Below are positions 1-64,000 of a stretch of DNA of 64,000 nt, piece by piece. Origin of the DNA: Cycas panzhihuaensis (lineage: Eukaryota; Plantae; Cycadophyta); NCBI GenBank assembly GCA_023213395.1, contig CM041465.1:195183741-195247740 (forward strand), given 5' to 3'. The stretch's first letter is position 1. Every line of letters begins with the position of its first letter. The position numbers were made by a program, and so were the translations under genes. Under the pieces are notes generated by a model. The model was given only the letters and a program-made list of their open reading frames with translations, was not told where the DNA came from and made no database searches.

Positions 1-2030
1 TCTACTTGGACATGGCCAAGCATTTTCTAGAACCTTCCATACAACATGGGAGATTTTAAGGATTGAGATTTTGTACTACATTTGGAAAATTAGGAATACT
101 ATGTTTTTTAAACACAAAGCACCCATTGCATGTTTACAAATGAATTGTTTTTTACAATGATCAATGAATGTTCTTTGTAGATTAATGCCTAGGCCAGAAA
201 GATCTAAATGGAGCAGTATGGGCTTTGATCGCCTCTTGACCTAAATGAATAACGGGGCTCCACTTCTTGTATTATCAACAAGGTTTCTTGAGAGACTGTA
301 GTAGGTTACTCTCGAAGCTGCAACTGCAACAAGGATAGGAGGATTGAGAGAAAGCCCCCAAGGGATAGCAAACCCAAGGCAAAACCAACTAACAACAAAC
401 CCAAGGCAAAACCAATTAACAACAAATGGTGGAATGCCCCTACGCTAGCCATAACCATTTTACCATCAAGAAATAATGATAGGTGGAACACTGAGAGAGC
501 ATAGCAAGCACAAGGTGTGGATGGCTAGCAAACTGCTCCTACACACCCTAGAGAGAAGCCCAAGCAACAGGCACCCAGAAGCAATTCTTGGCCTTGCACA
601 GGTTGCTTAATGATTTGTGGCTCACCGTGGTGGCTTTATGCCATATAATATGTTTGATACTTTGTTGTTATGATACTATGTGTGAGAGTATGTGTATATG
701 CAGGTTGCAGGTCAGGTGTCAAGCCAACCAGAGGCAGAGACTTCTACACGTCAGGATCATGCACAAGGGGACTCGAACATTAGATATATCATGGGAAACT
801 CCCGAGAGAGAAAACCCACCAACACAATGTTTGATATATTAAATATAAAATAATACAGAATGTTTGAGAGGTGAGATGGAGCACGAGAAGACGATGAGAT
901 CACATTGATCTTGAGTTGATGATTGGAATACCAAGGAGGTATGAATAAATATACCTTGAAATGGTACCATGTATGGTCATGCCTCTTCATCATGTCTTTT
1001 TGCCAATGGACACATCCTTTTGCCACACCTACACACACTAATTAACCCTAATGAAGCATTAAGTTATAGTTAACCTAAGTTAACTATCGCTAACACTATG
1101 TATTGTTTTCAACCAAGGTTGCAGGCCACACTTTGTAATCCCGAGATTGTAATTGCCTCCCCTCATCATAATGTCAGTGCCATAGGGCAGAGCTACCAGG
1201 CCACTTCACTCACCATTTTTGTTGCATAGCATGTGATATTTCCAATTTAATGATATCATATTTTCAACAAAATGAAATTGAAATTTAAGAGTCTCTACTA
1301 GAGACAAGGACTAGCAAGGCACTGTACTAATTTCTGACAAGCTGAGTAATAGGTTTCCACTTCCTTGACCCCATACGTGCTGTGAAAGGCAAAGTGTTGG
1401 CAGAAGTTGCCTATGGTGTTCTAAATTGACCAAGACGGTATCCAAATCAGGTAGGTGACACTTATACAGCAAATAAGAATTATACTCATATTCAACGCCA
1501 AATAAACACATATTGGATGTTGGAGCAACTGCCAAATAAAATAGCCTGCAAGACGCATCCCATGCTACAACACCTCCCAGGATGAAACAAGGAAAAAAAA
1601 TAGTAGAAAAATGAACAACATCATAGCATTGGAAACAAATATGCCTTGTTCAATTGAATGTATCAGTTACTATATGCTTATAAATGGAAAAATACAATCT
1701 GATATTTTAATACACCTTGACGAGTTCATAGAAAAAGATTTAAAGAAAAACATGCCAATCGTGAAAAGAAACTTTGCATCAAGAATCACATCGTGCATTT
1801 AAGCGATTATACAACCCTTGTGCTCTTGAAAAAGCCCACTCCTTGAAAATAAATACCATATGTGCTTCCTCTGCAAGAACAGGACCAATGACAGTGGAAA
1901 ATGATGCTTGCAGGTCAGCTATAAAGGAAAGAAGTTACAAGGCAATGCTAAGCTTTAATCCTATTTTAGCGATACCATGAACCAATTAAACATTGCCTGC
2001 ATTTCAGTGAACATAAAACAAAGAATCAAG

Positions 2031-2582
2031 AATCATTGCATGTTTAGCCTAAGTCCTATTTTTATCACATCATAAACTTAGAATCATAGCATGCATTTCA
2101 GTAATCATAAGTCCCTTGAGAATAAATATCAAGATCAGGATCAATGACAGTAGAGAATGTGCTTGCAAGCAAGCTAGAAAGGAATGTAGTTAGAAGGCAA
2201 TCCTAAGCCTAATGCCTATTTGTAGGACAGCTTGAATCTACGATTAAACTGTGGCAATCCTGTGTTTAAATTTTGGTAGCACTGCTGTACAACTTAATTC
2301 CAATCTGAATCATTGCATCTTTAGCCTAAATTCTATTTTTATCACATTATAAACCTAGAATCATAGCATGCATTTCAGTAATCATAAGCCCCTTGAAAAT
2401 AAATATCAAGATCAGGATCAATGACAGTGGAGAAGTACTTGCAGGCAAGCTAGAAAGGAAAGTAGTTAGAAGGCAATCCTAAGCCTAATACCTATCTGTA
2501 GGACAGCTTGAATCTGTGATTAAACCATGGCAATCCTGTGTTTAAACTTTGGTAGCACTGCTGTACAACTTAATTCCAATCT
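2031..2582. repeat. Tandem duplication of a ~277 bp unit (2031-2307, 2308-2582), with a diverged partial copy at ~1836-1976
   Basis: Both units run from aatcattgca...ttagcctaa to ...gtacaacttaattccaatct at high identity. Confidence 0.9.
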
Positions 2583-2730
2583 AAACCAGCCATCATGCCT
2601 CACACAAAAACTTGTTCACTGCATTCAGGGTGCACTCTGTAAGGCCATACCAAAAGAAGCACCATGCCCTCCAGTAAGATGATCACCATGGTAAGCCTAT
2701 GAAAGCACAGACAAACAAGAAAAAGAGAAC

Positions 2731-2847
2731 GGCACACTCCCTACGCAGGCATTACCCTGCTCAGGTTCAAAGGGACTTTCTCAGCCTGTTCCTGTAAACA
2801 TCCCTAGCTTTGCTAGTGGTGGAAACAGGGCAAGCACCCCCGGTGCC
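2731..2847 (-). ncRNA. TPP (THI-box) riboswitch aptamer in the THIC 3' UTR
   Basis: The minus strand reads GGCACCGGGGGUGCUUG-(long P3)-CAGGCUGAGAAAGUCCCUUUGAACCUGAGCAGGGUAAUGCCUGCGUAGGGAGUGUGCC. It has P1 GGCAC/GUGCC, the conserved CUGAGA, ACCUGA, a P5 GCAGG/CCUGC stem with a GUAAUG loop and GCGUAGGGAG. It lies about 450 nt after the THIC stop, as in other land plants. Confidence 0.98.
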
Positions 2848-2875
2848 ACATCAATTAGCAACAGAACATTTAACA

Positions 2876-2992
2876 CTGTAAATGACAAAATGGAAAGATA
2901 AAAGCAATGCTTCCCTACTTTAAAATATGGCATACTTACACCATAACCTGGAGTCTGGATATTAATCATGAATGAAACAGCAGAGTACTCAC
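2876..2992 (-). other. THIC: Predicted THIC 3' UTR intron 2 (riboswitch-associated; alternative donors at 2947 and 2939, alternative acceptor at 2697)
   Basis: Donor AG|gtgagt at 2992 and acceptor ttttatctttccattttgtcatttacag| at 2876. A second strong acceptor, tttttcttgtttgtctgtgctttcatag|, lies at 2697 downstream of the aptamer. Confidence 0.55.
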
Positions 2993-3104
2993 CTACTGGT
3001 GATATGCAAAAATTAAAAGACACACTACATTATCAACAAAGTTGTTTAACTACACCCGAGTTATTGGAATGTGAAATGTCTGATGCCACCACTTGGTTAA
3101 AAAC

Positions 3105-3279
3105 CTGCAAGAAGGCCACCACTGAATTCAATGATATGGATTTTACCAGGCATAATTAGGTATATAATTTGATGCAAAACAGCAGTCTATGGCAAATTCA
3201 ATTTCATTTTAGAAAATGCAGGCAACCCTGCATTAGAAAATAAATCTGTGAATTTCCAAGTAAAAATTAGCTTTTTTAC
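3105..3279 (-). other. THIC: Predicted THIC 3' UTR intron 1 (just after the stop codon)
   Basis: Donor AGAG|gtaaaa 13 nt after TGA and acceptor ccttcttgcag|G, giving 175 nt. An intron close after the stop is known from angiosperm THIC. Confidence 0.7.
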
Positions 3280-3292
3280 CTCTATATAGAGC

Positions 3293-5904
<2,612 letters not shown>

Positions 5905-5931
5905 CTAAGCACAACACCCACAGAACAGCTA

Positions 5932-6000
5932 ACCCCATGGGAATTGAACTTCTGACCGCAGGTTGTAGATTCATAGTCACTAATCACCTTACCAAACCCC
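5932..6000 (-). mobile_element. tRNA-derived SINE-like head in the THIC 5' UTR intron
   Basis: Minus strand ggggtttggtaaggtgattag...gtcagaagttcaattcccatgggg, with A-box-like and B-box-like motifs at tRNA spacing. No TSD found. Confidence 0.35.
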
Positions 6001-6151
6001 ATTCAAACAGACTGCCGGACATGTAATTCCGGTGGCCCAATCATCAGATAATCATTTGCACTTCACTGTTGCATTCAATTTCGGCCATTATAGAATCAAA
6101 TATACAATCAGTCTGTGATCAAACAGTTTGAATACTGTGTGTCCTATATAC

Positions 6152-6289
6152 AGGGTAAACCCATCCAATGGGCGTGGTTATCCCCAAACATGTTGGCAAG
6201 AATGATGCCCTCCAGATGGCTTGATCGTACTCATGTCAGGGGTTCGGCCCTCTGAGCGATCTCCGTTCCCCCATGGATGTCCTTAAAAA
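6152..6289 (+). mobile_element. Possible SINE-like fragment
   Basis: GC-richer island with an A-box-like tggcaagaatga, a B-box-like ggttcggccc at 6241 and a short A tail. Confidence 0.25.
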
Positions 6290-6650
6290 GTGCACATCGT
6301 GTACATCATCTTCGCTGTATATACTCTTTTCCCATGATATAGAATATGTTCAACGCAAACGATGTACAGCATGGGTACCTTTTACCTTAGGGGTTCAGTT
6401 GTACATACAATACATTCAACAGGTTTGGTAGAAGCCAAGACAAAACCCTCTGTGTGGTTATTTACAGAGATGACCAAATGCAAAAGAATGCCTAAGTCAA
6501 TATTACACAAATCAAACATCTGAAACTGAATATCTTAGCCAGTTCAAATTCAAGCACTCAATGGATCACTGTCATGAATGAACTCCAACTTACCGTTTTA
6601 ACTGGTGGAATACCACCCTCACAATCTGATCCACCAGAAGCTTAAGCTAT

Positions 6651-6845
6651 CTGCATGCTCCAACATATCCAAACTTAGAATGAAAATTAAGCTGCTGAAT
6701 CCTTAAAATTTTAAAACTGGCTCTGCAAACTCTACAATTGAAAACAAAAAGCAGAAACAACAGGGATTTAAAAAAACGAAACCCAACAGAACATTTCTAA
6801 ACAAACTGGGCAGCCCACCAACCAACAGATTTGAAAAACTCATAC
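6651..6845 (-). other. THIC: Possible additional upstream 5' UTR intron
   Basis: Donor AAG|gtatga at 6845, a T-rich body and acceptor catgcag| at 6651. This would define a 57-nt non-coding exon at 6650-6594. Confidence 0.4.
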
Positions 6846-7007
6846 CTTGGAAACTGAAACCAACCCACCTATCAGAGGGGTTCCCAATCTGAACTACAAC
6901 CCAATAGCCAGCAGCCCAATACGTACCCAAGCAAAGGTGCAGGATCGATGACAACTGTGGTTGAAAGGATTTTAGTTGTCATGCCGAGCAATCTGACCTA
7001 CAAGGTG

Positions 7008-7016
7008 GCCACGTGG
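7008..7016. promoter_or_regulatory. G-box (GCCACGTGG) in the putative THIC proximal promoter
   Basis: CACGTG at 7010-7015, just upstream of the predicted first exon. Confidence 0.5.
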
Positions 7017-7498
7017 ATGATCCTAATGCTCTAAGATGTCACAAAGCTTTACCATAAAAATCACTTCATTAAAAAGAATTAAAGATCCTGATAAACAAGT
7101 GGACACAGGAAAGGCGGCTTGCTTGCCATTTTATTCGGCGAAGGTGAAGTTAGCAATAAAGTGCCAAGGCCCATGAGTCCCTAATAAGCCTAGGCTACTA
7201 AATAGAATGAGATCTTGATATATATATATATATATGGACATGAATGAGGGGGATGGGATATCTATTACGCATATTAATATTACATGGTTTAATGGAAGGT
7301 CTCCGTTGTACTTCATGACAAGAGTATGGGAAGGCATTGAGCTCTTTAAATGCATCCATTGTTAAGAGTTTTGAGAAGTATGGCAACTATTTGGATGCAT
7401 GTATTTAATGTGAATGTGAACATTGGGGATGCCATTGGAGGGGGTGGTAAGCAAATGAGAATCGTTTTTTGAAAACATGGAGTTCTTAATGTGGAGGA

Positions 7499-7507
7499 AG
7501 ATATTTT
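7499..7507 (-). promoter_or_regulatory. Evening element AAAATATCT (second core AAATATCT at 7680-7673)
   Basis: Exact motif about 0.5 kb upstream of the predicted first exon. Arabidopsis THIC is under circadian CCA1/evening-element control. Confidence 0.4.
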
Positions 7508-9150
7508 TTGTAACACTTTGAGAGGGGTGATTGGCTTTAATAGTTACAAAGTTTCAAATTGATTTTAGAACCATAAATTCCTTTTAACAACCAAACAGCT
7601 CTAATTTCTCAACAACCCCCTTGGGAGGAATCCAAAAGCACTCTATGAGGACACCATTAAGTAGAGTTCATAAGATATTTGCAAGAAAGTAGTATATTCT
7701 TGGAATGATTTTTTTTTTCTTTTTTCTTTTTTTCTAACTAGATTTTTATTATTAAAAATATGGCAACTTCTTATTACTAATTATCAAAAACTTCATAAGT
7801 TCTTTTTTTTTTAGAACTTAAGATATCATAATCAATCAATTTTTAGATTATCTTATTAAACCCTTTATTGGTCATTTTTAAATTGATCAACTTAAATGTC
7901 ACTTGAAAAAAATAATGAACTACTTAAATAAGGGTCAAACTTTGGTTGAGTCATCATGGTATATGAATTTGTTATTAATTAACATGGTATTTGTAATTAA
8001 TTAACATGATTTTCACTAGTAATGCTAAAATGATATTTAGCTAATTAGCATACTTGTGTTTGCCAAAGTTTGCTAGCCTAAATAATTAGCATATTCATGG
8101 CCTACACTTGAGTTGTAGGGATCAAATCCTAACGGAGGAATACCTTTTCTTTTTCACAATTTTTTTTTTTGTGTGTATGTGTGTGCGATAGAACCCACCC
8201 TGCTTAGAAGAGATTATTCTTTATGGATTTGTACTATAACTTCAATGATATGACTTAAACTAGTCTCCCTAAAAACATAACTAAATTTGAGGATTTGTTT
8301 GCTTATTATTTTTTTTTAATAACTTGAAATATGAGGAAATGTCATAATGTTAATATATTAATGATAAAATATTTGTTTATATGCTAGAAATTGTTTTGAT
8401 TGGTAAAAGACAATTGTACCATAATAACAAATATTATGAGTTAATTAGCAACATATTATATGAAGTATTTGAAAATATTTTATATATTAATTGTTGTATA
8501 ATCATATTTGAATTTAACATTTGAATAGCAATAAGCTAATCAACTTAATACCTTAGTAATAATTTTAGTATTTCCCATATTTTGTGAATTAAATTAGAGT
8601 ATTGATTTGAAGGTAAGTAAACAATCTTCATTAAATACTGTCTTCTAAGATGATTAACTGCATAGTATTAGGGAATTTGCATTAGATGAAACTTTTTATA
8701 CTTTAGATTACTATTCTTAGGATCTAGATTATGAATCCTTTGTTAATTACACTTATATTTTGATAGTTATCCTTTTGCAATTATACTTAATTAAGAATAC
8801 TCTATTATTAAACATTATGCTTAATTGTATTCCCAATCGTGTATGTATGCAAACACTACAATTGATTACTTTGGTGATTATAAGCATATGCAATCAACAG
8901 ATAAAGTGATGTTATTTAATTGGTTATTTTGACAATTGTGTAACTGATGAATACAAATAATAATTATTGTTGTGTAGTTATAATAAAAGTGCCTAATTAT
9001 CATGATCATGAATTGACTATTATTATGCAATATCGTGGCATAGATCATTATTCCTTATGAATGATAGCGGTCATGTAATGTCATGGCATGAGACATATTA
9101 ATGACTTTGATTATTGTCAACCACTCAAGACAGTCATAAACCATATGACC

Positions 9151-11328
9151 TAGTCAAAAAATAAATTTGAACAAGAGTAATGTCTTCTTCATTAATACCC
9201 CAGGTCATGTCCAAGGCAGGATCAGTAGACTTTTAGAGATGAGCATTAAAAAGCTCCCCACAATTTATCTTGGGCTGCCTCTCTTTGTTGGGAGAATGTC
9301 CAAGGATATGTGGAACCCCCTTTTAGACAGGATGCAAAGGAAGCTGGCGGGCTGGAAAGGCGTTGTTTTCAGCTTAGCCGGAAAGCTCCAGCTTGTAGCT
9401 TCGACGCTGCAGAGCATACATGTATTTTGGATGTCTGTATTCAGGGTTCCAGCGGGTATATCAAACATTATAGAATCTATCCAGAAGAGATTCCTCTGAT
9501 CGGGGGCGGAGAGCAATGATAGAATTCATTTAGTAAGCTGGAATAAAGTGTGCACCCCGAAATGGGCCGGTGGCCTTAATTTGAGAAGGACTTCTCATTT
9601 CAATGTCGCTTTAGGGGCTAAATTGGGATGGCGGTTATTTAAAGGGGGACAGAGACTATGGGTGAAGATCCTGGATAGAAAATATGTTCAAGGGGGTTCT
9701 TTCCTAGGGAATGAGGCTTCGCAAGTTGGTTCAACAGTCTGGAGAAGCATATTAAAAGCATGGAAGACTATAAGGAATGGGTTGAAATGGAGACTTGGTG
9801 ATGGTAATTCCATCAAGTTCTAGGAGGACGTATGGTGCTACGACGTAGCGCTTAAGGATTGCCCGGATCTGGATCCTATTATGGGTCCCTGTGTCAGGCA
9901 ATATGGTACCCATGTTAAGGATTATTAGATCGGGAACGGTAAAAATAGGAGATGGAAGTCCTTCGAGGAAATTCAAACAGAAAGATTGCAAGAAAGCATA
10001 AACAAGTTAAAAACGATTCTCCGTAAGAATTATATTCCTAGAATGCCCTTGCCGGATTCGGTGGTGTGGCCTATGGGCGATCCAGGACTACTGCGGCTAA
10101 ACAAGGATATCATTTCCTTTATTTAACCAGAGGGGATCATAAGAATCCTACCCTTGCTAGTGTTTGGAGGCTCCCTATCATTCCTAAGATCGTCATATTT
10201 TGGTGGACCTGCCTCAGGAACAAAATCCTCACCATAGACAATCTCAAAAAGAGAGGCTTTTCGCTAGTGAATAGATGCCCCTTATGTTGCCTAGAGGAGG
10301 AATCTATGGATCATATATTTATTGGGTGTTCCTTTACAAGAGAGGTCTGGAGGATGTTACTTGGGAAACTGGAGGTTTGCTAGACTTTCTCAGAAAAGAC
10401 TATTGACTTATGGCTTGCCTGGCTTAGCCCTTTCAGAAGTAGAACGTTGAGCCGCATTTGGTTGTGCGCGCTCCCGATATTAGCTTGGAATATATGGAAG
10501 GAGAGAAATCGGAGAAATTTTTAGGGAACCCAGATGGACCAGATTGCCATCTTCGGCAGAATAAGTTTGGACATTAAGGAAAACGTTGGGAACGTGAAAG
10601 AAAAACGTATTTCCTTGTCGGAGAGTAGGATTCTAAGTAAATGGGGTATATAGCCTGATTTTGAGGCGGTCAGGCCCAGATCACGTGATTGTGACCCAGG
10701 AGCCCTGGATCAAAGTTAACTTTGATGGGGCGGCTAAAGGGAACCCTGGGGAAGCAGGTGGTGGGGGTATCTGCAGGGATTGTACCGGCTCCCCAATTTG
10801 GGCTTTTGTGGATTACTATGAATGCCAAACAAACCATTATGCGGAAATGAGGGCTATGTTTAAAGCCCTAGACCTAGCTGCTGATGGAAATGCCCAACGT
10901 CTGATTTTAGAGGGGGATTCGGAGATGGTGCTTAAGGTTCTGAGAGGGGAGGCCCTTCCAGACTAGAGATTACATACCCTTTTTAATGACGCCAAAGAGA
11001 TCATTAAGGGACTGGAGGAAGTCTGTATAAGGCACACTTTGAGAGAAGGCAATAAGCCGGCTGATTTCTTGGCAAATTGGGGAGCAAGGCACCGAGAAGG
11101 TCAAGTGTGGAGAGGTGAGTTCCCTAGGGATCTTATGGTTCTGGTAGAAAAGGATATGATCAGTAATAGCTAGCCGCGGGGCTTGTCCCAGCATTTAGCT
11201 CTCTGGCCTAGACCGTGGGGATGTCACGATCATATATATATTGGTAAGCACAGCGTCTTCTGATGTAATAGGTTGTGGGATCCTGTTCAAACCCACTATA
11301 AATTTATTTTATCTTACCAAAAAAAAAA
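9151..11328 (+). mobile_element. 5'-truncated L1-clade LINE (RT C-terminus, zf-RVT, RNase H), pseudogenised
   Basis: Fragments YLGLPL, PKWAGGLNLR, WRLGDG, KIVIFWW...CPLC...ESMDHIFIGC and WIKVNFDGAAKGNPG. Poly(A) at ~11319-11331. A 13-bp TSD, AAACCATATGACC, at 9138-9150 and 11329-11341. Confidence 0.95.
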
Positions 11329-13399
11329 AAACCATATGACCAAATTATATGGCATTAAAAAAAAAGAAGGTGCAATTGTAATATTGATGTTTCCACTCAC
11401 ACATAGTATATAAGGGAGTTATTTAGTGAATGGCTTTGGTTACTTGTAAAAAGTTCCCAATATCTATAAAACTTATCTTAAAGTCAATGGTCAAGAGCAT
11501 TCCTAAACTTTGTAAACTTAAATCAAAGGATGGAAAAGTTCCCAATCCTTTCAAAAAAAAAATTTGATAGGGTAGAATATATCATCTATGCTTATCTCAC
11601 TTGTCTATAAATTATGGGTGGAGATTGACCTTATATAGACCTTGATCTAATATAAAAGTTATTCTACTAATGTGATACTTCTACATATACCCATAATAAT
11701 AAAATATTTATGCTATTATTCCACCCTGCGTTTGGATTCTCCTTTGTCTAAATTACAATCTTATCTTTTCTGGATCGGTTGACTCATATGCTATCATTGT
11801 TATAATTACATGCTATTAGCATCATCTTCAATTTCTTAACTCTTGGCCTTCCACCCTAATTAAAATGGCATATAAATTGTGATGTCACACCCTCTTTAGT
11901 ACCATTTGTAATGCCACACACCTTTTAGTACCAATAAATGATATGAATGACTATAGTAAACATGTTGTAGAATATTAGGTAAGAATTAATATCATTTGTG
12001 GTGTCACAACCCCTTTAGTACTAATAAATAATGTAACTAATATGAGTAAAAACATTATAGAAGCTTAGGGAAGAATGTATATTAATACAATTATAAAATT
12101 TCTCTCTTGTAAGTACTAATAATACATTGACTTTACCATAGTCTTATAAAGTTTTCAAGTTTTAAATTTAATTAATGTGTCTTATAAAGCTTCTCATACT
12201 TAATCACAAGTGTTAATTCCACCTCCTTAAGACTACATAAAGACCCTTTGAACTAGTTCACTTTTGCTTTAGATAGATCGATAACCTCTTATATAAATGT
12301 TTGGCTTCCTTCATGTTACCTTAATTAAATTGATGTGTTGTACCACCTATCAAGACATAACATAAAAAGTATGTAACTAATCATAGGGCATTAGATAAAG
12401 TAAGCATCTACACAGTAGCATCAATATAACCATCCCTATTATAAACAACTTTATACCTTATATACTATCCCACTTAATTAATTTTGTACCTTACCTCTTA
12501 ACTACCTTCCCCTACTATCAATGTAGATAATTATGTTATCTCGCATCTTGTTACTTAATTTGATTGCAACTTCCATAGTGGTATACAAAAATACCATAAA
12601 ATTTAATCAAATTCATCATAATGGAACTCACCATGAAATTAGATATGCACCACAAAATGAGAATTTATCCCCTAACATCTTATCAAGCGCTATTAATAAA
12701 ATTGCCTTATTGCTCTTGATATTATGTATAAAGCATTCAATAGTCCCCACAAGTATGTAACACATACATATAAATTAAAAGAAAGATACAAATAGGAATT
12801 ATCTCCTCATCATGATTATGGGTAGGCCACCTAAGCTTTTTTTATTAGCATTCCATAGTACTTAAACTTCCACAAACATTTTTTGTAAGGACCTATGAAG
12901 ACTTAGATTTCTTAATCAACCATTGACAAATCAAGGCACCAATCAAGGATAGATAAAGCATCAACCATGAGTAGAGTACAACTTCAATAAATATGTAATG
13001 CATAATTTTTACTTTTTAATTTATTCTTCCTATGTAAAATATATGCTTATTTATGTGATACCAGGTGTGGGGATGCACCATTCTAATTTCTTAGGTTAGT
13101 TTGTTCATCCCATTTAATGTGTATATTTATTTATGCAACACTAGGTGTAGGGATGTACTATTTTGATTTCTTAGCTTAGTTAATAGTTTAGTGACTAGGT
13201 TTTAACCCATTTAGACTTAAAACTATCTATCTCACTTAATATAAAATTATTCTTTTATTTGTTGCTTACATAATACAAAAGTAGCCTGATTACTTTGGAT
13301 GAGCAATACAAATAAGGGAGCACATGATATGAATAATGGAGGAATAGAGGGGAAACACAGATATAAGGGCAGATGATAAGACTTAAAATTTTACAGGAT

Positions 13400-16300
13400 T
13401 TTCTTAGGATGTAAAATTCAGTTAACCAACATATCAATGTTCTTAAGCAAAAGACTTCTTATGGCTTTGTAATTGAACAAATGAGGCTTAATGCTTAAGG
13501 ATGCAACTTTAAATTTAGAAAATGAAAAACAAAGGAATATCTCACAATTTTAAAAATAAATAATTTAGTAGGAAAAATATAAAAGCACACCCCTCTATCT
13601 CTGTAACTAAGTTATCAAGCTCAAAACCTAAGTATATAGGGGCATAAAAATATAAGTATAAGGAATTTATTGTCTTGATATTTGAGCCTTCAATGAAAGG
13701 GAAGATAAATAGTCATTATTCATGATCTGTTACCTCTTAGCATTCTTCACTTTGTCTTTGGTAGGAGATTATTGAGAGGGACAGAGAGAGCAAAATAATA
13801 TTGAGTTAAGTAACATAAACAAAGACCCAAATTTTTAATAAGGACATTGATGAAAGAGGGTCTTTATTATAGAGATTTTTCAAGAGGAGATTGATGGGAA
13901 GATAGAAGGCAGATAAAATTTATATAAATACTCTTAAGACAATTAAGTTTTACTTGTGTAATCTCAGATTCAACTATACAGAGTGGTTGAGAGCTATAGG
14001 ATTGAATCTTGATTAAAATATATATGATAAAGGAGCTTTACAAGATTAATCTCTTGGCCAATGATGTAAAGCAGATAGTTTTTGCAGGAACATTTTTTGG
14101 TTTAGCTTCTTAGGGTAGGTAAATTTTACATAAATATTCTTAGGTTCAAATTTACAAAGCTAATAAAATAGCACTTAAAGTACTCCTTTAGGATTTTACC
14201 TCCATCCCATATAAGAGAAATATTTATAAGTAGCATATATAGGTATAACCATTAATATTTGAATCTCATTAGACTATCTTGAAGATCCTAAAGTATAGAT
14301 TTAGTTTAGAGGGTTTTAACAAGGAGTCTCCATTCCTTGAGGGTTGAGGAGTCCCCTTTCTATATTTGTTTTGATATATATTTGGGTTGAGGAGTCTCCA
14401 TTTCATATGAGGCTTGAGAGTCCACTCTTAAATAATTTATAGGTGCATGAGTGATACATATATGGTATGGATTCACTACCTCATGCCTGGATAGGTTGTA
14501 TGGTATGGAACATAGTGCTCATAAAGATGAGAGCTAGTGATCATACATGTAGATATTATATGGTATGAAACACATAACCATTACTTTTATGTGTTGTATG
14601 GTATGGGACACATAGGGTCACATGGAGAGATAACCCAGAGAGTTTGACTCAGTGGTGGTGCATGTGTGGTTAGCATCTCCAAATAGAGTATAAGAACTGA
14701 TTTGTAATAGAAAATTTAGAAACAGTCAAGTTGTAATTATTATACTATCACTTTTAAGCATAATCCTTAAATTGAAATGTAACCAACATTTAAGAAAATA
14801 TATTAACAATGGTTGAATTGTAGTAAAGAATTCAAAAGAATAAAATAGTTTAGTAGTGTTTGGAGGTGTACTATAAGACTCATATTTAATTAACATTGTT
14901 TAGTTTATGTTTTTAACTAATGAAGGCTTTTATGGTAGCTTTAGGGCTATGAATGAAGTGATTTACCAATCCTCCAATGTTCATATCATATGCTCTAGCT
15001 TAAAGGAGCTTTCCTACCTTGGAATGCTATTGGTTGGCCAATGAATCCATCTAAAATAATATGGTTATTTCTCTCTTTTTTTAGTTGAAATAATTATATA
15101 CAAGATACACTAATGGTGATTTATATTGTTATGCTTCTTGTTATCTTTTATGGAATTCAATGTTGCTATAATGGTTATTGAACTCTACTTGGAAACATTA
15201 GTAATCTCTTAAACTAATAGTATCTTTGGGTATACAATTTTCTATTATACGTGATTTGTAAAAATTCTAGTTTTAGCTTCCACAATTTAAGCAGTTTAGT
15301 AGATGTTAGATTAGTTGTGAGACTTAGGTGAATCATAACTAATCAAGGTCACAACTAACCATAAGAAGCCACAATTATTTTTGATATCTAGCCTAAGTTG
15401 GAAGTTACCAAGAACTTATCATAGCAAAAGTTGAAAGCCATCTAGGCATTAATAGGGTAAACCGTAGGAACTTACACTTGTTATAGGTTTATAACAAAGA
15501 AATAGCTTGGAAGCTTATATAACTAGTAAAGAATTTGATAAAGCTCTAAAATTGAGTAAAAACAAAAAATACTAGGACTTTAAGAAGAAAGCTTATAAAG
15601 AGATTGTGTTCAATATGGGAGTACAACTTATTAGAGCTTCAAGATAATAAATGTTATGAGACTATGAAACTCTAACAATGTTTTTGTATAACAACAATGA
15701 TCTCATAGCTAAAGCATTTCAAGTTGTGATAAGAGGTTGGTAACAATCTTTTTTGGTGTTAGAGGTGGTTACAAATTTAACATATTATAGTTGAAATATG
15801 ATAGATTTGTTGTTAAGATTCCATAAGTTACAACTTGACATATTTGTTGTTAAGGATTAATGAGTGATAAACTTGACAAGATTACTATTAAGGTTCTAAA
15901 AGATAAAACTTAACAGATTGATGAGTTGAAACATTAATAAACTACTATTAAGAGTTTATAAATTGAAGCATTGATTGATTACCAATAGGGTATCATAAAT
16001 TAAAATATTGACAAATTGTTATTAGGGTTTCATAAATTAAAACTTGATAGATTTCTTAATTATAAGGAAACCCTAATTTAGTAAGCAAGAGACACCATGG
16101 AGGCAAGGGGAGTATTTCATGAAGAGGATGCTAAAATGACTCATGAAAAACAAGATGATCTCTACCTTAAAAACATAAACACAAAGGAGAATTTAAGATA
16201 GAGAGGAGCCCATTAAAATGACCTTTTAAAAGTCCTAGTGGAGATTATTTATAATGTACTAGATCCACTAAGGAGTTACAAGGAGGATAATGGAAGTATT

Positions 16301-18200
16301 TTAAGAAGGCATGAGGAGATGTTCCACAACATCTAACAAATAATTAAGTAAGAGTAGAATAAGAGAACTTAATATATTAGGAGCAATGGGAGGACATGTA
16401 GGCCTTGGGAGCTTTAAACTCATGAGCATACCAATAGAAGAGACAAGAGGAAAGGCAACAAATATATAATAAACCATGAGTTCCCAAACATGGAATTCTC
16501 TAATGAAACTCCTAAGAGAGGAGAATGAAGAGGTAAGAGGAGCACACTTCAGTATGAGATTAAGAAGGTTAAGCCACCCTCCTCTAATGGAAAGATTAAG
16601 AGTGAAGGAGAAGTTAAAGCATGGTTGCTTAGCATTAAGAAGCAATTTGGACTACATGATCTCAATTTTAATGAGAAGGTAAGGATTGATATTTACCAAT
16701 TAACATGTAAGATCTTTGTGGTGGGAACATCACAAAAGGTTAAGAACATCTAGGAGAGAAGGATAGTATGCATTAGGGTAGGCCCCTAAGACCTTGAAGG
16801 AGAGAAAGGATCCTTTTAAAATAAGTAAAAAGGAAACAACTTGGCATGAGCCCTTGACTCCCTCCTAAATGGAAGGGAGATGGCCTCTTATATGCCTGTA
16901 GAAAGGGAGAAGTCTAACTAACAACTAACTAAGTGAATAATAGGCATTAATAAAAAAGAAATAAGAAATAAAGATCATTTAATCCCTACCTACCTCTCTT
17001 AAAGAGACAAATAATAAATAAGAGCTCCCAAAGATGGGAGAGTCACTAGGACCCTTATCATAAATGTAGATAAACCTAGGTCTCCTAAACTCTATTAACT
17101 CCCCACCCTCTTAAAGGAAAGACTTAACTTAGATCCACCCCAAAAGAAAGATGAAAAAATTATGATGTGCTATCTAAAGAGTGGGATGATTAATAAATAA
17201 AGAGATTTAAGAGATCTCAGACCTTAGATTAATGACCCGCTCATAGGTTAACTAGTGGAGACTCCCTCACTCGGTGATGATCCACCCATAAAGGTGGATG
17301 ACCCAAGGATACTCACATATGATTTTAGTAAATTTCTCATGCTCATAGGGTGAAAAAGAGAGAGAGAAAATTGCTTTCAATTATAAGTGCAGTGTAAGCT
17401 CCCCTGACTCTATATAGTCAAGATAGTTGTTTGTCACCTTGTGAATTAGAACACAATGAGAGTATTTACTCTTAAGAGATGAGGAGTTTGTACACTGGGG
17501 GTGTTAATTCCTAGTCGATCAAAAACTCTCTCAATAAGAGAACAAGGCCTAACCTAAGGGAAATAAGCAAATAACACACACCTAAGTGCAAACTAAGGAT
17601 GCTTTCTTTATTTAAATGCACATGACATATAACCTAAACTACAGAAAATAATACACAACCCAACAAAGTAACCTAAGCTAATATGTATAATATAAACTAT
17701 ATGCTTATATTCCTTTCCTCTTTTTCTCTTTTTGTTTTATTTTAAGCTAATGCAAGTGATGCCTTCCTAAATATACATATGCAAGAAAGTATAAAGAATT
17801 CTTTTATTACACTTATGCTTATCCTAGATTCAAGTGTGTGAAAGTTCTTTAATCTCATTCTCTTTCAAATTATTTAATTAAGAAGGAAATACTACTAAAT
17901 GCTCTTTTGCTTTTTCTTTTCTCTTTAAATTAAAATGAACACATACATGGAAATATTTTTCTTTCTTTTAGTGCAAACATATACAAGCATCAAACAATTA
18001 AGAGAGGCAAATATTACATAAAGTTATACAATGGTTATATGTAACCTTCATTCTTTCTCTTTTTATTCTAGTTATACTAACATGCAAAAGGTACAACTAT
18101 GTGATAAGGCCTAAAGAAAGATAGTGGATGAGAAAGTCAGTACTTTTTCTTTTCATTTATCATTAATACATGTCTCCCTCAAGTCTAGTGTTTTCCACTT
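13400..18200. mobile_element. Highly degraded LTR-retrotransposon remnants (Ty3/gypsy gag-like trace at ~16300-16740, plus strand)
   Basis: A decayed reading resembles retrotrans_gag (..AWLLSIKKQF..KVRI..YQL..WWEH). The surrounding sequence is CpG-depleted and stop-rich. Boundaries are approximate. Confidence 0.4.
15790..16055. repeat. Degenerate ~37 bp tandem repeat (about 7 units)
   Basis: Recurring units resembling ttgacagatttgttgttaagg...ataagttaaaac. Confidence 0.6.
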
Positions 18201-21068
18201 TCAACAAGCATGTTAGGATAAAGAAAATCTAACCACTACTATTTATGATGAACTTAAGTTTTTTATAAAAAGATAAATTTTTTAACCAAAATTTTGGTAG
18301 TATTTATGTTTCACTTTGAGAATTTTGGTGGAAAAAGAGTATAAAAGAGGATTAAAATCCTAAATAGATAAACATCTAAATGAAATACTGAGAATCAAGT
18401 TAGTGAAACTTTAAAATTAGAAATGAACATGCCATTAGCTCGAGATCTATGTAATAACACCTTGAATAATTTCAAAATGAAATAAATGAGTACCTTTCAA
18501 ATAGATCAAGCAAACAAAATTAATCAAAGATATCATTTCTTGCCAACATAGCATAGAACATAGAATGTGAAGGGAGGGGTGCCTTAGATCTGTGTAATAT
18601 AGCCTCTAAGTTGCCTTAAAATCATATTCTAGCTAGCCTTGAAGGTAAATAAATCAATTTGTGAAGAAGAAATGTAAGAAGATGAAGAGATTCAACTAAA
18701 ATATAAAAGAGAAATAAGAGGAGGGTATGGTAAATATGAGAAGGGATATGGATTTGGGTGGGATCACTTTGAAATCCCCTCTTACAAATACCCTGAATTA
18801 TCCTTCAAGTAATCTTAATTAGTGTTAAAAAGGTCTCAAAATGATCAATTAAAAATTTATTAATGTTTAGTTACATATTTCTTCCTCCATTTTTATAAAA
18901 TAGTGGCACCATTTATAAAAAAATGAGAGGGGGAGGGCTTAAGGAAAAACCATAGATTGATCTCCCATGGTTTTACCAAAAATCGCAATTGAAAAATCCA
19001 GAAAATGTGAAGTATGGGCTTTATTTTTTTTTAATTTATGCCATTAACACTTAAAAACATGATGAATAAAAGAAAATACGACATTGAGAAAGCGAAAATT
19101 ATAATAATATGAATAAAACATAATGAATCATCAAAAAACACAATCTAATTACATTTTGAAGGTTGTAAAAATTATGAAAGACATGACCATCAATGAAAAA
19201 TATAATCTGGTAACATTTTAGTTATTGTAACTGAAAGACATTATCATCAATAAAAAACATAATCTAACAACATTTTAGTTGTTGTAATTACTGCAAAAAA
19301 AACAATATTACATGTAAATGTAATAAATTAAATTGATCACATTTTATGTATAATATCATATTTTTTGCACCTTCAAAAACATGATATTACATGTAAAATG
19401 TGATAAATTTTATTCATCACATTTTATGTATAATATCACATTATTCGCAAGTCAAAAAAATGTAATAAGTCAACATCAATAAACTAAGTTACATTTCATC
19501 ATGAAAAAAAGTTAGAAAAAGGCTTATGAGAATTTAGAAAAGGCAAAATCATCCATCAAGGTTATGGAATAAAAATAACCAATTAATGAAACATGTATTT
19601 AACAATCACATCATTAGAAAAGGGGGTTGGAACAATCTCTCATAGCAAACTTAGAGTTATTATATAATTTTACATATAAAGATCTACATCATAGGTAAGA
19701 TAAAGGAATCTAAATCACACACCATAGACATCCATCAAAGCACTATAGTATGCAACTAATAATCAAACAAGTTACTAAACCAAACAATGCTAGTAAATAG
19801 AGTAAGTAATGAAACTTGGTTATATTAAAAGAGGTGGGGCACGATGAAACATTTACCCTCTTGGCAACATAAGCTATACCAATGGTGAACATCTCCAACC
19901 TTACCCTTAAAATTATTTACTCTAGGACTTGGATTATCTATGCTACCTTCTGGGTGGCCTACTAGGAATGAGATGGGTGAGAAGATCTTTGATGTAGAGA
20001 AGAAATGCTTAATTCTACCTAGAAAACACTATCTAGTCTTATGGAACACCATTACATTTTGTTATTTTTGTGGAGTTTTTTTTTTAGTGATTTTTGGTTT
20101 TTAAAGGTCTAAATTATAATATAGAAACCAAAGGAATATGAGCATGTTGTAGTGAACCTACCCATAGTTTTACCTCATTAGTGGTTGATCTTTAGAGGGA
20201 GTACATATTATAATTTATCCTTTTTAGCAACCATTTCATATTCTCAAGTGATTGAGAGCACAAAGCCTCAGAACAACTTTTGTGGTAGGGGTCCTAAGGA
20301 CTAGAAATAATATAAAATTTGGAATATGAGATTGAAATGGGCTCATTTGATTATAAACACTAATATGTTTTTATGAGGCCCATTTTTTTAGCCCTTAATT
20401 ATCCTACCTCATTAATGGGGGGGCTTAAAATGAAAAGGCCAAATGAAAAAATGTTCCCTCTCAAAGAAAAAGGAGGAAAGTTATGGACTTAAATGAGTGA
20501 GAAAATATGGTTTCAATGTTTATTTGATGAATAAGGTTGTAATTGGAATGGTTTTCATTTCAAGCAGGGGGGCTTATATACCTAAAACTTGGAGAACTTT
20601 AAATTATTTGTTATTTGAGTTCATTGAAGTCAAAGGTCTTCCAAGGCACCTTTTTTAGCATCCTAGGAGATCTAATCATTAGATTGGCAATTATCAAGCC
20701 CTAATAGACCAATATCAATGTGATGGTGGCTAGTACGAGGTACTTGATTGGTTTTTTACCTTATTTTAAAATTTTATTTTAGTGAAACATGTGATGTTTC
20801 AATGAAAAATATGAAAAAGCTATTCATGAAACGTAGTTTTATATGTGAGAAATGTAATAAAATAATTCATTATATTTTTCAACAAAAGATCATATTTTAT
20901 ATATAGTTTATCATAATTTTTATGATAACATTATATTTTTCAAATGGCATTAGTGAACATTTTAGATTGTATTATCATGTCTTTCAAATAAAAATTGCAA
21001 TAAATTATTTTTAAAATTTTTTATCAAAATTTTCATCCTGTAGAACTAATTTTTTGTATTATTTAATT

Positions 21069-24000
21069 TATTAGAATTTGAAATATGGAGCTTTGATACC
21101 ATGCTAGAAAATGAACATGGCTCTAATACCATATTAGAATTTGAACATATAGTACATATAAAGGATATAATGGTGAGTAAAAGATATAATAATAAAGCTC
21201 AAGTAAGATAAAGTATATACAATAAATAAACACAAGATATAGAGAATTAACCAAAACTCAAATTAGAAAGAATGATAGTGTACATACTAATAATACAAGC
21301 TTACCATTAGTAAGAGAACCTGATTGGTCAATCTAGAGGTGGTGCACATCTCTGTATGGCCCATAACCTTAAATATAAAATACACATAATATAGAGAGAT
21401 ATTATATAAAGGTAATTATGTAATTAGATATTACAACCAACATTTCCCCCTTGTAATAGTCAATTACATAATGAAATATCACATTAAATAATAAGTGTTG
21501 AGTCTTCAAATGATATTTTAATCAAATACTGCTGCAATAGTATAATAAGTTATTGATGCCCATATGAAGTGAAATCCATCTACTAGAATGTATGGGTAAC
21601 TAGCTGTTGCAACTACCAATTGAGTAGGAACTTCTTTTATATATGTGGTTTAATCAACGCCAGCAAGACTAGCTGTATCAATGTCCCACCTCTTGCTTAT
21701 ATGGGAATACAAGCAGTCTTTAAATAAAAAGTACCAAGTCTTCAAATAAGTTGGATTATAACATGCTACAATAATATAATAAGTTATTGATGTCCATATG
21801 AAGAGAACACCATTCACTAAACCACATGGGTAGCTAATTGCTATGACTACTAGTTAACTAGGATGTTCATTTGTATACATGGATCAATCAGTGCCAACAG
21901 GAGTAGCTATAATAGTGACCCACCCCTTGCTTATATGGGAATGCAAACAATCTTTAAATGAAAAATGTGAAGTCTTCAAATAAGCTAAATTATAATCTAT
22001 TGTAATGATATAATGAGCTACTGATTTCCATATGAAGAGAACATTATCTACATAACCACATGGGTAGTTAACGTTGTGACCACCGGTTAACTAGGATGTT
22101 CCTTTGTGTACATGCATAAAGAGTAATTGTAACAATGTCCTACCCCTTGATTGTATGAGAATACAAGCAGTATTCAGATGGCCTTAAATTACCTCATGGG
22201 CTGAAAACATGCCTCTTTGGGCTTATATCATGCCATCGTAGGCTTACATCATGCTTTATGGGTTGAAAAACTAGCAATAGTGTTAATACATGATTAGAAA
22301 GATAGATGTGACTCAAATTCAACATGAATGACTCTCTCTCATTTAATGAAACTTAAAATGGGTTCTCTAGAGCTAAAAAAATGAGACCTTAGTACATGTT
22401 ATTCCCCTCCCATTTGGGGTACATCATATAAACAAATATCATAGAGCCTTGAAAATACATATATGTGCCTGAAGAAGTTGAAAAAAAATGAAGAAAACTA
22501 AAAATTTCTAACTTTGAACTAAAATTTCTACATAAAAACAACTCTAAATAGTATTAAGTAACTTACCAAAAGAAAGATCTCTTAGGTATGAATCCAATGC
22601 AACCAACGAGACAGAAAAAGGAGCCTCCTAGTTCAAGTTATCATAAAAAATATGATAGGGACTCCATAAAATGTGAAAATCAGGGGTTAAGCCCCTTTTG
22701 CTAGCTGGCGACTGGTCATGTATCACCTCCATGTGACTAGTGGTTAACACACAAAGGGGCTAGGTGGACCTAAAAAGATTATTAAATATGGTTAAATCCA
22801 TCTTTGAATTTGCAAAACAAAAAAATCATGTGAATTAGATAAAATATCACGTCTGCACCCAACGCAATCCAAAAAAATATTATGAGTAATTAAATTTAAC
22901 ATTATAACTTTGAAAAATAAGTAAATCCCTAAATATTTAGGGTTTTCCCATAATGAATTTGATCTACTACCATTAAACTTCATCGTTCAGCCATCATGGA
23001 TTTTGATTGTAGGTCGATGTAGGTAATCGATCACCATCTCCTTCCTAATCTACTCATGCAGGGATATGGCGTACGATCTTTGGAGGAGAGATAAAAGCTT
23101 TTAAGGTTCTTAAAAAGCAAGAATTTAGGCAAGGAGCCCATATATAAACCATTTATTCCATTGGCCTAAATTTGGCTAAACTAGAAATTTCTTCCACGAA
23201 CCTACCATGAAATGTCGGGTAAAATATGCTCTCTCCTGATGATAACCTAATTGAGCAATGGCATTGGTAATACTAATACATATAAGACATTTTTACTTCA
23301 CCTCCCTTGGGTTATTATTATCAGAATACTTATTTGAGGTTGTAGGTAAGCACTACAACCGATTTATAGACCTATAAATGCCTTCTAATCTAATCTCGAG
23401 ATTACCAATCACCATTCCACAGTCAACCCATCTATAGAGCACACAAAGTAATCTAATGAAAGTAGCCCAACCCCAAAGATCAAATGTTAAATAATCTAGA
23501 TAGACTAAAGAACAAATATTTGATGCCCTTTTATTAAAAATTAGATTGTGCATGTAGGGTTTGGATGGCCTGTGACTAAATCTATATTTATAGAGTCCCA
23601 GACAATGAAGAATCCAGAAGGTGTCTATTTGACGTATAGAACTGGTTTTCTTAGGCTTGTGGGCAATATGGTGGATGGTAAAGACTGACTTTTAGAATAT
23701 GAATGTCTTTGCCTTAGATTTCTTAAGACATTATGTAATGGCAAGATGGGAGTTCTCTTCAATAATTCTCATAATAACAAGAGGGAAACCGGTAATAAAC
23801 TATTACATGGAGTTCTCTTTTTCATATATAAATCCATGGTTTCATTTCCCTTTTTTTTTTTTTTTAAATACATATAAAGAATAATTTTAAACATATATAT
23901 AACTTCAATTAACCAATAGAACTCAACAGTGGCTAGGGCTTCAAATTTTTCAAAATAAATAATGGCATGCGAACCTGCTAATTCTATGCTATAGTTCTAT

Positions 24001-24952
24001 TCCTCAATCTTAAAACTTGCATAATAGTTAGCAGTTGTAGTGGAAACATCTACAACTAATATTACAAACAACTATTACAAGAATTTTATTTTGATAGCAA
24101 ATAAACATCTTCTACAGGGTAATTAGGCCTACAACAAGTGTAAAATCTGCTCATCTTTTTCTTTAAGAAATAACTTCAAACTTATACTTTTGTGATTATA
24201 AATGACACAACTACATGCTCAGAAAATGGGCTTGCATACACCATGAAATCTGGTCACAAATGCATATAAAAAATGCAACTTCAAAATCTTCAAAAATAGT
24301 CTTCAAAATAAAGCTTCAAGATTGCCTTTGATTGGCAACTCCAAATGGGTTTAAAATAACCCTTAAATAATATCAAAACAACCCTTCAATGATGGAAATA
24401 ACCCTAAATATTTCAAAAAACACTCCATTTTAAAAATATATATGAGGTTGACTTCAAATAACTTGAAATGATCTTTAATGAATAATGATCATGTCACAAA
24501 GCAGATACACCAAAAAATTAATAAGGCTTCTAAAAGAAATCTAAATGATAACATATATAAGGCTTTGTAATAATTTCTTCAAGGATTCAACCTTGAACTC
24601 TAATACCATGTTAGAATTTAAAATATAGGACTCTAATACCATGTTACAATTTAAACATGCAATACATATAAAGGATATAATGGTGAGTAAAAAATATAAC
24701 AATGAAGTTTAAATAAGATAAAGTATATACAACAATTAAACACAAGATATGGATAATTGGCCAAAACTCAAACTAGAAAGAATGATAGTACACACACTTA
24801 TAGTACAAGCTCACCATTAGTGAGAGAACTTTATTGGTCAATTTAGAGGTGGCACACATCTCTATGTGGTCTACAACCTCAAATATAAAATACATATAAT
24901 ATAAAGAGAGATTACATGAGGGTAATTATGTAATTGGGTATTGCACCCAACG
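21069..24952 (-). mobile_element. Non-autonomous LTR retroelement (LARD/TRIM-like) with reiterated PBS at the LTR ends
   Basis: Direct repeats at ~21069-21442 and ~24608-24952. PPT (minus caagggggaaa) at 21453-21443. tRNA-iMet PBS-like copies at ~21090-21101, 21120-21131, 24596-24607 and 24630-24641. Near-TSD taatt/tgatt. No pol domains recognised inside. Confidence 0.75.
21500..22180. repeat. Three tandem ~236 bp units inside the non-autonomous LTR element
   Basis: Units start at (a/g)agtcttcaaat near 21500, 21737 and 21971, and share ccatatgaag, atgggta and atgggaatacaagcagt. Confidence 0.8.
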
Positions 24953-24959
24953 TGATTTT

Positions 24960-26230
24960 ATAGAGATTGACATATATGGACACTTGAGAGAATGAGGGAT
25001 GATTATTGAAGCCACTCCTTAATGCCTTTACATTAACAAAGTAACTTATCTTATGACAGTGTGACCTTGTTTGTGCTAGTAGGTCCATTTAGCTAGTGAT
25101 GGACAATGATCTTTTGGTGGACTTTATTAGTAGTTAGTCAATGGTAAATTCATTAACATGGGTGATATTATTAGGATAACTACTTGAGATGTGGATAAAA
25201 TATTAAGTGTGTCTTAGTAAGGGCATCTAGTGGTACTAATATAAATGCATACTGATGATGACCACTAAGCAATAATCAACTAGTATATGACTAGCTTTAT
25301 AGATTAATTTGGCCACTATAATATAATAGTTTTAAATTTCAAGGATGCTTAGGGTATACCTACCCTTAAGAAGGTAATTACCCTTATCATCATGTTTCAT
25401 ATCACTAGGATATAACACTATATGGGATTGCTTAATCATTAGGTAAGGGTGATCTAGTAGTATGAGGCAAGTGTCAAATTAGATTGGGTCAAATTTATTA
25501 TAAGTAACATATGCTACTATCTAACCAAGGCTCAATGTAAGGACATAAGTGGCTTCTCTTATAACTCTATTATCATTTATTTACTCTTTAACCACATCCC
25601 CATAAAATGCCTAACTAGTACACTAAGGGATTTAAGAGTTATAAATCTAATGATGAACTAGCAAAGCATGAGGTTCTAGGATTAAGGATGAGAGGAGGTC
25701 AAAGTGAGGAGCTTAAAGTCACCTTAGCTAGATCACATTACTCTAAACTAGTTGGCATAAGATCCCTATGATGGTATAATCCCATGGACAGATGATAAGG
25801 CTAATATAATATAGGTAACAATACATGTACCTCCACCAAATGATAGGGATGGCAGTGGAGCAATAGGTAGAGATGGGCTTGCACTAGAAGTAAAGGCTAC
25901 ATAGGTATTTTAGTAGATGGTTAGGGTAGAGGGAGAGATTGGTGGAGTAGCACATTGAGTTAGAGGAGAGGGGGTTGCTCCTTAATAGGGGGAGGATGTA
26001 ATTAAGTAACTAGTTAGAGGTAATGACAATCCTTCTTGATAAGAGAGTTAGTCAATCAAGCAAGGAGTTGGAGATAATGAGGCTCCTTCCCAATAAAGGG
26101 GAGGTAGAGATAGACATTAATTATAATGTAGAGCAGATCCACTTGCCAAATTAGAGTCTTCTGATGAGGGTATGCTATTCTTTATGTTACTTTTTCTTTT
26201 ATTACTTTCCTATTGAGGTATTATTTAATG

Positions 26231-26270
<40 letters not shown>

Positions 26271-26900
26271 CTTATATGCATGCATGTGTTTGAGAGAGAG
26301 AGAGAGAGACTAATTCATTCATGGTGTTTGGCTTATAGATGGGAAGTGATGGAGGGCACTTGTGTTTGAAAGGCTTTAGATGGTCTTCTACCATTTTCAT
26401 ACAACCAACATGACCCTTTAGCATAGTAGGAGGTTAGATCCCTAGTTTTTGGGTAGGCGCACATAACATTTTGCACCTACTATTAGAGCTCGAAAAATGT
26501 ACTAACACATGTAGGAGGAGATAATAACTATTGTAGTACAAGTAGGTGTGTGAGAGGCATAGGTAGGTGTGTTAGAGGTGCGAGTAGGCTTATTATAGGC
26601 ACAATTAAAAGCTATAGAGAATAAGAAAGCTTACTTGTGATGGGTGGTATTAACACAAATAGGAGCACAACCCAATAGGATACACTCATAGAGTTAGAGC
26701 ATCTAGCAATGTACCCATACCCATAGAGGAGAGTACTCCTAGACACACACCTACATGGGTGAGGGAGAGGGAGATAGAGGGGGAGATATGAGTCAACTCT
26801 ATGGGAACAGGAAAAGGGCCACCTGAGCTCAATATTGAGCATGATACACATGCCCATAGAAATTGCAAGACCATGCGATGATGTACTATTGTATTATATA
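24960..26900 (+). pseudogene. Possible decayed plant-mobile-domain (PMD)-like, intron-containing TE gene
   Basis: At ~25437-25466 the sequence reads H*VRVI**YE, resembling the PMD motif H.P.RV.RQFG after C>T decay. An apparent intron at 26170-26338 contains (TA)n and (GA)n tracts. Weak evidence. Confidence 0.25.
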
Positions 26901-27109
26901 TTGTAGCATTTGTGATATTAATGTATATAGAGACATATTTTTTTCTTTTCTCATATGTGATGTAATATTATCTCAATATCTTTATCCTTGGTCTCCCCCC
27001 TATCCCCTTGATGATTAGTCTTATAGATGCATATAAGTCTTTTTTCAAGTGATTATGTTTGAATACTTTTGGGTTTTATGTATTTTCTTTTTTCTCTAAT
27101 ATAATATGT

Positions 27110-27300
27110 ACATTCAATTTATACTCATAATAGAGTGCTTAACTAGTTTATACTCATTGTAAAGTGTGTTATGCCCCCAAGTACAAGTATTAGGGGAGGA
27201 GTAGCTAGTTTATATTCATCATGGAGTAGGTAATGTCCCCAAACATGAGTCTTGGAGGGAGAAGTAACTAGTTTATACTCACCATGGAGTGGGTGATGCC
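27110..27300. repeat. ~62 bp tandem repeat (about 3 units) in the 3' region of the Tat element
   Basis: Repeated ctagtttatactca...ggagt...atgcccc. Confidence 0.6.
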
Positions 27301-27349
27301 CTCAACTTGGGCCGACAAGGCTAAGAGTAATGGTGCTTTAGGATATGGG

Positions 27350-27720
27350 ATATAAGCAAGCCAACTTTAACATTTTGACTATGTGAAGCATATTAAATAG
27401 AAGCAAAAGAAAATTGAGATAGTAAGGACATATCAGTAGATAAAAGAGTATACAAATTACAAAGTATGTTTGATAAGCATACGCGAACTGGTATATGATA
27501 ATTTAAGAATCAAAGAAAAGATTGATTAGGGCATTATAAAATTGTAAGGTATCACTTAGGGCAATTATGATAGTTATGTACTCAACTATGTTGTTAGTTA
27601 CTTTAGGAAGAAAGATTCTAACATTGGTTAGGACATTACCCATTTGGTCATGGATAAAACATGTGGCAATAGGCAGCCATAGGTTTCCTTGGCCTCCTCC
27701 ATCAATATGAATGTTCAATG
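27350..27720 (-). pseudogene. Decayed additional (archaeal-type) RNase H (aRH) of a Tat Ty3/gypsy element
   Basis: IHIDGGGQGN...TNNIVEY...IALSD...FFDS matches the RNase HI pattern DG...GNPG, TNNxAEY, DS. Confidence 0.7.
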
Positions 27721-27850
27721 CTATAGGAGTAGGAAATAATAACTTAGAGATAAGCTAAGGAATAAGGGGATGGCATGGGAATCAACCTACATAGATGTGA
27801 CTTAAATCAAATGGATTTGCTTCAACTCTAAAGTCTTAACATGAGTAAGA

Positions 27851-28168
27851 TGAAAGAGAAAGAGGTTAATGCATCAAGATCATTTGTGTAGATTAATTAT
27901 ATGACCTTAGGATATATTATTAGCATTAGTCTCTTAATGAAATGTACTTTATGTGCATTTAGATGTAATTTTGGGTTCATGTCATTAGGCGGAAAAATTC
28001 TAACCCTAATGCTCACCCTCAATAATAAAAGGAGAAATCTCAAGGAGGGAGTCATTATTCATTCTCACCTCCAAGCTTGCTCTTATATCTTGTTTTATCT
28101 TCTTTGTCATTTTCCATTACCATTGTATGCATGTGAGTGATTTATCTCCTAGATCCATCATTCCTTCA
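27851..28168 (+). repeat. 5' LTR of copia copy A
   Basis: Direct repeat of 35156-35467 (about 17 substitutions by manual count, plus a 6-bp gaaaga duplication). Confidence 0.93.
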
Positions 28169-30141
28169 TGTGGTATCAGAGCTAGAAGGGGATCTATTCA
28201 CTCCATTCCACTTGCATAGAGTCATTTTGCCTCTCCTTCACCTTCAATGTGAAGTATTGAGAGTGCATTCATTTTTTTTAACATTTTGAGAGCATAAAAT
28301 TATAGTATTTTGTATGTTGCTGATTTGTACATATGTGCAAAAATTTAGAGGAGAATATAGGTTTTTGAAGCCGTTCAGCTGCTGGAATAGTCCCGGGAGC
28401 ATTAAAGGCCCAAATTTTTATAAAAAATTAACCATATTAGAATTTGATGAAATTTGGCATACAAGGTCGCCTTCACTAGAGGATCATTTTTGTCTTCTGG
28501 AGAAACTTTAGATTTAGCCTACAACAGTGAATTTTGGCTGTAACAAAAAGGGTAAATTTTGTGGATCAGTGATTTAAAGCACTTTTCCTATTAAAATCCT
28601 TCAATTATATTATGAAGATCTAAAAGTTTTATTAAAGTATCTGGTACATTTATGTCTTAATGTCATTTTAAGATAAATCTCATCAAATTTCATCCACTGG
28701 TTAGTGAGATCTATGCAGTTTTCTCACAGTTGCTGATTTTGCCTACTCAACCCCATAAAGGACATTGCAAGGGCATTTCAGGTAATTTTTTGGCAGAGTT
28801 TATAAATGGTGCAGAAGGGAAAGTTAATGTACATATCAAAATGTAACTTTTGACATATTGAAGTCCAGATTCTGAGATAGTTGATCTGGCATGATTGTTG
28901 CTTTGGTGTTTTTTCGGACAGAATTTTTTTTGTGGATTTTCTAAAATTTGGCTTCATAAATCTATCAGAAACGACATTCTGAACACTTTTTCCTTCTGTT
29001 ATAAATTTAGATTTCATCATTTAGGCCTTCATATTTGTAATTTCTAAAAATTGCCCATTTATCATTATTTGTAAATTTTGTAAAAAAATCACAAAATAGG
29101 GTAAAATAGCATGCATATAAATTTAGAAAAATCATCATTTTCATAACAAGTTGATCCATTTTTTAGCCCATTATGGCTTTTGTATTAAAACTTCCAAAAT
29201 CATATTTGAAAACATTGTACTAAAGCAAGGGAAACCTTGGATCAGAAGCAACATCTGGTTCCCCTGCTAAATCTAGCATGCTTTTCTATTTGCACACATA
29301 GCATAAAGCATCACAAAAGTAGCAACAACAATAAAGCATCACAAAAGCAGCAGCAATAATAAAGCATCACAAAAGCAACAACAACAATAAAGCAAGCAAG
29401 CACATTTGGCAAGTTTCTATTTCAATTTTCAGTTATACGGAAACATCTTACACTATTCCTAAAAGAAATCTCATCCGTATGATCTATACCACCAGTTCTT
29501 GACTTGTGCGCACACTCGCCTTAGTTGAAATAGATAAAGGTTGGCCGAAGTCTAGGCCCTAAGGGAGGTGTGAGTTTCATACTAGGTCTAGTCTTAACCA
29601 AAATAGTGGTGGAGGGACAGCTTAGCCATACCTACAGCCTCCAATTAGGGATAATCTTGATAACCACCCAGGGCAAGATTAAAATTAACCTGGTCCAATA
29701 TCCGTCATAGTCGTAGGATACATAGTACCGTTTGACTCTTCGGAAGAGGTATAAAGCTGCTCATTGGTGAACTGGGTGAGGACTGGGAGTACTTGGGCTC
29801 CACTGTGACTTGGATTTCATCACCAAACGCAGGTGTGGGTATCGCGGGTGAAGGCCCTAATCATATACTAGAAGTCTTAGGCATCGAAACCTCACCTACA
29901 TTTGGATATAAGTGAGAGGTTAGTGACATGACACATCACCACTCTTTGCCAGCTCTACATTAGGCCTCATTCTTGTATCATTACTTATATTTATTTTTTA
30001 ATATAATTGTTGAAAAATAGTTAATCATTGCCCGCTTCTCATCATAATAATCATTTCTACATCCCTACTGCGCCAGGTGTATTAGCCACACATGTCAGTG
30101 GCACATACTTCTATCATCTCTTCTACTTCTTCATCATCACC

Positions 30142-33100
30142 ATATCATCTCAATTCAAGCAAAATGTTAACTATATATTGAAAAGCAAAGAAAATTGGGA
30201 TATATGGTACACTGGAATTAAAAATGCTACAAAGTATGAAGGCCTTTGGAGAGCCCATTTGTAGCCTACACCCAGTACACCAAGCGGCTATAATGCTCGA
30301 GTGGATCCGCTAACGCCTATAGATCTTTGCGTTAAACTACAATGGAAGATAGACGATGAAAAGATTCATACAAGAATTTTGTTGGTCATTGATCACTCCT
30401 TGCATAACTTGATAAACGAAGAGGAACATGATACATCCTGGAAGGTCCTAAAAGTTCTTAGAAAGAACTTTGATACAAAGTCAGATTTAAAATTTGTTCA
30501 TCTTGTTTTGAAAATGAACAAATTAAAAATGTAGAAGGGACGAGCTCATGAGATAATAAATCTCTTTCGACCAATCAAACAGGCAATTGATAAAGACTTT
30601 AAGACCTAATGCATCACTTGGGCATTTTTGATCCAGTCATGTTTACATGTTCCTGATTATAAAAACTTACTTGGAAGTCTTCAATCTAGTGGAACATTGA
30701 AGATACTCAACTTCGAAGAACTTACCGAGAAGTTCATAGAATTTGACAAGACCTTTGATACAAACTTTGTAGCCTCTGACTCTCTTCCAGATGCAACCTT
30801 TGAGGTAGAAGAAGAAGTTTGCTACACAAAAAATCAAGGTCCCTCTCGTGGTAGAGGAAATAACCAAGCAAGAGGAAGAGGAAGAAATATGGGAAATTGT
30901 CCACAAGGTCAATCAAATCCTCAATCACAACCTCGACAGTTTCAAGGCCAAGGGCCACCTCAACAAAGAGCAAGACAGTCAGGTCAAACTAGTACTTCTT
31001 CAGGGACTGGTAATCAAACTATTATATATGATTGGTGTAACCGTAAAGGACACTTAGCAAAAGATTGCAGAACTACCACTTATAAGTTGGCTAAGTTCCA
31101 ACCAAAACATGGAGCTTACAATGTTGAAGAAACTTGTGAAGAATCCTTTAGTGGTGTAGGTTTTGTACAAGCACACATTCAAAGAATTAAGGGATCTTTA
31201 GCATCAAATGCCATTGACCAACCAAAGAGATACTTTGAAGGTCGGTGTGGATATATCACTTGTGAATTCCCTTCACCAATGCCAAGCCCTATTAGAATTG
31301 CTAATAGTGTGGCTCCAATCGATGGACAGTGGATCATGGACATAGGAGCAACTCAACATATAACATGCAATCGCAGTCTATATCAAATATTTGACTCAAA
31401 TATTCATGGAGTTGTTCACATGGCTGATAAATCACAGCAACCTGTTGAAGGAATTGGCAACATTCACCTGAAACTCCCAGGCTTAAAAGATTTTACATTA
31501 CTTGATGTCTTATACATACCCAATCTCAAACAAAACCTACTCTCTTTATCTACACTTGTTTCTCATGGATTTGATCTGAGTGTAACCGCAAATGACCAGA
31601 CTCTTAAGGTCATTCACCCTCCAACTAATCAGGTGGTTTTGACTGGACATCTCTCTGGCAAACTCTTTCGACTAAATGGTTCTCCATCTTCTGAAGCCCA
31701 TTATGCCCAAAGCCCTTGTGCCGATGAAGAATTTGCATTTAATTCCATCTTGACCCATCCAACGTTGTCACCAGAAGCTCTTTGGCATGCTTGTATGGAC
31801 CATGTTCACATTAATAGATGTAGAGATCTTTCTAATACTCTTCCAAACCTTCCAAAGTTTTCCTCTAAGCCCTTTAAATGTGAAGCTTGTATCATTGCCA
31901 AATCTCATGGATAACCCTTTCCCCAAAGTCAGTGGAAATCAAGCCATCCATTACAATTGGTACACTCTGATTTGTGCGGGCCAATGCCCATTCCTTCACT
32001 AAAGGGCAAGCTATATTACATCTCTTTCATTGATGATTTCACTAAAAAAGGATGGGTAGCTTTTCTACACAAGGAAGATGAAGCATTCTGTATATTCAAG
32101 GAATTCAAAGCCCTCACTGAAAAAGAGTCAGGTTATCAACTAAAATGTCTTCGAATTGATAATGGTGACGAATATACCTCACATGAGTTTGAAAGCTACC
32201 TTCGAGACAATGGCATCAAGCATCAAACAACAGTAGTAGGTACCCCACAACAAAATGGAGTTGCCGAGTGCATGAATAGGACAATTATGAACATGGCTCG
32301 TGCTATGTTAATATATAAAAATGTACCTGCCTATCTATAGGTTGAAGCAATCTGGACAGCTATTTATTGTATCAATGTTGTTAGCCCATCAAAGGAAGTA
32401 CAATCACCTAATGAAAAGTGGTCAGGACAAGCCCCCATTGTTCACTACTTTAGAATTTTTGGCTCTACATGCTATGCCCATATTCTGGATACAGATAGAA
32501 ATAAACTCCAGCTAAGGGCATTTAAAGGCATCTTTGTTGGATACCCTATGGATAAGAAAGGGTATAAGGTCTTCATACCTTTACAACGAAAAATCATCGT
32601 TACCAGAGATGTCATTTTTATGGAGACAGAGGACCAGTTACTTAAATTAGACTCCATAGTACCCTCACGCCACTACAATAATGTTATCAAGTATGATGTT
32701 TAGATTCCAAAATTTGGGGATAGACATAAATTACTCCAAATGTTGGAAGCTGACAATAGAGCCTTGGAGGATACAAGTTGTGACTCTGAACCAATGAGTG
32801 CACATCGAGCACCATCTTTTGAAGATAGCAGAGTTGACAAAGGCAAAGCCATTATAGAAGAACCATCCTCTCCACCTTTAATTGATAAAGGCAAAGTAGT
32901 GGTAGAAGGACCATCTTCCTCAGGCACATCAGCATCCTCCTCACAAAATAATCATTTTAATGAACATGATGAGAACCAAGAAGTTGGGGAAATGAGGACA
33001 TCATTCCTAATTCGAGGATCTCAAGAAACCCACCAGCTCAATAAGGACATATGACCGGATGAGGTGGGCAAAACTGGTACTCGAAGTGCCCATAGAGCAA

Positions 33101-34707
33101 GGATGCATGAATCATTATATACTGAGCTTGAACTAGTAGAATTGCACCTTACTCTTAATGACGAGCCCTTAATGTACCGAGAAGCTGTAAAGCATACAGC
33201 TTGGAGAAACGCCATGAACGAAGAGTACCAATCTCTTGTGAAGAACGATACATGGGAGCTTGTTGATCTACCACTTGGCAGAAAGGTAGTTCAAAATAAA
33301 TGGGTGTTCAAAAATAAATATAGATCATATGGCACCCTTGAAAAACACAAGGTGAGGTTGGTAGCTAAAGGATTTACACAAAGGGAAGGCATTGACTACA
33401 CTGAAGTCTTTGCACCTACTACCAAGTGGCCTATAATTAGAACTCTTGTGGACTTGGCTGCTCAACAGGGTTGGAAAATCCACCAACTCGATATTAAGAC
33501 CGCGTTTCTTAATGGAGATCTTGAAGAAGAAATTTACATGGCTCAGCCATAAGGATATGATATCGAAGGTCAAGAGCATAAGGTTTGTAGGCTCAAAAAG
33601 TCCTTGTATGGCCTCAAACAAGCCCCTCGCGCTTGGTTTTCCAATTTGTCTAAAAGGATGAGGCAACTTAGATATGAGGTTTGTGACTATGCAGATATTG
33701 ATGCAACATTGTTCATCAAGCACCATAAAGATAAAGTCACTTATCTCACAATCTTTGTGGATGACATGCTAGTAATGGGTAATAGTGAACAGGCAATAAG
33801 CCAGCTGAAAAAGGACCTTGGCAAAACGTTCAAATTGTCTGATATTAGTTTGATGAAATATTACTTAGGAATTGAAGTAACACAAAAGAATGGAAACTTT
33901 TTCCTCTCCCAAGAAAAATACATCAATGATCTTCTAACCAAGTTTCAATTAGAAGATGCTCGACCAGTGATGTTACCTATGGATCCTAACACCAAACTCT
34001 CAGCTAAAGGTGACACTAGGGAGGCAGCCGCAATACTCTACAGGAAACTTGTAGGTAGTCTCATTTACACTACCAATACAAGGCTAGATATTATATACTC
34101 TGTCAGTATTCTTGCTTGTTATATGACAAATCCTAAGCAAAATCATTGGAAAGCAGCAGTGCGAGTGTTGAGATACCTTAAGATGACCAACAAATATGGT
34201 CTGTTGTATGAACCTAATTTAGACTTCAAGCTTTCTGCATATACAGACTCAGACTTTGCAGGAGATAAAGATACAGGAAGATCTATGTTTGGGTATGTAA
34301 CGTTTCTTGGAACAGCACCAATATCATGGAGATCCAGATGGAAGAAGATAGTTGCAGATTCAACTACCAAAGCTGAATACATTGCTGCTTCTAAGACCAG
34401 TAAAGAGGTGATATGGCTAAGAAAATTATTAGAAACATTAAATATCACCCAAACAAGTCCTACAAGTCTTTATGTGGATAATCAATCAGCAATCTGCATG
34501 GTAAAAAATCCTATATTTCACGATCGTACCAAACACATAAGTACGAAAGTCCACAGGATTAGGGAACTTATTCATGATGGCACAATTTAATTAGATTACT
34601 GCCCTACAACAGATCAAGTGGTCGATATCTTCACTAAACCACTGTAAAGGGTGAAGTTTGAACAGTTCCGAAGGCAGCTCGGCCTTAGGGCCTCCATCTT
34701 CGATTGA
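30142..34707 (+). pseudogene. Copia gag-pol with several premature stops
   Basis: Zinc knuckle (Y/C)DWCNRKGHLAKDC, protease WIMDIGATQH, GAG-pre-integrase LWHA, integrase VHSDLCGP and [26 protein letters not shown] and FVDDML, RNase H YTDSDFAG. Confidence 0.95.
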
Positions 34708-35155
34708 TCAAAGAAGATGGCAACAGGATCATCATACTCTATTCTCTTCGTGAAAACCCCTTGTGGACGCAGAAGAATAAGAGTAAGTCTCTGCTCTATC
34801 CTCTTTGTGAAAACCCCATGTGGGCACAGAAGGATAAGGGTTGTACTTGTTTTGGAAAATCAGAACCTATGAAAACCCAAAAGGGCATAGGGGATGACCA
34901 AACAGTATATGGAGACTTAGTAGATTAAGTTGCACATTTAAGCTACTTGGCTATCAGGCTACATCAAAGAGCCACCTTAGCTATTTTTTATTTATAAAAG
35001 GGGCTATAGATCTTAGAAAGTTTGTGGGTTTTTATTCCCCATGAGGGTTTTCCCACAAAAGTGTCATTTAGAATTTCATTGTAATAATGAGGCTCAAATG
35101 AAGACCTCATAGAATAGATTTTCTAAAAATGACCTTCCACCATTAAGGGGGGGAT

Positions 35156-35467
35156 TGAAAGAGGTTAATGTATCAAGATCATTTGTGTAGATTAATTATG
35201 TGACCTTAAGATATATTATTAGCATTAGTTTCTTAATGAAATGTACTTTATGTGCATTTAGATATAATTTAGGGTTCATATCATTAGGCGAGAAAATCCT
35301 AACCCTAATGCTCACCCTCAATAATAAAAGGAGAAATCTCAAGGAGGGAGTAATTATTCATTCTCACCTCCAAGCTTGCTCTTATATCTTGTTTCATCTT
35401 CTTTTTCATTCTCCATTGCCATTGTGTGCATGTGAGTGATTTATCTCCTAGATCCATCCTTCCTTCA
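35156..35467 (+). repeat. 3' LTR of copia copy A
   Basis: Follows the PPT and runs TGAAAGAGG...TCCTTCA. Confidence 0.93.
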
Positions 35468-38400
35468 TAGGCCCCATTGTTTGGTTTCCTTACCGTGGAT
35501 ACACCTTCTAAACTAGTCAATTTACACCTCCTTGGTGTTGAATAGGTTTTAATTATAATTGAGGTCATGGTGGACCCAAACAATTAGATTTAGAGGTCCT
35601 ACCCAATGCATAAACTGAACATTTGTAAGTGGAGATGAAGTTAACACATGACTTGCCTTAGATACTAAGAAGATGTAAACATGTGTACATAACTATATAT
35701 AAATATTCTCTCTCTCTCTCTCTAATTAGCTTGGGAGGGTATCACTCCATAATGATAGTTCAGTGGTGAACCAATATTGTTGAACCCACTTTCTAGATGA
35801 TACACTTGATCTAATCTCATGCTTGTCATAAGGGATAAGTTGATTACAGTCAATACACGATTTTTACTAATATATAGTGGGTGCTAAGAGTAATTCATTT
35901 TGAAAGGTATGATGGTGATTAGCCTACCTATAGGGCATTAGACCTTAAGGCTTATAACAAGAGTGACTTTTTGGTAAATCATGAGTAATGAGAAACCTAA
36001 AACCAAGTCCTTAAGGGATGAACTGATGGTAGTTGAAGGGATATCTAGTGAATGAGAGGCATTAATTAACAAACCTTAAGAGAAAATCTAGAGTGGGCCT
36101 TAGAGACTTACTATAATGAGGATTATGTGATACACTAAAAGGGTAGTGCACACAAGATGTTAATAGAGTGAATCAAAGATCATTAGTGAACTTATCTTAA
36201 ATGCAAGTAAATGAGGTCTAAAGGTTGCTTATCCATAGGTATAATTTGCTTGAGAAAGGAAAGAATGCTACAAGATTTAGAGAAAGTAAACAAGAAGGAT
36301 TACATGTGCCATCTCTATAAGTTTGGGATTAACTAGTTTGTTTAGTAACCAAAGCCACTAAATAGAGCAACTAATACCAAGCTTATGAAAATAGAAGTTT
36401 GGATTGCATCAACTACCCTAATGAAAAGTCAAATATGATTCAAGGGACATGTCCAAGAAGAGTCATAAGAATACCTATCAGTGTTAAGTAACCTCAATTA
36501 ACTAATGTTCATATGATGCTTCTTAAAGAGGGACTCGATGCTTATTAAATAGATCTAAGAACCTATTTAGTAAGGATTAGATCTCTTAAATATGTCAAAT
36601 TCTCCCTTGGTTATTTTAGAGCATAAGAGGCTTTTAGGGACCTACACTTTGATAAGGCTCTACCTAGCCCACAATTCTCACATGAGTTTATCCTTATAAG
36701 TGCTTTCTTTTATTCCTAAGTGTGTTGCTTTCAAATCCATATCATATCCACTTTTCTTTTTAGAGATTTGGTTACCTCATATTCATAAAAAAAGTATAAA
36801 GTCCACATGCCCCCAAGCATTGGGCTTAAAAAATAAGGTTACAATTTAAGCTCATTGTAGGGTATATGTAGTTTATCTTTATTTTATAGTGAGACTACTT
36901 AACCTTTCTAGGAATAATACTATTTTAAGTTAATGGTTCTCTAGAATTTGAGGCCTTCAAGGGTGACCAAATGGTAAGCTCCATTATGAATCTCTTTAAT
37001 GACCAAGTAGGGATTGACATGCTTAGGAGCAAACTTGTTTTGTTTATCACAAAGGTACTCCAACTTAAGCATTTTTTCATCCACATGGAATTTTCTAGGC
37101 TTGAGGCTTTTATCATGAGCAGTGTAGGCTTTGTTCTTAAAAAGCAATTTCTTTTGGTAGGCCTTTATATGGGTCTCATCCATTTTCTTAAGCTCTAAAA
37201 GTTTGGATTGCCTTATCAATTATTCATCTATGAATCTTTTAAGTGATACTTAAAGGGAAAGGATCTCAACCCCCAAGAGAAGGATGACTTCAGTGCCATA
37301 AACCAAGGAGAATGGGTCATCCCTATCACATTTTACATAAAGGTGTGATAGGCCCAGAAGGCAATAAATAATTAGGTGTACCAATCCTGATGTAAAGTAG
37401 CCAACATTTTTATCAAAATTTTAGCTAACATCTTATTAAAGGCTTTAATTTGGTCATTAACCTAAGGATAATATGGAGATGACATGCGATGTATAATATG
37501 AAACTTTTCACATGGCTTGTTAACTTGGATGTTGCAAAATTAGGTCCCATTGTTAGTGATGATGGTGTTAGGGATCCCAAATCTTAAAATGATATGCTAA
37601 AAGATGAAGGTAATGATGACCTTCCTTATCTAACAATAAGTGGAATAACTTCACTCTACTTTATAAAATACTCCATGGTGATTAGGATGAACTTATGACC
37701 ACCCAATGATAGAGGGTAAACTTGCCCAATGAGATCAAGACCCCATTGGAAGAATGGCTAAGGCAAGATAACAACATAAGTGATGTTGTCGATTAATGAA
37801 TTAAGGAGGAGTGTACTTGACACTTCTTATATTTCTATGCATTGGCATATGTAACCTTGAAATGGTAGGCTAGTATTATCCTATATGAAGGATATAGTAG
37901 GTAATGGACTGGCCACTAGAGTGACTACCACATATACCATCATGCTATTTTGTTAGAGCAGCTTGTGCTTTCAAAGGAGTGAGGCATCTCAATAAGACAC
38001 TATTGAAGAAGTGCTTATAAAGAACCTCGTTTAAGAGTAGATGGTACCATGTAGCTACTCTAGCTCTCTTTATTTTCTTGGAAGAGGCATCTGAAGGGTA
38101 AGTATAATCTTGTAGGAAGGTTAAGATATTCTTTTACTAGTTAAGTTTGCTTGGGACAACATTGACTTGAAAGATGTACTCAGCTAGGAGTGTATCATTT
38201 ATGATACTATTATCTATGTTGGGAAGGGGTGCTAAATCTAGTTGATCAGTGATAACCATATTCATTTTTAACTTGTTATCAATCATTCATAAGTTGAACC
38301 CTTAAAGTAATAAGGCTCATTTACTTACTTGTCTAGTAAGATTAGTTTTAATAAGCAAGAAGCAAATTGGTTCTATTTACACAATGACTTGGGTGGTGTT

Positions 38401-38567
38401 GCTAAGTAAGTAATGACAGAACTTCTTAGTTGTAAAGACTAAGGCCAAGCACTTCTTTTTAAGTAATGAATAATTTATTTCCATGATAATCAAATTGTGG
38501 TTAATAAAATATAAGGCTTACTCATGTTAAAATTCATCTTCTTGGGCAAGCATACCCTCAAGGGATT
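35468..38567 (-). mobile_element. Tat Ty3/gypsy host element: RNase H, integrase and post-INT spacer (decayed)
   Basis: The minus strand gives SLEGMLAQED...CLALVF..KKF.HYLL (RH), integrase remnants including PFSLVYGTEVILLLGVEI, and a GPY-like KFAPKHVNPYLV. Confidence 0.8.
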
Positions 38568-38634
38568 TGTAGCATTCCAAACACTTTAAAAGGATATATG
38601 GATGACCTTCCTTAAGAGCAAATTCTCTCCTTTG

Positions 38635-41600
38635 CCACCTTAATTATCGACTTTATCCTCTAATTATGCAGAATCTTAACTTCCATCAGTGACATTTGCT
38701 TCTCCTTGACGTTATTAATATTCTCCCTGATCTTTGTGAAGATAATGTTAAAGATAGCATTCAGATCCATCCGTCTCTCCTGAAAGATCCTTCTTTTTCT
38801 TTCCTTCCAAATGTTCCACGACAGCATTGGGAAAGCACTTTTCCACAAGTTGCCTAATAATCTACTCCTGAAAGGACTTTGCCAAGAAGACTATTGGTCC
38901 TTAATGTTTCTAGAAAATATCCAATTCACCTCTAATTTATTGAGCAGAAGCCCCCAAAACTCTCTAGAGGAGGAACACCAGAGAAGAATATGATCCACGG
39001 ATTCCTCCTCTTTACAACAAAGAATACACTTATTAGTCATGTGAAAACCTCTCTTTTTGAGATTATCCACAGTTAGAATTTTCTTCCTAAGATATATCCA
39101 CCAAAAAACAATAATCTTAGGAATGAGATCTAGTTTCCAGACCCCTTCCAAGGTCTAATTCCTCTGGTCCCCTCTCTCTAAACAGAGGAAGTGATATCCC
39201 TGCTTGACAGTGTACTCCCTAGAATGGTTTGAGGGCCATACAACTGTATCTATCATCATTGTCTTTGGAATATAGTATTTGCCAAGAATCTTTTTGAGTT
39301 TAGTGAGACCTTCTTGAGGTAAAGACTCCCACTAGAGTTCATCGAAATTCCTCTAATTTCTGGCTCTCTCCCTCACAATCCAATAGCCTTTCATGTAAGT
39401 GTCAAATAATCTTTTACATAGGGCCTAAAGGGGAGTTAAAACTGGACAGTGCTTTAGGCCTTTTTCACTACACTAAGCATCCTCCCAAAATTTTATAGTA
39501 TTTCCATTACCCAAACTCCACTTCAAACCAGCTCTCACCATGTTTCAAGCTTTAAGTAGGCTCCTCCAAACAACTGAGCTAGAGGGGGGAACCACATTCT
39601 TAAGGAGATAGCCACCTTGAAGATGCTTCTGAAATAGGATCTTCTCCCATAGTCCCTCACCACCTTTGACTAGACGCCAACCCAGCTTGGCCACAAGGGC
39701 AAAATTAAATGTTGATATTCTTCTAAGATTTAAACCGCCAACCCATTTCAGTGTACAAACTTTATTCCAGCTTACCAGGTGAATTCTATCCTTTTCCTCA
39801 ATGCCAGACCAAAGGAATCTCTTCTGGATGGACTCCAAGATAGTGAAGATGCCAAGTGGCATTCTAAAAATGGACATCCAAGATATTGGGATACTTTGTA
39901 AAGATGTAGCCACAAGTTGAAGCTTCCCCACTTGGCTGAGAAGGGCCCCTTTCTAACCTGCCAGTTTCCTTTGAATTCGGTCAATGAGAGGGTTCCACAT
40001 ATCCTTAAATATCTTACCTATAAAAAGGGGCATACCAAGGTATGATGTAGGCAGCTTCTTGATTTCCATTTCTAAAATTCCACTAAACCTTCTTTGGGTA
40101 ATCCCCAAGGTATTTATAAAGTAGACATTACTTTTATTCAGGTTTACCTTTTGGTTTGTGGCCAATTTGAAGCTTCTCAAGCCTTCTTTAATCTTGGAAG
40201 CCTCCTTGATGGTTGATTTTCCTAGAAATATGTTATCATCCACAAATTGGTGGTGGACAACATTGTCCACCCCAGTTGTTGGTCGTAAACCTTTAATAAG
40301 CCTTTGTCTTTTTGTAGCCTCCATGGCTCTGCCCAACATTTCTATCATGGAAATATAGAGGAAGGGAGAAAGGGGATCTCCTTGTCTCAATCCTTTATAG
40401 CCCAGAAAAAATCAGGATGATGTGCCGTTGATGATAATTGAGTATTGGGGGCTAGATATGTAGAGCTTAATCCAAGCCCTCTATTTCGCGCCAAACCCAA
40501 ATGCCTCTAAGCACTCCAAAAGGCAATCCTATGAGACTTTATCGAAAGCCTTCAAGAGGTCTATCTTAATAAGCATCGCGGGCTCCTTCCTCTCCTTTAC
40601 TGAGTAGATTGTTTTATGAACCATAATAATACCATTAGTAATATGTCTGCCTTGGACAAAGCCATCTTAATTCTGAGAAGTTATGCAGGGCATGATCTTT
40701 TTTAATCTGTTGGCTAACACCTTAGTTAAGATCTTGTATTTAATATTCCAGAGGCTGATAGGATGGAACTACTCCATCCACTTTGCCCCTTCCTTTTTTA
40801 GAATGAGAATTAGAAATGTGGCTTCCCATTCTTGAAGGATCTTTTGATTTGAATGAAACTCCTACATCACCTCCATGAGATCATCCTTAATAATGTCCCA
40901 AAATTCCTAGAAGAACCCTAGAGGAAAACCATCCGAGCCCAGAGCTTTATCCCTCTTCATGCCAAAAACTGCCAATTTGACCTTATCCTATGTGAACAAA
41001 AGCTATCAACTAGGAATTTTGAGAATCGTCGACCAAACTGAGAATGTTCCTTAGAAAATCCTTTCTAACATCCTTGTCCCCCCCTTGCGGTTCAACAAAT
41101 AAATCTTTGAAATAGTCACTAGCAAGGTCCTTCAAATCTTTAATGGAGTTTACTACTAAACCATCTTTCCTTTGAAGACTAGTGATCCTATTACTCACTT
41201 TATGCTTTACTGTAGTCATGTGGAAGAATTTAGTGTTTCTATCCCTTTCAACAAGCCAAATAGCCCTAAACTCTTGCCTCCAGTGAATTTCTTCTTTATT
41301 AAGTAGCTCCTCTAGGTTTTCGACGAAGTCCCTTTCTGTTTTGTCCAAAGCTTGGGATCTACCCTCCTATTGAATCCTACTCTCGATTTCGTTCAAGTCC
41401 TTGATGGTTTGATCCTTGAGAGAATGGATGTTCTAGAATACATTCTTATTCCAAGCTTTAACTTGCCTTTTCACCCAATTTAACTTCTTCAAGAATTTGT
41501 ACATGGCATGACCCTGTATTTTGACATTCTACCATTCCTCGACCTTTTTCTGGAAGTCTGGGTGTCTGATCCATATCATTTCAAATCTGAAGGGGGATCC

Positions 41601-44103
41601 AATATGCTTTCGCAAGTTTGAAAATATAAATTAGAGAGGAGAATGATTAGATCTTATTTTTGGTAGATCCTCCAGAGTAAAGTCTTTATAGCAACTCACC
41701 CAATCATAATTAACCAATACTCTGTCTAGTTTAATATGGATTAGTTAATTGCCCAACCTTTTGTTGGACTAGGTGAATGATTCACCTCTCAGATTCACGT
41801 CCACTAATCCCCCCTTCAGCAAGAAGCATCCAAACTCATGCATGTTATTCGTCTAACCCTCTTGGCCCCCTTCTTATCTCCTAGGCATAGTGTTGTGTTA
41901 AAGTCTCCTGCCACTAACTAAGGAGCACTGCAATTCCTGTGGACTTCCACAATTCTATCCCATAACTTCTTTCTGTCCTCCTGAAGGTTTAGGGCGTACA
42001 CATTTGTAGCTATCCATCTTGTGTTGTTTCTTCTGCTGGTAAGCCACAAGGATATAAAAGAGTCCTCCATAAAGGTTTTCCCAATCCATTCGTCTGTGTT
42101 CCACATCACTATTAAACCACCAATCCCTTGAGTATTTCCTACCTCTTTTCCTTCAAATTTCCTCCAAATTTTGCTCCTAGCTCTTAGGCTATTTTCTAGA
42201 TTTAGCTTTGTTTCCTATAAAAAAAGTAAATATGGGTGCTCTCTTATTCTCATGTCTCTTATAATCCTTTGTTTTGAGGGGGCATTCGGTCCCCTAACAT
42301 TCTACAAAATGAGTTTCATCACTTTCTCCTTTGCTTCCAGACCTCTGAAGCCTCCCCTTTGGGCAGATCTCGCTCCTTAGCTCGCGATCTGAGTTTAGGC
42401 CCTTCAAGAAAGCCATCATTGAGAGTTTTCTGGTTACCCTAATCCACCAGGGTAGCCGCTTCCCTTTCTCTAACCAATTTCAGGGGGGGCCTACCCACCC
42501 ACTTTTCAGAACCAACATCTAGTATCTTCTTCTGAGCCTCTTCTTGTTGGGTCATACAAGGTGGGCTCATTGCACCCAGTCTAACTGGTGTGGTTTCCCC
42601 TTGACTACCTTCCCTATCAAACCACTCTCGCGAGCTCAGCGCATGACCCTCCTGATCACCTGTCTCAAAAAGGATGTCCTCCTCGTTAAGATCAAACTCT
42701 AGATCCATTACCCCTTGGTGGGGGGACTCTCCTTGCAACATAAGAGGGCACCCTACTTGCCCCTTAGGAGGGCTACCGCCTTGGACCTCAGGAGGGAATT
42801 TGCCTTGCACCTCTAAGAAGCACTCACCTTGCACTAGATCATGAGGATCTATCGCCTTCTGAGGGTTGTCATTCGACTCTAAGTTTTCTTCCTGCTTTCC
42901 TCCCTTTATATTCTTTTCTCTTAGGCATTTCTGGGGTAAGTGACCCAATCTCCTACAGATCGAGCATCTAAAATTCCCCATCTCATATATTAAGTGTTGG
43001 GCCCAACTCCAATCCTCCATATCAATCCATAGTTTGTCTAGGAGGGGTTTATCAATCCTAACCAGGGCATAGAACCTAGCATTAATAAGTCTACTTCTAT
43101 TCTTGGTCACAGAATCCATACCTAAGAGAGGATCCATGACTTTCATAATCCCTTTCAGGACCTCCAAGTTCCAATGTTGCAATGGGAGACTCGGTAACTG
43201 GATCCAAATAGGAGCTTGCTTGACCTTAGGTAATGATAGGTCAAAGTCCCTGTGCTATTTTTCGAGGATTAGAGCTTTTCTCCCTAACATCCAGGGAACC
43301 TTTAGGAGGATGTTGGTCATGTCTTCATGGGATACAAATTTGAAGAGAACATAACCCTTTGGCATTTCTATGACTTCCACATTTCCCACCATCTTCCATT
43401 CGTTCCTAGTCTAGCTTCTAATAGTTTCTAGTCCAAGTGTGGACCCTGAGAATCGATCAACGAGGGAATTCTCCTAAAATTTCTCTATTTTCTCCACTAA
43501 TCCTTGAAGAATTTTTAGTCTAACTTTGTTATCTTGAATAATGGGAGTTAAATCATAGGCCTCTTCATCATTGGATCTCAATACATTAGAGTATGATCTC
43601 CCCTGTGAGGGATTATAAATATGGTTTTGATTGATTTGATCCTTCTCCATAATGAAAGAAAATACTAGAATAAACAAACGACTTGTAAGGGCCCGAATGA
43701 CTTACCATGGGCATTAGACACTTGAGATCAGCCTCCTCCTTAATCTCTGTCTTGCTTTCACCTATTACTCTATTGAACCAGCTTGTAATAATCCCTTCTC
43801 ACTTGATATCGTCTGCTGTGTTGTCGTCGCTCTTCCTCACTTCTGCATGGATAGGGGACTTAGCTGGGAGACACATTGACTCATATCTCAAAGCAGATTG
43901 ACTCCATAGATGTGTGGCAGCCGTCACCCATGAGGTACACCTGTGCAGCACTGTCAGACTAGATTTGAGGGTGTCAAAGGCCTGTAACCATGTCTGACTA
44001 GCCCATCTAGGGTGCCTCCTCGATGTGATCCTGTTCTCCAACACTACGGCCATCGAATCAGAGCTGTCATTGAATGTAGACCATAAATCTTGTAGAGCTG
44101 TCG
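38635..44103 (-). mobile_element. L1-clade LINE (ORF1 DUF4283/zf-CCHC; ORF2 EN-RT-zf), lacking RNase H and poly(A)
   Basis: ORF1 starts near ATG 43650 (APIWIQLPSLP, CSICRRLGHLPQKC). ORF2 has EN remnants (ATNVYA, GDFN), DRNTKFFH, RQGDPLSP, QFVDD, YLGMPL and zf-RVT. Same family as the LINE at 9151-11328. Confidence 0.93.
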
Positions 44104-47100
44104 TCTCCTTTGGGCATCATTCACTACATCTTGGACTACCATATTTTTGGCCTTTTAGGTTGTTTTATGGAGGGTTCCTTATCTCAAAGAGGGATCCATT
44201 CTTAGTTGTATATGTGAGACCTTCTAGTAACATTGGACTTACTATTCAATTTATGCTTTATTTCTATCATTTATCTTTCATATGAAAGAAGTACTCTTGT
44301 AACTTTATATTATTATTTATTGTTGTAATTTTAGTAAGATTATACTATCATTTAATTGTTATAATTTATGCCTTGCAAGTATATAATATATGTATTTACC
44401 TATTTTTGGAGTAATTGTTTGAAATTTTATCTAGAATAAATTAGTGAGCTTGCTATAAGTGATATAAAAGCTTTGTTTAGAAGACATCTTGAGGGAAAAT
44501 AAGGAAATTATTTTCCTTTTCTTACCCCACTTCCTTCTAAATAGAACTAAGATTAGGAAGGACTCTTCAACAAAGCAAAATGGTGAATACTCCATCAATA
44601 GTTATAAGAGACATAGATAAAAGGATCAACTAGTTGAATGATAAGATATCAAGCATGGACATGTATTTATAAACGACCTTAAGAAGTTTTTAAAATAGCA
44701 TAGGCAGGAGGTTGGATAAAAATAAAGAAGGAGAAACCTCAAGTGAAGATAAATTCTAGGAATAAAAGGATCACTAGGAATTTAAAGAAGAAATCCTTAA
44801 ATGAAGAAATCAAAGTGATCACCAACAAAGGAATTAAAAGGGATTTCAAACATGGAAATGGCCTTAAAGGGGTTGTTTTTAGGGGGGAATTAACCTTAAC
44901 AAATCAAGGGATATTTGTAGCTAGATACTTTAGAAACCTACTTCCAAGTATATAGCCTACCCAACTAAGAGCAAGTCTTAATGGCTTCTTTTTATTTATG
45001 TGGCAAGTCACTTTAGTAGTCCCATTAGTAGAAGAGGACCTATAAGGAGACAGTAAGCAATGATTGGCATTCCCTAAAAATAGGCTTCATAAAGCAATGT
45101 GAGGATACCAGGAATATAGATTACTTATCTTAGTTCACCTGATTATAATAAGCAGGCTTAGTTTAGGCCTATACTAAATAATTCCAAGGCTTACAAAGCT
45201 TAGTCATACAAAATATACTAGGTGAACTCATTACCCAAACTTACATTAGAGGGCTTAGGGGTAATATCATATATCATATAAAAATAATAGGGGCAACTAA
45301 TGTGAGGGAAGCTATTTGACTTACCAAAAATATCAAAGCTAAATATAGAGAAGGTAGATCTAATTTTATGTATTATAATGAGCCACCTAAGCAACCAAGC
45401 CAACAATTCCAACCAAATTGAGAATAATTAGGAACAAAAGTAGGGGGTCTTGTATTAGAGAAGAAAGAAGAGCACTTACCTCAAGCTAAACATATTAAAA
45501 ATGGGACATGTTTCCATTGAAGAGAAAAGTGGAATCTTAGTTATAAATGCCTTACTAAGAAGATGTTTATGATAAATAATAATGATGATAATATACTAGA
45601 TGAGTAAGGAGAGGAAGAACCCAATAGGGAAGCTATAGCCAAAGAAAATAAAGTAGAAATCAAGGATTTATTGAATATTAATTCTGGTGATATGCAAATC
45701 TCTTTACAAGCCATTACTGAAGAGACCTACACTCCTCAGATGCTATAATTCATAAGCTTGACTAAAAATATAGATATATTAGTTTTGATAGAGAGTGGAA
45801 GTACCCACAACTTCATAAATAAACCAACAATAGATAAGTTAGGACTCTTGATTTAGTCACTTAATGTTTTTCAAGTAACAATGGCTAATAAAAGGACTAT
45901 GCCATGTGATGGTCACTATCAAAAGGTAAATTATAAATAGCAAATTATACTACAACTACATCTATGTTTTCCATTCCCATTAGAAATGTCAACATTGCTT
46001 TGGGAATTTAATGGATACAATATTTGGGAAACATAGTCACTAATTATAGAGCACGATTTATGTATTTTCACTAGAGGGTCAAAAATACAAATTATAAGCC
46101 CCTGATACTCTACCAACCTAGCTAGTAACCTCTCAATGAATGGAGAATTTATTGCTAAAGAATCCCATATGTTTTATACTTTCTTGTTATAAACAAACCA
46201 TAGAGGAGTTTCTTATGAAAGTCTAAGCCATCATTAATCAATACAGTTAGGTATTTAGTGAACCTCCCTAAGGATTACCTCTAAGTTGAGGTTATGAACA
46301 TTCTATCAAGCTAATTCTAGAAGCTTCCCTAATAAACATTTAACATTACCACCATATATTTCATTTTAAAAGGGAAATTGAATGAATTATATAATAGTTA
46401 CTGTAGTAGGGATCCATCACTCCAAGTACTAGATCATGTGTCACCTATTATACTTATTAAAAAAAAAGATGGATCTTATCGAATATGGATAGATTATCAA
46501 GCTCTCAATAAATTGACCATCAAAATAAGTATCTAATTCCATTACTATATGACTTATTAGACGAGTTACACAGAGCTTGATATTTTCAAAGATTGATTTA
46601 TAGTCTAGTTATTATTAAATTTGAATAAAAATATAGGATATTTATAAGACAACCTTATGGATCCACGAAGGAGTATTTGGGTTCAAGTTATGCCATTTGG
46701 ATTAACAAATGGCATGATGACATTCCAAAGCTTCATGACCTAAGTACTCAAACCATATTTATAGGAATTTGTATTGGTTTTCTTTAATAATATTTTGATC
46801 TATAGTAGATATTAACAAGAACACATGCATCATATCCAAATAATTTTACAGTTACTACGAGACTAATAATCTTTTGATAATAAAAATAAATGCATATTTA
46901 GATAGATATAATTAGAGTATTTGGGTCATATAATAACTCAAGAAGGATTCAAGTTTGATCCGAAGAAAATTTAAGCAATCATAGTTTATCCAATTCCAAA
47001 AAATATAACAAGGATATGAGGATTCCTAGGAGCAATATGATTCCTTTGTGGATTCATCAAAGGGTACATACATATTGTAGTGCCACTAATACACTCAACT

Positions 47101-49123
47101 AAGAAGGATTCCTTTATATAGAATCCAGATGCTAAGTTAACATTCTAAATATTAAAATCTTCTATGACCATTGCACAAGTATTTGCAACTCTAAACCTCT
47201 CCCATCCATTCATGATTGAATGTGATGCATCTGAAATAGGAGTAGGAGAAGTACACTTATAAGAAGATAAACCATTGGCATATAAAAGTAGGAATCTTAA
47301 TGCATGAGAATGACTCAAACCTATATATGATAAGGAAATATTAGCCATCATGCATGCCATACATCAATGGTGTTAGTATCTCCTTGGAAATAAGTTCATA
47401 GCAAAAACAGATCATAACAACCTAAAATACATCCTCAACCAAAAATTGCTCTCTAACAAACAACAAAAGTAGGTGAGCACACTTCAGATGTTCAAATTTT
47501 CTATCCTCAATAAAAAGTAGAAAAGAGAATATCACCGTCGATGCTTTATCCAAAATTCTAGTAAAAGATATTAAAAGCAACTTCGCCACCCTATAGAGAG
47601 CATCACCATAGCAATGCCATAATAGATTGAGGAATTAATCTGAGTTGATATCAATGACCCTTGCTCTTAAGAGGAATTATAGGAAATCAAAAGGGGCAAT
47701 AATACCAAATATAATCTACAAGGGAGGATAATTATGAGAAAAGGAAAAGTATTAGTGCCATTAGTTTTAAATATCAAAACAAAAATTTTAGAGGATGTAC
47801 ATTGTTCCATAATTAGAGGATAGATGGGAATTAACAAAACTTATTGACAAATTTGGGATACCATTTTCTAGAAAGGAATCAAAATAGATATATATAAGTT
47901 CATTTATGAATGTGGTACCTATTAGAGAAATAAGAGCAAAATCCTAAAAATCCCTAGGTTGCTCTAGCCAATACATATACTAGAACAAAAGTAGGAAGAG
48001 ATCTCAATGGACTTCATCACAAAGTTATCAAAATCTAAAGGGAAATATGCTAATTTTATGGTATTTGATTATCTAACCAAATACACACACTTTAGAGGAA
48101 CATAAATACCGACTAAAACTATTCAGATAATAAATATATTTATAAAAGGAATCTATTGCCTCTACGATTTCCCAAACATAATTATTAGTGATATTGGCTC
48201 AAAATTCACAAGTAATTTTTGGTAAGAATGATTCAAAATGGTAGGTACAAAATTGAACAAATATGGCCTATCAGCCTCACATAAATAGACAAATAAAAGC
48301 CATTAATAAATGTTTGGAAGGCTATTTATGAAATTTTACTTCTGAGATAATATCAATGGCATAAATGGTTCTATTTAGCTAAATGGTGGTACAATACTAC
48401 TTATCATACCACAATAAAGATGATATCATTTCAAGCTTTTTATGGTTTTAAACCACCCTCCATTCTAACATGGTCAAAAACCTCTAAAGTATAAGTTATA
48501 CAAGAGCATTAGGAGTATATGTAATAAATGCTTAAGCTTTTAAGGAATAATCTAAACATTTCCTAGAACAGGATGAAATAACAAGCAATCCTCCATATAA
48601 TAAAATAATCATTCAGTCCAAGAGATTGGGTTTTTCTTTGACTTGAACCTCATAAGTAAATAACATTAAAATATTTTGGTCAACATAAATTATAAATAAA
48701 TTTTTTTAGCCATATAAAGTAATGGCCAAAATAGGAGAGGTAGCTTATCAAATGGAATTACCTCCTATAAGTCACATCCATAACACATTTAACATAAACT
48801 ATCTTGAACAAAAGCTCAAAAAGGATATAATGCCTCAAATAGACTTACTCATATTAGATGAAGAAGACAAGCTCACAATTGAACTAGAAGGTATCTTACA
48901 GGTACATCTTAGGAGGCTTCATTTAAGAGAAATTAAGGAATATCTCATTAAATAGAAGCTGTGTGAAAATATTAACAAAACCTAGGAGTATGAAGAGTGG
49001 ATATAGCATTTATCAAAGTTAGCCATGCTTTGATACCAAAGCATATTTTCAGGGGAAGGGACTTGTAGAGTTCTAAACACTTTTGGAAGGTTAATTGGCT
49101 GACCTTTCATAAGAGTAGAAAAA

Positions 49124-51058
<1,935 letters not shown>

Positions 51059-51592
51059 CTTCTTTTTAAGAGTATTTTGGCATACTTCTAATATACGTTT
51101 AAGTGGGTTTTTGCCTCTTTCTGGCTGATTTCTATTAAGGGTTATTTGATTTCTTATGTAAGGAATATCTTGGCCCTCCTTTGGGCATCGTTCACTACAT
51201 CCTGGATTGCCATATTTTGGGCCTTTGGGACTATTTTGTGTAGGGCTCCTTACCTTAAAGAGGGATCCATTCTCAACTATATGTGCAAGACCTTCTAGTA
51301 ACATTACACTTATTCAATTTATGCTCTATTTCTGCCATTTATCTTTCATATAAAAGTATTACTCTTATAAGTTTATATTATTGTTTATTATTGCAATTTT
51401 AGTAAGATTATATTATTATTTAATTGCTACAATTTGTACCTTATAGGTGTATATTATGTGTATTTATCTATTTTTGGAGTAATTATTTAAAATGTTATCT
51501 AGAATGAATCAGTAAACTTATTACAAGATTCTTAATGGAGGAGATATATAGATTAAAGGAGTTATCAAAATTTAATAAAGTGAAGGTAGGAG

Positions 51593-54500
51593 TGAAAGAG
51601 GTTAATATATCAAGGTTATTTGTGTAGATTAATTATGTGAGCTTAGGATATATTGTTAGCATTAGTCTCTTAATGAAATGTGTTTTATGTGCATTTAAAT
51701 GTAATTTCATGTTCATGGTATTAGGCAAAAAAATTCTAACCCTAATACTCACCCTCAATAATAAAAGGTGAAATCTCAAAGAGGGAGTCATTATTCATTC
51801 TCACCTCCAAACTTAACTCTCATATCTTGTTTCATCTCATTTTCATTCTCCAATACTTTTGTGTGCATGTGAGTGATTTATTCCCTAGATCCATCCTTCC
51901 TTCATGTAGTATCAAAGCTAAAAGGGGATCTATTCACTCCATTCCACTTGCATGGAGTCATTTTAGCTCTCCTTCACCTTCAATATAAAGTATTGAGAGT
52001 GCACTCATTATTTTTAACAGTTTGAGAGCTTAAAATTATATTACTTTGTATTTTGTTATTTTTTCTATGTGTACAAAATTTTAAAGGTGAGGAATATATG
52101 TTTTTGAAGTCATTCAGTTGTCGGAATAGTCCCAGAAGTATTAAAGGCCTAAAATTTCATGAAAATTTTAACCATCTTAGATTTTAACAAAATTTGACAT
52201 GTAATGTCTCATTGACTAAAGGATCATTTTTTTCTTTTAGAGTAGCTTTAGATTCAACCTATAATAGTGATTTTGGGCAGAGATAAAAGGTTAAAATTTG
52301 TAGATAAGTGACTTAAGCACTTTTCCCAATGATATCCTTTAATTATATGCTAAAAATATTAAAATTTTTTCAAGGGATCTAGTAGATTTATGTCTTAGGA
52401 TCATTTTAAGATAAATCTCATTAAATTTCATCTACCGATTAGTGAGATCTATGCAGTTTTCTCACGGATGCTGAATTTGTCTACTCAACCCCACAAAGGA
52501 CATTGTGAGGGTGTTTTGGGCAGTTTTTGGCTGATTTTAGAGATGGTACAGAAGAAAAAGTTGATGTATGTGTTAAGATGTAACTTTTAACATATTGAAG
52601 TTCAGATTCTAAGAGAATGGATCTGGCAAGATTATACTTTTGTGCTTTTTTTAGGTAAAAATTTTTTATGCCTTTTTAAAAATTTAACTTCACTACTCTA
52701 TCAGAAACGATATTCTAAATACTTTTTCCTTGTACCATAAATTCAAATTTCATCATTTAGGCCTTTATATTTGTGATTTTTAGATAATTTTACCCATTTA
52801 TTATTATTTATAAATTTTGTGAAAAAATCACAAAATAGAGTAAAATATTATGCATCTAGATTTAGAAAAATTAGTATCTTAGTGGTAAGTTGATCCACAT
52901 TTTAGCCCATTATGGTTTTTGTATTAAAATGTCTAAAAATATATTTGGAAACATTGTTCTAAAAGCAAGGAAAATCTTAGATCAGAAGCAACATCCAGTT
53001 CCCTTGCTAAATCTAGCATGCTTTTTCTATTTGCATACATAGCATAAAGCATCACAAAAGTAGTAGTAACAAAAAAGTAAGCACAAAAAGTAAATGAGAG
53101 CATTTGGTAATTTTCTATTTTAGTTTTTAGTTATTCGAAAACATCTTACATTATTCCTAAAAGAAATCTCATCTGTACGATCTATCTTGCCAATTCTTGA
53201 CTTGTACACACATTCACCTTGGTTGAAATAGACCACAGTTGGTCAAAGTTTGGGCCCTAAGGGAGGTGTGAGTTTTATACTGGGTCTGGTCTTAATTGGA
53301 ATAATGGTGGAGGGACAGGTTCGCCATACCTATGGCCTCCAATAAGGGATAATCCTGATACCTACCCAAGAAAACTAAAAACCTTAATGTAAGATTAAAA
53401 TTAACGTGGTCCAATATCCATCATAGCTATGGGATATGCACGTACCATTTGACTCTTCGGAGGAGATATATAGTTACTCACTAGTGATCTGAGTGAGGAC
53501 TGGGAGTACTTGGGCTCCACTATGACTTGGATTTTATCACCAAGTGTAGGTGTGGGTATTATGGGTGAAGGCCCTAATCGTATACTAGAAGCTTTAGGCA
53601 TCAAAACCTCACCTATATTTGGACATAAGTGATAGGTTAGTGGCATGACACATCACCACTCTTTGCTAGCTCTACATTAGGCCTTATTCTTGTATCATTT
53701 CTTATACTCATTTTTCATAGTTATTGAAAAATACTTAATCATTGCTTATTTGTTATCATAGCATTTATTTCTACATCCCTACTATACTAGGTGTACTAGC
53801 CATATGTGTTAGTGGCACATACTTCTATCATCTCTTCTACTTCTTTATCATCACCATGTCATCTCAATTCAAGTAGAATATCAACTGCATATTGAAAGAC
53901 AAAGAAAATTAGGATTTGTGGTACATTGGAGTTAAAATGTTACAAAGTATGAAGGCCTTTGGAGAGCCCACTTGTAGCCTATACCCATCATACCTATAAT
54001 AGCTATAACACCTGTTTTTGGTGGATCTGCCCCAACAACTCCTACAGATGCTACATCCAAACTATAATGGGAGATAGATGATGAAAATATTTGTGTAGGA
54101 ATTCTATTGGTTACTAATCACTCATTGCACAACTTGATTAATGAAGAGCAATATGATACAGCCTGAAAGGTCCTTAAAGTTTTCAAGAAGAACTTTGATA
54201 CTAAGTCAAATTTAGAATTTATTCATCTTTTTCTAAAAATGAACAAATTAAAAATATAGAAGGGACGAGCTCATGAGATAATAAATCTTGTTCAACCAAT
54301 AAAATAAGCAATTGATAAAGATTTTAAGACTTAATATATCAATTGGGTATTCTTGATCTAATCATGTCTACATGTCCCTAGTTATAAAAACTTGCTTGGA
54401 AGTCTTCAATTTAGTGGAATATTGAAGACACTCAACTTCAAAGCACTTGTCGAGAAGTTCATAGAATTTGATAAGACCTTTGATACTAACTTTGTAGCCT

Positions 54501-57500
54501 TTGGCTCTCTTCCAGATGTAGCCTTTGAGGTGGAAGAAGAAGTTTATTACATAAAAAATCAAGGTCATGGCAGAGGAAATAACTGAGCAAGAGGAAGAGG
54601 AAAAAACATGAAAATTTATCTATAAGGTCAACCAAACCCTTAGTTATAGCCTTGGCAGTATCAAGGCTAAGGACTACCAAAGAGTAATACAGTCAGGCCA
54701 AACTAGTACCTCTACAGGCACTAGTAATCAGACTATTATGTGTGATTGGTGTAACTATAAAGGACACTTAGTAAAAGACTACAGAACTGCCATGTATAAG
54801 TTGGCCAAGTTCCAACCAAAACATAGAGCTCACAATATTGAAGAAACTTGTGAAGAATCCTTTAGTGGTGCAGGTTTTGTATATGCACAGTTTCAAAGAA
54901 TAGAGGGATCTTCAACATCAAATGCCATTGACCAACCAAAGAGATACTTTGAAGCTCGATGTGGATATATCACTTGTGAATTTCCTTTACCAATACCAAG
55001 CCCTATTGGAATTGTAAATAGTATGGCTTCAATCAATGGACAGTGGATCATAGACACAAGAGCAACTCAACATATGACGTGTAATAGTAGTCTATATCAA
55101 ACTTTTGACTCAAATGTTCAAAGAGTTATTCACATGATTGATAAATCATAATAGCCTATTGAAGGAATTGGTAACATTTGTTTGAAACTCCCAAGCTTAA
55201 AAGATTTTACATTGCTTGATGTCTTATACATACCCAATCTCAAATAAAACCTACTCTCCTTATCCACATTTATCTCTCGTGGATTTAATCTGAGTGTAAC
55301 TACAAATGACTAGACTCTCTAAGTCATTTACCCTCCAACTAATCAAGTGGTCTTGATCAGACATCTCTCTGGAAAACTCTTTCTACTAAATGACTCTCCA
55401 TCTTCTGAAGCCTATTGTGCCTAAAACCCTTATGTTGATGAAGAATTTATATTTAATTCCATCTTGACCCATCCAATGTTATCATTAGAAGCTCTTTGGC
55501 ATGCTCACATGGGCCATGTTCACATTTATAGACTTAGAGATCTTTATAACACTCTTCCAAATCTTCTAAAGTTCTCTAAGCCCTTTAAATGTGAATCTTG
55601 TATCATTACCAAATCTCATCGACAACCCTTTTTCAAAAGTTAGTGGAAATCGAGTCATCCATTACAATTAGTACACTTTGATCTGTGCAGACCAATGCCC
55701 ATTCCTTCATTGAATGGAAAGTTATATTACATCTCTTTCATTAATGATTTCACTAGAAAAGTATGGGTAGTTTTTCTATATAAGAAAGATGAAGCCTTCT
55801 GTGTATTCAAAGAATTCAAAGCCGGCACTGAAAAAGAGTCAAGTTATCAACTCAAATGTCTTCGAATCGATAATGGTTATGAATATACCTCATATTAGTT
55901 TGAAAGCTACCTTCGAGATAATAGCATCAAGCATTAAACAATGATGTGTACCCACAAAGAAATGGAGTTATCGAGTGCATGAATAGGACAATCATAAACA
56001 TGGCTCGTGATATGTTGGTATATAAAAATGTACCTACCTACTTATGGATTGAAGCCATCTAGATGGCTATTTATTATATCAATGTTATTATCCCATCAAA
56101 TGAAGGACAAGCACCTAATGAAAAGTGGTCAGGACAAGCCCCCACTGTTTACTACTTCAAAATTTTTAGCTCTATATGTTATGCCTATATTTTGGATACA
56201 GATCGAAATAAACTCTAGCCTAGGGCACTTAATGGCATCTTTGTTAGATACCCTATATATAAGAAAAGGTATAAGGTCTTTATACCTTCACAATGAAAAA
56301 TTATTATTATTAGAGATGTTGTTTTTGCAGAGATAGAGGATCAATTGCTTAAACTAGACTCTAAAATACCCTTACGCTGCAATAATAATATTATTAAGTA
56401 TGATGTTTAGATTCTAAAATTTGGGGGTGGGGGGGACATACATAAATTATTCCAAATATTAGAAGCTAACAACAGAGCCTTAGAGGATACAAGTTATGAC
56501 TCTGAACCAATGAGTGCACATCTAGCACCATCCTTTAGAGATAGCAGAGTAGACAAAGGCAAAGCTATTATAGAAGAATCATCCTCTCCACCTTCAATTA
56601 ATAAAGGAAAAATAATGGTAGAAGGACCATCTTCCTCAGGCATATCAATATCCTCCTCACAAAATAATTATTTTAATAAATAAGATGAGAACCAAGAAGT
56701 TGAAGAAATGGGGACTTCATTCCCAACTCAAGGATCTCGTGAAGCTCGCCAGCTCAATAAGGATATATGACCAGATGAGGTGGGGAAAAATGGCATTCGA
56801 AGTGCCCATAGAGCAAGGATACAAGAATCATTATATACTGAGCTTGAACTGACAGAATTGCACCTTACTCTTAATGAAGAGCACTTAATGTACTAAGAAG
56901 CTGTAAAACATATAGTCTGAAGAAATGCTATAAATAAAGAGTACCAATCTTTTATCAAGAACAGTATATGAGAGCTCGTTGATCTACCACTTGGTAGAAA
57001 GATAGTTCAAAATAAATGGATGTTTAAAAATAAATATAGATTAGATGACACCCTTGAAAAACACAAGGTGAGGTTGGTAGCTAAAGGATTTACATAAAGG
57101 AAAGGTGTCAACTACATTAAAGACTTTGCATCTACAACCAAGTGGCCTATAATTAGAACTCTTATGGCCTTGGTTGCTCGATAAGATTGGAAAATCCGCC
57201 AGCTCGATATTAAGACTGCATTTCTCAATGGTGATCTTGAAGAAGAAATTTATATGGCTCAGCCAGAAGGATATGAGATCAAAGGTCATGAGCATAAGGT
57301 TTGTAGGCTCAGAAAGTCTTTGTATAGCCTTAAACAAGCCCCTTGTGCTTGGTTTGCCAAGTTTTCTAAAAGAATGAGGTAACTTAGATACGAGATTTGT
57401 GACTACCAAGATATTGATGAAACATTATTCATCAAGCACCACAAAGACAAAGTCATTTATCTTATAATCTTTATGGATGACATGCTAGTAACGGGTAATA

Positions 57501-59176
57501 ATGAACAGATAATAAGCCAGTTGAAAAAGGACCTTGGCAAAACATTTGAATCATCTAACCTCAATTTGATGCAATATTACTTGGAAATTGAAGTAACACA
57601 AAAGAATGGAAAAAATTTTCTCTCCCAAGAAAAATACATCAATGATCTTCTAACCAAATTTCTGTTAGAAGATGCTCAACCAGTGATTTTACCTATGGAC
57701 CCTAATACCAAACTCTCAGTTGAAGGTGATACTAGGGAGGTAGATGTAATGCTCTCCAGGAAACTTATAGGTAGTCTTACCTACAGTACCAATACAAGGC
57801 TAGATATTGCACACTCTGTCAGTATTCTTACTCGTTACATGACAAATCCTAAGTAGAATCATTGGTAGGTAGCAGTGCAAACATTGAGATACCTTAAGAT
57901 GACTAACAAATATGGTCTATTATATAAACCTAATTTAGACTTCAAAATTTTTGCATACACAGACTCAGACTTTGTAGGAGATAAAGATACAGGAAGATCT
58001 ATGTATGGGTATGTAATATTTCTTGGAATAACACCAATATCATAGAGATTCAGACGACAAAAGATAGTTGTCAACTATAGAAGCTGAATATATTGCTACT
58101 TCTGAGACTAATAAGGAGGTGATATGGCTTAGAAAATTATTGGAAACATTGAATATCATCCAAATAAGTCCTACCAACCTTCATATAGATAATCAATCAG
58201 TAATCCATATGGTAAAAATTCCTATATTTCACGATCATACCAAACACATAAGTACAAAAGTCCACAAGATTAGAGAACTTATTCATAACGGTATAATTCA
58301 ACTAGAATACTGCCCCACAGTAGATCAAGTGGCCGATATCTTTACCAAACCACTGCAAAAGGTGAAGTTTGAACAGTTTCGAAGGTAGCTTGGCCTTAGG
58401 GCCTCCATCTTTAACTAATCAAAGAAGATGGCAATATGATTAGCATACTCTATTTTCTCTGTGAAAATCCCTTGTGGACGCAGAAGAATACGAGTAAGTC
58501 TCTACTATATCCTATTTGTGAAAACTCCATGTGGGTATGGAAGGATAAGGGTTGTATTAGTTTTGGAAAATCAGAACCTATGAAAACCCAAAAGGGCATA
58601 GGGGATGACTAAACAGTATATGGAGACTCAGCAGATTAAGTTGCATATTTAATTTGCCTAGTTATCAGGCTACATTAAAGAGCCACCTTATTTATTTTAA
58701 TTTATAAAAAGGGCTATAGATCGTAGAAAGTCTGTGGGTTTTTATTTCCCATGAGGGTTTTCCCACAAAAGTGTCATTTAGAATTCAATGTAATAATGAG
58801 GCTCGAATAAAGACCTCATAGAATAAATTTTCTCAAAATGACCTTCCACCATTAAGGGGGGGATTGATAAAGGTTAATATATCAAGGTCATTTGTATAGA
58901 TTAATTATATAACCTTAGGATATATTATTGGCATTAATCTCTTAATAAAATATGCTTTATGTGCATTTAAATGTAATTTTAGATTCATGTCATTAGGCAG
59001 GAAAATCCTAACCCTAATGCTCACCCTCAATAATAAAAGGTGAAATCTCAAGGAAGGAGTCATTATTCATTCTCACATCCAAGCTTAGCTCTTATATATT
59101 GTTTCATCTCTTTTTCATTCTCCATTGCCATTATGTACATATGAGTGATTTATTCCCTAGATCCATCATTTCTTTA
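51593..59176 (+). mobile_element. Full-length Ty1/copia LTR retrotransposon, copy B (same family as copy A, more decayed)
   Basis: LTRs at 51593-51904 and 58865-59176, degenerate PBS TAGTATCAAAGC at 51907-51918, PPT at ~58854-58863. Perfect TSD AGGAG (51588-51592, 59177-59181). Colinear with copy A throughout. Confidence 0.96.
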
Positions 59177-62100
59177 AGGAGTAGAAACCAATCCTTAATT
59201 AAGCTTGTTAAAAGGATCATGGATGACTATGGTCCACTCGAAAGGGGCTCACCTTTTAAGGAGGTTTATAAGGGGCTTCATATTTAGAGTGAAGTCAATA
59301 GTGAATTGTTGAACAAACCCTAGTCTCTTAAGAAATGACTTGACTTATTTTTTGTTATGAGGTGGGAGCATTTTAATTATGGCCTTTACCTTATTAGAGT
59401 CTACCTTGATGCCATCCCTTAAAATGATGTTCCCTAGCATCTTACCTAAGGTAATAATAAATACACATTTATTAGGATTAAGGTAGTACTGATATTCTCG
59501 ACATCTTTCAAAAATGGTTCTTAGATCATAGATGTGTTCTTTCTTGTAACATAATAACCCTAACATAACATCAACATGGGCTATTGATAGGTAATCCTTA
59601 TATTCTTTAGGCCAAATGGCATAACCTTATAAGTGAATATTCCCCATGGTGTAGTGAATGTTATCTTGTGGTGGTTTTTATGTGAAGTAAAAATTTGGTT
59701 ATGCCTTAAGAAATTGTCCATGAGAGATATTACTTCAAAGCCAATAATTTGATCTTAGATTTGATTAATGAAAGGCAGTGAAAAATTATCCTTAAGACAC
59801 ACATGATTGATATCATGAAAATCAATATAAATATAAATGGAACCATTGGTTTAGGTGATAAGAATATCATTTGATATCCATCGAGAATAATCTATCATTT
59901 TAATGAAGTTGGCTTTTAATAGCTTTTCGATTTCCTATTTGATGGCTATAGAGAGGTTACCTATGAATGGGCTTTTGCCTTTGCTACTTAAGCTTAATCC
60001 TAAGAATGATAATAATGTTCTGGACTATGAAATTAGGATATAGAACTTTGATATCATTATAGTCCCAAGTTAAGATCAAAGAGAACTCCCTAAATAATTC
60101 CTTGAGTTACTAGATTTCAATGAGTAAGCACTTAGCTCCAACCTTAATTACCTTAAGCTTGTCATCAATTAACAAGTCAATGTCAATGGTCTCACCTATA
60201 AGCATGGCATTGCCCTCCTTAGAGTGAGGGGGAGCAAGCTCTTAAGGAGGTGAGAGAGTATGAGTATCCTAACCTAGATTGGATAAGGGCAAATTATGAG
60301 GAATATGTTTGGTGAAGCTAAGCTTATGATGGTTAAGTGAGAAGTTAAGAGAAGTTCCAACTACATGTTCCAAGATAGACTCATCATTTTTAAAGTGATT
60401 GAGGTTGAAAATAGTTCTTATAATTACATCCTCCTAGTGAGGAGAGTCTTGAATAGGTAAATCAAACATGTGAAACTCTTGTTGGAAGGCATTAGAAGTA
60501 TGGAGAAAAATACCAACAAGAGTGGTTGCCTATGGTGAAAGACCTATCTAATGGGGGAAATCCTAATTGAGCTAGGTAAATAGATCAAATTATGAATTAT
60601 GGGTAAGGTGAGGAGGGAAATCAAAAGAGAAGTTAATGAGGGGAAGAAGTAACTTTATCACCATTAGAAAGGAGGTCTCCAATAGGGTGACATGAATGAG
60701 GGTCATTAAGTATAAAAACTATAATAATCATATTAACCTCTCTTACCCCTTTCTGAATTCCTACTAGAGGTGGTTTAGTTATAAAATACTATTTGAGTCC
60801 TAATGAATAGAAAGGGGAAGAAGATTCCCCTTCCTTAAATATCATATTAATGAGTGGGGTAGATTGTTTAATAGGCTTGTTTTTATGCTTAATGACTTTG
60901 AGCTCACCATCATGTATAAATATAAGCTTACTAGAAAGTGAAGAGTAAATCATTGATATTTAGCTAATCCATGGCCAGCCTAATAACATATTATACTCTA
61001 GGTCAAGATTGAGAATGGTCAATTTAGCCATGACCATCTTTCTTGCAAGTGTAAGTGGAAGGGTAACTTGATTAATATGTGTATTTTAGTTTTTATCCCT
61101 AGCATACCCGATTTACAAGCTTAAATGATAATACCTCTAAGTCCTCTAAGAGTAAGAGAGATGGAATTTAATAAAGATCCTTCATTAGCTATGCATTACT
61201 TGATGTTCATATCTACTTTAAGGATCTTAATATAGAAGGAGATCATGTCATTATGATTCCTCTCCTCCTCACTAGCTAATATGAAGGGATAGAACGATAA
61301 AGTTGGTTTGGTAGGTAAAGTAGGTCTAGGCACCCTGAGGGTATTAAGTAAGAGTTGACTTTAGTTAGGGCAACTCTTTAGGAGATCCATGATAAGAATT
61401 CATGCTAAGCTAATCTTTAGTTCTTCTACAAGTGAGAAGGTAGCTTGTTTAGTATATTATGAAATAGACCTAAAATGAATAAACGTAATTGGCACTTAAG
61501 TAGGAGGGTTTGAAGATTTAGATGAGGAATCTCTATTAAGGGATTTAGATGAGGTGGGGGTCTTGGTAACCTATACCATACTATTATATTTTTAGGCTCT
61601 CCACCCTTAAGAGGTAGTTTATTCTAAGGAGTTTTTTTTTTAAAGTCTCTTTTAGGAGATGGGGGAACATTTCTTCTTTGACTTAGATTCATAGTCCTTG
61701 ATATCATTGTCATCATGGGTCTTGTCTTTGCCTTTATCCTCAAGGGACTTCTTACTATGTTCATGTAATGGGTCTTTTCAGATTAATTGATCCTAATTAG
61801 GATGGGAAGTAGACTTGTCACTAGCCTAACCATGCTAAGTAAAAACCTTAATTTTGTAATAATCATCATGGTCATGTGAGTCAGTCCTCTCATAAAGATA
61901 CCAAGGTGTCTATTTAGGAGGTTAGCTTTTGGGGTCTTACTTTTTCTTCTATTTGATATAACGAATGAATTTTGTATCTTTCTTAGCTTTTAGGGGATGG
62001 GAGGGTTTAATGTATAACTTGATATTAATGGACCTCTCCAAGGCTCGAACAATATAAGTATGATAATCATAAGTACGACTACCTTGTGGAAGTTTTGATT

Positions 62101-62351
62101 ATTGGGCAAAGTTATATTTGTCTCTAAGTGTATGTGGCTTACCTAATTTCTTAATTATAGATTGGATCTCAAATGCTTTAAGAGCCTAGAATGTTTTGAT
62201 GGTTTTTGTTGGAACATGAAGATCAAAGCTAACTCGAGTTGATAAACCACTCTATGTCCTTAGCCTATAGGGTATTTGGGAATAATCATATCATAATATA
62301 GTCATAGGGGATGTAATTGGTACAAGTAAGGGCAAGAGCCTTATCATGGCT
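59177..62351 (-). mobile_element. Tat Ty3/gypsy host element: gag-PR-RT part (decayed); continues at 51592-51526
   Basis: Minus-strand RT remnants (LNPNKCVF, GKMLG, GIKVDSNKVKAI..MLPPHN). The reading continues across copia B as PTFTLLNFDNSFNLYISSIKN, then across the chromovirus as SLEGMLAQED. Confidence 0.8.
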
Positions 62352-64000
62352 TGTCAGGTCTTAGGTTGGCTCTCCTATGAACTTGGGAAACTCTAGGATG
62401 AAAGGAGGTGGTCATGTATATAAGACTTCCTTTGAAGAGATCCTAAATTAGTCCTACTTATAATAACATAAAGAAAACTAAAAATAAAAGCTAAATAAGA
62501 TCTCTTAAGACCCAAATGGTCAAAAGACCCCAAATGGATTAACTCACAAAAAATGATTTACAAGTGAATAATAATCCTCTATTTATTGGTGTCAAATTTA
62601 ACCATGCTTGAAAAATCTGACTTCCTAATAATAAACCAAATCTAAATAATATACCTATATCCTAATAATATTTGAGATCAACTTCTAATAAATAATTTTA
62701 TTAATTCCCATAATTACCTTAGGTTATAACAAGTCCCTTCCTAGAAAACTCACTTTTCCCATAAAGCATAGGTAATGATCAATGATCTAGGATGAATTGT
62801 TTATTTTTCCAAGTTGCCTCTTATCATGGTAGCCCTTTCCATTTAATCAAGTATTCTATATTATTTTGTGATTTGAATATATGCTAGTAGGTATCCACAA
62901 TGGATTTAGGTTCTATCATGAGCCTCCCCTCCTCATCTATCATGGATAGTTTAGTTATTGTCTCTATGTGATATCCTATCTTTACTTTAAGGTTAGACAC
63001 ATAGGAGATATTATGAATCTTACTTTCTTCTAGCATATTGAGGGCATAAGCTACTTCTCCAACCCTTCTCCAAATTTTATATGGGCCATAAAATCTTGGT
63101 GCTAGTTTGTATTTAGTTTGCTATTTGATGGAGGTTTGTTTATATGGATGTAGTTTTATATAAACCCAGTCTCCTTCTTTGAATTATCTTTCAATTCTCT
63201 TTTGGTCTATTTGTTGTTTCATCTGATTCCTTGTGATGTCATAGTTTTTCTTAAGCTCTTCTAAAATTCTTTTAGATTATATGATCAATTCCTTTTTCAT
63301 TGGGGTGTTTATTGTATTTTGAATATAGTCCATTGGTGTAGGAGGTGGGTAACCATATAATGCCATGAAGGGTGTTGCTTTAATGGATGCATGGTAATTA
63401 ATGTTATACAAATGTTCAACCAAGTAAATCTATTTTAACCATGTGTACTAGTTATCTCTAGCATAATAATGTAGGTATGTTTCCAAAACTTTGTTGATTA
63501 CTTTAGTTTGTTTATCTATTTGGGGGTGGTATACTGTGCTCATGGATAATGGGGTCCTTACCAATTTGAATAAATCCTTTTAAAAATAACTTGTAAATTT
63601 AGGATCCCTATTGTTAATTAATTTTTTAGGAAACCCATGTAATCTATGGATATTCTCCATGAATATTTCAACTATTTAAGATGGCTTATATGATGATTAA
63701 ATAGGAATAAAAAGTCTATATTTTGTCAAGAGATTAACCACTATAAATAATGCATTTTTTATTCCTAATTTTCGAAGGCTAGTTATAAAGTCCATAGAAA
63801 TTTCTTTCCATTCTTGCTCAGGTCATGTAACATTCTTGGAGTTTATATTGATTTCACTTTTTATCTGTCGTAAGTCTCACATTCCAAAATAAACTTCTTT
63901 ATGTTGACCTTCATCCATCTCTATTAAAATGATCTCCTTATCCTATCATAGATCTTAAGGAACCCTGAGTGTCCAACTATGGGTGAATCATAATGTTCTT
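62352..64000 (-). mobile_element. 3' part of a second chromovirus-like Ty3/gypsy element (integrase C-terminus, PPT, 3' LTR ~62731-62352)
   Basis: The minus strand has KLAPRFYGPYKILERVGEVAY. Its PPT, ttttctaggaagggact|TG at 62731, resembles that at 49047-49064. The LTR end is approximate. Confidence 0.75.

What the first reader, a model, noticed from the sequence alone, without database searches (positions are those of the whole stretch)
2697..2992. THIC TPP riboswitch with a rewired splicing platform: P2 acceptor AG lost, aptamer bracketed by two strong 3' splice sites
Seen: the P2 5' strand reads ACCGGGGGUG, not the ACCAGGGGUG of Arabidopsis. The A-U pair becomes a G-U wobble, so the fold survives but the AG is gone. 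Established: in Arabidopsis THIC that AG is the regulated acceptor, so TPP-induced splicing cuts into the aptamer and gives a long, unstable 3' UTR. Seen: strong polypyrimidine+AG acceptors lie 28 nt upstream of the aptamer (tttacag|, 2876) and 33 nt downstream (tttcatag|, 2697). Weaker AGs lie inside P3. Inference: regulation here may choose between keeping the whole aptamer in the mature mRNA and excising it entirely. That would be a different output logic from the angiosperm model and could leave a functional TPP sensor in mature mRNA. I cannot rule out that this layout is already described for non-angiosperms.
Basis: partly seen in the sequence, partly recalled or inferred. Interest (0 to 1): 0.85.

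Follow-up and report, generated by a model that had tools for sequence, protein, structure and literature searches.

The report
Gymnosperm THIC riboswitch lacking P2 acceptor

Summary
A minus-strand THIC gene (stop 3295-3293) has a genuine TPP aptamer in its 3' UTR (RF00059, 64.5 bits, 2851-2720). The first P2 pair is G2841-U, not A-U, so the AG that Arabidopsis uses as acceptor is absent. Transcript contigs from four runs (three related species) agree with the assembly. The AGs at 2876 and 2697 have the best pyrimidine tracts of 21 AGs nearby.

The layout is otherwise the canonical seed-plant one. An intron follows the stop (3279-3105, seen spliced). A strong donor at 2992 sits where the angiosperm regulated donor sits and forms a 16-bp duplex with P4-P5. 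An acceptor-like site follows the aptamer. That downstream site is also present in every angiosperm comparator I fetched, all of which keep the P2 AG, so it is ancestral, not rewiring.

In all four runs the assembled RNA runs unspliced from 3104 to 2553, through donor, aptamer and both flanking AGs. No junction or loose end was seen. Angiosperm transcript contigs look the same, and contigs drop rare isoforms.

Most likely this is the known donor-masking switch with the acceptor moved to another AG, probably 2876. Which AG is used remains untested.

The parts
5507..5841 (-). THIC exon 1 (ATG at 5841; transit-peptide region)
   Evidence: ORF. The loose end at 5080 in all 4 runs matches 5510-5535. 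The exon join gives 663 codons without internal stops (frame check inside a script only).
5078..5506 (-). THIC intron 1, 429 nt, placeable only as GC..AG
4950..5077 (-). THIC exon 2
   Evidence: contig pieces 4948-5080 in 4 runs
4822..4949 (-). THIC intron 2, 128 nt, GT..AG, spliced in all 4 runs
   Evidence: joint 4819/4948 with cut +2
3280..4821 (-). THIC exon 3: radical-SAM ThiC domain, stop TGA at 3295-3293, first 13 nt of the 3' UTR
   Evidence: Pfam PF01964, 9.9e-185; 93-94% identity to conifer THIC
3105..3279 (-). First 3'-UTR intron, 175 nt, GT..AG, starts 13 nt after the stop; spliced in all 4 runs
   Evidence: joint 3102/3278 with cut +2. It matches 'stop codon immediately followed by an intron' in most plants.
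2993..3104 (-). 3'-UTR exon between the first UTR intron and the candidate regulated donor
   Evidence: contigs
2979..2996 (-). Candidate regulated 5' splice site CAGUAG|GUGAGU (GU = 2992-2991) and switching strand. It pairs with 2745-2761 of P4-P5.
   Evidence: 16-bp duplex, -23.4 kcal/mol for the 26-nt donor segment, z -3.1, 2/500 shuffles. -29.4 kcal/mol for 39 nt, with 20/3000 random window 39-mers as good. It is the pairing chosen in the MFE fold of 3010-2725. Same position (-146 from P1) and near-identical sequence to the Populus-like donor AAGUAG|GUAAGU at -138.
2934..2939 (-). Second donor-like GUAAGU, in the loop of a local hairpin; no evidence of use
2876..2895 (-). Acceptor-like site uuuccauuuugucauuuacAG|U, 28 nt before P1. 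The candidate intron 2992-2876 is 117 nt and 65% AU.
   Evidence: not seen used
2731..2847 (-). TPP aptamer P1-P5 (Rfam hit 2851-2720); P3 is long (about 50 nt)
   Evidence: MFE of the aptamer alone reproduces P1-P5, -48.7 kcal/mol
2841..2841 (-). G at the first P2 pair (G-U). Arabidopsis-type aptamers have A here, which makes the acceptor AG.
2786..2813 (-). AGs inside P3 (2813, 2808, 2804, 2792, 2786); possible aptamer-destroying acceptors
2697..2730 (-). U-rich tract plus cauAG|G, 33 nt after P1. The homologous element is present in all angiosperm comparators.
2030..2582 (.). 276-nt tandem repeat (2.0 copies, 93%) in the distal transcribed region. It causes the contig break at 2553-2582 and the 'skip 277' in run X2.

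Best explanation
This is the canonical seed-plant THIC 3'-UTR TPP riboswitch, in a gymnosperm-like genome. Without TPP, the strand around the donor at 2992 pairs with P4-P5 of the aptamer and hides the 5' splice site, so the 3'-UTR intron stays in. With TPP, the aptamer closes, the donor is freed, and the stretch downstream of it is spliced out. As in angiosperms, this is expected to change 3'-end formation and lower THIC mRNA.

The one real difference is that the Arabidopsis acceptor AG at the P1/P2 junction does not exist here (G2841). The acceptor must therefore be another AG. My conditional odds are: 2876 about 45% (first strong pyrimidine-tract AG after the donor, at the border between AU-rich and GC-rich sequence; the aptamer stays whole), 2697 about 30% (the aptamer is removed whole), an AG in P3 about 25% (the aptamer is destroyed, as in Arabidopsis).

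Shown here: aptamer, gene, UTR intron 1, loss of the AG, transcription through the aptamer. Inferred: donor masking, TPP response, acceptor choice.
For: The aptamer passes Rfam's threshold with all conserved ligand-contact positions and folds as P1-P5 on its own. It lies in the 3' UTR of a THIC gene, with an intron right after the stop that is spliced in 4 of 4 runs, as reported for most plants.

The donor at 2992 is positionally and sequence-wise homologous to the donor of Populus-like and grass THIC UTRs (-146 against -138 to -155 from P1). It forms the best duplex with P4-P5 in the whole upstream 420 nt (-32.4 against -27.7 for the next best). This duplex is the MFE pairing. The only substitution in it among the related species (2985 C>U on the RNA, run X2) keeps the pair as U-G.

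The mechanism of donor masking by P4-P5 is taken from PMC3597705 and PMC10226581. G at the P2 position is frequent in functional bacterial aptamers (29/113), so the sensor should still work.
Against: No contig in 4 runs shows any junction from 2992 or 2939, and no loose end lies at 2992, 2876, 2792 or 2697. So splicing of this intron is not demonstrated in this lineage.

There is no AAUAAA between donor and aptamer, whereas the angiosperm comparators have GUAAUAAAA there. A removable poly(A) signal is therefore not evident.

The duplex statistic is moderate (20 of 3000 random 39-mers of this window do as well). In the grass comparators the same test gives nothing, so duplex strength alone is not diagnostic.

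No gymnosperm comparator could be fetched.
Confidence: 0.68

Rival explanations
1. One reading: the riboswitch governs a choice between the acceptor before the aptamer (2876) and the one after it (2697). The mature mRNA then either keeps a whole, functional sensor or loses it entirely, a different output logic from angiosperms.
For: Both sites have the best pyrimidine tracts of 21 AGs in the region. The P2 AG is absent. Processed RNAs carrying the whole aptamer exist.
Against: In the plant riboswitches that have been studied the regulated element is the donor, not an acceptor. The downstream site is conserved in angiosperms that keep the P2 AG, so it is not a compensating novelty. No junction to either site is assembled in 4 runs. 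Nothing in the fold suggests TPP-dependent occlusion of either AG.
Confidence: 0.07
2. Regulated splicing has been lost or is negligible in this lineage. The aptamer-bearing, unspliced 3' UTR is the main mature form. TPP acts, if at all, through 3'-end choice, stability or translation without removal of an intron.
For: In all 4 runs the only assembled form runs unspliced from 3104 to 2553. In run X15 the UTR contig that includes the aptamer has 55% of the depth of the CDS contig (325 against 594). The canonical acceptor is gone. No AAUAAA lies between donor and aptamer.
Against: The same intron-retaining, aptamer-bearing contigs are assembled for grasses, where the switch is accepted to work (L098, L053). 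Contigs hide minor and unstable isoforms. The aptamer and the 16-bp donor/P4-P5 complementarity are fully kept across three species, which argues for selection on the splicing switch.
Confidence: 0.17
3. The G at 2841 is an assembly or sequencing error, or this is a decaying gene copy, so there is nothing to explain.
For: None found.
Against: Four runs from three coded organisms cover 2841 without a differing letter. The CDS is intact (663 codons, no stops), spliced and expressed at depths of 83-1777.
Confidence: 0.01

Closest known systems
Arabidopsis thaliana THIC 3'-UTR TPP riboswitch (Wachter et al. 2007; Bocobza et al. 2007, as summarised in PMC5853225, PMC3597705 and PMC10226581)
   Same: Same gene. 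The aptamer is in the 3' UTR. An intron follows the stop codon directly. A strong donor lies about 140-150 nt upstream of the aptamer and is complementary to P4-P5. The aptamer core is nearly identical.
   Different: The first P2 pair is G-U instead of A-U, so the acceptor AG that trims 7 nt off the aptamer in THIC-III is absent. No AAUAAA is visible between donor and aptamer. The donor/P4-P5 duplex is longer (16 bp).
Angiosperm THIC 3' UTRs fetched here from metagenomes: Populus/Salix-like L028, L043, L099; Panicoid L007, L053, L060, L068; Pooid L098
   Same: Same order of elements. P3 has a similar length (61 against 63-64 nt from P1 to the core). A U-rich tract plus YAG|G follows the aptamer by 23-35 nt in all of them. 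Intron-1-spliced transcripts that retain the aptamer are assembled.
   Different: All eight read GCACCAGGGGUGCC (AG present). Contig L007 begins exactly after that AG, consistent with its use as an acceptor; nothing comparable is seen here.
Neurospora crassa NMT1 TPP riboswitch (Cheah et al. 2007, via PMC3597705)
   Same: A P4-P5 strand masks a 5' splice site in the absence of TPP.
   Different: It lies in a 5' intron and controls uORF inclusion, not 3'-UTR processing.

Membership tests
Rfam RF00059 TPP riboswitch aptamer | Covariance-model score at or above the gathering threshold over the full model | tested here: met
   64.5 bits against 54.3, model 1-105, E 2.3e-10
Rfam RF00059 TPP riboswitch aptamer | Conserved ligand-contact nucleotides (J3-2 CUGAGA; P4-P5 ACCUGA..UAAU..GCGUAGGGA) and the P1-P5 fold | tested here: met
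   cmscan alignment; the MFE of 2849-2730 gives P1-P5
Rfam RF00059 TPP riboswitch aptamer | Binds TPP | not testable with these tools
   Needs in-line probing or ITC
Plant THIC 3'-UTR riboswitch expression platform (Arabidopsis type) | Aptamer lies in the 3' UTR of THIC | tested here: met
   PF01964 9.9e-185, stop at 3293, aptamer 442 nt downstream; one transcript contig joins the CDS and the aptamer
Plant THIC 3'-UTR riboswitch expression platform (Arabidopsis type) | Constitutive intron next to the stop codon | tested here: met
   3279-3105 is spliced in 4 of 4 runs; feature as described
Plant THIC 3'-UTR riboswitch expression platform (Arabidopsis type) | Upstream 5' splice site complementary to P4-P5 | tested here: met
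   In silico only:
Plant THIC 3'-UTR riboswitch expression platform (Arabidopsis type) | Acceptor AG at the P1/P2 junction (the spliced form lacks 7 nt of the aptamer) | tested here: not met
   CCGGGGG instead of CCAGGGG; confirmed by 4 runs; all 8 angiosperm loci have the AG
Plant THIC 3'-UTR riboswitch expression platform (Arabidopsis type) | Poly(A) site inside the regulated intron, upstream of the aptamer | tested here: inconclusive
   No AAUAAA in 2992-2852, where the comparators have GUAAUAAAA. Contigs cannot show 3' ends.
Plant THIC 3'-UTR riboswitch expression platform (Arabidopsis type) | Thiamine/TPP-dependent shift of 3'-UTR isoforms | not testable with these tools
   Only contigs were available; no junction was seen

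The most novel reading that the evidence does not exclude
In this gymnosperm lineage the TPP-freed donor at 2992 splices to a flanking AG, not into the aptamer. With 2876 the long-UTR product keeps a complete, ligand-competent sensor. With 2697 it loses the sensor entirely. Either way the spliced mRNA differs from the aptamer-truncated THIC-III of Arabidopsis. The conserved acceptor-like site after the aptamer would then be an overlooked functional element of seed-plant THIC riboswitches.
Probability: 0.4. Interest if true: 0.5.

Novelty: new variant of a known kind. Interest (0 to 1): 0.33.

Why it matters
The plant THIC riboswitch is the textbook example of metabolite-controlled splicing and 3'-end processing in higher eukaryotes, and its model rests almost wholly on angiosperms. 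A lineage whose aptamer lacks the Arabidopsis acceptor shows that the acceptor is not a fixed part of the device, and it gives a natural test of which AG the freed donor uses. If the spliced product keeps an intact aptamer, a working TPP sensor would persist on cytoplasmic mRNA. The practical value is modest. The aptamer, the gene and the overall layout are known, and the consequence of the base change is still unmeasured.

Tried and rejected
1. I first read the contig break and depth drop at 2553-2582 as a major poly(A) site 170 nt after the aptamer. I rejected this. The break coincides with the start of a 276-nt tandem repeat (2030-2582). The repeat explains the break, the 306-nt contig and the 'skip 277' in run X2. 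The depth drop itself stays (6-33% of the upstream contig), but it cannot place a 3' end.

2. The loose end ATGCTTGAG at 3280 in run X15 is a fold-back at the palindrome CTCTATATAGAG, not an alternative exon.

I could not fetch gymnosperm THIC transcripts or the Taxus and Cryptomeria loci.

4. My single metagenome scan used a core pattern that bacteria share. 112 of 120 loci were bacterial, 8 were angiosperm THIC UTRs and none was a gymnosperm. A more specific pattern would have been better.

5. A plant-specific pattern in viral contigs found nothing.

6. The primary papers are not held: Wachter 2007 (PMC2174889), Bocobza 2007 (PMC2049190) and Bocobza 2013 (PMC3584542). The Arabidopsis facts come from secondary sources. 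Searches for a gymnosperm THIC splicing description found none.

7. The species' own THIC protein is not in the protein collection at 100% identity.

Exon 3 was searched by reference. The exon join was checked for frame inside one script only.

Full report
**What is there**

The minus strand of 5841-3293 encodes a THIC (HMP-P synthase) gene. The large exon matches Pfam ThiC_Rad_SAM at 9.9e-185. It is 93-94% identical to conifer THIC proteins; named members or hits are Araucaria cunninghamii, Taxus chinensis and Cryptomeria japonica. It is about 90% identical to angiosperm THIC. The genome is therefore gymnosperm-like. The species' own protein was not in the collection, so I cannot name it.

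Transcript contigs of four public runs (coded organisms A, A, B, E) give the gene structure:
- intron 4949-4822 (128 nt, GT..AG);
- a first intron that can only be placed as GC..AG (5506-5078);
- an intron in the 3' UTR that starts 13 nt after the stop (3279-3105, 175 nt, GT..AG).

All of these are spliced out in all four runs, which also shows that the runs are RNA.

**The observation**

cmscan finds one family in the 64-kb window: RF00059 at 2851-2720 (-), 64.5 bits against a gathering score of 54.3. All invariant ligand-contact positions are present. The isolated aptamer folds into P1-P5 (-48.7 kcal/mol).

The 5' strand reads GGCACCGGGGGUGC.

Eight angiosperm THIC aptamers that I recovered from metagenome and metatranscriptome contigs (Populus/Salix-like, Panicoid, Pooid) all read GCACCAGGGGUGCC. 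Oil palm is reported with P2 = AGGGG as well (PMC7390266). Arabidopsis THIC-III lacks the first 7 nt of the aptamer (PMC5853225 citing Wachter 2007), which is exactly GCACCAG.

G at this position is a common natural state of the aptamer: 29 of 113 bacterial aptamers with the same core have G. Ligand binding should therefore not suffer.

Of the 21 AGs between 2992 and 2650, those at 2876 and 2697 have the best pyrimidine tracts (14/18 and 13/18 Y, 10 U each). They beat the two acceptors of this gene that are demonstrably used (11/18 and 9/18).

**What the layout really is**

Compared with the angiosperm loci, the order of elements is the same:
1. the stop codon;
2. an immediate intron;
3. a short exon;
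4. a strong donor about 140-155 nt before P1 (here CAGUAG|GUGAGU at 2992; Populus-like AAGUAG|GUAAGU);
5. an AU-rich spacer;
6. the aptamer;
7. a U-rich tract ending in YAG|G, 23-35 nt after P1.

The last point matters. The downstream 'bracketing' acceptor is present, and even stronger (14-15/18 Y), in every angiosperm comparator, all of which keep the P2 AG. It is an ancestral seed-plant feature, not a compensation for the lost AG.

The P2 AG of angiosperms itself has a poor pyrimidine tract (6-7/18). Panicoid contig L007 nevertheless starts exactly at the base after it, in line with its reported use.

**The switching strand**

The donor region 2996-2979 forms a 16-bp duplex with 2745-2761 (P4, P5 and the P5 loop):
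- -23.4 kcal/mol for the 26-nt donor segment, z -3.1, 2 of 500 shuffles as good;
- -29.4 kcal/mol over 39 nt, with 20 of 3000 random 39-mers of this window as good.

It is the best partner of P4-P5 anywhere in the 420 nt upstream. It is also the pairing chosen in the ligand-free MFE fold of 3010-2725. The one substitution within it among the related species (2985, C to U on the RNA, organism B) keeps the pair as U-G.

This is the mechanism described for plant THIC and fungal NMT1: P4-P5 masks a single 5' splice site when TPP is absent (PMC3597705; PMC10226581). It agrees with another first-stage note on 2939-2992.

**RNA evidence**

In all four runs the assembled transcript runs without interruption from 3104 to 2553. 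It passes through the donor at 2992, the second GUAAGU at 2939, the AG at 2876, the whole aptamer and the AG at 2697. No joint and no loose end lies at any of these places.

In run X15 the UTR contig (3309-2553 minus intron 1) has 325x against 594x for the CDS contig. The next contig (2582-2277) has 78x. So between about 13% and 55% of THIC RNA in that sample carries the aptamer.

I first took the break at 2553-2582 for a poly(A) site. It is in fact the edge of a 276-nt tandem repeat (2030-2582), which also explains the 277-nt 'skip' in organism B.

Limits of this evidence:
- These are Logan contigs, which drop minor and unstable isoforms and cannot show 3' ends.
- Grass transcript contigs (L098, L053) show the same form, with intron 1 spliced and the aptamer retained. 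Retention in contigs is therefore not special to this lineage.

**Most likely mechanism**

This is the known donor-masking switch, with the acceptor displaced (confidence about 0.68).

The candidate intron 2992-2876 is 117 nt and 65% AU, like the verified UTR intron (67%). It ends at the first strong AG before the GC-rich aptamer (44% AU). I give it about 45% of the conditional odds. In that case the spliced RNA keeps an intact aptamer. The AG at 2697 gets about 30% (the aptamer is removed whole). The P3 AGs get about 25% (the aptamer is destroyed, as in Arabidopsis).

Against the model: no spliced form is seen, and no AAUAAA lies between donor and aptamer, where the angiosperms have GUAAUAAAA.

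Rivals:
- regulated splicing lost, or replaced by another mode of control (0.17);
- artefact (0.01).

**Novelty**

The aptamer is a plain member of RF00059, and the gene context is the known one. The expression platform fails one defining feature of the Arabidopsis type (the P2 acceptor), so I file it as a variant of a known kind.

I could not read Wachter 2007 or Bocobza 2007 (not held). So I cannot say whether this state is already described or how widely it occurs beyond the three related species.

Noticed in passing
window 2697-2730; L028, L043, L060, L098 (23-32 nt after each aptamer): A U-rich tract ending in YAG|G directly after the THIC aptamer is conserved between this gymnosperm-like genome and Populus-like, Panicoid and Pooid loci (13-15 of 18 pyrimidines). 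It is stronger than the P2 AG that angiosperms are reported to use. The papers I could read state no function for it.
   Followed up: partly
L007:1-83: A Panicoid metatranscriptome contig begins exactly at the G after the P2 AG (the first 7 nt of the aptamer are missing). This matches the reported Arabidopsis THIC-III junction.
   Followed up: partly
window 5078-5506 (-): The first THIC intron (429 nt) can only be placed with GC..AG ends (CAG|GCGAUU ... UUACAG|G), judging from the exon-exon sequence in all four runs.
   Followed up: partly
window 2030-2582: A 276-nt tandem repeat (2.0 copies, 93% alike, with a weaker third copy near 1990-1850) lies in the distal, weakly transcribed part of the THIC 3' region. 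The organism B contig has one copy fewer.
   Followed up: yes
window 9167-11194 (+): A degenerate non-LTR retroelement: zf-RVT (1.1e-21) and RVT_3/RNase H (1.5e-13) in broken frames.
   Followed up: partly
window 30628-34590 (+) and about 39953-40390 (-): Ty1/copia-type pieces (Pol_BBD, gag_pre-integrs, RVT_2 split over two frames) and a separate RVT_1 fragment.
   Followed up: partly
window 48000-52000: A stretch of about 20% GC with long ORFs in several frames on both strands and no Pfam match. It is probably low-complexity AT-rich repeat.
   Followed up: no
window 2934-2941 (-): The second donor-like GUAAGU sits where the angiosperm UTRs have GUAAUAAAA (their poly(A) signal). It may be a diverged counterpart of that signal, not a splice donor.
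   Followed up: no
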